Assembly (NCBI GenBank): GCA_029717555.1 | Contig: JAMDHS010000107.1 | Span: forward strand, 1 to 64,000 | DNA: 64,000 nucleotides | Source: Peribolospora baueri | Lineage: Eukaryota | Direction of reading: 5' to 3' | Shown here: positions 1 to 64,000 of the stretch, piece by piece | Layout: each line of letters starts with the position of its first letter | Numbering within the stretch: the first letter of the stretch is position 1 | Translations under genes and position numbers: made by a program | Notes under the pieces: model-generated | Database searches by the model: none | What the model was told of the DNA's origin: nothing | Seen by the model: only the letters and a program-made list of their open reading frames with translations

Positions 1-68
<68 letters not shown>
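1..68. repeat. poly(A) homopolymer at window start
   Basis: 68 consecutive A's directly visible; may be truncated by the window or contig edge. Confidence 0.95.
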
Positions 69-70
<2 letters not shown>

Positions 71-2997
71 ATGGGAGTCCGCCTCTCCCGTCCGAAACTC
101 ACCTTGTTGGGCGTGCGCCTACGATCTCGGTCTGCGAAGGGCGCGTAGCGAACCTGAACGTTGAGCTTTGCATCGGACGAGAAGGCCTGGTTGCGTGCTG
201 GCCTGGGGCCGTAGCTGAGAGGGGGGAGGGACGAAAGGGAAGGGGTGAGCGGGAAGCGGGACGGAGGGGATCGGGTGGTCGTTGTCGTGGTGGTCGTGGT
301 CGTCGCCGTCGTCGATCGACCATCTACCTGCGATCGACGTCCCATCGGGCGGGCAGAGAAGCGACGACCATGTAGGCGCTCTTCTGTGTGCTCGCCCATT
401 CGCCGCCCCGTGCCGCCGATGCACGGAGACGACAGGGCAGACGAAGATGAAGACAAAGACAAAGACAAAGACGAGGGGGGAAAGCGACCGGCCCTTCCTT
501 CACTCACACCGCGCACGCCATCTTCACCCTGCCTGTCTCGATGTACGCTGACCCGTCGGCCTGGGCTACGAGGCCGAGCTGGAGGACTGAACGGGGTGGG
601 AGGCAGGCAGGCAGGGACATGCACGTGCACGTGAGTGGAGGAGACGGGGGCAGGAAAAAAAGGAGGACATGACATGACATGACACGACATGGCGTCTCAC
701 AGATCGGTCGGACGTCGTGCGGCGCCCTGTCCTCGTCGCGTCTTCGCTTAGCCGGGGACGGACGATCAGTGTCAAAAAAAATCGGGAACGTGGTTTCCGG
801 GCCGTTGATCCTCCGTCGGTCAAAGGCGAGGGCCATGATGATGGTGATGGGGGGTGGTGATTGCGGCGATCGTGATCTTCTCTGATCTGTTTGGTGCCGA
901 CGAAAGATGGCCGGCGTGGACGATGCGATGGCCGCGTCGGGCGACGAGAAGAACCGAGAAGAAGAGAAGGAGAGCGTCGGCGGTGGTTAAGGTTCGGGCC
1001 TACGTACCATTAGTCGTCGCTCCGGGTGGTCGGTCTCCTGGCTGCCTCATTCAATTGACTGCGGCAATTGCATCACGTGGGCCGGCCGGCGGCGGGACCA
1101 GCTCGACGGTGAGCTCGATCAGAGCGAGTGGGGACGGATACGGGAGGGAGCAGGGCGAAGGCGAGGGAGATAGGCGGCAACGACGACGACGAGGAGGACG
1201 AGGGCAAGAAGGAGAGACGATGACAACGATGACGACAACGACGACAACCACAACGACCGCCTCCCCCAATCGTCCGTGCGAGCCCGTCCCTTCTTTTCCC
1301 CCGCCCCTTGCCTTGCCGTACCCCTCCCTACCCCTACCCTACCCCTGTCCCTGCCCCCTTCCCTTCCACCGTAGTTCAAGCGGACCGTGTAGTGAAACAT
1401 GTACGGTACGGAAAACGATCCATGTACCTGGATGGCTCGGTGGGAAAGAAGCAAGGCTGGGACGTGGGCGACACGAACACTTACACGAACACCAACACGG
1501 CTCTCACGTCCAGTCAGCGTCAGCGACCGCGTCGGCTCGTCGTCCGACGGGGGCCGACGTCCCGAATGGCATGACCGACTGCGGCCTTGGCTGGCCATTC
1601 CTCCCTCCATTTAGCGGGCCGGGGCAAGCTCGCGTCCGATCTACTACAGCACCGAGTCGCAGTTCGCAGTCGCAACTTTGGCCGCTAGTACTTCCTTCTC
1701 CGGCCGAAGCCATGGATGGATGTGGTTCGTGGCGATTCATTGCATGGGCCGCGAATGACGAGTCCGCCAGGATGGCGAGCATGGAATGGCTTCCTACCGC
1801 AGCCGCAGCCGCAGCCAGCCGCCCCCAGTTGTCGTTGCTTAGGCCGCAGTCAGTAGCTAGCTATTGAGCCCTGCCTCTGTCTGTCCATCCGTAGTCGACC
1901 TCGCCCGCCCACCCTCGCACCAGCCGGAGCCGCCCGGCTTGCGCGCCGTCTCCGTCTCCGTCTCCGTCTATCCATCTGGCTCTGGTTCCATTCATCGAAT
2001 GAATCATTGGTCCGCATCGCCCGGCGCTAAGTCTAAACAGCCACTTCACTTCCACTCCAACCGTGCTTAAGCAGTTCTCTCCACGTCCCGTCCCGTCCGC
2101 TTCCCTCGTTCCTTCGCGCACCTACGCATGCCCATCCTCGTGCGGCCAGGGGCGAGGGCGAGAAGAGGGCGAGGGCAAGGGGTGGAGGGAAAAGGGAGAA
2201 GAGAAGAGCGACGACGTCGAGCGAGACGTCGTAACTGTCCTCCCCAACTTACGTCATCATCGCGTCCATACGCGCAGACGAAGGAAGAAGGAAGAAGCTA
2301 GCCGGCCCCCTCGACGTCGTACAAGGTTGCCCGGCAGGCTGGCTGCGTGCGGCACTGCGGTGCTTGTGTACGACCTTGCGTTGGGTTCGCACGACACACG
2401 TACCATCATACTATCCTTAACTCGACCGCTCGCCCCGTCCTTCTTTCCTCCATCGTCGAGTCAAGTCTCCTCGTCGAGGTCCGAGGAACGCCAGCGACAC
2501 CGACCGACGAAGCGAAGGCGATGCCACGGCTCCAGATCCGCCCACACACACACCCCGCTCGCCACGGCAGACTGTATTCTACGAGCTCATTACATACTTG
2601 CGTACCTAAGTAGCGTCTGCTTCCGGCCGCGAGCAGTCGACAAGCAAAGGGGCGACACGAGAGGAGACAGGATCGACGACCGACGACGACGACGACGACG
2701 ACGACGACGGACGGAAGGAGGAAGGAAGGGGTGCGAGCGAGCGAACGACGCACTGGCCTGGCCGGACCGACGGCGAGCGAGTGAACAGAGTTAAAAACCG
2801 CGACCCTCCTTTTCCTTTTTCTTGCCTCCCCCCGCTCTTTCTTTTCCTCCTCTTCCTCCATCCCCCCTTCGCCTCGTCTGCTTCCTTCCCTTCTCTTTCC
2901 ACCACCACCACCACCCGAGCAAGCGACGACGACGACACCGACACCGACACCGACACCGACATCGACATCGACGCCGCCCCTTCCACCCCTCCTCGCC

Positions 2998-5693
2998 ATG
3001 AGCGCCGACCACCAGGCCACCTACGACGACCCCCGCGTCGTCCTCGTTCACAACCTCCCCAGGCAGGGTGAGTAGTCCTCCGCCCGAGTCCGAGTCCGAT
3101 GTAGCTCGCACTGCTCACTCCGCCCTACCTCGTCCTCCCTCAGTCAACGACGTCTGGCTCAAGACCCTCTTCGGCTCCGTCGGTGAGCCCACCACGCCCC
3201 TCCTCTCCCTTTCCCCCAGCACGCCCACGCTGACTTTGCACCCCCCCTCCGCGCCCCCCGACAGGCAACGTCGAAGCGGTCGAGCTGACCTTCCCCAACC
3301 AGATGGCCACCGGACACGCCGTTGTCACCTTTCAGACCCCAGAGCACGCCGTCGCCAGCCTCGACTTGGATGGTTTCGTCGCCCTCGGATCCAGTCTGTG
3401 CGTTCCCTGCCCGCGGCCGACATGACAGGGTGAAAAGCTGACGCCTTGCGCCTTGCCCTTGGTGGCGCATTCACCCTTCTAATTCGCATCCCTCGCCTCG
3501 TCCCCCCCCCAGTCAAGTCCGTCTCCGTGCAGATCCCAACCGTCGCTCCCTATATAAACCTCCCAGGCCGGATAACTCGCTCGGCGTCCTCTTCGACCGC
3601 CGCGCTTCCCTTCCTGAGGGCAGGTTGGCCTCGGCTGCCGTCGCCGCCGCCGCCGATGCGGGCGCTGCCAGGATGCTTTTCAATGGCCCCCCCAAGCCCG
3701 TCGCTCCGGCCGCACACAAGAACCTGTGAGCTTGGAGCCGGAGCAAGGCGATGGCAAGGAAGCGGCAGACGCACATTTGCTCATCCCATCCCCTCTTGGC
3801 TCTCCCTAGTTACGTCCTCAACCTTCCCCTCGACGCGACCACCGACCAGTTGGCGGGCCTCTTTGGCACGTACGGAAGGGTCGTTCACTGCGTCATCCTC
3901 GCCATGCTCGACAACCAGGCTAGGTCAGTCCAGCGTCGCTCGATCGAATCGTCTCATTCGGCCCCGGAGGCCTTGATCCGCTTGGCGCTCGCAAGTCTTG
4001 CACTGATCCTTGTCCGCTTGCTTTGCACAGGCGCAGGGGCTTCATTGACATGTCCTCGCCCGACGAGGCCAAATCGGCCATTGAGGGACTCAACGGCTAC
4101 GTATGGAACGGCTATCCTATCGAGGTTTCCGTGAGTAAATGCTGCGCCACGCTGCGGGCCAAGCGATCCACGACGCCAAGCTGAGCTGTGCATGTTCGCC
4201 TCGCCTCTACGCCTCGGATCAGTATGCCATCGTTCAGCGTGGCAATCCCTTCGACGAGACGCACGGTGGCAAGGGCATCGTGAAGCGCAATGGTGAGCAC
4301 TGCCTGTCGGAGTCGCGAGTCGCCTCCACTTTGGATGTCCCTCTGAAATCAAATCTCCCTCCCTCTATCGCCCGCCAAGCAGTGCCTCGCAATCGCTACA
4401 ACACCGGCCCTCGCCGCGTTCCAAGCGACTCTTCCATGACCCCCGCTGGCCCTTTCCCTCCGAACCTGTCCACTCTCCAGCCTCGGCACGTCTCTGCCCC
4501 CATCTCCGCCACCGTCCCCAATAGCCCTTCTTACCCGCCCGAGAGCATGATGACCCCGCCTCAGGGGCCAGTGACCGCCATCGACCCTTTCACCCTTCTC
4601 ATCACCGGCCTCGCCCCCTCGGACTGCCTCGACGATGAGGACTTCAAGGCCTTCTTGTCCCCCTTTGGCCACGTCACAAACGCCACGCTGAGCAAGGACG
4701 AGGCGGGCGTGTCGCGCGGCTTTGGAGTCGTCTCCTTCTCCACCGTCCTCGACGCTGCCGCCGCTAGGGCCGTCCTCGATGGCCAACTCCTCAACGGTCG
4801 CAAGATCTCCGCCTTGCCTCTGTATTTCACTCCTTCGCAGCTCGTCAGGGACGCTTATGTGGTGTGTGCACGCGTCGTTGCCGCCGCCGCCGTCACACAC
4901 CAGCATGGATTGACCGCCGCTTGTGTTTCCTCAGTCCTCCCAGGTCCCCTCCTCCCCTGCGCCCTTCTTGTCTTCGACCATGACAGACATGTTCTCGTCG
5001 CAAGCCATGGCTCCCCAGTTGAGCGCCGATGGCTACTTTAACCACCCTCTTCACTACAACCCGCACTTGCCGCCCATCTCCCGGTCGGTCAGCTTGCCTC
5101 GCACGACGATGCACACCAGCCCTTTATCCACCGAAGCCACCGACGCCCTCCGCGGCCACATTCCCCCCGCCGCCCGCACGCCCAAGCCCAACAATGCGAC
5201 GAGCGCCCGCTCGCCGAACGACAGTCTGGGCGGCGACCCCAAGCAGCACCTCCAGGGCCTCGCCTCGGGCCTCCCCGCGCTTCTCAGCGTCAGCCCACAC
5301 AGTTCGGCGTCGAGCAGCACTGCCAGCTGTCGCTCGCCTGCGAGTCAGTTCAGCGCCAACGAAAGTCCGGAGAGCAGGCGCACGAGCCTGTCGGACGACC
5401 CCGTCTGGGCTCCCTCGCACGGCCCTGGCGAGGACGAAGGGTGGAGCTCCGCCGTCGTCGCCGTCAAGGGCTCGCCCGTCAAGAGGCTCAACGGCAGCAG
5501 TTCGCCTAGCTGTCCTAGTAGGGTGAGCCTCGGCCGTCGTCGGATCGACGCGCCAGGAAGCGATACGCCCCGAAGCGATACGCACGGAAGCCGACCGTCT
5601 TCCTTTCTACCTACCTCCTGGCCTTGGCAGGGTTCCACCTCGGACGACGGCTTTCGCCTCAATCCTCCCGACCTGAGTGCTTTGAAGGTCTAG
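2998..5693 (+). CDS. Multi-exon RNA-binding protein with three RRM domains and an S/P-rich C-terminus
   Basis: ATG 2998 (MSADHQATYDDPRVVLVHNLP); spliced RRM2 KNLYVLNLP...RRRGFIDM...LNGYVWNGYPIEVS; RRM3 LLITGL...SRGFGVVSF...LDGQLLNGRKI; GT-AG introns; stop 5693. Confidence 0.8.
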
Positions 5694-6661
5694 GAGGCGC
5701 GCCAATTTCGTTTCGGTTCCCCCGTTTTCCCCCGGTTCAGCTCATCATGGTCTCGTGTGCCCTACCTCTCCAGTGTTTCTCGTCTCGTCCCGTCTCGTTC
5801 CGTCTCGGCCCGTGCAGGCGTGCTCCCTCTACCCAGTGCTACCTTGTTCACTCTCCTCCCTGCGTGCTCCATCCCCATTATTCCCCGTCCGTCCTCATTA
5901 TTCCCCGTCCGTTCGTCTCATCTTCGTATCATCGTATTTCCTAGGGCTCCCCCTTCCTCGGACGCCTTGGCCCCCATCATCAGCCCGCGCCTCCCATACG
6001 TCATCCTCCCCCGGCCTTGCCGCTGCGCTTCTTTTCCACGCATATCCTATGTCCTTGATATGGGCGCCCGCCGTCGTCGTCTTCGCCGTTTGTTCGATGG
6101 GCGATGATGGAGAATATCTATGTACATGCATTACTTTGTCGGAACCAGTCCGGCCTGTCTCGCATACTGTCGGACGTTGAGCAAATTTATTTGTTTTTTT
6201 TTTGGCGCCGTCCGTCTGTCTGTCTCGAGTGGCCGTGCGAGGAGGCGAAGCGGAGATGCGAAAGGCAAGGTAGGAGCGGAAGTGGTGTCGGGGCGCGAGT
6301 GGCTCGGCTCGGCTCGCTCGTACGGTCTCTTTTCGTCTCTTCTCATCTCATCCGCCGTTGGGACGTCGTCAAGCTCGACTACGTCGTACCAGACTTTTTG
6401 TTTTTGTTTTTTATACCTTTCCGCGCCCTCAGCCGTCCTTTCTGATGGGTGGCTGGCTGACCCGATACGACATGGGACATGGGACGAGGAGAGACGCGGT
6501 GGGACGAACGGGTCGGGAGGAGGGAGGACTCGGTTTGTATTGCTCGGAATACAGAGGGATCGATGATCCGGAATGCGAAGGAGGACGGAAGGAAAGACAG
6601 GAAAGACGGGGATGACGCGACGCGACGATCTCCTCGTTCCCCTTGAGCCAAAATGAAACTT

Positions 6662-8246
6662 TCAGCCAAAAGCCTTCCAAAGCTGGTTATAGATCAAAAA
6701 GATCATCGCCGAGCTAGGCGCACTCCGAAGCACGCTGATCCCGCATCCGGCGTACAAGCCTGGTAGGCCACGGGCACGGTAGATGTCGGCAAAGGTGCGT
6801 CCGAATGACTTTCGACCACCCGGTGGTGGTGGCTGCTGCTGCTGCTGCTGCTTCGGACGGCCGGCCGCTGCTTGCGGTTCTGGGGTGGTGGAGATGGCTC
6901 GGGATGGTTGTGCGAAGGCGGGGGATAGGGGATGAGAAGACGCCGACGTCGAGGGCGAAGGGGAAGCCGAAGTGGGGATAGGTGCCGGTCGTCGGTACTC
7001 GTCTGCCGTTTGCATCGCCGCCTTGACCGCGTCGAACGGGGCCGGGATAAAGTTCTGTGGTAGCAACGACGCGGGGGGGAATGTAGATGAGCGTTCCACG
7101 CACGTTCGTCTGACGCGAGGATATGTCTTGGAGAAAAGAAGGGAACCCACATAACTCATCCCGGCAGCCGCGCCAGCGAGCATGAGCTCCACCGCGCCCA
7201 AGTCCTTCTTGCCCACCACGACGTCGCCCCTGCCCACTCTCTCGTTCTCCCTCTGCCTCCATCGAATGAAGCGCGCGGTGACAAACTCGTACGCCAAGAA
7301 CCACGCGCAGCTGCCGCCCGTCTCCCTGAAAAGTGTCCCCAACTGGCCAGTCCACAGGCCTGCTAGACCCCGTTCGGAGACGGTGGTGCGGACGATAGTG
7401 AGCGGGCCTGGGAGGTCCCTGAACGCCGAAGGGGGCACCTTTGCCGCGCCGCCGCCGCCGCCGCCGCCAGCCGCTCTAGCTGAAGAAGAAGAAGACGACG
7501 AAGAAGAAGAAGAAGAAGACGAAGACGAAGAAGAGGCGGCGGCGGAGAAGAGAGCGGCTTGCTCGCGAGCGACCATCTGGACCTGCATGCGACACTTGAC
7601 GTGCTCAATCGGCGTCAAGACGACCGAGGCGCATGCGCCCGCTGCCGACGCTGCCAAGGCCAGTTGTGGCATCGAGAGCGGCGCCGGGACGGCAGAGGAG
7701 GAGGGGCCGGACGGAGTGTTGCCGGAGACGAGCCGTATGCCGTCTTGGACGCGGTTGTAGACCAAAAAGAGCGTCGAGTTTTCCACCGCCGCGCCGAGGA
7801 GGGGGAGGGATATGCCCTGCGATGAAAGCAGGCGTGGCGAGGAATCGGGAGGGAGGAGTGAGCGACGCCGAGAGAGGGTGGAAAACGAGCGAGCGAGGGA
7901 GATGGACACCAACTCTATACAACCCCTTCACGCCCTCCCTCCTCATCGTCGTGACAAAACAGTCCAAAGCGCCCTTGTACCTCGCCGGCTCGTCCAGCGG
8001 CTGGGACTGAAGGCGAACCTTGACGAGGTCGGGCGGGTGTTCGATGACTTTGGCGCACATGCCTGCGACCTGCGGGTGGGGGGAGCGACGAAGGTGAGCG
8101 AAGGTGGCCGCCGAGTCATCGAATTGAAGCTCTTTCTCGAAGACGAAGACTCTCTCCGGAACGACCAAGGCAGGCCGAACACTCACGCTGCCAAACACGA
8201 CGTCCTTCGCCGCATCGTTCCACGCCGCGGACGTGTGCACGGCCAT
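6662..8246 (-). CDS. Mitochondrial carrier protein (SLC25), ornithine/basic amino-acid carrier ORT1/ARG11-like
   Basis: Three Px[DE]xx[KR] motifs (PPDLVKVRLQ, PIEHVKCRMQ, PFDAVKAAMQ); GISLPLLGAAVENSTLF and RETGGSCAWF are typical of ORT1-like carriers; 3 introns. Confidence 0.85.
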
Positions 8247-9175
8247 CACCGCTGCCCGCTCCGGCTCCTCCAGGGCGCTTCGAACGAACACGGGTGGTGG
8301 GGAGGAGGAGGATGTGGCGAGGCTGTGAGGAAGCGTTTTGTCGGTGGTGGCGAGCGAGGCGTGGCGGGGTGGAGGTGGATAGTGGGCAAAGAAACGGGAG
8401 GGGAATAGAAGAGGTGAAGGAGGAGGAGGAGGAACAAGGCGAGGCGTGAACGGCTGGGACGGCGAAGGCGAACGGCGCCCTGTCTCGCCCGCGTCTTGTG
8501 TCTCGAAGACGAAAGATGGGGGAGGGAAGAGCGAGAGAAGAGCGAGAGAAGAGAGAGAGGAGGAAAAAAAAAGCGAGAAGACGTTGAAGAGGGCTGCTAT
8601 CGGCCCATCGTACGTTTTGACGACTGGAGTTCTATCGATCTATGTAGTATGTAGGATGTTGGATGAAAAGCCGTCGGTCGGTCGGTCGGCGCCAAGGTGG
8701 GAGGGACGGATGATGGACGATGGTGGAGGGAGGACCGCACTGGTCGGGCGAGACTAACGTCGGGCCTACTCTCCACCTTGGGCGAAGCGACGGATGGGAC
8801 GGAATGGGACGGTCCGACGGTGGCGAAGGGCGACCGAGGTGGTGAAGATGAGAAGAAGCAAGAAGCAAGAAGAAGAGCCGCGACAGATCGTGTCTATCGC
8901 CATCGGTCCGTCCATCGGTCCGTCAGCCGCCGACGGTCGCCTAGTTTCGGTACTCTACTTCACACCACCACGCCTCTTCTCATCGGCCCTTTCGACATCT
9001 GACGGAGGGAGGGTAGTGGACGCTCGAAAAAAACCGCCGTTTCCTTTCCATTATCACGATCGAAACCACGACACGACGATCGAAGCACGACCAAGCGAGC
9101 AAGCGCCGCGCAGCCGACGACGCGATGAGTAAGTAATATACATACACAGCGACGGCTCACGACGGAAACGAACAC

Positions 9176-10748
9176 TCAAGCGAGCAACTCCTTGAGCAAC
9201 TCGACAAGCTTCTCCATCTCTTCCCTCGTACCGATCGTCACGCGCAAGCACCCCCGGCACCCGAGCTCCTTAGCCCTGAAGCGCACGACAAGGCCTCTGT
9301 GCTCGGCCATCTCCTTGTAGATCTCTCCGGCTCTCTCGCTACTCGGCTCGCCTCCCTGATCACGCGGGGCGTTGAGGATCTCGACGAGGACAAAGTTGGA
9401 TCCCTTGCCGCTCAGCACTCTGCCCGTGGCGGGGATGGTGGCCAGCTGGGCGAGAAACCAGTCGCGGTTCGAGAGAAGCGTCTGCAGGTTCGTGCGCATC
9501 GTCTCGACGCCGGCGGGCGAGAGGCCGAGCGAGGCGAGGTGGGCGGTGGGCGCGCCGATGTTGTAGGGCGCCTTGGTGTTGTTGAGAAGCTGGATGATAG
9601 GCGGTTGAGCGAACGCGGCGCCGAGGCTGCGGGGCGAATAAAAGGAAAAGTCAATGACGCCGTTGGCCTACGTCCTAGTCGCTTCGCCGGGCGCTCACCG
9701 AATGGCAGCCAGACCAAACGCCTTGCTGAGCGTCTGAACGACGACCAAATTCTGGTACTCCTTGATGAGACTGCAAGCGCTCACGTCCCTCACGGGCCTA
9801 CCCTGGCTGGCGGCGTCGAGGTGCTCCTGTGCGATGGCGAAATCGATGTAGGCCTCGTCGACGACGACCAAGCCGTTGTAGGCCGGGTTATCGAGCACGC
9901 GGCGGATGTCGGACAGAGGGAGGAGCGAGCCGGTGGGGTTACCGGGAGAGCAGAGGAAGATGAGCTTGATGTCTCGATCGGCAGCGGCGGCCTTGTTGAC
10001 CTCGTCGACGCGAAGCATAAATCGCTTGCAGCCGTCGCTGTCCACATCGAGGGGAACCTGTACGACCTCAAGGTCATTGATCATGGCGCACACGGTGTAC
10101 ATGCCGTAGGTGGGGGGGCAGATGAGGATCTTGTCGCGGCCGGGGCGGCAGGTGACGCGCTGGAGGAGGTCGAGCACCTCGTCGCTTCCGACGCCGAGAA
10201 AGACGAAGGGGGAGCCGCCGGTGGGGTCATAGGCGTCGGTGAAGGGGAGGCCGCGGAACTTGGCCCAGCTGGTCTTGACGTGGAACAGGGACGGATCCGG
10301 GTAGCGGTGGAGCGCGAGGGGGTCTTCGTCGAGCGTGGGCGCGCGGAGGGCGGCGGTGCTGGCGGAGGAGGAGGTCGAGGTCAAAGTTGAGCTCGGGGTG
10401 CCGTTGGCGGCGCTGGCGACGGTGGAGGTGCCGGGGGGAAGGGCGTGGCCGAGAGCGTGCTCGTTGGCGTCGAGGAGGATGCCGGACTGGGAGGAGAGAG
10501 GAAGCAAGTGAGCGAACGAGGAGCGAGCGTTCCTTTCGTTTCGCTTCTTTTCTCGTCCACGACCCGATGGGCGGGCAGGCGGAACTGACCTGATAGTCAT
10601 CCCTGGCGCACCGGTAAGGCTCCAGCTGGAAGATGTTGGGCCTGACGACCTTTGCGATGTCAAAGTGGGGCGGCTTGAGGGCGACGTGCTTGGCGTCGCC
10701 GGTGAGCTTGGCCGTCGAGTCGGTGAGGCCGTGAATGTGGACGGGCAT
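9176..10748 (-). CDS. HIS5: Histidinol-phosphate aminotransferase
   Basis: VRPNIFQLEPYRCARDDY, ILLDANE, LGVGSDE, LCSPGNPTG, VVDEAYIDF, PLP-lysine motif TLSKAFGLAAIR, C-terminal CLRVTIGT. Confidence 0.95.
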
Positions 10749-11435
10749 GGCGGAGGTGGGAGGAGGGTGAGGGTGAGGGTGAGGGTGAGCGAGAGGTGGG
10801 CTTGGGTGTGGTTGAATTTGAAGGAGTGACTGATGAGTGTCGGAAGACGAGACTGACGTCGGGTCTGTCTGAGCGCGTCGGTCTGATCGGCTGGGGCGCG
10901 GCTTGCTCGTCGCTGGTTGCTGGTTGCTGGCGCTCGTCTGTCGTTCGCTCGCTCGTTCGCTTCCTTTTAGAACGCGCGACGGGGGTCGTGGCCGAGGCTG
11001 AGGCCGAGGAGTTGACGGTGGGCCTTGTTAGTAAACGATCGAGGGCGAGGGGAGACGCAAGGAGGGTGGGAAGAGACGAATGGAAGGAAGAAGGAAGGGA
11101 GAAGGAAGAAGGTGGCTCAGTGTAGAATACTAAATAGAGTTGCAGTGGTGACGTCGACGCCTTCTGATGTTGACTCGACTCGACTCGACTCGACTGACTC
11201 GCACAACAAATCTGTTCGCCCCGGATCCATCCGTCCTTTCGTTCCCAACCACGCCCACTCTTTCCGGAGGCCCGTGCATGGATGGACCACCACGCCAGGA
11301 GGTGGCCCAAGCGTGGGAACACGGCGCGGATGGGAAGCCATGCGCTTCGACCGCTCCACGCCCCGATCGACACACACACAGATACACAGACGCTCGTCCA
11401 CCTCGCCGGCCAGCGACGCCGACAACAACAACAAC

Positions 11436-12805
11436 ATGTCCAACAAGCAGCACGCCACCGTCGAGGAGTTCGACGATGACACCGAGGTGACTTCGCCGTT
11501 CCCTGCCCCGTCCGAGCCGAGCGAGCGATCGACCGACCGATCGGCCATGCCCGCGTCCACCGCAACCTGACCGACATCATCTTGCCCTCCCTCTTCCCAC
11601 ACAGTTCGACCTCCCCCCCGTCCCCCGCCCCCCGCCGCCCTCCAACCCCGTCTATGGCGCCTCCTCCTCCGCCGCCGCCTCCGACCCGCTCGCCAGCATG
11701 TTCGCAAACATCGACCCGGCCCAGCTTGAGGCCATGCGCTCCCAGTTTGCCAACATGGGCATGGGCGCCATGGGAGGCCTTGGCGGCGGTCAGATGGCCG
11801 CCGCCGACGAGGACGATGACGACGGGCTGCAGCTTAAGGGCGCCAAGGAGGTCCAGGACGACTCGTCGTTTAAGCAGTGCGTGTCCCTCTTCGAGCACAG
11901 AACGTGGTCGCCACACACCTCTCACACGCCCTCCCCATCGCCCCTCTTTTCCGCAGCTGGTCCTCCATCTATCCCGCCTACATCGACGCCAAGCGCTCCT
12001 GCGCCAATACGGGCGGCAACGGCGGGAGGAAGATTGCGTACGAAAAGGCCGTCCTCTGGCCCAGGTCGAGGGACATGGCCGAGGAGGCGAGGAGACTCGG
12101 CGTAGGCGTCGCCCACGAGGTGCGTCGGTCGAGGATGCGCGAAAAGGGACACGACACCAGCGTCCCGTCACTCATCGTCGTGTCTCCCTCTTCCCCCTTT
12201 TTTCGTGTCCAGCCCGGAAAAACGCACCCGCAAGACTGGACAAATCCCGGACGGATAAAGGTGCGATTGTTCGACGAGGAGAAGCGACCGCTGACGCGAT
12301 TCCGATCCAGTGAGTCCACGCCCGTCGTCCGCCCGCCATTCGCTGCTCTTTCTTTCGTCCCCTCACCATCGTCGCCCGCCCGTGCGTAGAGAAACAGCTC
12401 CTCGAAGCCATCGCCGCCGCCCTTCAACAAGCCCATGGCGGCCCACCTCCCCCGCTTAAGCAAGCCGTCAAAGCGGCCAAGAAGACCGAGCCGACGGCGA
12501 CGACGAAGGCTGCGAAGAGGGCCGCTTCCACTCGAAGGCCAGGTCCTCCTCGCCGTCGCCCCATCCCACCACTCCCCCCTTCCTCCTCCCTCCCCACCAC
12601 CGCCCGCCTCCCGCCACATTCGCCCGCTCTACAAGCAGGCCTGCTCAATATGGACTTGAAGGAAAGCATGGGCTTTGATCCTACCGCCATGTTCGGCGGT
12701 GGCGCTGGCGTCCCCCCCGGCGACGGGACGGGGCAGGTGGAAGGAGGGCAAGGGCAGCAGATGCCAAAGAAGATGAAGCGCAAGGTCGTACGCATCGGCC
12801 ATTGA
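11436..12805 (+). CDS. SEC65: Signal recognition particle 19 kDa subunit (SRP19/Sec65)
   Basis: Spliced WSSIYPAYIDAKRS..GGRKI, HEPGKTHPQDWTNPGRIKV, C-terminal KMKRKVVRIGH*; N-terminal ATVEEFDDD. Confidence 0.9.
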
Positions 12806-13519
12806 CCCGCGTAATTGTGTACTTTACGTGTCCGGTGCGGTGCGGTTTGGATCGCGAGTGAGCGGTGTGTACGCGCACATTCTCCTACGGGGGATGTAGC
12901 ACCGCGCTCTCCATGGGATACGGTACGGTGGGCCTGTCCTGCGTGCAGTAGAAAGGTCGGGCGACCGGGTCACCGCTTTGGCTGGACCGGCGGGATGGGA
13001 TAGGCGAAAATAGACGCCTTTTTACGCTTTCTCCTCCCATGAATGTCCATTTTGTCGCGTCCGAAAAAGATTTTGGAGAACATACGCGTCCGAAAAAGTT
13101 TTGAAGAACATACATACATGGAGTACGACGGATGCGATCTGGTTAGCACAAGCGTAGCGTCGTCGTCGTCGTCGTGCGCAAGGTGCAAAACGGTGAATCG
13201 TAATAGGAGGGTCAGTTTATCGACGCGCTGGTCACAATGCGCTCGCTCGCTCGGCTTCCAGAGCGATCCTGAGTTATTAGTGGTCGGTGCAACCGGCCGT
13301 TGCCCGTGCGCTCAGTGGCCCGTGCGCAACCATAACCCTACTCGTACCGACTATACAGTTTCATATCCCCCGTCCTCACGTGCGCTTCTTCCAGGCTGCG
13401 GCTCGGGCGAACCAGCGCACCGCTCAGACGCTCGCCGACCCTTGAGCCGGCGCGAACGGTGGCCCCCTCTCTCGACCGCTTCGTCCATCATCATCTTCGA
13501 CCGTCCACCACCCTTCAAG

Positions 13520-14164
13520 ATGACCAAGAAGAGAAGAAACGCCGGCCGCTCCAAGCACGGACGCGGACACACCCCCTTCGTCCGGTGCTCCAACTGCTCT
13601 CGCTGCGTGCCCAAGGACAAGGCCATCAAGCGCTTCACCGTCCGCAACATGGTCGAGAGCGCCGCCATCCGTGACATCAGCGAGGCTTCCGTCTACTCCG
13701 GTGAGCTACCCTTTCTCTCTTTTTTCTCGTCCTTCGTCTCGCCGCACGCGCTTGGCTGTCTGGATGAGGGCAAGCCGCTGACTCGTGTGACCGACTGGTG
13801 GCCCCTCGCTCGTTCGCTTGCCTCGCCCGCTCTGTCGTGCGTGTGTACCTCTTCCAGAGTACGTCCTCCCCAAGCTCTACATCAAGGTCCACTACTGCGT
13901 CTCCTGCGCCATCCACGCCCACAGTGAGCACCCTTTCGCGCACCCCATCCTCATACACGAAAAGAGAGACTCCTGGCTGACCACTTGATCGTCGCCTCGC
14001 GCGCCCTTCCAGTCGTTCGTGTCCGCTCCCGCGAGGGTCGCCGCAACCGCGCTCCCCCTCCGCGCGTGCGCTACAACCGTGACGGCAAGAAGGTCAATCC
14101 CGCCGTTGCCGCTGCGCAAGCAGCGCAGGGTGCCGGCGCCGCCGCTCCCGCCGCCAGGACCTGA
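13520..14164 (+). CDS. RPS26: 40S ribosomal protein S26 (eS26)
   Basis: [61 protein letters not shown]; two introns. Confidence 0.97.
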
Positions 14165-15252
14165 ACGAAAGCAACGTTCCTTCCTCCTTTCCGTCCGTAT
14201 CGTGTACAATTCCCTCTCGTCTTAGGAGACGATGACGCTGTAGCGAAACGACGCTGAGGCGTTTGTGTTCTGACTCGCCTGAGACGAAGACGATGGGCCG
14301 TGGCCCGACGTCGATGTGGAATGCGAAAAACGGTCTGCCCTGACCGATCACACACCCCTCTGAGTGCTCTGGATGGCCACGTTGTCGCTGACAGTCCTCT
14401 ACACGGTCGTCGTGGACGGTCGCGTGACTCGTATGTGCCCGTACGGGGGTCTACTCGAAGCTGGCACGACGCTTGGGTAAAATGTCGTGCGAACGTAGGC
14501 GAATTCAGACAGACGAAAGATTCGTAAAAAGACGGCCGGACCGGGCGCCACTCGTTCTTGGGCGCTCACGACACGACGCGACACGCACGACACGATACGA
14601 TACGACATGGCATGCCGGGGTGTGTCTTTCTATCTCCCTCTCTCTCTGTGTGTCCCATGGCCGACGACGACGCCGGACTTGGGACGTCGACTCGGGTACG
14701 CAGTAAAAGAGGCCGTCGTGGCGCGCCGTACGTATATATGTACCATACATGCTATGCTTGCTCTCCGATCCTCCAGGCCCCTGTCGGCGTCCCTGTCGCT
14801 CGGCCTGGTTCGGTGGGACGAGGAAAGGAACGCTGTCGGCTGGTGGTCTGCCATCGTCTCTTCCGCCTTTGCCGTCCCTCGCCATCTCGTCCGATATCCG
14901 AGGAAAAACACGGGCGATGACGACGTTGGAAAGGCCTGGCCAGTGCAGACATACGCCCGTCTGTCTTGGCTCCCCCATTCCCATGACACGGGTTTAGACG
15001 ATCTGCAGTGCGTCCGCGTCGACCGTTGCGGGAAAGCGAGAAGCGGCAAGAGAAAGCCAGCCAGCCGTCTGCGATCGTGATGGGACGGACCGGCGGAGGG
15101 GGCTCGCGCAAGGCACGGCTCTCTTTTTAACTGACGGCAAACGTACCGAATGAAAAGCCATCAGGCCGCTCGGCTGGTCAAGCCGCCTGGCCAGAGGGAA
15201 CGACGGACGCGAGCGCAAGACCAGACCACACTTGGGCATCTCAACCGGCCGT

Positions 15253-16357
15253 TCATCGGTCCTTCTTGTCTTCCTCTCCCTCCCCTCCTTCGCCGTCGCC
15301 ATCGACCTCAAAGCCCATTTCCACATCGAGCAGCCTACGAAACTTGTCGCCGTCGAAAGGCGGAAAACGCACGACGCCCTTCCTTTCCGTCCGCCTTGTC
15401 GATCCTTCCAAACGCGCTTCTGGGTTCCCGTCTTCGGAGCCGCGGGCGGATGTGGCGGCCGTGGAGTCGCGCAACTCTTGCGCGATTGATTCGAGCGTCG
15501 ACAGGAGTGCGCTGGGCACCGGTGAAACAGAGCGGGCGGGAAAAGAAACAGATCAGAACTGAAGAACTCGGTGTCGGGCTAGGTGCTACTCTCTCGGACA
15601 AACGCCCAACCGGGCAGTCGGAACGTGTCGATAGATGTGAAATACAAAAGCAACCGTGCTCACTCGACCTTAGAAGCTATGAGATGACCGCGCTCGTGCA
15701 AAGCGAGGGCCAGCTCGGCCTGGTGATCGTCGGCAAGGGTGCTGTTACTGACGACGACGAGGCGAGGAGTCGGTGGCGGAAGGCGGAGAGCTTCGAGAAT
15801 GGAGCCCGAACCTTTGTTGACGGTGAAATGTGAGGGACGAGATGGAGGTTGAAATCGTCCATGAGCACTAGGGGACGAATGGGACAGGAGGGAAAGTCGC
15901 ATTGGGCCTGGACGCAAGCACACTCACCAGCGTGACTGACGACGACGTCCGCCATCTGCATATCATCCCGCAGGCCCTTCTTGTAACCGTATACATCCAA
16001 CTCCAACGCAGGCCCTTGGACTTCCACCTCCACTGCCTTCTCACCATGCGACGCTCCCCCCGTTGATGACGCTTCTGAACCTTTCTTCTTCATCTTGCAA
16101 CGCTCCTTCCAACGTTTCCGGACCTCGCTCATATCGCTCTTACCGCATTGCACCACCACGCGTCCGAAACCCGCTCGGACGAGACGGTCAAGGCTGTCCG
16201 GCGAAAGTACGGTGAGGATGAGCGAGTCGAAGCGGGTGGAACCGACGGTGCAGAAAAGAGAGAGTAGCGGATCGCTTTGGAGGCCCGTTTCGGTGACCTG
16301 ATATGTAGGGGTATTGCTGCTACTGCTTGCTTGCTCCATTTCGCCCCTTTCTTCCAT
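15253..16357 (-). CDS. ALG13: UDP-N-acetylglucosamine transferase subunit ALG13 (GT28 C-terminal domain)
   Basis: LFCTVGSTRFDSLI, VVVQCG, ADVVVSHAG|SGSILEALR, LVVVSNSTLADDHQAELA; last exon FPPFDGDKFRRLLDVEMGF; start 16357 or 16339. Confidence 0.9.
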
Positions 16358-16578
16358 ACTGGAAACTAACGTACACGGCGGACAAACAGGGCATGAGTCC
16401 TGCAATCTGGAACGACTAAGGCGAACAAACCAGGAAAAAGACGAAAAAGACTTTGCTACATACAATCCTGTAAGATGGTCTGACGAGATTGGAGCAGCGT
16501 GAACAGGAGCAAATTGTGTGGTCAGCTTCGATGTTCACTCATTTAACGCCGACAAATAGAGAGGTATTGGCAGAAGAG

Positions 16579-16675
16579 GAATCAGATGGTGGTGCATATC
16601 CAGGGTTATGGCTCCTCGTCTTCTCGAAGAAAGACTTGCCCAACAAATAACTATGGATAGTTTTCATCATATAAA
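16579..16675 (-). ncRNA. Box C/D snoRNA, snR55-like (predicted 18S Um1269, yeast numbering; SNORD33 equivalent)
   Basis: C box ATGATGA (16664-16670), D box CTGA (16582-16585); guide ATGCACCACCA complementary to conserved 18S UGGUGGUGCAU with the D+5 rule on U1269; lies in intron 16480-16710. Confidence 0.85.
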
Positions 16676-16826
16676 ATCAAAGGGTGGAAGGCCTCGACCG
16701 ATCTGCTCACCTCTCGGACCGTAATGAAAACTGCAGGCGACGTGAGAAAAAGGAGGACAAATGTCAATAGGATGGACGAGACTCAGAACCAACGCGCACG
16801 GTGAAAAGTTCCCCCGCGCCGGGCTG

Positions 16827-17316
16827 GGATCAGAGAGAAGATTAATCCGTCACGGTCCGACCACACCCCTCGGGAAGCTCGCCCTTGCCTACCAAGACGG
16901 TAAACAAAGGCTCGCCTCTCCCGTCTGCGATTCGAATGCATTGTACCTCCACGAGCGCCGTCTCTCGCCGAGTGCAGCCGCAACAGGAGCATCTTTCCAT
17001 ACGTCCCTTTCTCGCCCGTCCACGCTCACAAGTCATCCCCGTTTCCTCAGACAGAGCTGAGTAGTCCGTGAGAAGTCCGCGCGAGCGTGACCGACGAGAG
17101 GTCCGAACAGAAAAAGACCCCGACGGAGGGCGAAAGAAGGTACTGTGAAGTGCACAACGACCGAATAGCAGAGGGGGGCGACCCTCTAGCCAACCACCAT
17201 GCACACAGCCGCTGAGAAAACCTCGAGCGGTCGGGGGCAAGTGACGGAGAGGCGCCGCCGCGAGAGGCGAGGAGGCCGGTCTCGGAGAATGGATATACGC
17301 TTTATGCATCATTTGA
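16827..17316 (-). ncRNA. ~490-nt intronic guide RNA, apparent composite box C/D-H/ACA, U6-targeting (mgU6-47/snoZ30-like D guide)
   Basis: C box ATGATGC (17306-17312); D box CTGA (16830-16833) preceded by TAATCTTCTCT, an 11-nt antisense to U6 AGAGAAGAUUA; long-range stems (17243-17254 with 16913-16925); internal H box ACAGTA (17141-17146) and ACA (16942-16944); lies in intron 16731-17355. Confidence 0.7.
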
Positions 17317-17484
17317 CGGGGGGTTGTGATAGAATGGAAGGACAATGACACTCACAATTCAACTAAGCCAAGGTGTACTGCGGACCTTCGTGGACGCAAT
17401 GGATGCAGACAAAAGGTGCCAAACTTCGGTCAGCCAACCAGTCGACCCAACAAAGGAAAAAGACCCCTCGCGACCTCGGCGAAT

Positions 17485-17574
17485 AGATCAGTTAAAGGTA
17501 AGCTTGGTATAATGTTTTCTTCAGCTTGTGATGCAGAAGCAGAACTGATTGTATCATGATGCTCATCATTTGGA
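17485..17574 (-). ncRNA. Box C/D snoRNA, snR61-like (predicted 25S Am1133, yeast numbering)
   Basis: C box ATGATGA (17563-17569), D box CTGA (17488-17491); guide CAGTTCTGCTT before a D'-like CTGC, complementary to 25S AAGCAGAACUG; flanking intronic stem CCCCTCTCGACCTCG / CGAGGTCGCGAGGGG; intron 17378-17660. Confidence 0.85.
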
Positions 17575-17777
17575 CCGTATAGGTCACCGTGGTCGAGGTC
17601 GAGAGGGGCCCAAAGAAAAGAAGTCATAGAATATGTGGAGCGAAGGCAAGTGCCACTTACGAAAATTAAGGAACTACTGCGATGCAAATCTGGTCGATGG
17701 CAAGCAGGACCGCGTAAAACAATGACGTGTTCGTCAGTCTACTGTCGTAAAATGGCACATGCGGTGATCCAAGGAAT

Positions 17778-17954
17778 GCCCTCAGAAACGAAGAACTGAA
17801 AACACCGAGAACGAAGAGAAGCGAGAACGAGTGAGCACGTTGTGGTGGTCTGAAGCAAATCTGAGACATCGGAATGACAACTCACTTCCATTGTTTTGGG
17901 CTCCCACCGCGCGAGACCGCGCGTCGAGCCAAGTGATAGATATCATCCACGGGC
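17778..17954 (-). ncRNA. Box C/D snoRNA, snR57-like (predicted 18S Gm1572, yeast numbering)
   Basis: Terminal stem GCCC/GGGC; C-like box TGGATGA (17943-17949), D box CTGA (17782-17785); guide TTCTTCGTT pairs with 18S AACGAGGAA (one G-U) with D+5 on G1572; intron 17690-18013. Confidence 0.65.
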
Positions 17955-18085
17955 GTGATGGACAGCGAGACAACAAGGCGTCGCTCGCGTGGGAGGAAGT
18001 TGTTAATACTCACCAAGTGCGTTGACGTTGCTCCTCACTGGGAGGAGATGGAAGGGAAAAAGAAAAATGGAGCGCCGTGGAAGGT

Positions 18086-18097
18086 AAATTTATAAAT
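18086..18097 (-). promoter_or_regulatory. TATA box of the snoRNA host transcript
   Basis: TATAAA within the palindromic AT tract AATTTATAAATT, ~30 nt upstream of a pyrimidine-rich putative start and ~75 nt upstream of the first donor. Confidence 0.6.
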
Positions 18098-18589
18098 TTA
18101 TTTCTCTGCGTGCGCGAGCTGCGGATCGGAGGATCGGAGGACGCGTGCGAGGGAGCGGAGACAAACGGAAATATGCGGGGTTAGAAGCACTGACGCCGAT
18201 GCTACTGACGCCGAGGCGAGATAGGATTGCTGTCGGATGGAGGGAATGGTTGAGCGGCAGATCAAGCAAGCAGCTCGACAGTCTCACTGGCACTACACGT
18301 CACTCTCCCCCCGTTTGCCTCGCTCGTCTATGCTTTCTGCCTTTTGTCTCTGATTGTCAACCCCCGCGCTTGTGCGACATCAACGCCGAGCTGAGCCCAG
18401 ATCCGATCCAGCGGTGCCCCGCGTCGATCTTTCGTGATTGACTGGGTTCGAACGACGGTCGTGGTTTTTGGCCCACACGGACCCTCCGCCCACACGGACA
18501 AGGAGGTTGACCTTAGGCCGGACCTTGCTTGCGCGAGCGTCTTTCATTTTGGCATCGCTGACTGACGAGGCATCAGGGTCCGGCTTGGC

Positions 18590-20909
18590 ATGGAGATAGA
18601 CGGGAAGACCGGCGGAGGCCGGTCACACTCCTTCAAATATCCATCTTCTTCGCAATTGTCCTTGGGTCGGCGGCCAGTCGCCGCCGGAGGCGCAGGAAAT
18701 AACCTCTCCGGCGGCTTTCATATGAACGATCCTTCGTCGGTGATGGACACTGGCAGCGAGAAGAAGAAGGTTGTTCGCAAGTGGCTCCCGCTGAATGCAC
18801 GAATACTCGCCCTGGTCGCCCTCGTGGCCTTCGTCTTCTTCGTCACTCGGCTCGCCTTCGATGGAGACTCTCCGTCGCCTTCCCACGTCTCCTTTTCCAA
18901 TTTTCACACCCCGTACGGTCTGCGAGATCTCTGGACCGTCGACACGCTCTCCTCTTCCTCATCTGCCCCGCATCAATATCAACCTTACCTCCCGCTCAAC
19001 ACCAGTGTACCATGCCCCTTCAAGTTCTGTCCGACCGATGGAGAGAGTGACGCTCTCTCTCGAAAGTACGGTAGCGAGGCACTTGGTAGGACGAGGTTGT
19101 TCGAAGGGTCGGGAGAACGTGTCAAGGATGCTATTCGCAAGGCCATGGCTGGCAGGCCGGTCACCATTGGCGTGCTTGGAGGTTCAGGTGAGAAAACCAC
19201 TTTGGCCGTTTGGTGTGGAGCGTGAGGATGTGTTTGCTTGTTCCTTCCCTTATCTTTAAACTGTCATGTTGTGACTGTCTGCAGTGAGCGCCTGCCATGG
19301 CTTGCCAGGCGATGACCCTCTCTCGGAACAAGGTTACCCGCGCCGTTTACACGAATGGTGGAACTCCATCTTCCCACATCCTGCCAATGAGCTCACCAAC
19401 GGCGCCGCTCGTAGGACCAATACGGCCTACTTCTCCTTCTGCTCTGCACATCATCTGCCGGATAATCTTGATCTTGTCATTCTCGAGTTTGATGCGGACG
19501 ATCCAAAGTGAGTTCAATGAAGGGGGGACTTGTCCGACCGAGTCGAAGTTTGACTATCCTTGTGGCTGACCGTATTCGTTCGTTCTACTCTCGCAGTCAC
19601 TCGCAGTGGATGTGGTATACCGAGCTGCTTGTCAGGTCGCTTCTCAACCGACCAGACCATCCGGCCGTGGTGTTCCTAGGCCACTTCAGCCCTCAGATAC
19701 AACAACAGTACGGCTTCTCCGGAAGTGAAATTCAGCATAGCGCAGTTGCAACATACTACGACGTGCCGCACATAAGGTGAGTTAGAAAGTAAAACCTACA
19801 GGAAGTAGGGAAGACATCGCTGACAGACGCGCGCTACCTCGTCATTGTCTCAGTACCAAAGGCATCCTCTACAACGAATATATCCGTCACCCGGACGCAA
19901 CGCGCAAGGCCTTCTACATTGACCCGATTCTGCCCAACTCTCGAGGACACGAGCTCTTGGCAGACACGTTGATCGCCTATTTGCAGAGGCTTATTTGCGA
20001 AGTCTGGACGACAGAGTATGTTCGGATGGCGGAAAGGCAGGGGCGAGTGGGTCAAGTCGGCAGGGAAAGGGACAAAGACAAAGGCAGAGCCGTGCCGGCC
20101 GTGAACGAGGCAAAAGCGAAAGAAGGAGCTCGACAGAGGCAAAAGGACCATGTCTTTGCCCAATTAGGCGAGCAAGGCCAGCTCCAAGGCCGTGATGCGG
20201 AGCCGGCCGTCCTCCTCGGCGAGGCGGTAGCAGGCGCGCAGCACGCCCGACCAGGCGGAGGAGGGGGAGACAGCACGCCTTCGATGGCTCGGTCTCGCGT
20301 CCCTCCCGTGCGCCTGTTCGACCTTCCTTCCGACCTGTCGACCTTCCGCGAGCCTCAGCCTTGGTGCGTGACCGCGGACGATCTTATCAACCCTCTGCCT
20401 CCGTCTATATTCGCCGACACGGGCTGGTCCGTGCACCATCCGTCGGAGTCTCCTTACTCTCAAAACGAGGGGGATCGACATTACTGGGTCAGTCGGGAGG
20501 GAGATGCCACGTTGAAAATTCCGATAAGGATAGGCAGTGGCGAGGTGGTGGTGTATTACCTGCAGGGACCGAGGGAAGCGGCCAAGGGGGACGAGGACCT
20601 GCCGTTCGGGAACATACGCTGTTGGGTCGATGACAACTATGACGGAGCTGTCGAGCTGCGAGGCGCAGCGGACATTCCCATGGTGGTGGCCGTCAACACG
20701 TGAGTCACCTTCTCTTTCTGCCCATCAGCTATAGCTTTTCGTCCAGCATCGGCTAAACGAGCCTGAAACCATTTGCTTCTTGCCCGCTCGCTGAACGCAG
20801 CGTGATTGATCGCGGCGTCGCGCCGGGTGCGCATTTCGTCGAGTGCCAGATGCAGGGTGAGCCAGCAGAGGTCAGACCCTTCAAGATTCTTGGCATCTTT
20901 GCGGCTTAA
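18590..20909 (+). CDS. CAP64/CAS3-like capsule-associated protein (SGNH-fold, type II membrane)
   Basis: N-terminal TM; PVTIGVLGGS|VSACHG, WWNSIFPHPANELTNGAARRT, LDLVILEFD, DPILPNSRGH, CWVDDNYDGAV, end FKILGIFAA*. Confidence 0.85.
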
Positions 20910-21149
20910 TACGGCGACCCATCCTTCCCACGGCCATAACCACTCGCCTTGGACGAACGGCTCCTGCGTGACACTCCTTCCGTTCCTGCTCGTTCGTCAT
21001 TTTTCAGCCCCTGAACGATCCTTCCTGCTTATTCTTCCTGCTCTACTTCTTTGCAAATATCTGTATACTACATTGCAAGCAACGGCTTCTCTAGACAGGA
21101 TCGGGACCCTGACAGAAAACGGAGTCGTTCCTTCCTGCGTCGTCGAAGC

Positions 21150-22707
21150 TCAGAGAGCGACGTAAGCCAACGTGACGTTTTCGGTGGTCGTCCTGATGTC
21201 CTTCCATGGACAGACGTCTTTCTCCTCATCCTCGACTTCGTAGCTCCTTCCCGCTGTCATGGCTTCCATCCCCGTTTGAAGCCGCTCGCGAAGTGTCCGA
21301 GTGACCCGTTCGGCCACGGCTTCCCTCTCGTCAGACGACAGCAAGCAGTCTGGCACGGAGAAGGAGAGCAGTGGGTGACCGCTGCTCGCGATGGGTGGCG
21401 AACGGGGGAGAGAAAATGGCCGGAACTCGCGCTCAGCATGTCACGTCCGCGGGACTCAAGCAAATGGGCCGTCATGCCGAACAAGCTCAAGCAATACTCA
21501 ACTGATCCGTGTTCTTTCCTTCCTCGTCTGCAAAGAGCTCGCATCGGAAGAGGACCAGCTCTTCACCCCCGAGGTTGTTCTTCATGCCGTGGTTGTCGTC
21601 GTCACCCGTACCTCCTCCGTGACCGTCGTCCTCGCCTTCTCCCGTACCAAGATCGCCTTCGGCCTCCTTCTTGGCCTCCCCTTTAGAGAGAACACTCCCG
21701 CTGCTACCGGCACCACCAAGTTGAAGGTGGAGCTCCGGTTGAGGTAGAAGGACAAAGATGAAAGGATAATCGAGGAGCCAGCCTGACAAGGATATCATTA
21801 TCGAAGGTGGAAGTAAGGCCGGCGACTGCTCGGTCGGAAGAGCGTTTCGTTCTGAATATGCGTCGGAGACAAGAGAGGTGCTGAAGCGCGGACAGGAGAA
21901 GGCGGAAGACAAATCGAGACGGACGATAGGAGGGGAGAATCCTGGCGCAGAGAGACTCGGGCTTTGGAGGAGAGAGCGCAGGTGTTTCAAGAGCGCGGTC
22001 AAGAGAGGCGGACGAGCGGGCAGCTGTAGCAGGGTTCGTTGGAAGGGACGAATGGAAGGACGAGCGGCAAAGAAAGGGAAGATGAACGAGGAAGCATACT
22101 CGACGGTATTATGACTAGACGCACGTGAGTCAACTCTCTCGCCTACTCACCAGAACAGGTCTCCTCCCGGCTCTAACGTCCACGAAGGCGGCATTATCGG
22201 ATCCCTCGCTATCGAGCTCCCTCCCTATACGGCTTAGGATCAGAGGACGACTGGCGACGAAGGCTTGACCAGTGAGTGGCTCGATGAGAAAGACGATCCG
22301 TTCTCCCACCCAAAGCCCTTGGCTCTGGCTTTGAATTGACGATAAATTGTGAGTCCCTAGATGTTTGGAAAGAGCTTCTAGCTTAGAATGCGTGACCACG
22401 AAGGAGTCAATCAAGTGGGCGGTACTGATAAACACGGGCAAGATCAAGTCGAAGGGGAGGGTCAGTAGGTCCCATTAATCACATGCGATCGTCTACCTCC
22501 TCGAACTCACCGAACACCTAAGGCCACCGCGAGGACGTCCTTTGCGAACCGATCGACAGCTCGAGAACTCGGGATGTCACCTCGGCCACGGCGCATCCTC
22601 TTGCTCCCTCCGCCTCTGGGACCTCGTTGCTTGTTAATATCATTGTGTGCGCTGCTGTGGAGAGATTTGCAGATGCGAGCCTTGAGCTCTTGAAGGACAA
22701 GAGGCAT
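21150..22707 (-). CDS. UPF0739/DUF4504 (C1orf74-like) protein
   Basis: FAKDVLAVALGVR, AFVDVR, LSGWLLDYPFIF, C-terminal ENVTLAYVAL* resemble the family motifs; several introns. Confidence 0.65.
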
Positions 22708-22968
22708 ATGGTCGGTCGACGGAAGGGTGAAGGTGGACTGTGCGCACGCCGTCCCGCTGAAGGCCGGTCGGAAGCTCGGCCCGGTTCGGGGAACGTGTTA
22801 GGTCGCCGCTCGCGGCCACGTGCGTCGAGTGCGTCGATCCCATTCACCGTCAACTCGCTCATCAGGCTCGCTCGTCCCGACCACCATCATCAAGGCAACT
22901 TGTCAGCTCAGGAGAAGGAATGACTCTGGCCCGCCCCGTCTAGACCTCCTCGTCTCCTTTCTCTTGGC

Positions 22969-25796
22969 ATGTCCTCTGGAACCACCCCCGCCCTCCTCAC
23001 CCTCCTCCCAACTTTTCGGGACCCGGCAGGCGGACTCCGACGCCGCATCGGCGGGGCCAAGCTGGACTCGAGGCTGAACCTCAACTCAGTCCTCAGGTTA
23101 GGCTGGAGGCAGGTGGTGTACACTTTCTCCCTCTTCAAGCACAGCCTGGCTCTTGCCGTGCTCTCTTCCTACGCCGCTGGTACTCCTTTTTCAAGATTCG
23201 CGTCTGTCCCCAGAGAGGTGGACGAGGCAGGAGTGTCTGGGGAGGGCAGGGCGAGAGAAGGGAGAAATTGTCTCCTGGAAAGCCGTCGTTTGCTCTGTGA
23301 CGACGATGCACTCAAGGTTCCCTCTTTTTTGCCCCCCTCGTCGATGAGGCGGCGGCGAGCAAGGGCGATCGTGCTGTTCGAGGAGCAGAGGAACGTACTG
23401 AAGGACGTTCTCCGGAAAGCTCTTGGTGCGGGTCTGTGCTCTTGTGGAGCTGGCGCAGACTTGGCGCTTAAGCACGGTTGGAGCGCTGAGTGGAGGACGA
23501 GGTCGCTGTATTCTTCCACGTCGTCGTTGCTTTCTTCCTCGTCGACACCCCCACCGTCCACCTCGTGCCGAGGCCTTCCACCTCGACCGTTCGCCTCCTT
23601 TCGTCCTCGTCGTCCATTCACCAATGCTCCCACCCACCGTTGCTCTACCCGTACCCAACTTTCCCTCTCGTCCGTCTCTCCTCGACGCTCTTTCACCACC
23701 CACACCATCAACACTCTTATGCGTTATCCGACGTTGTACGATCCCGTGAGGAAGCCCCGGAATCCCATCGTCCTGTGTCACGGTGAGTGGCAGCCAAGGT
23801 GCTGCCTATAAGCTCTCCTTTTACTAGCTCCTCGACTCAAGCGAAACGTTTCTGGCCGACTGATGCCTTGTTAAATTCGCCTTCCCTTCTTTTGGATCTC
23901 CTTGTAGGCCTCTATGGATTTGACGTCCGAGGACCGATCCTGGGTGTCGAGATCCACTACTGGGCGAAGGTTCTCGATATCTTGAGGAAGCAAGTTGACG
24001 CGGAAGTTGTGATGACGGCTGTTCCGGCGTGAGTGACGTTCGTTACCCATATGTTTAGAAATATTGAAATTCTTCGTTTGTTGTTCACATTTTTGCTTCG
24101 ACATCTTTTTTTTCACACTGTTGTGGCCGTTCTTCAGAACCGGCTCGATCCAGGATCGTGCCAAGGCGTTGCACATGTACCTGGACAGGGAGATGCGAGG
24201 TCGGGAGCTCAATCTTGTCGGACACTCGATGGGAGGCTTGGATTGTCGTCATCTTATCAGCAACATCCGGCCCGACACATATAAGCCTTTGAGCTTGACT
24301 ACCATCAATACGCCGCACAGGGGCAGCCCTTTCATGGATTGGTGTCGGGTGAGTATGCGATGAGCGGTCTCTAGGGAGAGCTTTGTTTAGGCGATCTCGT
24401 TCTCTCGATCCTCATGTCGCGCTTTACTGGCTCTCTTCTTTGCCTCGTGCAGGCCAATATCGGCGTGGGTACGGACGAGATCATAAGCAAAGCAGTGTCC
24501 GAAGCGGCGACGAGTGCAGGCCTCTCGACCGCGCGTCCCACACGCCCTCCGCCTTACTCTCTCAAGTCTCCTCTCTTCACGCGCACCTCGCGCGATGAGC
24601 CCCCTCTTGAAAACGGGTCGTCGCGCTCCCGCTCCTCTTCGTCTGTCCCCAGCGGTCTATCCTCGCTGGGAGGCACGTTTTCCTCGTACATTCTCGCCCT
24701 CCTTGATTCTCCCGCCTACGGCATGCTCACCACCTCCTACCTCTGCGACGTCTTCAATCCTCGCACCCCGGATGACCCTTCCGTAAAGTACTACAGCATC
24801 GCCAGCCGCATTCACCGAGTTCCCTTCTGGCACCCCCTCTGGCTCCCAAAGCTCATCCTCGATGCTGCAGCAGAGAGCTCGTCGGAAGGAGGGGAGAGGG
24901 ACGGAAGCGGATTGGGCCTCTTGGATGGAGAGCTTTCAGGGAATGACGGTCTGGTCAGCGTGCAGAGCGCGCGATGGGGCAACTTTTTGGGCGTCATGGA
25001 GAACTGTGATCATTGGGATTTGAGGGGGGCTGGGGCGATGAGGGGCTCTGGGGCTAGCGGGAGTGCGAATGGTAGCAAGAAGGAGGCGAACGACGGCCGC
25101 AACGCGGTTTCGTCTTCGTCCTTTCCCTCTTCAAGCTCTGAGGGGAAGAGCAAGGAGAGCAAGAGGACGGCGAGCTGGGCGGACGTAAACAAACTCGTCG
25201 AGTCCATGGCTGGCATGCTTTCCAAGTCCAACGGCAGCAATGCGAAGACGGAGGGTGAGCCTTCATCTACCTCACTCTCATCACGTTCGAACGCGTCCTC
25301 GCTCGCCTCCTCGTCGTCGGCTTCGCCTTCTTCTGAATCATCGCCCTCGCCTTCAGCCCCGCCCTCGACCAACTTTGTCATCTCCATCGCCTCATGGATC
25401 ACTGCTCGCCTCCCGAAACGAGACGAGAATAGACGGGTGGCAGCTGCCGCCGCCAGGGATGCCAGGAAACAGCTCGAGGACGCCGCGGACGCCGCGGACG
25501 AGAAGGGGCGCTCCAGCGCCGGCGAGAGGAAACCTTCTCGCGAAGCGGACGATGTCGTGGAGTGGGGCGCTAGGGACTTTCAACGCCTCACATACGGCTC
25601 CCCGGCCACGACCATGACGGCAGCGATGGCGGGCGTGAGCGCGGGCGTACCCACCGTGGAGACAATGGAAGGAGGTTATGCTGGTAACAGCGACGTTGGT
25701 GGCGCCGAGGCCAGGTCTGGGTCGAGAAAACGTGCGTTTGACCTTGAGAGGTTTTGGGTAGCCACGTGTAGACACTTGTACCAGCAGGGTTTGTGA
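22969..25796 (+). CDS. Triacylglycerol lipase, TGL2-like alpha/beta hydrolase
   Basis: PRNPIVLCHG|LYGFD, nucleophile GHSMG, TPHRGSPFMDWC, NDGLVSVQSARWG, CDHWDLRG, FDLERFW..L; start codon uncertain. Confidence 0.85.
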
Positions 25797-27060
25797 ACGG
25801 GGCGGAGGAGGGCGTAGGCGGAGACGTTGTCGACGTGTAATGATAAATAGAGCGCCGTTTGATAGGCACAGACGGTCTGGACGTCCTCCGTCAACGTGAG
25901 GGGCAGCCGATGCGATGCGTCCTCGTACTCGCCGACGAGGTGAGGTTTTCGGCGGGAGAACGACATCCGGCTCCTACCTTGAAGGGAGCCGTGCCGGCCG
26001 CTGCAAGCATTTCATCAGGCAGTCACCCTCAAGAGGGACCCTGCACTGTTTTCTTTTACCACGCCTGCGAATGGAGGAAGAGAATGTTTTTGACTTCAGA
26101 GGCCCGTGGCGTCCTGTTCGGGCATGAAAGAGAGGAGAGTAGAAGACCAGGTGAAGGAAGGTTGAAGAAAGCGACGTCGAAGGGGATGGTGGGTGATAAG
26201 CCAAACCGGAAAGGGCATAGACGGGAAGTCGGAGCATTTGCTGTGGCATCCCAAACCAATATCGCTGGCGATAGGGCAGGGTAGGGTAGGACGTGGCGGG
26301 GGCGCCGAAGGCTCTGGGCATGCCGGAAGCGTTTGATTCAGTGTGAGGCTTAGGTCGGGGAGATGTTTTCCAACCTTTAAGAAGGGTCGCCATGAACGGG
26401 GCGATTGGAACAAGCACGGCCTTCAGGTTTGTCCCGTGTCCGTGCTGAGGTGAAATCAGAAGCACGAGAAGGATGAATGAGAAAGAAAGCCAAAGCTTGT
26501 AGAAATATCTCCTCGGCCAGCCAGCGCGACGCGGGGTGTGGCCTATCTGGTAAAGACTGGACCTCTCATTCCAAGGGAGGACGAGATAACGGACGGATAA
26601 GAGATGGACAACGAAATAAATGGGTGAATTGAGTGTGCGGAGGAAGGGGATGGGATAAAGAGCGAGGGAGGACTACAGACAAACGAGTTCGCTCTCGGGC
26701 GCACGGCATGCTGGAGGATACGATAAGACGGACGGAAGGACCTGGTATACACGCGCGGTCGAAGGGTGAGAGGAACTAGTGCGGCGCAAAGAAGGAAAAC
26801 GCCGCCGGGGCTGTGTATTTGGAGAGGACGAAAGACGAGGGAGAGAAGGAGGGAGAGAAGGAGGGAGAGAAGGAACGGAGGGTATCAAGGAAGGACGGGC
26901 GGGGAAAGAGGGTAAAGACAGCATGGCATACGTGAGAGACAAGTTGGAAAGACGCTGAAGGCACCTCGTTGCAGGTAGATAAAACGACATGAAGATGGCA
27001 AGAGCGAGAGGAGAGGCGAAAAAAAGACGGCTAGGTGGCGTCGTTCTGTGTGCGATGGAC

Positions 27061-30000
27061 CTAAATGCTGGACTGAAGGAGGTGACCAAAGTATCCAAAG
27101 CCCCTGATCGCCTCAGCAACGACGTTGGACTGGAGGCCCGCTGCTTCGGCTTGGGCACGCAAGGTGGCGTTGGAATGATGTCGGCTGGCGTCGGCGGCGA
27201 TGACGGCTTGGTTGTATCGGGCGATGCGACGGTACAAAGGTTGCATGCTGTCGCGCTCGGCTGACGAGGAGGCGGACAGGCAGGCCAAGCTGTCGACGTG
27301 GCTCAGCAGGGCAACGAGGACCGGACGAAGGTCGTCGCGCCACCAATCGTCGTCATCCGCTCGGGATCTCGACGACGTCTCTTTTGACGGACCGGGAGTG
27401 GCGCGCAACTGGAGGTAGGTCAAGGACGAAAGACACCAACCGAGAGTGACGGAGGCCAAGCCTAGGATGGCCGGGCCGACGCCGGTGGAGAGGAGCGCCG
27501 GCGGATGGTTGGGCACCAAGGTCGCCTTGGGGTCGCTGGTCCGCGAACGCACCGGTCGAAAAGGGTACTCTTCTAGCAGGGCGGCGACGAGATCGACGTA
27601 TCGCTCGACCGTCTCCATGCTGGCGGCTTCAACTTGGGGCAGTCGCTCGAGCCAGAAAAAGAGGCGGACATAGACTATGAGTGGACGGCAGAAGTGAATG
27701 TCTTTGCGCCACGAACGAGGAGCAGAGGAGGGAACCGGAAAGCATATGGTCAAATTTACCAAGAAAACAAACCAGGGTCGCGAACGAGATTCTCCTTGTC
27801 AGACGCTCACCGAAGTCTTCTCGTCGATGGTCCACGGAAGGACCATGACGCGGGTCTGCTCGGCCTCGATCTTCTGTCAGGTCCAAGATTTCGTCCAGTC
27901 GTTCTTCAGGCACCCTCCAGTGCCCTCCCTCAAGCTGAGAGGCGTCGCGTAACAGGCCCAGACGGAGAGCTGCACGGAGCACCTCCTGCTCTGGCGTCTG
28001 CGCCTGCATCCCCGCACGCCGTCTGTGCCGCTCCTCTCCGTCTCCAACGACGAGAGTGCCGGCCATCTCCCGGAGCACTTTGATCGGATCGGACCCGATC
28101 AGGGTGAAGCCCCGTCGCTGGCCGAAGAGCGCAGCGTGCCTTGGCAGGCGCAATTTTTCATTTAACAAGTCGCACCGATCGATCGGCAGGCAGCAGCGCA
28201 GCGGCAGGCAACGTAATGACCGGAAGATTTTCCGTGATCAGCTGCCAGGCCGAACTCGCCGCCGATCACGTCGTCGTCTCCACGCACTCTTCGTCACTTA
28301 CCACCGATCCAACATGAACACGACCGTCTTGCGTCTCGACGCTTGCCCATCCGTTGCCTGCACCATGTCCACGGCGTGGACTAGGAGGCCCTCGAACGGG
28401 TGGCCTCTCCTGAAGCTGTCGAGGTAGCTCAGGACGAGCGCGTCGATCTCCGAGTGGCCCGACGTCAGATGCCGCTCCGGGGCGTAGGGGCCAGGGCCAG
28501 GGCCGGAATTGAGGCTGGAGCAGGAGTTGCAGTTGGGAAGGAGATTGAGGATGCCGCCGGTGACGCATTGGCCGGCGATATCGGCGATCTGCTTCCGCCA
28601 CCGCAGAGGCGCGGGATCAGGGTTCGGCCAGCGCCGGGGGTCGGAAGCGAGCGTGGGCTCGCTGCCGCCGCCGAGGTTCTCGGTGATGAGGAAGAGTGCG
28701 TCGTTGCCATGGAGAAGAAAAGGCTTGTCAGGAGGTGGGAGGATTGGAAAGGTGGCCTGCAGGTCGGAGGCGTAGAAGACGGCGCGGGCAGACAAGATGG
28801 TCGCTTCGGGAGCGAGAACTCTCGAAGGGTTCTCCTGAGGTGCGGGGGAGGCAGAAAAGACGCCGATGCCACACGATGAGGTACCATCTAAGCATCTGTG
28901 GTGTTCTGTAAGTGGGTTTTTCGGAAAATCCGAAGGAGGTGCCCTCTCTGCTGATGACCTCGACGTCCCCGCAGGCGTCGACCGCCAAGCTGGGCGAGTG
29001 CCACCTTCCTGCGACAAGTTGCTCGAAGAAGATCCTGCGTTTACCCATCGGGAAAATAGACGGGCGCGCCGGCGAGCCAGATCGTGCGTACGCCTGAAGA
29101 AGGGAACAGGTGAGCGGCGGATGCGAACAAACTCAGAGAGAAAGCGTCATCACACTCACGTGCGTACCGTTGCCCTTCCTCCTTCTGCCGACTGCTCCAT
29201 ATACTCGCACAAAAGGCCAAGTCGCGTGCAGTTGGAGCAAGGCTTTAACACGACCAACGACTTTTTGACGTGCACGAAAACAATCTCATTCTGAGGGACG
29301 TCGTCCGCAACGGCCGCCGTCGACGATTCGGAGCTACTTCCCGAGCTGCTCACAACCGAGGAGATGCCCACATCCTCTGGCAAGCCGCTAATAGCGTCGC
29401 ATCTGAAGTGGGGCGGATGGAGGAGATGTCGCGATGGGAGAAAGAGAAACCGACGTGTCATCAACACACACGGAAGACGAGCGTGCTCGGTCGCCGACCG
29501 CTGCGCACTCACTTTTTCTTCTTCCTCCGACAATGGTCGCAGGCCCTACTGACCCTCGCCGGACTGATCCTCGGTCTCTTCGGGTCCCTCGCCGGTCCTC
29601 CTCGCTCTTGCTCCTCGGCTGAGCCTTCACTACTGCTTCCGCCGTGCGTCTCTTCAGATCCGGTACCGACGACGCTGCCGCTGTCGACGTCCATGGAAAC
29701 AGGCAGTCGGTGAGATTCAGAAGCGAGCCCAACTAGCGACGGGGGCAAATGTGGTTGTGGATGGGGTTGGGCATATTGGAAATGTGCCTCTGAAGGGGGA
29801 CAGGATGGAAATTGGTCCTGTCGCTGCTGTGTGGGCATGGAAGGAACGGGGAAGGGACGGCTGCCGGGCAAAGGGGCAGAAGGGTGGCCCGGCCCATGGG
29901 TGGGCTCGGAGGGCGGCCCAGAAGCGGTGACGTCCTCGTTGCTGACAGCGATGCCGTGCGGGCCTTGGACGGGCATCCACACGAGCGGCGTTGGAGTGGG

Positions 30001-30876
30001 TATGTGTTGGGAAGGGACACGGTGTCCTCGGGCGACATCATCGCCTCCACCATCGACTTGGCTGTCGTTGCTCGCGCTTCTCCGGCTGGGATGGGTTGGA
30101 GAGGGCGAGCCGAGGTCCATGCCCCTGTCCATGTCGGATGCTGGGGCTGGAACCGACGGAAGAGGTGGAAGTGAAGTCTCCGTCAATGCAGCCGGTAGGT
30201 GTCGTTCGATGCGGGTAGGCAGGTCGCCAGGAACAGAAGCACCGGCTTGGTCGTGCACTGTGGACGTGTGCATCGCAGGGAGAGGCGGTCCTCTCCAGCC
30301 GTAGAGCGGGGGTGGCGGATGCGATCCGAGAAAACTTGACGACGAAGAAGGTCGACTACTCCACGCCGGAGGCGGAAGGAGCACAGCGGCGGCGGAGGCG
30401 GCGTCTGGAGTAGAGGGAACGAAGGAGCAGTTTCTCGGAGGCATGAGCGACCGCGTCGACTCCGGACTCCTCCAGCGCAAGACTATATCTCCGTCCTCGT
30501 CCTCAGCGCTGCGAGGCCGTTGTCCTGGGATGCTCTCGAGCGAGAGCGACCGCAGTGGTGGAAGAGTAGGGCGGCATGGGGCCGGCGCTCGGTCACTCCG
30601 GTGCCGCTCCTGCGAGGTGGCCGGATGGGAGAGAGGCGGAAGCAGGTGGTTGGCCTGTGTAGAGGCGGACGTGATGAAAGCAGAGGGTGGCAGAAGGTGG
30701 TGAGTGGTTGCACAGGGTGTGGACGAGGATGGTCGAGGCCGGACGTCCGTCGAGGCGGCGTCCTGAGGTGGGTTCTGACTTGATGGCGTGGACGCGGGGG
30801 AAGGCGACGACGACGAACGTTCGTCGTTCGCCGGTTCGCGGCGTGACCGCTCGTCATCTCCGGGATCGTCAGCCAT
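27061..30876 (-). CDS. Zn(II)2Cys6 fungal transcription factor with long disordered N-terminus
   Basis: RVSRACDHCRRKK|CD...PCSNCTRLGLLCEY, followed by exons resembling the fungal TF middle region (LSYLDSFRRGHPF; LYRRIARY); 3' end uncertain. Confidence 0.8.
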
Positions 30877-33800
30877 GCTCGACCGGCGTACCGCTGTGAT
30901 GCCGGAAAACGCAAACCCGAGCAGACATAAGAAGTCAAGTCAAGAGCGGCACGGATGGGGACGCACGCAAGCCGTCTCCCGTGGGTACGGTGACATCGCA
31001 AAGGCCAAGACAACGTACCAGTGCGTCTCGAGCGTTCGAGCGACGGGACGGTCGTGGCGGTCAGAACGAGGGAGGGGATCGTTGATGGTAGGCGGCCTGG
31101 GCGAGGAGACGGACGACGAGCGTCTCTTCCGGAGATCGGTTTTTCGCTCTAGCGAGCCGGTATCAGTGGTGAAAGGTACCGACGCAACACGGGCAGTCGA
31201 GGCGAGGCCAGACCCAACGGGACGACGTGCGTTTTTCGGTGGGTCGCCTTTTTATCTCTGCGCCAGTAACGGGGTCGCCAGCGTCACGTCTCGGAGAGAG
31301 GAGGCGTGTTGTTTTCCTTGAGAGTGCTCGGCGGTGGGACGTGTGGGAGTGCGCTCGCTGCGGGACGGCCGGCGGTGGACAGACGACGAGCAAGGCGAGG
31401 GACAAGGACAAGAGACAACAGACGCAGATGCAAACGCAGACGGCAGACAACAGACGGTAGAGCACAAACAAACAACAAAAACAACAAGCAGGACGAGACG
31501 CGTTGAGTTCGGCGCTTTTTTTATCGGAAGGGCGGCCGGCTGTCCGAGGGGGGGAGGCGTGTGGTGTGGGAGCAGGAAACGAAGAAGCGAGTTGGTGGGG
31601 GCGCTGGGTTCGGCAGGGCGAGGAAGACTATGATGTTGCCGGGTGGGTCGTTTGTGATTTGGGTCTTGGATGTGAGGGAAGGAAAGAAGCTGGAGACTCG
31701 TGTCCGCCTGGACTGTGCGGGTGGGGGAGGCGGTGGTGGCGTCGGCGTGGAGGGGAGGTTGGGGGACGGAGAGTGGGAAAGGCAGGGTAAGGCAAGGTGA
31801 TATGAGTCAAGGGCGAGGCGAGGCAGAGCAGCGGCTCTCACGGTTTTGCGGATCAAGGCAAATTTGAGAGGTGCGGAGAGGAGCGAGGGAAGGAGGGAGG
31901 GAGGATGGTGACGAGGCGGACAAAGAGGGATATATGCTATATACGGCCCTCGCCATGGCCACGCAGAACCGTTCACCGACCGACGCTCACCGACACGGTG
32001 ACGAGCGAACGAGCAGAGCAAGGCCGATGCCCAACGAGCCATGAGCCAGAAAGGGCGACCGACGACATAGACAACACACGACAACTTGGTCTCCAACGTA
32101 CTTCCCTCACGCCGCACCTCCTCCATCGACGCCCAATCGTCGGAGCCGGACCCGGCCAAACAAACACAGCCTGCGCCCGAAAGGACATACGCGAACGCCC
32201 AACCTTGCTCGACCCTCGGGGCCTTCGGGGCACATAGGCCACGCTAGACAACGCTCGCCCTCTCTCGGAGCTTTTTCGTCTTTGCCTCTTGCGTTTGCGT
32301 CTCGCGTCTTGCGCCGCCCGCCTCCCGCCTCCATTGTCGAGCTACTCGCCAACAGAACGACGATCGGGAGACGGATCGGGACGGAAGAGTTAGAGGGCGG
32401 GACGGGACGGGACTAGAGCGCGCGCTCACGCAGGCGGGCGAGCCGTTATCGTGGTCCGTTTGCTCCAGAGGGACAAGATTTGTACATGGGTGACGGCGAG
32501 AGAGATAGCCGTAGGTCGTAGTTTGTAGTACATGCGTGCACGCATGTTTGCGACGGCGTCGCTCGAGGTGGGCTATGAACGGGCCTGGCTGGATGCTGGG
32601 ACGCTGGGGAGGGATGGGTGGGCGGACGGAGGGGCACCGTCGGCTCGTTCCTCCATCTCGAGCTTGGTTTGCTCGTCTGTCTACGCAAGGGATAAGACTA
32701 CGTATACGGTGTGACGACGCGTTGTAGGAGATGCAACAACGACGGCCCGGCCCTGCGTTCGCCCAGCACTGGCCTCTCCTCGCTCCTTTCTTCTCGCCTT
32801 CCTTCACACCACCACCGTCGCCATCCATCGCCTCGGCCAGAACGAAGGACGAGGGCGGGTGGGTGACACATGCAGCCAGCCGATCCAAGGACGCCTCCGC
32901 CTCGCGCACAGGCCATCTCTCCACGACCATCACGCGATCGTCTCCGTCCCGTGCCGCCCAGTCGACTCCAGTTGCGCCGACGCCGAGACGCCGACGCCGC
33001 GCCGTGAGCGAGCGACTCGGATAACTCCAAGCGCGGGCAAAAGCCATGCCGTGTGTCACATCGGCGTGTAGCAGCCACGGCGCTTTGCACTCCTCCACTT
33101 TATGCAGTGCATAAAGTACGTGCAGCACATGCATACAAAGACATCACAGGCGTCCACACATACGCCCGCGCGCGTAGTCCCGGCGCCCTTCAACAGTCCC
33201 ATGATGGAAGCTTCTCGCGATGCCGTCCTTCATCCAACCTTCCTGGCCACGCGAATCCGTGGGGATGGCCTGCTCTCTGAACGCTTTGCCTTCCAACAAA
33301 CCCTTCCCTCTCGCACGCACGATAGTACGACACGACGCGACGCGAGGCGGCGAAACCTGGACGACGTGGCGCGATACGGCCCGACAGTCTTCACGGGGGC
33401 CACAGCGGTCTACGGAAGAAGAGGAGGCAAGATGTGACGCCCATCCGGGGTTTAGCACGAACGAGCATCGGATCGGGGGCCAAGGTTGGCTCTGGCTCTG
33501 GCTCCGGTGGAGCTTGTCGACGTACACATCAAACTGTCGTGATGACAACCAGGACGAGGACAGTACACCCGCGCCGCGGGGAGGTGGGGATGGCGGCCGG
33601 CCGGCGTTCCGACGCAACATTGGAGCGAAGGAGACGGGACAAGGACAAGGGTAGACAGACGGCTGTGCATGTGTACATGATACGTGCATATAGATAGACA
33701 TACATGTACATGCAGCGAATGAAAGACAAAGGGGAGCGAGAAGAGCGATGGGCCATCATGACGTCCCGGTCGCCAACGTTGAACCAACGTGAACGTCTCG

Positions 33801-34837
33801 CGTGAATTGCGTGCGGCGCGGTTGGGATCGAAGGAGCGCAACCGCAATTGCAATCGCAATTGCAATCCGCATCCTAAACTTTGTCCCTGCCTGCCGCCTG
33901 CCGCCGCCACCGCCGTCGCCTCCGCTCGATGATGAATGAATGAATGAATGAATGGAAGAAAGGAGGCTTGACGGCGGCGACGGTGACGGCAATGACGATA
34001 AAGTCTTCCTCATGGCATCCAATATCACCGCTAACCGGCCAGCCCATCCCGGGACAGTCTGTCTGTCTGGTCGTCTCTTGTCGTCTCGTCGGTCGCCGAC
34101 CCGGAACGTCCATTGCATTTTCGCACTACGTACGACGACCGACGACCGACTACGATTCCGACGCCGACTCCCAAGGGCCAATCAATCAACCAAGGCTCAA
34201 CGATTCCCCTCGCCCCGCCTCGTCTCGTCATGCCGTCGTTTCCCACTCACCTATCTCACCATCACCCTCGCTGTGCCGCGCCGCGTCGCCCATACTTTCT
34301 CGCCCCCTTCACTTACCGTCCCAATCCACCGGGTCACCTCTTCGCCCTTCTTCTTTGGCCCCCCCTAGCTCTTTTCCAAATCCGAATGGATGGATCGCCT
34401 CGGATCAAGTCAGTTCAAATCAGATCAGATCAGATCAGATCAGGTCAGGTCAGGTCATCAGAGTCAGCAGCGACGTCAGCCCAACCCGTAAAGAGACGGT
34501 CGGTCAGTCATGTTTTCAGCGAAAAAAAAACAAAATACGGACGGAAGAGAGAGGAAGAAATGAAGGCGCCGGTCAGAACGAGAAAGGGAAAAGCAGGAGC
34601 GGTCGAGGGCGCAGAGTAAGTGACATGAGGCGGAACCACGTTGGTTTCGCGGGGATCATCGCGCGTCATGTCGTGCATGCCATGTCGGTTAGGTCAGGTT
34701 AAGGTGAGGGTGAGGGTGAGTCAACCGAGCGCGGGTTCATGACGAGGCCGTGCACACGTCGACCGACGGACTTGTGAGTAACGGCGGCACTACCTCTTCG
34801 CCAACCCTCCCCTCCACCCAAAGCTACGACGAGATGA

Positions 34838-37146
34838 TCACTGAGCCTGAGAGCCAGATCCGGGCGCCGCCGCCGCCGCCTGCTGTCGATAGTACTCCTC
34901 CCACGCCGCCGTGTAATCCGGCTGCCCGTCCGCGCCAGCCGTCGCGCCACCTCCTCCTCCAGGTGCTGCTGCTGCTGCCCCTTGGCCCTGAGCAGCGGCC
35001 GCAACGGGATCCGAGTATCCTTGCTGACGGTAATACTGAACGAAAAGAAAAGAAGAAAAAAAAGTACAATCGGTTCAGCGGTCCACGCACGCATCGCCGA
35101 ATCGCCGAGTCCGACCGATTCTAGAACACACACCTCCTCCCAAGCCTTGGTGTAGTCTGGCTGCTGGCCATCAGCGCCTTGCTGAGGCTGGCCGTAGTAT
35201 CCGCCCTGATCGTACCCTCCGTACCCTCCCTGTTGGGGAGCGCCGCCGTAGCCCATCCCGGGCCTACCAGCGCGAGGGCCATAACCGCTATCCTGCGGCT
35301 GGAACGGCGGCTGTCCATAGCCGCCACCGCCTCCTCCAAATCCACCGCGGAAGCCCCCACGACCGCGGCCACCGAACCCGCCGCGGCCAAATCCGCCGCC
35401 GCCGCTACCGCCAAAGTTGGGCTGCTGCCACACAGCTGGGTTGCGCCAAGGAGGGACGCCCCCGCTGGGCCGGGGAGGACCATCAGGTTGCTCGCCGCCA
35501 GCGGCCCAAGGAGGCGGCTTGGGCGCACCATCAGGGCTGGTGGAGCCGGGAGCGCCTTCGATGGTGCGACCGACGCCGCCATCGCCGCCGCCGCTGAAGC
35601 CAGGTCCGCCCTCACCGAGTTCGGCCATGAGGCTCGCGTACTCCGAATCAAACTGACTCCGAACGGGATCACCACCGGGACCGGCACGGGGACCAAAACC
35701 GGGCGGCCCACCGGGTCCCCCCATACGCGCTTGGGTACAGTCGCGCGCCAAGTGACCCTGTCCGCCACAGCGATGACAAATGATGTGGGCCGTCCAGTTG
35801 CGCTCCTGCGGGCACTCGAACTTGCGGTGTCCCTTCTCGCCGCAGTTCTGGCAGATCTGGTTCTCGTCGTCGCGCAGCGTGCCGTTGAGGGCGGCCAACT
35901 CTCTGAGTTGGTTGCGCTTGTGGTCGTTCTGGCCCTCGGGGGTGGAAGCGGCCTGAAAATGGTCAGGAAAAAGGGGTGAGTCGAGTCGAGTCGAGCGTAC
36001 GGAGGATGAAAGACAGAGAAAGAAGAGGCGACGCTCACGGTCTCAATGACCTCGTTAATCAACTTGACACAAAGTTTGACCTTGGCTTCGTCGTCGGCCA
36101 TGACGACGCAGTGCATCTCCTCTTCCTCATCCTCCACCCCCGACCTCCCCTTGCCCTCCTTCACGCTCCCTCGTCCACGGATGCTGATCTTGGCGCCCGA
36201 CTCCCTCTCCATCTTCTTCAAGCTATTGCCTCGAGGCCCAACAAGGAGGCCGAAAAAGTTGATCTCTGGAAACTCTTTGATGGGTAGAAACACCTTCTCT
36301 TGCGGCCGTTGCTGACGCTTGGCCGCGTGGTACTCTGCCGGCGGTCGGAAGTTGGCGTCACGCGACATGGCACGCTCGACGAGACGAACGCGTTCGTCCT
36401 CGAGCTTCTTGCGGTATCGCACCTCGCGCGTGTTCGTCCGGCGACCGTGTGCATCATAGGTGGGCGGTGGCGACGGAGATCTGGGGGGACGTAGGCGAAT
36501 ATGAACATGCCTTTGTCTTTAGGTCGACCGTGCCCGTGCGTTTTCCAGCTCACCTTTCTCGCTCAGGCGGCACAAATTCACCCGATCGAAGCTTGCGATT
36601 GATTTCCTCGAGGCGGAGAAGAACTGGAGACAGGAGCGGGCTTTGTCAATCAATTCACGACAGCGCAAGGCAAGTGTACGACGAGAGCTCACTAGCGTAG
36701 TTGTCCAGCTCCTCCTTGGAGACTTGACCTGTGATGGCCGTCGGAAGACCGGCGATGTCGACTTTTTCACTCGCGTCGCCCCAGCGCGAACGTCGCTTGC
36801 GTGGAGCGGTGGCTTATGGAGTGTGGAAAGCAGAGACGGAGGTCAGCCCAAGTCCATCTTCGACGTGGCTCTCCATGAGCGGTCGGGACGCGGAAGGGAG
36901 CCACTCACGATCCGCCGTGGAGCTCGCCGTCTCTTCCCTCTCTCTCTTGACGCCGCCCAGAGAAGGCGCGGGGACGGACGAGCCGAGCGGAGGGGGCAGA
37001 GGGAGGGCGGCAGCAAGGCCATCTCCATTCGTGCCCGGGGGTGGCGAAAAGCCGGGGGGAGCGTCCTCGGGGGAGCCGCCCCAGCGACGGCGGTTGCCGA
37101 GCTCGGACTCGTTGGCGCCGGTGCGCTGTGCGTTGCTGCGCCACAT
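34838..37146 (-). CDS. MSL5: Branchpoint-bridging protein / splicing factor 1 (BBP/SF1)
   Basis: [34 protein letters not shown]2 ([19 protein letters not shown]...[14 protein letters not shown]), two CCHC zinc knuckles, [15 protein letters not shown]. Confidence 0.95.
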
Positions 37147-37920
37147 GTGTGAGGTGTGAGCGGTGCGTAGGGTTCGCCTGGATCTGATTGATGGACGAGG
37201 AGGGATCCGATGCGTTCAACGGGTCCGACTCGACGGTGGTGCGACGCGAAGGTGACGGGGCGTGGGAACTCGCAGAGTTAACCCTAACCCCACTCTACTG
37301 CCCGTCTTCCTGCCGTTGCGCCGTCGCTCGGTCATCTCTGCCCGCATGCCGGCCGTCTGGTGCCACAGAGGGGAGACGAGAGAAGACGGAAGAAGACGGA
37401 GACGAGCAAAACGGTTTATCCGTGCACTCGCAGGCGGCTGGGAAGCTGGCGGGCTGACTGGCTGGTTTGGTCGGCGTTTGCTCGTGTGCCGAGCCAGTCA
37501 GCCGGAAGGGACCGCGTCGACGACGAGTGCCGCAGTCGGTTTTGTCTTTGATCGGGTCCTTTTCCCCACATCGACGGCCGCGGGGTTAGCGGTTTGAGCG
37601 TGTATGAAATGGGTCAGCACGCTGTGATTGGCAAGCACTTACAGGTCACATCAACGTCCGTCTAATTGTCGCAGCCCACGTGAGTTCCACGTCGATGAAG
37701 GAATGACTGGCTCATCAACGTCAAGCCGGCGCAGGGATCCGTCGACGCAGTTGGCTGACTTGACTGGACGCACTGACGGAGGGACGGAGGAGCAGGAGCG
37801 GACGGAGGACTGGACTGCAATGCACTGACTTTGACTGTACCGAGGACGTCAGACTCAGACTCACACCGCGCTGACCGCCCTTGCCTCGTCTCGCCTCGCC
37901 TTCCTCGCGGGGAACAAGCA

Positions 37921-37926
37921 TATAAG
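37921..37926 (+). promoter_or_regulatory. TATA box upstream of CYP53
   Basis: TATAAG ~70 nt before ATG 37994, followed by a pyrimidine-rich leader. Confidence 0.5.
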
Positions 37927-37993
37927 GCCGCCTCCTCCCCACCACCCCCGCCGTCGCCCTCCCTCGCTCACCCTTCCATCCATCTCGCCCACC

Positions 37994-40644
37994 ATGGCCC
38001 TCGTCGATCGCGTCCTCGAGCTCTTGCCCGACTCTCCCCTGGCCAGCGTCGCTCTCATCCTCACAGCCGCTCTGGTGAGCCCCCCTCCTGTCGGCACGAG
38101 TGATGGTACGGCCGCTCGCTCACGCCCCTCTCCACCCCCACCCCTTTCCACAGCTCGGCTTCTACCTTATCCCTTACTTCGCCGACCCACACGGCCTCCG
38201 CAGGTACCCAGCCCCCTTCCCCGCCGCCTACACCAACCTCTGGCTTGCCTACCAGGCTCGCAATGGCAGGAGGTATGAGGCCGTACACGAGGCGCATCGC
38301 AAATACGGCAAATGGGTCCGCATCGCGCCCAATCACCTCAGCGTCGCTGACCCGGATGCGATTCAGCCTGTCCTCGGAGTGAGTGTGAGAGAGGGAGAGG
38401 CGGTCATTCCGTCGGCGACTCGGCGTGCTCATGGTCCGGACCCCCTTGACATGCTCGTTGCTCTCCCGTTCCGCGCATTTCTGCCACACAGCACGGTCAA
38501 GGCACGCTGAAACCCGACTTCTACGATGCCTTCGTGAGCATCGCACGCGGGCTCTTCAACACCAGGGACAGGGCGGTGAGTGCGCTTAGGGCGGCGCGTC
38601 GTCCCACTCCCATTCGTCCATTCAACTCTCCCTTTTTTTTCTCCCTCCCACAGGACCACACCCGCAAGCGCCGCATCGTGTCCGCCACCTTTGCGCCCAA
38701 GTCCATCACCGCGTTCGAGCCTTACATTGCCGACTGTGTCCAGCGCCTCCTCGTCCGCTGGGATGAAATGTGCGCCACCGGGGCTGGGTCGGACGGCAGC
38801 GGGATGAAGAACGGAAAGGAGTGGAAGTGGTTCGATTGCCTCGAGCCGTTCAACTGGCTTGCTTTTGATATCATCGGCGGTGCGTAAGCCTTTGTCCGAG
38901 CCGTCGATAGATACCCTCGGCGGATGATCAGATCGATGTGAGGCTATGCTCACACCGCCCTACCGCTCGCGTCTCTTGGACGCCGATGCGACGCCGATAC
39001 TCCTTTTCAGATCTTGCCTTTGGATCTCCCTTCGGAATGATCGAAGCTGGCGCAGACGTGGCCAGGATAGTTCATCCCGAAGACGGAAGAACCGAGTACC
39101 TGCCGGCTGTCCAGGCGAGTATATGTGTTGCGTTTCGTTAGCAGCTCAGCACAGCTCACGTCCGGCGCAAGCCCCGCTCCTTTCGTTGGCCCCCATCCTC
39201 AGATTCTCAACGAGCGCGGCGAGTATTCGGCAACTCAAGGCGTGTTGCCCCCCTACATTCGTCCCTACACTAGGTTTATCGACCCTTGGTTCGGTCGCGG
39301 TCTCACTTCGGTCAAGCGCCTGGCCGGCATCGCGGTGGCGCGTGTCAACGACCGATTTGAGAACAACAGTGGGAGTGACAGAGAGGATCTGTTGGCCAAG
39401 CTCAGCAATGGCAAGGACGAGAATGGAGAGCCGATGGGAAGGGAAGAGCTCACCGCCGAGGCCTTGACGCAATTGGTGAGCCAGGCTCGCTGACCTGGCT
39501 AGGACACATGAGGACTCACCGACTCCGCGCTTGGTTGTTTCCCCCCTCCGGTTTGGCTCGTCCAGATCGCCGGCTCAGACACGACCTCGAACAGCTCGTG
39601 CGCCATCACCTACCACGTCGTAAACAACCCGTCCGTGCACGCCCGGCTCGTGAAAGAGCTCGACGACAATTTGGACGAGGAGAAGCTCAAGGAACATGAT
39701 GGCGTCGCAATGTTTGACATGGTACGTTCGTTGCTTTCCTTCCCTCTGTTTCCGCCGCTTCCACTGGGGCGATGCCAAGGTCGCAGTCGATCTTGACCCT
39801 TCCTTTGCTATCCGACATTCCCTCGCCGCGCAGGTGAAGAACCTTCCTTACCTTCGCGCATGCATCGACGAGGCGCTCCGCATACACTCTACTTCCGCCC
39901 TCGGCCTGCCGCGCGAGGTGCCCGACGGCGGGATGGCAGTGTGCGGGGAATGGTTTAATGAAGGAGTGAGTTTCCGAGCGTGACGGCCTACATGCGGCAC
40001 CTAGCCATGAAGGCGACAAGATCGAGCTTTTGACCCTCATGCGTGCACCGCAGACCGTCCTTTCCTGCCCGACCTACACGATCCACCACCTCGGCACCGT
40101 TTGGGGTGACCCCGAGGCCTTCCGTCCCGAGCGCTGGCTGAAGGCCGAGAAGGATCCGGTGCAGCACGAGAAGATCAGCAAAGCGTTCATGCCCTTCTCC
40201 TTTGGGCCTCGCTCTTGCGTTGGCAGGAACGTGGTGCGTTCCTTACCATTTGGAACAATTAAGACTCGACTCGACCTAGCTCGGCCGGGATCTCTTATTC
40301 ATCTCCATTTTTCTTCATCACCCTTCCGTTTGGCCTCGTCTATTGCGGGCACGTCTCTGCCAGGCGGAGATGGAACTGCTCATGTTCATCGCTACCCTGT
40401 TCAAGCGCTACAACTTTGTGCTCAAGGAGGACGGCCAGCAGCTGGCCACGAGCGAGGGTTTCCTCAGGAAGGTAGGTATCACGCGGGAGACGTTTGCGCC
40501 GTACGGGGCCCGAAGCGAACTGGGCGTTTGTTTGCTGAGAAATCCGACTGCTTTCTCCACCTTATCTTGCCGTCGCCACCGCCATCTCAGCCCCTCGCTT
40601 GTCACATTGGCATTCGTCGTCGCGAAAAGGGGGAGAAGGTCTGA
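37994..40644 (+). CDS. Cytochrome P450, CYP53 family (benzoate 4-hydroxylase-like)
   Basis: GLFNTRDR..HTRKRRIVS, AEALTQL|IAGSDTTSNS, EALR (ExxR), PERW, heme motif FSFGPRSCVG, EGFLRK; ~10 introns. Confidence 0.9.
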
Positions 40645-41112
40645 TCGAAGCAAGCGTGAGATTTTGGGGGACCTCGCCCTCCCTTCCTGCCGACCGCCGT
40701 CCCTTGTCGCGGTCTGACGTGCGGCACGAGTGTTTCCGAGCCCTAGTGAATTGCTCTTTTGAAGTACTCACTCAGGCTTGCGTTGCAGAGTATGTACTTG
40801 TCCGCGCGTGTATTGTGTATTTTGGATGTGTGTGCGTACATTGTGCCGTCGCACGATGACGAGGAATTGACGAGGAATCGATTCGTCTCGGTCCTGGAGG
40901 AGTTTGCTCGATCGGCACGTGACGTGACGCGATCGCGCGTCGAAACTCGCTCAACGTCGAGACGGGAAGGGACGGACGACGGAGGGCCAACACCTTCCTT
41001 GACCTTCATCGTCTTTTTTCCAACCCAAACACCCCTCCTTGTTCTGTTGTCATATTTGCTTTGCTCATTTACCCTTCACTTAATAGTTTTTGCTCCGATA
41101 AAAATAGGAAAA

Positions 41113-43140
41113 ATGCCCACATCGCCCGTAAAAGCCCGCAGGGGCGGCACCCCGCCCTCGTCGCCTTCTAACCTCCCGCTCGGCAACCTCTCCCTCAACA
41201 CCGCCTCACCCAACGTGTCCGTGTCCGCCGCCGGCTTGAAGGGGAGAGCGGTGGGTAAGGGGAAGGATGCGGTGTCGACGAGCCCTGTCAAGGTGATGTC
41301 GGCGGCGGCGGCGAGGAAGGACAAGATGGACGTCGTGAGCAAGGACTGGCCGGGCGCGACGGCGGGGGAACTCAAGAAGAAGAAGTCCAAGCCGAATTTG
41401 CAGGTGAGCGCGGTGGAGGGGCGAGGTTCGGTGCTGCTTTGATGGTCGGTAGCTGTGATGTGGTTTGGAGGGATGACGTGCGTATGGGGTGAGGACGAGC
41501 GGGCGCGGTGTGTCTGTCAAGGGTCGGGGCCTCCTTCCGGATCGCTGAGATGGCCCTTCCTTCTCTGTTGGCTGGTCGGCACCGACGGCAGTATGGAGAC
41601 CGGTTTATTCCCAACCGGGACAGCTCTAGCGATGGTCCGGTCGCCTCGGCGGCAGAAGGCAGTCACGCCTTTAGCCGGTCATCGTCCAACTCGTCAGCGG
41701 CGCCGTCGTCGGCGCAAGATGCGGCGTACGGCGAAGAGATTGCTGAGGCGTGCGGCATGGCCACCGAGGGCCGTCGCATCCTCGCCTTCAACGCCGAACC
41801 GCCAGAGTCGACAAACCTGGACGTCCGCTCCCGTTACGCCGCGGCCAAGCCCCGTGCCAACCTGTCGTCCCTCAATTCGGCTTCTCGCAGGCGCATCCCT
41901 TCTCAGCCGGAGCGCGTGCTCGACGCACCCGGTCTTCTGGACGATTACTACCTCAACCTCCTCGATTGGTCGTCCACCAATCAGCTCGCCATTGGCCTCG
42001 AGACGTCTGTGTACGTCTGGAACGCCGACACGGGTGACGTGGGACAATTGTGCGACGTGTCCAACCTGGGCGAGGAGGCGTACGTGAGCAGCCTCAAGTG
42101 GACCGTCGACGGCTCCTACCTCGCCCTCGGTCTTCCCAACGGCGACATCCAGATCTACGACGCCGAGACGAGCACGCTGGTGCGCACCATGCGCGGCCAC
42201 CAAGGCAGGGTGGCCGTGCTGGCGTGGGACCACGAGCACCTGCTCAGCTCGGGCTGCGCCGACGGTAACATCCACCACCACGACGTTCGCGCCGCCAGCC
42301 ACCTCACTCAAGAGCTCCATGGACATGCCAGCGAGGTGTGCGGGCTCGAGTGGAGGAGAGACGGTGCGCTGCTTGCGAGCGGCGGGAACGACAATGTGGT
42401 GAACGTGTGGGACAGAAGGACGAGCACGCCCAAAATCAGCAAGAGCAATCACACGGCCGCCGTGCGGGTGAGTGGGCCGCACGGGATGAGAAGCTCCCGG
42501 CCCCGTCAGTCGGACCAACGATGTTGCTGGTTCAGGCTGACCAAAGCTTCTGCCCCGCGCCCCATTCCCATTTCTTCAGGCCCTCGCCTGGTGTCCTTGG
42601 CAGTCCCACCTGCTGGCCACGGGCGGCGGCACGTCGGACAAGAAGATCCACTTCTGGAACACCACCACTGGCTCGAGGCTCAACTCGATCGATGCCGGCT
42701 CGCAGGTGACGAGTATCCGATGGAGCACCGAGTACAAGGAGCTTGTTAGCGCCCATGGCTTCCCAAACAACCAGATCGTCGTCTGGGGGTGAGTCGAGTC
42801 GAGTCGAACCGAATCGAGTTTAGCCGAGTCCAGTCTCCTCTCTTCCGTCTGGCTCACGTCGAAAACGATGCCTCCCTTTCCATCTCCATTGCACTCTCCT
42901 CCTCTAACCTACACCAGCTACCCCTCCCTGGCAAAGCTCATCGACATTCCCGCCCACGACACGCGCGTCCTCCACACCTCCCTCTCCCCAGACGGGCAAA
43001 CGCTCGCGACAGCCGCGGCGGACGAGAACCTAAAGTTTTGGCGGCTCTTTGAGAGTCGCTTGACCAAATCGGCCAAGGGCGGCAGCGGCGATCAGGCCAA
43101 GCGGGACGAAGGGTTCAGGCACGGCGGTCGGATTCGTTGA
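41113..43140 (+). CDS. CDC20: APC/C activator Cdc20/Slp1 (WD40)
   Basis: C-box DRFIPNR, RILAF (MIM/KILR-like), PERVLDAPGLLDDYYLNLLDWS, WD repeats, C-terminal IR tail. Confidence 0.92.
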
Positions 43141-43504
43141 AGCGCCCCGCTGGGCTTGGCAGGCCGGGCGCCGGTCGCCTCGCTGCGACGGGGGGAAGCC
43201 GCGGGCAGAGCGCGGGATGGGGAGAGGCGAGGCGATGCGGGACGTTCTGCAGACGCTCATTTTCTTTACTCCTCGCTGTGCTCTTGATACCCTCTTTCTT
43301 GAACCACATAATCTAGCGAATGCAATGGAGCGGGCGTTGTATGTATGTATGAAATCAGACCCCCGGTCCCTTCTCGTTTTCAAACGTCGCCACCAGTGAT
43401 GCCTCTGGCTGTTGCGGAGTACAGGGTTGCCAAGATGCCGTGCTTGGCACGCTCCCATCGGCCTCTTCAACAAGAACAACTGTCCAGGGATTGGCTGTCC
43501 CGAG

Positions 43505-43539
43505 GATATCGATCGATCGATCGATCGATCGATCTGATC
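43505..43539. repeat. (GATC)n self-complementary microsatellite
   Basis: gatatcgatcgatcgatcgatcgatcgatctgatc between the convergent CDC20 and SET1 3' ends. Confidence 0.8.
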
Positions 43540-43726
43540 AATGCACACCTACTGATAAGTGATAAGCAATGCATCGAGCCGACGCGGCCAGTGTGGACGG
43601 GGAAGGGGAAGAATGGCATGAGACGGATCGCGTCGATGGCACGGGTAGAAATGGACCTTGCCCATGGCGAGGCCAGAGCGCGAACAGATGGGCGGAGCGG
43701 ACACAGGGCGGCACGTGCAACTCGGC

Positions 43727-46700
43727 TCAGTTGAGCGTCCCTCGGCAGCCAGCCGAACCGCACAAGCAGGGCACCTTCTCCTCCTCCGAGGGGAACTTGT
43801 AGTCGTACGTGATCTCCTCGCCCGGCATGATGGGCTTTGAGCCGGCGTAGATGACGATCTAGCAAGCCGTTGGAATATGGGGACATGTATGTCAGCGTTT
43901 CGAAGCCTGCGCAATTGAATAATCGGACGAGAAGGACGGCCTGCATACCTTCTTCTGACCGTTAATTGTAATGATCTTTGCCGTGCAGTTAGGGGTGCAG
44001 CAATGGTTGATGAGACGGCTGTAGAAAGAAAAAGACGGTGACGAGGAACAAAAGAAGTATCGGCATCAGAAAGACATGATAGGTCGATATGAACACTTGT
44101 TCGGGACCTCTCACCCAAGGTTGCCTTTCAGCGTAGCATCGACGACGGTATCGTCGTCGACGCGGAAGAGGTAACTGCTTCCGATACCCTGTCGCTCGTA
44201 CTGCTTCTCCCTCTGATCAGCCACCTGCTGCCGAATGAGTTCGCCCACGTACTCGATCACCATATCGTGAGCGGGGATGAGCTCCATCGCATACAAGCCC
44301 CAATCGTGAATGGCCGACTTGGCAAACTTTAGTTGTTTCTTGCGCGTGCGGAGTTGATTAAACTTGAGAATGTCCGTGTCTGTCGCCATCTCTTTTCGGT
44401 GCTGTTCGATGCCCTGCAAGAGTTTCCTCGATTCGGCTCGGTTCATCCTAGACGTTGCCAAGCCGGAAATGGCGCTGGTGTCGACGATGGCCGTGTTTCG
44501 CTGAGGCAGGTAATTGGACTTGACCGAAGAAGCAATCTTGTAGTAGCCCTCAGTGCGCGATGAGCCACTAGCGTTCGGAGGCAAGCCTTCTTCCTTTAGC
44601 TCTTCGATCGGAGGCTCCGTGGCTACGTCAAGCGAGGCCACGGTGCCATCGCGCATCTTCTCGAGGGCGCGACGAGCAAAGTATAGGTCCTCGTCGTCTT
44701 CGGCAATGCCTAGCTCGAACGGATCGGGAGAAGGGCTCCGCGCACGCGGCTGTTTGGCCAATTTCGCCTTCTTCGCCGGCACCGGCTTGGCCGGGCGTGG
44801 CATCAACGAGCCGTCGATATCTTCGCCGGTGGGCGAGGGCAAAGCGATGACGCCGTCGGCATCCATGATGACCACCTTCTTTTGCGGCTTGCGCGCCTTG
44901 TTCTGCTCCTTCTTGCCCTTCTTCGTCGCATCCTTCTTGCCAGCCTTGGCCGGTCCCTCGCCTTCCTCCAACATCCGCCCTTGAGTTGTCCGCTTCGACG
45001 TCTGATCTTCCGTTTCGCTCTCGCTGCTCGTAAAGTCGATCTCTTTCCTCAGCCGACCAGCATCGCGACGGCGCCCCCGCCCCGCCACCGCCAAAGCCTC
45101 CAAATCGTCTTCGCTCTCGTCCGACTCGGCAAGCGCCCGTTTGTGGGCCCGACGTGCGCGATCGTCCTCCTCCGAGGCGGGCTTGGCGGCAACAACACGG
45201 CGACCCTTCTTCCTTGGCCTTCTTTCGTCCTCTGAAACATCCTCCAGCGTGCCTTTCCTGAATCGTTTGGAATGCGAAGAAGCGGCAGAATCGGGAAGGG
45301 GCGACGAGCGATCTAAAGCTTCGGATGAAGCGCGCGAGCCGGACGCATCCACGCTGAGGGGCGTGTCGGGGGCGGCAGGTCTGGACGGCTCTTGCTTGTG
45401 AGCTCTCACGGCGCCGGCCTTCTTCTTGATCGAAGGTAGCTTGAAGATGTCAGGTTTGGACTTGGACATGGGCTGTCGCTTGCTGTCCAGCTCGTCCACG
45501 ACCAAGCCGCCCTCCTGCTTGACGGCGACCACCTCGGACTCAGATCTTCGCCTTGTGCGCGCGCGTTTTTCGGCACCGGAGAGGAAGCGCCGGACAAAGT
45601 CGGCGACGACACGGTTGTGGAGGTCTCGCTGGACGACGTCTGTAAGCTCCTTCATCAACAAGTCCGTCGCTTCTGCTTCCACCTCCTCCGACGTCCAGCT
45701 CGTCTTCTTCTCTGGTGCGGACGCCAGAGCCGCCAGAGAGATTGCTTTGGCCACGTCTGCGCCGATATCGAGACGGCCTGACGACAGCGCCTGTGAGGAC
45801 TGGGTCGCGGCGGCCTGCGAGGGGCCGGCGGGCTTCGGGATAACCAACTTGACGTCCAGCGACTGGCCAAAAAGCTTCGTCTTTACCATGTCTGCACGGC
45901 ACTCGAGCGCCGTCGAAACGTCGCCAAAGGGGATGTACCAGCCCGCGCCGTTGCAGTTTTGCTCGATTGCGTGGATGGCGATCGGTTCGAACCGGCGGAT
46001 GTTCAGATCCAGGGCCCGGTTGAAGAGAGCTTGGTCGATACGCATGAACGGTCCCATGGCGATGTAGACGTAGGGCAGGTTCAGTTGGCGCAGGTGCTCC
46101 ATGACCTCTTTGGCCTCGGCATGACTTGGTAGTGACGAGCCCGTCGCCGTCGCGGGCGGCTGTCCCGACTTGGGCGCCCGTCCGCGAGCGCCGCGCCTCG
46201 TGAACACCTCCGTGCTACGATTCAGACCGACATGATCAACCTCATCATCGGAATCAATGTCCATGTCGTCTTCGCCGCGAGACCTTCCAGCCGGGGTGGC
46301 CACGGGCGACGAGGAGATTGGCGAAGGGGCGACATACGCCGAAGCTCCATACGGCATAGAGGACGAGACGTGGGGCGCGCGGAAGCCGACCTGTCGAGGC
46401 AAGGTCGATGAGCCAGGCCGACCTGGATAAACCTGGGAACGGTGATGCAAGGCGCGCATTGGATCATTGGGCGTTGACTCGGGTGTGCTGGAATGCGGAT
46501 GTGGATCGGGCTTGGGCTTGGGATGCAGCCTCGCCATCTCCATTTCCACTGCCTTTTTGCATTTGACGCCCTCACCATCAAGCTCAACCTTGACGGGCTC
46601 CGTGCCTGTGCCAATCTTGGTGCCATTGATCTTTTTCAGCGCCGCTTTGGCTACCTGATGCGCGTCTTGTCGTGGTCCTGCTGCTGAAGAAGACAGAGAA

Positions 46701-48378
46701 GTGGTCTTGCCTCTCGAGCCGGTTGAAGAAGGCACATCGTGGACAAACTTGACCCAGGCGATGCCGAGACTTCCTCCAGTGAGAGGGTCGTATTTGAGCT
46801 CGGACTCTTCGATGCGGCCTAGGGCCTTGAGAGGGCGAAGGACGTGGTCGAGGAGCGTGAGGGTCGAGAGGCGGGTGATGAGAATGGCTCGTGCCGGTGG
46901 AGGGAAGGGAGAGTTGGCGTCCCACTGCAAAATCGAACGAGGAACGACAGGGCAAGCGGCGCGTAAGCAAAACTTCCTTGCCGAACTTCCTTGCCGAGTT
47001 CACCGGACGGTGACGACGACGGACTCACTTTGTAATCAAACTTTTCCAGCATCGGCCTCCACTTTTTCCTTCCCCTCGACAACGTCTTCCCATAGTTCGG
47101 CGTGACCTTCCTCGGGTCTGGAACTACAGCCCTCTGCTGCCCTTCCTCTGGGTCCTTACCCCACACGATCACCCGCTTCTTGCCCTCGTTTCCCGGCGAA
47201 AGCGCCGGCTCGAGCGTGACACGGAAATTGTGTTTCTGCGACAACTCTGTCGGAAGAGGAACGGGAGGCGGAAGCGATGAGGGTGCAGTAGTGCTGGCGG
47301 GTCCGGTGGCCATATCCTGGGAGTCAGGAGGCGGAGGAGGCGGAGGAGGCGGGGCCTCATCCGGAGGTGGTGGTGGCGGTGGAAGAGGTTCCGACGGAGG
47401 CGGAGGAGGTGGGGCCTCGTCCGGGGGAGGAGGCGGAAGGGGCTCCGATGGTGGGGGAGGATGCTTGTCGGAGGACCGCTTTGGAGCCTGTTCGTCGTCG
47501 GACCGCCTAGCATGATCGAGATCCTTCAGCAAGGCCCTTGGAGCCATCGGCACACGCCCTCTGATGATCGGTGACCTTGCTGGGCGTGGAGGCGGCGACG
47601 GAGGCTCCCTTGGCCTGCTGGTGCTGGAGGCGGAAGGCGACCTGCGGCTGACATCTGCAAAACGCTTGGACGAAGACGCCTGTGGCGGCGGACTCGTCCT
47701 CGCGTCCGCTTTTGTTGCTCGCGAGCGCGATCGCGGTCGATACCCGTCCGGCGTCCCATCCCTGTACGATGATTCCCTACCTCTTCCTCGCTCTGCGTCC
47801 TTGGCCGGCGTCCCATCCCTGTACAGCTCCCTTGCTCGTCCTCTGTCTGCACCCTCCCTTCCTCGCCTCCGTTCATCTCTATATCTCCTATCATCGTCGA
47901 CGTCTCTTCTCCGGGAGTAGCTGCTTCGGTCCAGGTCGTCGTCCCTATCCCGATCCCACTCCCAGCTCCGGTCCCGATCCCACCTATCTCTACCGTCCCT
48001 CCGTCTTGGAGGAGGAGACGGCGACCTTCTCCAATCGTCGTAATTCTCGATGGCCCAGTGCGGTAGTCGGCTCCTTGAAGACCGGCTGTCGCGGTGAGGC
48101 GAAGGAGAACGTGCGCGGCTCGGCGGCAGCGGGATGGGCGGGCGGTGCGGGAGCAGGTCCGGTCTCGATCTGGTCCGCTCCCGTCCTGGAGAGCGCAACT
48201 TGGGAAGGGGAGAGGCACGGGAGCTCGATGGAGTTGGATCGGTGGAGACAATGGACAAGGGCCGGTGTGGGCGAGACTCGGGCGGCGACGCGCCAAGAGG
48301 TTTAGCGGGCAGGGAAGGTGGCGGGGGAGGCAGACTGCTGCCTTGAGCGCCCGGCTTAGGCGTCAATGCTGGTGCCAT
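43727..48378 (-). CDS. SET1: Histone H3K4 methyltransferase Set1
   Basis: RRM-like region, n-SET ([38 protein letters not shown]), SET ([21 protein letters not shown]), post-[16 protein letters not shown]. Confidence 0.95.
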
Positions 48379-50172
48379 TGAGCCGAAGGAGGGCGACGGC
48401 GCGGAAGGCTGGGAGGGATGAAGAGAGGCGAGGAGGAGAAAGTGGAGATGCCGGGGCGCTCAGAGGAGGGAGAGGGCGCAGGAAAATGAAAAGCGGAGCA
48501 TGAGGTGGTAATGAGACACGAAGGGGGCGATGGTCGCTGGCGGGGCACGGAGGGTGGGGCAAGAAAGGAGCGGGGTGGATGTGATGGAAAGGAGAGGAGA
48601 TGGAGACGGTGGTGGTGGTGGCTCTGGGTGGAGTCGGTGGTGGTGAGGTGGAAGGACGAGCGCGTAGATGGCGCAGACGAGAGAGACGCGCAAAGGGGGA
48701 ACGAAGGAAAGCAAAGGGCTTTCTTTCGGCGCCCACGATCGACGACGGCCTCGTCTTAAGTCTCTTTTCTCCACCACCACTCCGTTCGGCGACGACGATG
48801 GCGATGACCACGAGCGAGACGCTGACTGGCGTTCTTTCTTGCCCCCATTCACCGTCGTCGCCTCCTTCTCGCCCTCCGCGTTCCATCCAAAGTTTCGCTT
48901 CGGATGAAAGAAGAACACGCAACGCAAACGCCGGTCCAGCGCAGCTCAAACGCACTCGAGACTCCCTCGCCGGCTCACAGCCGTGGCCCAAGATAGATCG
49001 CCACCCACTGGAGCCCTACTGAGCTGATGGATTCGCCCATGTACAAACTCACCCGGGCCGCCTCACTACACCTGGGTGAACGACCATCCGGTACCAGGTC
49101 CTCCGCATGCTTGATGGCCATTTGGATGTCAAAGGCGTGCCATACGCTTCTAACCGGCTCAGAGCACCCTTGGACATTCGCACAGGGGACCACCTCATCC
49201 CAAAACAGAGCACAAACTATGAAAAGACGGACCGAACCGCGTCGTCCTTACAGGTTGCTCTACGTTTCGCCTGGAGCTTAGAAATGTGTGAGGTGGAGCT
49301 TTGGACTAGCAGCAGTGCCTTTAAAGCTTGTCTCCGTCTCTCGACCGATATACACCAACCTCCTTGTGAGCGGCCAGTCTTCATGGAGCTTTAGACGGAC
49401 GTGATGGACGATGAGAACGTCGTAGGATACGATGTCCGTCGCCCGACAGGGCAAGCACCAAAGAGGCTGCGGCAGACTGGCCCGCCGCAGTCGATGTGGC
49501 AGACCGGACAGGCGCACAAGAAAAGGTCCATCTCCTCTCCTCTGCTCTTCTTGTCATTGCCGAAACGACGCTCGTCGACCTCGTTCGATCAACGGCCGTA
49601 AACGATGGTAAATTCGAAACGGCTCTCGGCCTTCGATCCCGGCGCCACGTCTGCAAGCCGTGCGAGCGGGTCGCCCGTCGAGCGGACCATGTTCTGTCCG
49701 CGATACGCTAACGAGTCCGGGGAGATTCTATTTCATCTCACGCCAGCCACCTTATTAGACACCGGCAGTCGTGTTCGTGTTACACGCTCTATCTAGCTCG
49801 CAGCTCCGATGGAGGCGATAGCCGGAAAGCAGCCTATACGTCTTTGGCAGGCATCGGCACGACACTGGCTCATGCTCGCCCGTTCGGTAGCGGACGTGCT
49901 TGCGGAGGGCATGCCTTTGTCGCCCTGTGCGATCACCTGCGTTCTGTGATATTTACCTCCACCACCTCCTTCCTCCCTCCCAGTACCTACACCCTACCTG
50001 GAACGCTCTCCGGCGTTCCTTCACGAGGTGATCATCTCTCTCTTCCCTGCTTCAGACCTGCTTGCTTTCATCGGGCGGCCTAAATGGCCGCTCGTCCCCG
50101 CTGAACGGCCCACTTCCTTGCCTCCCACCTCGCCTTTGATTCCCATCTCGCTTTCTTCGACGGCCACGCAAG

Positions 50173-53100
50173 ATGGCACCACCGCCTGCTGCTGATCGAC
50201 CAGTGGCATCGTGGTCGCTCATAGGAGGCGGACCCTCTCCAGCTCGCCGCTTCTCGTCTGTCGAGTCCGGCCGCCCAGAGGAGTTGGCCGACAAGACACA
50301 CGACCACCCGGAATCTCCGATCCCTCCTCTCGTCATCCCCATTCTTGCCATATTCTTCGTATTGGTCGCCCTAACCGCGGGTTGCTGGATTTGTAGCAAA
50401 TGGCGCCGCCGTCGCAAGAAAAACAAGGCGCGCAAGGTCAAAAAACAAAAGGACATCGCTTCTGCTTCCTCACCCGTTCAAGAGATGGAGGAGCTAGACG
50501 TGGGAGAGTGCGCCAAAATGATGGACAGTCACCGCGATATGATGGACAGTCACCGCGATGCGGATGTCGCCAGCAGAGCACCGTCTTCTCCCACCCCTGG
50601 CAGCGTTGAGACCACATCGACGCTCATCGATGCCCGCCCTTCCACGGCTCGCCCGACCACCGCCGGGATATCGAGTCTGACGTCCTCGTCTTCTTATCGA
50701 CCCCGCGCACACGCTCTCGCGCCTTCTTGGGTCATCCATCACGCTCGTGTACGGTTCCAACGACTGGGAATGCGCGGCTTTGGACACCTGCACGAGGAAG
50801 GTGTTGAGGGTGCGCCTTTAAAAGACGTGTTGACTGAGGAGAGGTGGAGAGAGTGGCACGGCAGCGGCTTACTCAGTATGTCACCTGGGTTAGCAGACGG
50901 AGACAACGATGGATTTGGTATTGGCTATCCCGGCAACGACCTGGGTTCGCACAAGGTCGCGGGCGGAGAGGCGGGCGACCTGGCCCGCGCCCGCGCCCAC
51001 ACTGGTCGCCAACACGCGCGCGAGGAGGAGTCGGAGAACGTAGCTGACGTTCGTCACACCTTTGAGGGCAAGCGCGAGGTCGGAAAGTGGGAACGACACC
51101 GCGGTTTCGGAGGCGACGCCGCTTGCAAGTACGGCTCAGCTCATCACCACATGCACGCCGACGGCTTCCAGGGCTTGCAACGCGGCATGAGCAGGATGTG
51201 GGGCAGCTTTTCGACCAAGATGCTGAACGTGTTCAAGGACTCGCAGCTGGACGAGGAGGAAGATCTGGAGAGTGGCACCCTCGCAGCATCCGAACCGCCT
51301 TCTCGTCCGACATCGCCTTTGCCTTGGCGCCACGCTAAGTCTGGAGAAGAAGGGCACAAACAAGAGTACCGTGAACTTTCCCGTACGCGTGTCGACCATC
51401 GCGTTTCGGACGCGACAACGCTCTTCAGCGACCTCCTCACGCCCAAAGACAAGATGTTCGTGCAGGAAGACAAGCTCGAGGCCGAGACGAAGCCGGAGCC
51501 GTGGTCCGACGAAGTACGCGCCTCCCTCTCTAAGCCTCCGCGCCGCTCGTCGGGCGCATACATTCACTCCTCCAAAGCACCCTCGGGACGTCTGGCTCAG
51601 TCCGACTCCAATACCGCGAAGCGAGTCTCTCAAAGCCCAATCTCGGCTCGAGACGCCATGGCCAAGTTGCATCCGACGCAAGTTTCCCGTTCTCCTTCTC
51701 GTCCCCGTCCTCATCTTTCCGCGAAGCCACCCAGGAGCAGCTCTGACGAAGAGCTCAAGCGAAGTTTTGAAATGTATTCGCTGCAGCAGACCCCGTCCGC
51801 TCGAGCTGCTCCTTGGGGCCATCAGCATCCACAATCGCGACATCCGAGCGGCGGGCGCAGTATAGACTTTGAAACCATGGTCAAAAAGACGCAAACGGCG
51901 CTCGATGAGCTTGTCTCGATACTCCAGCCTGACCATCGACGTCGGCGTGGGGCTCGGAGCCCTAGCGACGAGGGTGGCTCTAGCACTTCGATAACCGACT
52001 CGAGCGCCGACGACGAGTATCCGTCGGACGACCATGCCGGATGGTCTCTTCTTCACTCTCGCTCTACTTCGACAATTCTTCACGTAGTTGACATGCGCCC
52101 GCTCGAAGCGGTCACGCATGCGGCGGCTGCGGAAGCGTCGTCCAAAGCGGGAGACGAAGGCTCGATGAGCTTCTTCGACGTTGACCTCTCCAGCGGGAAC
52201 GATTGCCAGGAGCACTTGTCCGACGCCAGCTTTGGTCGCGTCAGCACGCAGTCGTCCGAGTGGATCGATGTTCCGATCGACGTCCGACGACGACGCGAGA
52301 GCGGAGCCGTGCCACCTTCGTCAGGGACGTCGTCTAGCGGTATCTCCCGGCTCGTCCGACGCAGCGCCATCGCCGACCATCGTCGCTCCTCGCGCCAAGA
52401 GAGCAGGTATTTCCGCCTTTCCGACGGCAGCGTTGAGGACTCTTCGAGCGCTTTCACCAACGGTATCACTCGAGCGCGCCCCGTGGAAGTGCTGGAGGAT
52501 ATCGCTACCGCACCGGGGAACGCCAGCGATGTCACGTCGCCTGGTCGCGCTTGCGAGGGTTCCAAAGGGGTGACCGTGATGATCGAGAACGATGGAGACG
52601 GAGTCGCACATGACGAGGCATCGAGTGTGGGCTCGTATCCCCGCGTTCAAGAGTCTCGGCGCCGCGAGGGATCGTTCTCCGCTGTGATGCAAAAAAGTTC
52701 AGGGGTGCGGTCGAGAACAGAGGGAGAAGAGCTCACTCAAGGAGACGTCGACGATCTTGAGGCCGGCGGGTCCGAGGATGGTCGCCTGCCCTCCTCCGTC
52801 GTCGACGTGCTGCTTGCCGTCTCCGTGGGCAATGCTCCGACCGAAACGGGAAAGACGTCGGTTGGAGGACACATGCGTCAGGCGGAGGAGAAAGGGACCG
52901 GTGCGGGAATGGACGCTACGATAATACCCTCTCTCGACGTCGGTTCCATCCCCGAAGCGCCCAACGCGTACTCCAACTGTACAGAGAAGTCGAACGATGG
53001 GGAGGAGACCCCGGTCTTCGTCCCCTCTCCAGAGCTCCAGCGGGCTGCTCTTCGGGAAGAGGTTTCGCCTTCGACGGATTCAGCTTCGCCCCCGCCCTTA

Positions 53101-53997
53101 CCGCCGAAGGAATTCGCCAAATCGCATGACCTCGCGGCCACAGCGGTCGAGGGTGCAGCACCGGCTTCTCTTCCGTCTGTGCAAGGCTCCTCACACGAGG
53201 TGAACAACCGGGGAAGGGTGGTGAGCGCAGGGAAGATGCATAAGAGCGTCAAGATGATGATAGCCGATTTTGAGGCTGGGGCCAAAGCGGCCGCCTCCCC
53301 TCGTTCCTCTTCGCCTCCGCTACAAATCTCGCCGACCTTTTCGCCTCGAAACCACCCCCTCGCTCTTGGACCTGTCATCCGCGCTGTCCACTCACCCGCC
53401 GATATACGCTCTTCATCGGCCTTGCCACTCTCACCGCAGAACCACCCGCACCTCTTTTTCGCGAACGCGGTGCCGCTGACCGGGCTCGTGCGTGTCGACG
53501 CCAATGGTAGCGGAGGAAAGCCGACGCCGGTCCGCCTCGAGGGCTTCGCCCAGGCTGTAGCGCCCACAGCGGGGATTACCTCGATGCTCGCGGGCGCTGA
53601 AGCGGGTAGGCCTTCTGGCCGTGAATCCGGTGCGCCTTCCACCGACTTCAGGAGTACCACTTTGGGTACGCCACCCCTCGGCCCAAGCACAGAGGTCCTG
53701 GGAAGGTCTACGTCCTGTTCGAGCGGTGGGGTCATCTCCAGCACGCACCGTACCTCCATTGTCTCCACCGATCCTCTCGAGCCTCGTCAGAGTCGCGCCA
53801 GCGGTGTGGAGGAGGACGGAAAACAGCCGTCAGCGCCTCCCGCGTCAGGACACAAAGTTGCCAGTGGCGACTCCGCCGATATACCACTGGCCCGGAACGC
53901 GTCCGAAGACGCTTTCGGTGATGTGGTCGTCAGCTTCGGCAGCCTCGCGAGCGACGGCGCGCTAGCCGCCTTCCTCTCTCCAAACCGGATGCTCTGA
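50173..53997 (+). CDS. Hypothetical 1274-aa single-pass membrane protein, long S/R/P-rich tail
   Basis: Uninterrupted 3.8-kb ORF; hydrophobic LVIPILAIFFVLVALTAGCWIC followed by KWRRRRKK stop-transfer; no recognisable domain. Confidence 0.7.
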   Translation: MAPPPAADRPVASWSLIGGGPSPARRFSSVESGRPEELADKTHDHPESPIPPLVIPILAIFFVLVALTAGCWICSKWRRRRKKNKARKVKKQKDIASASSPVQEMEELDVGECAKMMDSHRDMMDSHRDADVASRAPSSPTPGSVETTSTLIDARPSTARPTTAGISSLTSSSSYRPRAHALAPSWVIHHARVRFQRLGMRGFGHLHEEGVEGAPLKDVLTEERWREWHGSGLLSMSPGLADGDNDGFGIGYPGNDLGSHKVAGGEAGDLARARAHTGRQHAREEESENVADVRHTFEGKREVGKWERHRGFGGDAACKYGSAHHHMHADGFQGLQRGMSRMWGSFSTKMLNVFKDSQLDEEEDLESGTLAASEPPSRPTSPLPWRHAKSGEEGHKQEYRELSRTRVDHRVSDATTLFSDLLTPKDKMFVQEDKLEAETKPEPWSDEVRASLSKPPRRSSGAYIHSSKAPSGRLAQSDSNTAKRVSQSPISARDAMAKLHPTQVSRSPSRPRPHLSAKPPRSSSDEELKRSFEMYSLQQTPSARAAPWGHQHPQSRHPSGGRSIDFETMVKKTQTALDELVSILQPDHRRRRGARSPSDEGGSSTSITDSSADDEYPSDDHAGWSLLHSRSTSTILHVVDMRPLEAVTHAAAAEASSKAGDEGSMSFFDVDLSSGNDCQEHLSDASFGRVSTQSSEWIDVPIDVRRRRESGAVPPSSGTSSSGISRLVRRSAIADHRRSSRQESRYFRLSDGSVEDSSSAFTNGITRARPVEVLEDIATAPGNASDVTSPGRACEGSKGVTVMIENDGDGVAHDEASSVGSYPRVQESRRREGSFSAVMQKSSGVRSRTEGEELTQGDVDDLEAGGSEDGRLPSSVVDVLLAVSVGNAPTETGKTSVGGHMRQAEEKGTGAGMDATIIPSLDVGSIPEAPNAYSNCTEKSNDGEETPVFVPSPELQRAALREEVSPSTDSASPPPLPPKEFAKSHDLAATAVEGAAPASLPSVQGSSHEVNNRGRVVSAGKMHKSVKMMIADFEAGAKAAASPRSSSPPLQISPTFSPRNHPLALGPVIRAVHSPADIRSSSALPLSPQNHPHLFFANAVPLTGLVRVDANGSGGKPTPVRLEGFAQAVAPTAGITSMLAGAEAGRPSGRESGAPSTDFRSTTLGTPPLGPSTEVLGRSTSCSSGGVISSTHRTSIVSTDPLEPRQSRASGVEEDGKQPSAPPASGHKVASGDSADIPLARNASEDAFGDVVVSFGSLASDGALAAFLSPNRML

Positions 53998-55625
53998 ACG
54001 CGACCGAGTGCTCGTCTCGCTCGTATTTCGTCCCCCCCCCCCTTTAATTCACCGACCAGTTACGCCCAATATCCAATCATTCATTCAATCACGTTCCTCT
54101 CTGTAGCTTGTTACTTCTCTTCTCATTTCATCTGTGGTCCTTTTCGTTCTCGTCCTTCCTTCCTTCCGCCCGTCCGTCCGTTCGGGAAGCAAGACGTCCG
54201 TGTCGTCCTTCGCTCTCCTGTCTTTCGTTGTTGACTGAACCGATCGATTCAAGTCTTGTTGGTGCGACTGTAATATCATCTCGTTCATCTGTAGTCCGAA
54301 TTGAAAGCTCACACCAGTTTGGGGCCTCCTCGTCTCACCTCATGTCTCAGAAGGCCCATTGAGGAGTGATCGTTCGTCACGAGCCAACTCGCCTCGCTCC
54401 ATTCCGCGCCACACGCTATTACCACTTTACTCGCCTTAAACGAGACCGAGGTGGAAGAAGGAAGGACGCGTCCACCTGCGGACGAAGACCTGTCCGCGGT
54501 TCTCAAATCAAACTTTCCTCAACGGCCGTCTCATCCCGATAGCAGCCGCGCAGGCGGCCGTGTTGGTATCTATGGATATTCCGTGAGGGGCGAAAAAGAA
54601 GGAACAAGGAAGCAGAGAAAAGGCCCCGCGCAGCACAATCCTCGGTTCGCCTTTTTCCGCATACGTCCGAGACGGCTTCAGGCCCGAGAAGGCGAAAGCA
54701 AGTAACCAAGAGACTATGAGAGCGCAACAGTGACACCACTGGGGAAAGGAACGAAGGTCGAGAGACTGAATCCACAAGAACGGCCGGATTAAAGAGCATC
54801 CGGAAGTGAACAAAACCGAAGAGAAGAAGAGAGACCGGGGGAATCCAGGAACCAGCCCCAACCGATCCGAAACTACCGTCCACGTACAGAAAAAAGAGCA
54901 TATCGGTGAGGTAAACGAAGAGACATCGCGTCTCTCCGAGGGGACGGCGTCCAGCTCGGCCTCACAAAGTGAACAAGACGAGGCATCGAGCGGCCGAGTG
55001 AGGTAGCCACCGAAGGCCTGGGAATAGCTAGGTGTGTGGAAAAGCAGAGAGCAACACAAACGGCACCGCGTTGTCCGAAGACGCCAGTCCGCCCGTCGTT
55101 TTTGCTTGCGGTGGCTCTAGACCCACTCGCAATCGTCGGCCGCCCGCCATCCAGCCCTGGTAGCAGATTTGGGTGGTATCAGATCCTGGTCCAGCCCACG
55201 CACACGTAGAACACGGGGAGGATGGCGCTTGCGAGGACGCCGATGCCAAGGTAGACGAGGACCTGATCGATGAGTGGGGGTGGCGTGGGGGTGGACGCCA
55301 ACCGTAGGCGAGAGGCAGGGACAAGGGGAGAAAAGAAAGAGATCATCTCGTCAACATTGTTCACCGACGAGCAAAACAAAATGAAAAACGAAGCATCGGA
55401 AACTTCCGGAACACAAAACGACGAGGATGAAACAAAGGAGACGACGGGAAGTCACGGGCACGTGAAACAAAGAAGGCGGGCAGCCGATCGGTAGCGAACG
55501 ACGAGGCGAGCACGGTGGCAGGGAAACCTTTTACCTTTTTTTCCTCGTGAGGAAGGATTAAGGATTAATTACCAATACACGCGGAGCGCAACGAAGTAAA
55601 AAGGGGCAAACGGCGGTGGGCTAAT

Positions 55626-58179
55626 CTATGAAGTCCACTTGTCCAGAAAGACGAAGAGGATCGGAACCCATCCGGCTCCAAGGAAGCCGATGCCCGCGTA
55701 CGTAATCACCTTAGTTAAAACTGGGATGGACGGCATAGAGAGGAAGAGGGCGGCGAAGAAGTTGAGGTTTCCATCAGTTCACAGGACGACGAAGACGCCA
55801 GCTGCACCTTTTGCCCCGGTTATGGGCACCGTTCACGTGAGCGACGGCCGTTCTCACCTTCAGCATCATAGTGCTTCACATCCTTGCCGCTCGACTCGCC
55901 CTGCCTCGCCGCCACGTCGTTCAGCATGAAGCTTGGCGTCGGCGTCGGCGGCCTTCCGAGCTCCCTGGCATCCCGCTCCCTCTCCTTCTCCTTCTCCTGC
56001 ACGGCGGTCATTGCCCGACCGCCGACTGTGCCATGAGCATAAGGATTCGCAGTCGCCACCGGTCCCCGCAGCTTGAGCACGCCCGGCTCAGCTGCCGGGT
56101 TCGCCCTGGATGCGATGTCGGAGGAAGCACCAAGAGGGACAGAGCGCGAGGATGCCGAGTGGTGCAGGGAGTGGTTGGAGAAGGTCGAGGGGAGGTCGAT
56201 GACGGAGGGAATCGGATGGAGGAGACCATCGGGAGGAGGAGGTGGAATGGATTTATAATCTCTGAGGCGTCCCAAGGCAGGTAAAATAGCGAGAGAAACG
56301 GCCCAATATTAGTCGAAGACCGGTAAACTTCTCACGAACCGAGTCCAACGAACCGACGACGCGCGCGCGAGGCACTCACGTGGCGGGCGTGTAATGCCGC
56401 CTAGGCAAGGTGAAGCTGAAGGTCTGAGCGACAAAGCGGAAGATGGGAGGCAGGGCCACGCGGCAAACGGCCTTGGCGAGGAGACGCCAGACAAAGATGC
56501 AGGAGATGCCTGATTCGACGGTTCAAGGCGGGGAAAATTTAGCTGCACGGTTGATTCATCGTACAAAGCCATGGGCAGACCGCAATAGCGCCGGTCCCAA
56601 CCACTCACCGAGCGCCATCTTAGCGAGGGACCGACCGGACCAACCGATCCAGGTCTCGTCCTCCATCAGCGGAGGCACCGCCCATGTCGTGCCACCAAGC
56701 CCAGAGGCAGCGGTACCGCCGCCGAGGGAAGCAGATATAGTGTTGCCGAGATGATCGGCAGCGGTGCCCACAGCGTGGAGGAAGGGGTGTCGGTCGCCGA
56801 GAAGAGCGAGTTTGACGCTCTGCCACCGCCCAAGCTGGACGCCCATCACTACGCTTACGAAGGCAATCGCATCTTCGAAGCAGGGGCAGTCGTCTACAGG
56901 TTCCGGGTGGAGGGAGACCATGAGAAGACCGCTGGGGATGATCAACGCCGGCACTGGTCGTCGAGATGAAGCGATCGGGTTAGATATTCTGTCGAGGCCT
57001 TTTTACGAGGCGCGTGCGATGACGAGCTCACCTATCCAGCTGGTGTTGAGAGTGAAGGCCTCAATCTCTTGGAAGAAGGCCCACTGGACCCACGAAATGA
57101 AGGCGCCGAGCCCGACGCCGGCGATACAGTCTGGCGAAACGAGAAATGTCCGCACACGTCATGGACCGGGCTCGAGGAGATAGGCGTCCGTGCGCGCTCT
57201 CGCCGCGACGACACTCACCGACGATGCTGTGCATGCCACAATAAATCCTTCCCACCACGATGCTTAGGGCATACCATGCCAATCCAAGCTCAGAAAGCCA
57301 ACTGCCAATGAACCACCCGTCCGCACCGGCGCGCCTAGCTGCGACGACCCAGCTGTACAAGTACAAGGCGACACTGACGGCGTTGGTGGAGTGTGTGGAG
57401 AGGAAGCCGTACTCGAGGTGGTGGGTGCCGATGGTGAGACGGGTGACCGGAGGGGAATAGGGCCGGGGGACGCAGAGAAGGTCTTTGACGACAGAGGAGA
57501 GGTAGACGCCGGCTGCGAGGATGTTGATGAGCCTTCCAGGCAAATGGCGGGAGGCGAACGCGTTATTAACGCTCGCATCCCAATGTGCGACCGCGTGGGG
57601 CCGGAAGTGGCTCACGAAAGCAACACGGCGTCTGACATTCACTCACCCCCGAGCGAAGCGGGCGTTGCCAAGCCAGAAGCATGCTGGCAGGAAGACGAGG
57701 AAGAAGCTGTGCGTGCCCAGAAGAGAGGTTTGCACAAAGTACGAGTCTAGGGTGGGTGTGCGGGCCGTGGCCTAGAGAAGGGGGGGGGGGCATAATGTCA
57801 CCACCGCGAGCAATGAGCGATCTGTCGACGTCAATGACACTGGCCATAGCCCCTCGCGCGCGTAGCTCACTTGAATATAAGCGAGAAGCTTTGTCTCTTT
57901 CCTCAAGCTCCACACGAGCGCCTTGCGTATGCCGGCCCTCCAAGCTGGCAAGACGCGATCATATGCTTCTTCAGGCGAGAGTCCGATATCCGTCGGAGCG
58001 CCTACCTCCTCTGCGAAGCTGACGGGAGAGGAAGAGCGGCTGATGGAGGCGGCGACGGGGGGAGCGCCTGAGAACGGCTCTTTGGTGTAGGCATAAGGGT
58101 TGAAAACGGGGCGAGAAGAGAAGGAGGAGGGGGAGGAGGGGCGCGACGAGGGCGGGGAGGTCGTGAAAGTGGCTGGCAT
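55626..58179 (-). CDS. Sphingoid long-chain base-1-phosphate phosphatase (PAP2 family, LCB3/YSR3-like)
   Basis: KDLLCVPRP, EYGFLSTHSTNA, RIYCGMHS, HPEPVDDCPCFEDA, HYDAEVLTKVITYAGIG; an alternative last exon ends at 55179. Confidence 0.9.
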
Positions 58180-59004
58180 GGTCGGCGTGTCGTGTCAATG
58201 AGGCAAGGGCGAGGGCATGCGGACGAGGAGATGAGGCGGGACGTCAAAGCACAACAGAGAAGCCAAAGCAGTGCGGAACAGGCGGTGCGGTGCGGTGCGG
58301 TCGGTCGCGCCGGAGGCCCCTAGGTGAAGGAGAGGACGAGGAGCGAGGAGGAGAGTGAAGACGGGCGGATTTGTCGATTCTACGCGACGGAGAATATTGG
58401 AGATTCTATGTGCCGCCCTGACGAGGTCTGATCCTGGCGAGGGCGGGCGGGTGAGGCGGGAGGGGCAAGAAGAAAGATATAAGTGAAGAAGAAAAAAAGA
58501 AGAGAAGGGGCGAGGAGGAGAGGGATCTACATGAACGACGGACGACGAAGAGGTCGGTCTCGTCGGTCGCCTCAAGACGTCGGTTTGTGGTGGTGAGAAG
58601 AGGGCGGTCGCGGATCGAGGATCGCTACCCCGCCGGGTGCCGAGCGCCGCAGCGCGGGTTAGGGTTATGGGCTCACAGCCGGCGATCCGTCCGGCGGCAT
58701 CGTCGCGACGATCGTATTTTGTATGTGTATATCCTCCCTGTACTCGCGCACGCATACGCCGATCGTGTATACCAGCCCGTCCGGCCACGTGCTTGCTCGC
58801 CCGCACGTGAGCGCCGCCTCGGATCGGGGCGGCCTATTGCGGTGGATGACGAGGAGCATTTGGGATTTCCTGATTCCCTTGTCCTACTTGCACTCCGGAC
58901 CGTCGTCCTTCTTGCCCCTCCTTCTTTCTTCTTCTTTATCATCTCCTCCTTCTCCCAACCTTTTTACACCCTCTTGCCGCTTACCCCCCGTCGCTATCAT
59001 CGTC

Positions 59005-61956
59005 ATGGCCGAGCCAGTCCCCACGCGCTCCCCCGGCAGCCGCCCTGGCAGCCGCAGAGGCAGCTTGACCCTCTCCTCGTACAGACGCGGCTCTGGCACC
59101 GAGAAGATGGCCTCCGGACATGTGTGTATCCGATGCTTCTATTTTGCTTGTCTCCTTGGCCGCCGTCGTGGCTCGGAAGACGCCAGCGCCGCGTTCCATC
59201 GTGGCCCGAACTGATTGCTAAGCTCGTCGGCTTGGCGGGCGCGGCGTCCACATCCGCTGACAACGGGTATCGTCCCCTCTTTTCTTTTTTTTTTTCGCAA
59301 CCCCTTCACTTTGCTCACCTCCTGCTCTTTGCGTCTGGTCGTCATGTCCGACACCGCCGCCCCACCTCGCCGCCCCATGGTGGTCCGTTGCCCCTACTTC
59401 GCCGACCCCCCACCAACACGCTCCTTGTCCTGCCCTGCTGCGCCCACCTATACTGCTGATGATGCACCCTCGCCCACGGCGTCCGGCGCCTCTCTGGGAT
59501 TGGCGCTCACGCCATCCTCCATCGCCGACCCTGACGATCGACCTTTCTGCTTGCCCTCGCGCAATGGCGACAATGGCGTCGACCGCTCTACATCCACTCA
59601 CACAACTCCGCCTTCCTCTCCGCCACCCTCTCCGCCACCTCTACCATTCTTGCCCACCGGGGAAACTCCGGGATCACCTGTGTTCTACCCATCTCCGTCT
59701 ACACCCGTGCCTCCACGATTTCACTCCCTACCGCCCTCTCGCTCCTTCACGCCCGTTCGACGACGCCGCCTCGTACGCAAGGTGTACACCTGGCACACGC
59801 GGACCCACGAGAACGAAGAGCTTCCGCACGCGACGAAGAAGGACCTCTTCGAACATCTCAAGGAATATGAGAAGCTCTTCACCGTCACGCCACAGAGGCT
59901 GAGGATGATCGTCGACGCGTTCGTCGACACGCTCGAGACGGGACTAAAGAAGCATGGACAGACTGTCGTGAGTGGTTCATCATGGGATGATTGACGTGGA
60001 GGGGACAGCGGTCGCAAAAACGCGGCCGCAGCGCCCGCATCGCCGCCGCCCTCTCATCTCATGCGTTGTCTGCCCTCCCATTCATCTAGCCAATGATCCC
60101 TACGTGGGTCTTCGGATGGCCTTCCGGTAAAGAGGAGGGCTCTTACCTCGCTATCGACCTCGGTGAGCCCGCATGACCGGTTTCCAATGGAAAAACACGC
60201 CGTGTTCGTCGGTGGCCTGACTATATGCCTCTTCTTGTCTCACCAGGCGGCACCAATCTCCGTGTCTGCCATGTCCAGCTCAAAGGCGAAGGTAAATTCA
60301 GCATCACGCAGTCCAAATTCCGTCTCACGGACGAGCAGAAGCAATGCAACGGGCAGGAGCTGTTCGACTTTTGCGCAGAGTGCCTTAAAACGTTCATCGA
60401 GGACAATTTTGGAAGCGAGGGGCAGGACGGTGTCATCTTCGAGGAGGAGATCGCGCTCGGGTTCACGTTCAGCTATCCTTGCGAGTGAGTTACCTTCCCG
60501 CTCGGTCCGTATGCACCGGGTCATCTCCCTCTGACCGATGGTCACCGGTTCGCCCCGCTACACAGGCAGGATCGCATCGACCACGGAAAGCTGATCCGCT
60601 GGACCAAGGGCTTCGGGAACCCGAACACGGAAGGGAGGGACTGCGCTGCCATGCTCATGACCAGCTTGGAGAAATACGTACGTGTCGAGCGAGCGGGCAG
60701 TCGCGTTTTCTCACGTGTGGGAGAGGTTCCAGCTCACATTGCCTCCTCGTCCCTCGGCCGCATGCTTCTGCACGTCCACAGCACGTGCCCATCAAGCTCA
60801 CCTCCATTATCAATGATACGACGGGAACGCTCATCGCTTCCAACTATGTCAACCCGAAGACCAAGATCGCTTGCATCTTCGGCACGGGTTGTAACGCGGC
60901 GTACATGGAGCACGTGGCGGACATTCCTAAGATTGCGGACAAGAAGATTGATCCGAAGTATGATATGGCCATCAACTGCGAGTGAGTTTTTTTGGGTCCT
61001 TGCCAATTGGCCGCCCGCGGTCTGGCTCACTGCACTCTCGACGTTCGGCAGATACGGTGCTTTCGACAGCTTCAAGCACGAGCACCTCCCCCGGACAAAG
61101 TACGACATGTCGATCGACCTCGCCTCGAATAAGCCCCACGAGCAAGCTTTCGAAAAGATGATCTCGGGTCTCTACCTCGGCGAGATCTTCCGCCTCGTCA
61201 TCTGCGAGCTTGTCGACGAGGGTGTCCTCTTCCTCGGTCAGAACACGTACAAGATCGAGAAGCCCCACGCGTTCGACACCGCTTTCTTGAGTCTGATCGA
61301 GAGGTATGTGGTGTGGTTCCCCAAGCCTTGCGATTCGTCTGAGACTCGTCTGAGTTAACTCGTCCCTCGTTCCGTGTCTCAGCGACCCGACCGAAGAACT
61401 TTTGACGGTCACTGGCCTCTTCACCCACTTTTTCGTCCTCGACACCACCATCCCAGAGCGTCAGTTCCTCCGACGCCTCGCCCAGCTCATCGGCACGCGC
61501 GCCGCCCGCCTCAGCGCGTGCGGAATTGCCGCCCTGTCGTCCAAGATGGGCTACGTCGAGAGGGGAGAGGAGATCGCCGTTGGGTGTGACGGCTCCTTGA
61601 TCAAGAACTATCCTCATTTCGGCGATCGGATTCACGAGGCGCTCGTCGACATTTTCGGCGAGAAGGGCAGGTGGGTCGGCCGGGTCGAGCGGGGCCGAGC
61701 TGTTTTTCGTTGTCGTTCGGATGGACACGAGTCGGTCTGAGCGATCTGCCCGTTTCTCCCCTCACAGGCTCATTCAAATCACCCACGCCGAGGACGGCAG
61801 CGGCGTCGGCGCCGCGCTCATCGCCGCCATGACCGAGGCGAGTGCTTCCTCCATCTCTTGTACTCGCCGCCGTGTTTCGCTAACGTCGTCACCCGCCTCC
61901 CGTCGCGTTGCTGTCTACAGGAGCGCAAGGCCGACGGCATCCACCCGGAACTCTAA
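59005..61956 (+). CDS. HXK: Hexokinase
   Basis: MIPTWVFG, YLAIDLG|GTNLRVC, LGFTFSYPC, LIRWTKGF, INDTTGTL, IFGTGCNAAY, FEKMISGLYLGEI, AEDGSGVGAALIAAM; N-terminus ambiguous (ATG 59005 vs 59344). Confidence 0.93.
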
Positions 61957-62275
61957 CCTCCGTTCGTCTGTCGTCAGCATGGAGGACACGGTGCCGGCGC
62001 TCGGTCAGGTGTCGTCGTAGCCCTAGCTCCGACAGTGCGCGTCGCCGCCGCCGTGTCTAATGATATACCAAAAATATGGCTTGAATCCCGATCGATCGTG
62101 AAGCGAACGTGAAGCCCGGCCCCTTCTGTAGTCTTTCCCCCACCCGGACTTGGAGATCACCGCCGTTCGATTCTATCTGTCGTGTTCCGCGGCCTGTCAT
62201 GCTCTTCTTTCGCTCTTCGGGGCCCGTAATAACACGCGTCTATCTGTAGAGCGGAGGTGATGACAGCAAGGGCAG

Positions 62276-63650
62276 CTAGGATGCCGGGGTCGGAGCGAGA
62301 GACGCCGCATTGGCGTGGGGACGGCCCCCTAAGACGGCGATGAGACGAGTGACACCAAAACCCAAGTCGGACGGAGCTGCACCGCCAGCCCCGCATCGGA
62401 CTGATTGACACCTGTCTCGCCGCGTTCTGTCGTCCCTGCCGTGCTCGTAAAGTGGTTCGGGCGAGAAGAGGGATATCTCAATGGCGCCACACCACGTCGC
62501 CCTCTGCGTCGCGCAGATAGATACTGGAAGCTGATGATCAGGGTCGTGGAGCAAAACCAGACGTAAGCGCGGGTTGTACCGCACGCGTCCAGTATCTATC
62601 TGCGCGACGCAGAGGGCCAGGTATATGCACATCACAAGGATCAGCGTGTGCTTCAGATTCAAAGGCCAGAAGTCGACATAAGGATGGGGCAGGCCCCCAT
62701 CGTCACCATCGTCCCCGTCGTCGCCGACGTGGCGCCACATAAGCCGTCGGAGGTGGCCATCCGGGCCGCCTCGCGGCGTCGCGAAGAAAATCTCCGGATC
62801 ATCGTTGACGATGTCCTCCTCTGTGATGTCCTTGAGGACGGTGACCGTCCCGGACATCACAGCCTTGGGCCCGGCGATGCGACCGACCTGGTGTGACGGC
62901 GCCGAGCGGAGGAAGGATAAATGCGCCTCGAAGTGGGCGCGAATTTCCGCTCGCAGCCGTTCGGTGTCGGCCGGAGGCGGTACTCGACCGGTCGTCCCTC
63001 TCCTACCGCCGAGAACCTGCCTGGCGATGTTTTGCAAAGGGGCCGGGGGTCTCCAATCGTCGTAAAACCCGCCCGCGGCGCTGTTGGTGAGGGTGGGTCC
63101 GCCAAGAGCGACCAGGTGGCGCTCAATGTCTTGCAAATCCTGCCTGGTGCGGATAGCGGTCGCGGCCGGCAGCTCAACTTGCACGCCTTTACACGCATAC
63201 ACCGTCCACGCGCCGGACAGCTTGCTCCAGTTACCCATGCGCGTGTTCACGACGGCGTTTTCGTCGTTCACCACCCGTTGTGTCGGTGTGTCATGCCGAC
63301 GTATTTGGAGTTTACGTCGTCATCACGGTGCTGCATGCCCTGAGGACGGCGGAGTGGCATTGATCCGCCGGGTACTTTTGTCCGTAACTTTCCGCCCGGG
63401 CGTCCAGGTCGGGCGGAGGCAAGCGCTCTTGCTGGCGGAGGTACACCTGGAAGACAAAGGGCCAACGCGGGTCGACGTTCTGCTCAGCCTCCTCGCGCTG
63501 CAGGGCGTCCGGCCAGGCGGCGGGATCGAAACCCAGCGTGTCTACCGCGAAGGCAAGGAGCGCGAGATGATTATTCTCGCGCACCAGATGGACGAGGCCG
63601 GGGTTGTCCGCGTCGATGGGCCTGCTCGCTCGACTGCCAAACCGCGTTTT
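62276..63650 (-). pseudogene. Frameshifted gene with GIY-YIG-nuclease-like motifs
   Basis: Three consecutive overlapping frames: QVYLR (63312-63584), KYVGMT (63268-63465), then DIERHLVALGGPTLTNSAAGG (62276-63274); no clean introns bridge the frames. Confidence 0.4.
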
Positions 63651-64000
63651 TCATATTGGCGTCACCTAAGCGCGTGGTGTCTGCTGATGTAGAGCTTTTC
63701 GAGCCGAGAGGCGTATCCCAAGGCAGGATCTCTGAATTAATGAAAAACAATGGAAGTAGGGTTTGCCCTCAACCAAGTGAAAGCCTGAAAGCTTGTAGAT
63801 AAAAGGTAAGGTAACAGTGGAAGTCGCCGTCATATTTACACAAATATCAATGACAGCTCATAGCTGACAGCTTTGACAAGTCCTGCTTCCCTGAATATCC
63901 TTCCGACGCGCCATACATAGGCGACGATCGCCTTCTCCCTTTCTTGTATGTACGCGTCTTCCTTTATGTTCATAAAAGCAGCCTTCTTACGACAGTCCTG

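Follow-up and report, generated by a model that had tools for sequence, protein, structure and literature searches.

The spliceosome has U6 as its catalytic RNA, and within the ACAGAGA box of U6 lies the adenosine with which this study is concerned. In fungi other than fission yeast, the modification of U6 is known mostly through predictions; in fission yeast itself, U6-specific chaperones of the LARP7/Pof8–Bmc1 kind bind snoZ30, a small nucleolar RNA (snoRNA) of the box C/D class. The S. pombe snoZ30 (Rfam RF00288, with RF01196 for snoZ30a) and the vertebrate mgU6-47/SNORD7 measure roughly 100 nt and work on the same principle, in which a segment antisense to ACAGAGA selects the same adenosine by the +5 rule, A47 of human U6 and A41 of S. 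pombe U6. Composite C/D–H/ACA scaRNAs, namely U85, U87, U88 and U89, are known from metazoans, and RNAs of the U85 type carry their C/D boxes at the termini of a long molecule, enclose a large internal domain and act on spliceosomal snRNAs.

As reported in PMC10484740, deletion of snoZ30 in S. pombe leads to loss of methylation at U6 A41, which makes it an experimentally shown guide. For N. crassa, CD11 (snR53) appears in PMC2780460 as a predicted guide for U6-Am47; it is 79 nt long, and its D′ guide is shared with an 18S site. As to size, PMC5824354 places 90% of fungal C/D snoRNAs between 80 and 135 nt, and among those that it describes only Nc_CD_53, an orphan, reaches 200–300 nt.

Here we describe a minus-strand locus in a 64,000-nt stretch of DNA from Peribolospora baueri (the window) that combines a familiar U6 guide with an unfamiliar length. 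We interpret it as a predicted mgU6-47/snoZ30-type C/D snoRNA of ~485 nt with a giant insertion between its D′ and C′ boxes, a reading that is unproven and to which we assign a probability of about 0.5. The principle and the selected adenosine would be those of mgU6-47/SNORD7 and snoZ30, whereas the length of ~485 nt, with a 428-nt structured insert between candidate D′ and C′ boxes, contrasts with the roughly 100 nt of those RNAs and, given the published fungal size range, would be exceptional. Nc_CD_53 resembles the candidate in being a long fungal C/D snoRNA but is an orphan and shorter, and CD11, with its shared D′ guide, differs from the candidate, whose D-linked guide is dedicated to the U6 sequence. 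With the U85-type RNAs the candidate has in common the terminal C/D boxes, the large internal domain and the choice of target, but its internal domain fails every H/ACA test that we ran (fold, free boxes, a pocket with an upper stem and conservation of the ACA). What is new, and itself unproven, is the structured 428-nt insert that separates the box pairs; the U6 guide is of a known kind.

Results

The initial annotation had read this locus as an intronic RNA with a C box near its 5′ end and a D box near its 3′ end, and every sequence string that it named is present, with coordinates agreeing to within 1–3 nt. Read on the minus strand, as are all features below, the C box is AUGAUGC (17306..17312), which matches six of the seven positions of RUGAUGA and lies 43 nt 3′ of the predicted 5′ splice site, and the D box is a CUGA at 16830..16833; about 483 nt apart, the two form the sole canonical pair in the intron. 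Abutting the D box is TAATCTTCTCT (16834..16844; unpaired probability 0.69–0.99), an exact 11-nt complement of U6 AGAGAAGAUUA, our threshold for a guide being an antisense of at least 10 nt ending at a D or D′ box. The target motif is taken from established U6 sequence and from the initial annotation, and the U6 of P. baueri is presumed to carry it. Counting five nucleotides upstream from the D box leads to 16838, whose partner in the duplex is base 5 of AGAGAAGAUUA and thereby the final A of ACAGAGA, so that both the perfect antisense and its aim at the A47 equivalent, as originally proposed, are borne out; one additional G·U pair with U6 is possible at 16845. This 11-mer has no second exact copy in the window, and a search tolerating one mismatch gives 2 matches where 0.50 are expected; its placement next to CUGA within a snoRNA host gene lies far beyond chance.

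The C box calls for more caution. RTGATG occurs 79 times across the window, so that meeting a hexamer of C-box type within 480 nt is in itself no rarity. We infer that AUGAUGC is the working C box because it is the only RTGATG on the minus strand inside the intron and because of its spacing from the 5′ splice site and the predicted fold. It is followed by a candidate first guide of 20 nt (17286..17305), unpaired with a probability of 0.67–1.00 at 16 of its 20 positions and including four bases (17300–17297) that pair with the C box in the minimum free energy (MFE) structure. A comparison of this segment with U6 and 25S motifs, made by eye, turned up no colinear match of at least 10 bp. The candidate D′ box, CCGA (17282..17285), is assigned from the sequence, an identical CCGA following the first guide in two metagenomic relatives described below (L102 and L114). 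The candidate C′ box is a degenerate GUGACGG (16847..16853), likewise read from the sequence and 13 nt upstream of the D box; at its position the metagenomic relatives have UGACGA, UGUCGA, UGUGGA or UGGGGA. Taken as a predicted box C/D guide for methylation of the U6 A47 equivalent, a known kind of RNA, the locus is credible.

The surroundings of the locus are those of a snoRNA host gene on the minus strand, with very short predicted exons and snoRNA-bearing introns that hold one snoRNA each. The host intron (16731..17355; 625 nt) reads GTGAGT ... CTCAC ... CAG, with splice sites predicted from the sequence, and is flanked by putative exons of 22 nt (17377–17356) and 20 nt (16730–16711). The candidate U6 guide sits between two other C/D snoRNAs: upstream, in the preceding intron, one of the snR61/Z1 type (17485..17574; RF00476, 53.4 bits against a gathering score of 45) and downstream, in the following intron, an snR55/Z10-like one (16580..16674; RF00472, E 0.00076, its 37.9 bits falling short of the gathering score of 50). 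According to PMC3596301, the snR57–snR55–snR61 ‘cluster II’ is widespread among fungi and intronic in Basidiomycota, and the layout predicted here fits that of the cluster. Separately, an open reading frame with a Glyco_tran_28_C domain (E 5.7e-09) starts ~110 nt past the last predicted intron.

The C and D boxes are 483 nt apart because the putative D′–C′ linker carries a GC-rich insertion of 428 nt (16854..17281) predicted to fold into three arms. Its edges are marked in base composition: GC rises from 40–50% to 65–85% exactly at 17281 and falls again at 16860–16831. These two features, the sharp rise and the dip, are the only informative ones in the GC profile; the C box and first guide are not set apart by their low GC, since the whole 5′ end of the intron has 40–50% GC. 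Within the insertion, the 5′ half is pyrimidine-rich (purine fraction 0.35) and the 3′ half purine-rich (0.59). A 506-nt stretch containing the locus (16820–17325) has an MFE of −229.5 kcal/mol, compared with −197.3 ± 7.1 kcal/mol for shuffled sequences (z −4.53), and 0 of 100 shuffles were as stable. The predicted structure comprises arm A, a hairpin at 17177..17259; arm B, a long imperfect hairpin of 257 nt (16920..17176) whose apex is a CUCAG/CUGAG stem (17061–17057/17050–17046) closed by the loop CUCUGU (17056–17051); and arm C, a hairpin at 16874..16918 with a 13-bp stem (16911–16899/16893–16881). In the MFE structure, a short closing helix of the insert adjoins the candidate D′ (CCGA) and C′ (GUGACGG) boxes, and in the fold of 16820–17325 both the first-guide segment and the U6 antisense are mostly unpaired.

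How the ends of the RNA are held depends on what is folded. No terminal stem joining the C and D boxes, one means of uniting them in a K-turn, was found; the whole-intron fold gives different outer helices with no clean stem, the closing helix of the insert is replaced by other pairings once the intron flanks are folded too, and holding the boxes and guides single-stranded in that fold costs 23.3 kcal/mol. The long closing stems originally proposed between 17243–17254 and 16913–16925 survive as complementarity (17254–17243 with 16925–16913, 12 bp with one bulge; an overlapping inverted pair reaches 84% over 19 nt) but do not form in the minimum-energy structure. A blastn comparison of the insert with the window, run as a test for a repeat or MITE, returned only the self-match, all other matches being at most 24 nt long with E of at least 0.27.

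To place the locus among other U6 guides, metagenome contigs were scanned for the 16-mer YTAATCTTCTCTCTGA, which gave at least 117 loci, most of them looking like chance matches in unrelated DNA. On inspection by eye, at least 14 were read as C/D snoRNAs; the distance from C to D in them is 77–194 nt, and the linker varies. Among the matches listed, these comprise a fungal-like set (L044, L059, L071, L097, L102 and L114), a second set (L002, L018, L077, L091 and L112) and three others (L073, L093 and, at 194 nt, L030). The fungal-like loci and L030 share with the window an antisense of 12–13 nt adjoining the D box, an intronic context, a D′ box of the CCGA/CCTA/CGGA/CAGA type and a variable, hairpin-forming linker; they differ from it in linker length (40–130 nt as against 428 nt) and in the first guide, theirs (..TCATCCTTAG..) not being shared. 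In five of the six fungal-like loci a GT(A/G)(A/T)G(T/C) motif lies 35–44 nt upstream of the C box, the corresponding distance in the window being 43 nt. The linker is a long internal hairpin in seven of the nine relatives that were folded, the exceptions (L044 and L093) having short linkers with small stems only. Two loci of the second set (L077 and L091) have a snoRNA of the snR61/Z223 clan just upstream of the U6 guide, as in the window. Since the D′–C′ linker of the relatives is variable and forms hairpins, a larger version of the same feature is a natural reading of the insert.

Homology in a stricter sense reaches less far. A search of 15500–19500 with the Rfam covariance models RF00288 and RF01196 gave no match at E up to 10. 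The compact relatives also score at most weakly against snoZ30 and snoZ30a, the best reaching 25.8 bits (L073) against a gathering score of 50, and the missing Rfam match for the window therefore says little. An nhmmer profile built from the 5′ modules of the six fungal-like loci found nothing at 17312 in the window at E up to 100, and 18 Smith–Waterman comparisons of the 5′ module with those of relatives, evaluated against shuffles, gave a best p of 0.04; no significant similarity was found beyond the scanned 16-mer, so that the homology seen extends no further than the guide and D box.

A close relative, here called organism B, is ~99% identical over 2401 nt of the window (22 substitutions) and differs from it at five positions within the RNA. 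Four of these differences are transitions that exchange Watson–Crick and G·U pairs, and the fifth, a transversion, turns a C·C mismatch (17173/16923) into a G–C pair. The step from the window to organism B lowers the MFE by 6.1 kcal/mol, which none of 250 random substitution sets equalled; in the opposite direction the change of +6.1 kcal/mol is close to the random mean of +7.0, so the outcome of this substitution test depends on its direction. The substitutions are compatible with the modelled fold, which is only suggestive.

One rival account divides the intron in two. Near the apex of arm B, a 27-nt stretch (17030..17056) is preceded by CTCAC-N8-CAG and followed by GTGAGC (17072–17024), and if it were a micro-exon it would split the region into two introns of 299 nt, with the C box and first guide in one and the U6 guide and D box in the other. 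Either the snoRNA would have no function under this account, or its halves would have to re-associate through the ~130 bp of complementarity between the arms. The splice pattern has the same form as the real junction predicted around exon 4 (16746–16705), and 128 kb of sequence hold no match beyond these two, the expectation being 0.48 per window and 7 of 100 shuffles giving two or more; a 27-nt exon would also be in keeping with the predicted host exons of 20–22 nt, and a 14-nt direct repeat links the GTGAGC site with the real 5′ splice site. The pattern was, however, defined after the site had been seen, and CTCAC and GTGAG, being reverse complements, are words that any hairpin of this kind, with one CT-rich and one GA-rich arm, tends to contain. 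Both CAG and GUGAGC lie inside helices in the MFE structure, and neither half holds both boxes of a pair: 17312–17057 lacks a CUGA, and a CCGA there (17234–17231) reads CCAA in organism B. We consider this account unlikely.

A second possibility is a shorter C/D snoRNA that starts at a degenerate internal C box, GGGAUGA (17039–17033; ~210 nt) or AAGAUGC (16995–16989; ~166 nt), with the upstream AUGAUGC being fortuitous. In the C box, position 2 is a flipped-out U that is important for binding of Snu13/15.5K, and both internal candidates alter it. Both are moreover paired within arm B, trimming at either would leave half of a long helix unpaired, and no unstructured guide-like segment lies 3′ of either one. 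The abundance of RTGATG in the window is on its side, as the upstream hexamer could be a chance occurrence, and a length of 166–210 nt would come nearer to the fungal C/D snoRNAs described in PMC5824354 and to L030. On balance a shorter RNA seems improbable.

A decaying or dead copy, its snoRNA disabled by the insertion, with no stable RNA accumulating and the U6 site left to another locus or to an snR53-type D′ guide, would account for a substitution density in the RNA (5/490) equal to that of the flanks (19/1911), and the prediction of N. crassa CD11/snR53 for U6-Am47 (PMC2780460) offers a model for such a substitute. Against it, the window and organism B agree in every letter of an intact C box, D box and 11-nt guide, and all five differences between the two are compatible with the fold. 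We regard a dead copy as quite improbable.

The initial annotation went further and proposed that the interior of the RNA is an H/ACA domain, laid out as hairpin–H–hairpin–ACA, that directs pseudouridylation of U6. The strings are there: ACAGTA, the proposed H box, at 17146–17141, ACA at 16944–16942, and the pocket arms CTCTG (17173–17169) and TCGTT (17161–17157), the latter 9 nt from ACAGTA. The arms are rightly oriented around the U-A of AACGA-UA-CAGAG, the 14-nt spacing to ACAGTA is as proposed and lies in the 14–16 nt called for between target U and box, and the combined pattern (CTCTG-N4-34-TCGTT-N8-10-ANANNA) is expected only 0.17 times per window; this pattern was drawn up after the site had been seen, and it has 2 matches in the window, here and at an unrelated place (22614).

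The architecture, as opposed to the strings, did not hold. In the fold of 16820–17325 both the H-box and ACA strings are contained in arm B as paired bases, with unpaired probabilities of 0.00–0.02 for H-box bases 17146–17142 and for all three ACA bases. Forcing 17254–16939 into two hairpins with H and ACA free gives −120.0 kcal/mol, compared with −138.4 kcal/mol unconstrained, a penalty of 18.4 kcal/mol, and the second hairpin would measure 196 nt. Nor does the pocket open: when the first hairpin is folded in isolation, CUCUG is paired in a stem. Every H/ACA pocket requires an upper stem between its guide strands, and as only 8 nt (CUAUUCGG) separate the two arms, such a stem cannot form. In both organism B runs, 16942 is T>C on the plus strand, which makes the ACA an ACG in the RNA, and the Infernal-type Rfam check that had been suggested for a composite RNA, run on 16827–17316 at E up to 10, returned no H/ACA family and no family at all. 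The CTCTGT loop in a CTCAG/CTGAG stem noted in the initial annotation does exist, at the apex of arm B (17061–17046), and as RNA it is complementary to U6 A41–G46; it overlaps the target of the D guide at A43–G46 and so cannot add to, or cooperate with, the guide duplex. CT-rich words are frequent in the pyrimidine-rich arm that holds this loop.

As modelled, then, the insertion is not an H/ACA domain and the locus is not a composite C/D–H/ACA RNA. The idea of a single RNA installing both U6 marks (the Am47 and Psi40 equivalents) falls with its H/ACA half on fold, pocket and ACA conservation, and a U85-like RNA whose interior also makes the U6 Psi40 equivalent is highly improbable.

Discussion

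The reading that we prefer remains a C/D guide of the mgU6-47/snoZ30 type that has acquired a very large D′–C′ linker. In it, the D-box guide would direct fibrillarin/Nop1 to the final adenosine of ACAGAGA in U6, and the insert would fold on itself in three arms, leaving the two guide segments single-stranded and bringing the box pairs together. From the sequence and from known snoRNAs we infer the splice sites, the D′ and C′ assignments, the accumulation of one ~485-nt RNA and a host U6 that carries the target sequence.

Two extensions can be set beside this reading. The long form may be a single ~485-nt C/D snoRNP whose three-armed insert is under structural selection and is more than a spacer, for example as a platform for chaperones of the LARP7/Pof8–Bmc1 type, a suggestion that we hold to be unlikely. 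The boldest version draws instead on the two-intron account: a C half and a D half, released from two adjacent 299-nt introns and rejoined in trans by ~130 bp of arm pairing, would constitute a split guide RNA.

If the long form is false, the locus would amount to no more than a further orthologue of a U6 guide already known, or to its relic. If it is true, the ~485-nt RNA would exceed in length every modification-guide C/D snoRNA that has been reported from fungi, and a C/D guide would be seen to tolerate, at its D′–C′ linker, a structured insert with four times the length of the guide itself. Programs that look for snoRNAs assume 60–300 nt and would have a wider space to search, and the locus would provide a natural scaffold with which to study how much a guide RNA can bear.

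Host gene and its snoRNA-bearing introns

The minus-strand host gene (16468-18040), with splice sites inferred from sequence only, appears to consist of 20-22 nt micro-exons alternating with introns that carry an snR61-like snoRNA, the U6 guide directed at the A47 equivalent and an snR55-like snoRNA. It leads into an open reading frame that starts near 16357 and has a Glyco_tran_28_C (ALG13-like) domain, and therefore the snoRNAs may occupy 5'-UTR introns of a protein-coding gene.

In the first inferred intron (17797-18011, minus strand), a GGATGAT near 17955 resembles a C box, and CTCAGA/TTCAGA-type motifs lie at the intron's end; a clean CUGA is absent, and an Rfam search of the same intron gave no match at E up to 10. 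The intron may hold a fourth, divergent snoRNA of the host gene, perhaps an snR57-type member of cluster II, the fungal snR57-snR55-snR61 arrangement. The whole window holds 79 RTGATG matches; shuffled versions average 44.8 ± 5.9, and none of 100 has as many. C-box-like hexamers are thus cheap in the Peribolospora baueri genome, and the excess is probably a word bias of coding sequence.

Metagenomic relatives of the U6 guide

The adjacency of snR61 and the U6 guide seen in the window recurs in two metagenomic contigs, L077 (483-572 and 884-961) and L091 (81-169 and 458-534), where the U6-guide snoRNA has a Z223/snR61-clan snoRNA upstream and SNORD24 downstream. The lineages sharing this adjacency look very distant.

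Linker length varies among the relatives. In the metagenomic relative L030 (623-816), C box to D box spans 194 nt and the interior of ~130 nt is predicted to fold into several hairpins, which makes it an intermediate, longer than the compact forms but short of the window's 483 nt; outside the guide, similarity between L030 and the window is not significant. L039 (1-260), on a GC-rich (0.69) metagenomic contig, shows the antisense and D box common to U6-guide loci, preceded 18 nt upstream by CTGATGT, with no C box found in the 234 nt available up to the contig's end. It represents either a further form with a long linker or a fortuitous match.

A first guide in the fungal-like set

All six fungal-like metagenomic U6-A47 guides (L044, L059, L071, L097, L102 and L114) carry in their 5' modules a first guide, ..TCATCCTTAG.., followed by a D' box, C(C/G/A)(G/T)A, again in 6/6. 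The complement of this guide includes AAGGAUGA, which we take to be a motif of the U6 internal stem-loop, on its 3' strand. By the +5 rule, the guide sequence would target the A preceding GG in U6.

In S. pombe, the A47- and A70-equivalent U6 marks are divided between two RNAs, snoZ30 and sno530 (PMC10484740). In contrast, if the U6 motif is correctly assigned, a single snoRNA of the fungal-like set would guide both.
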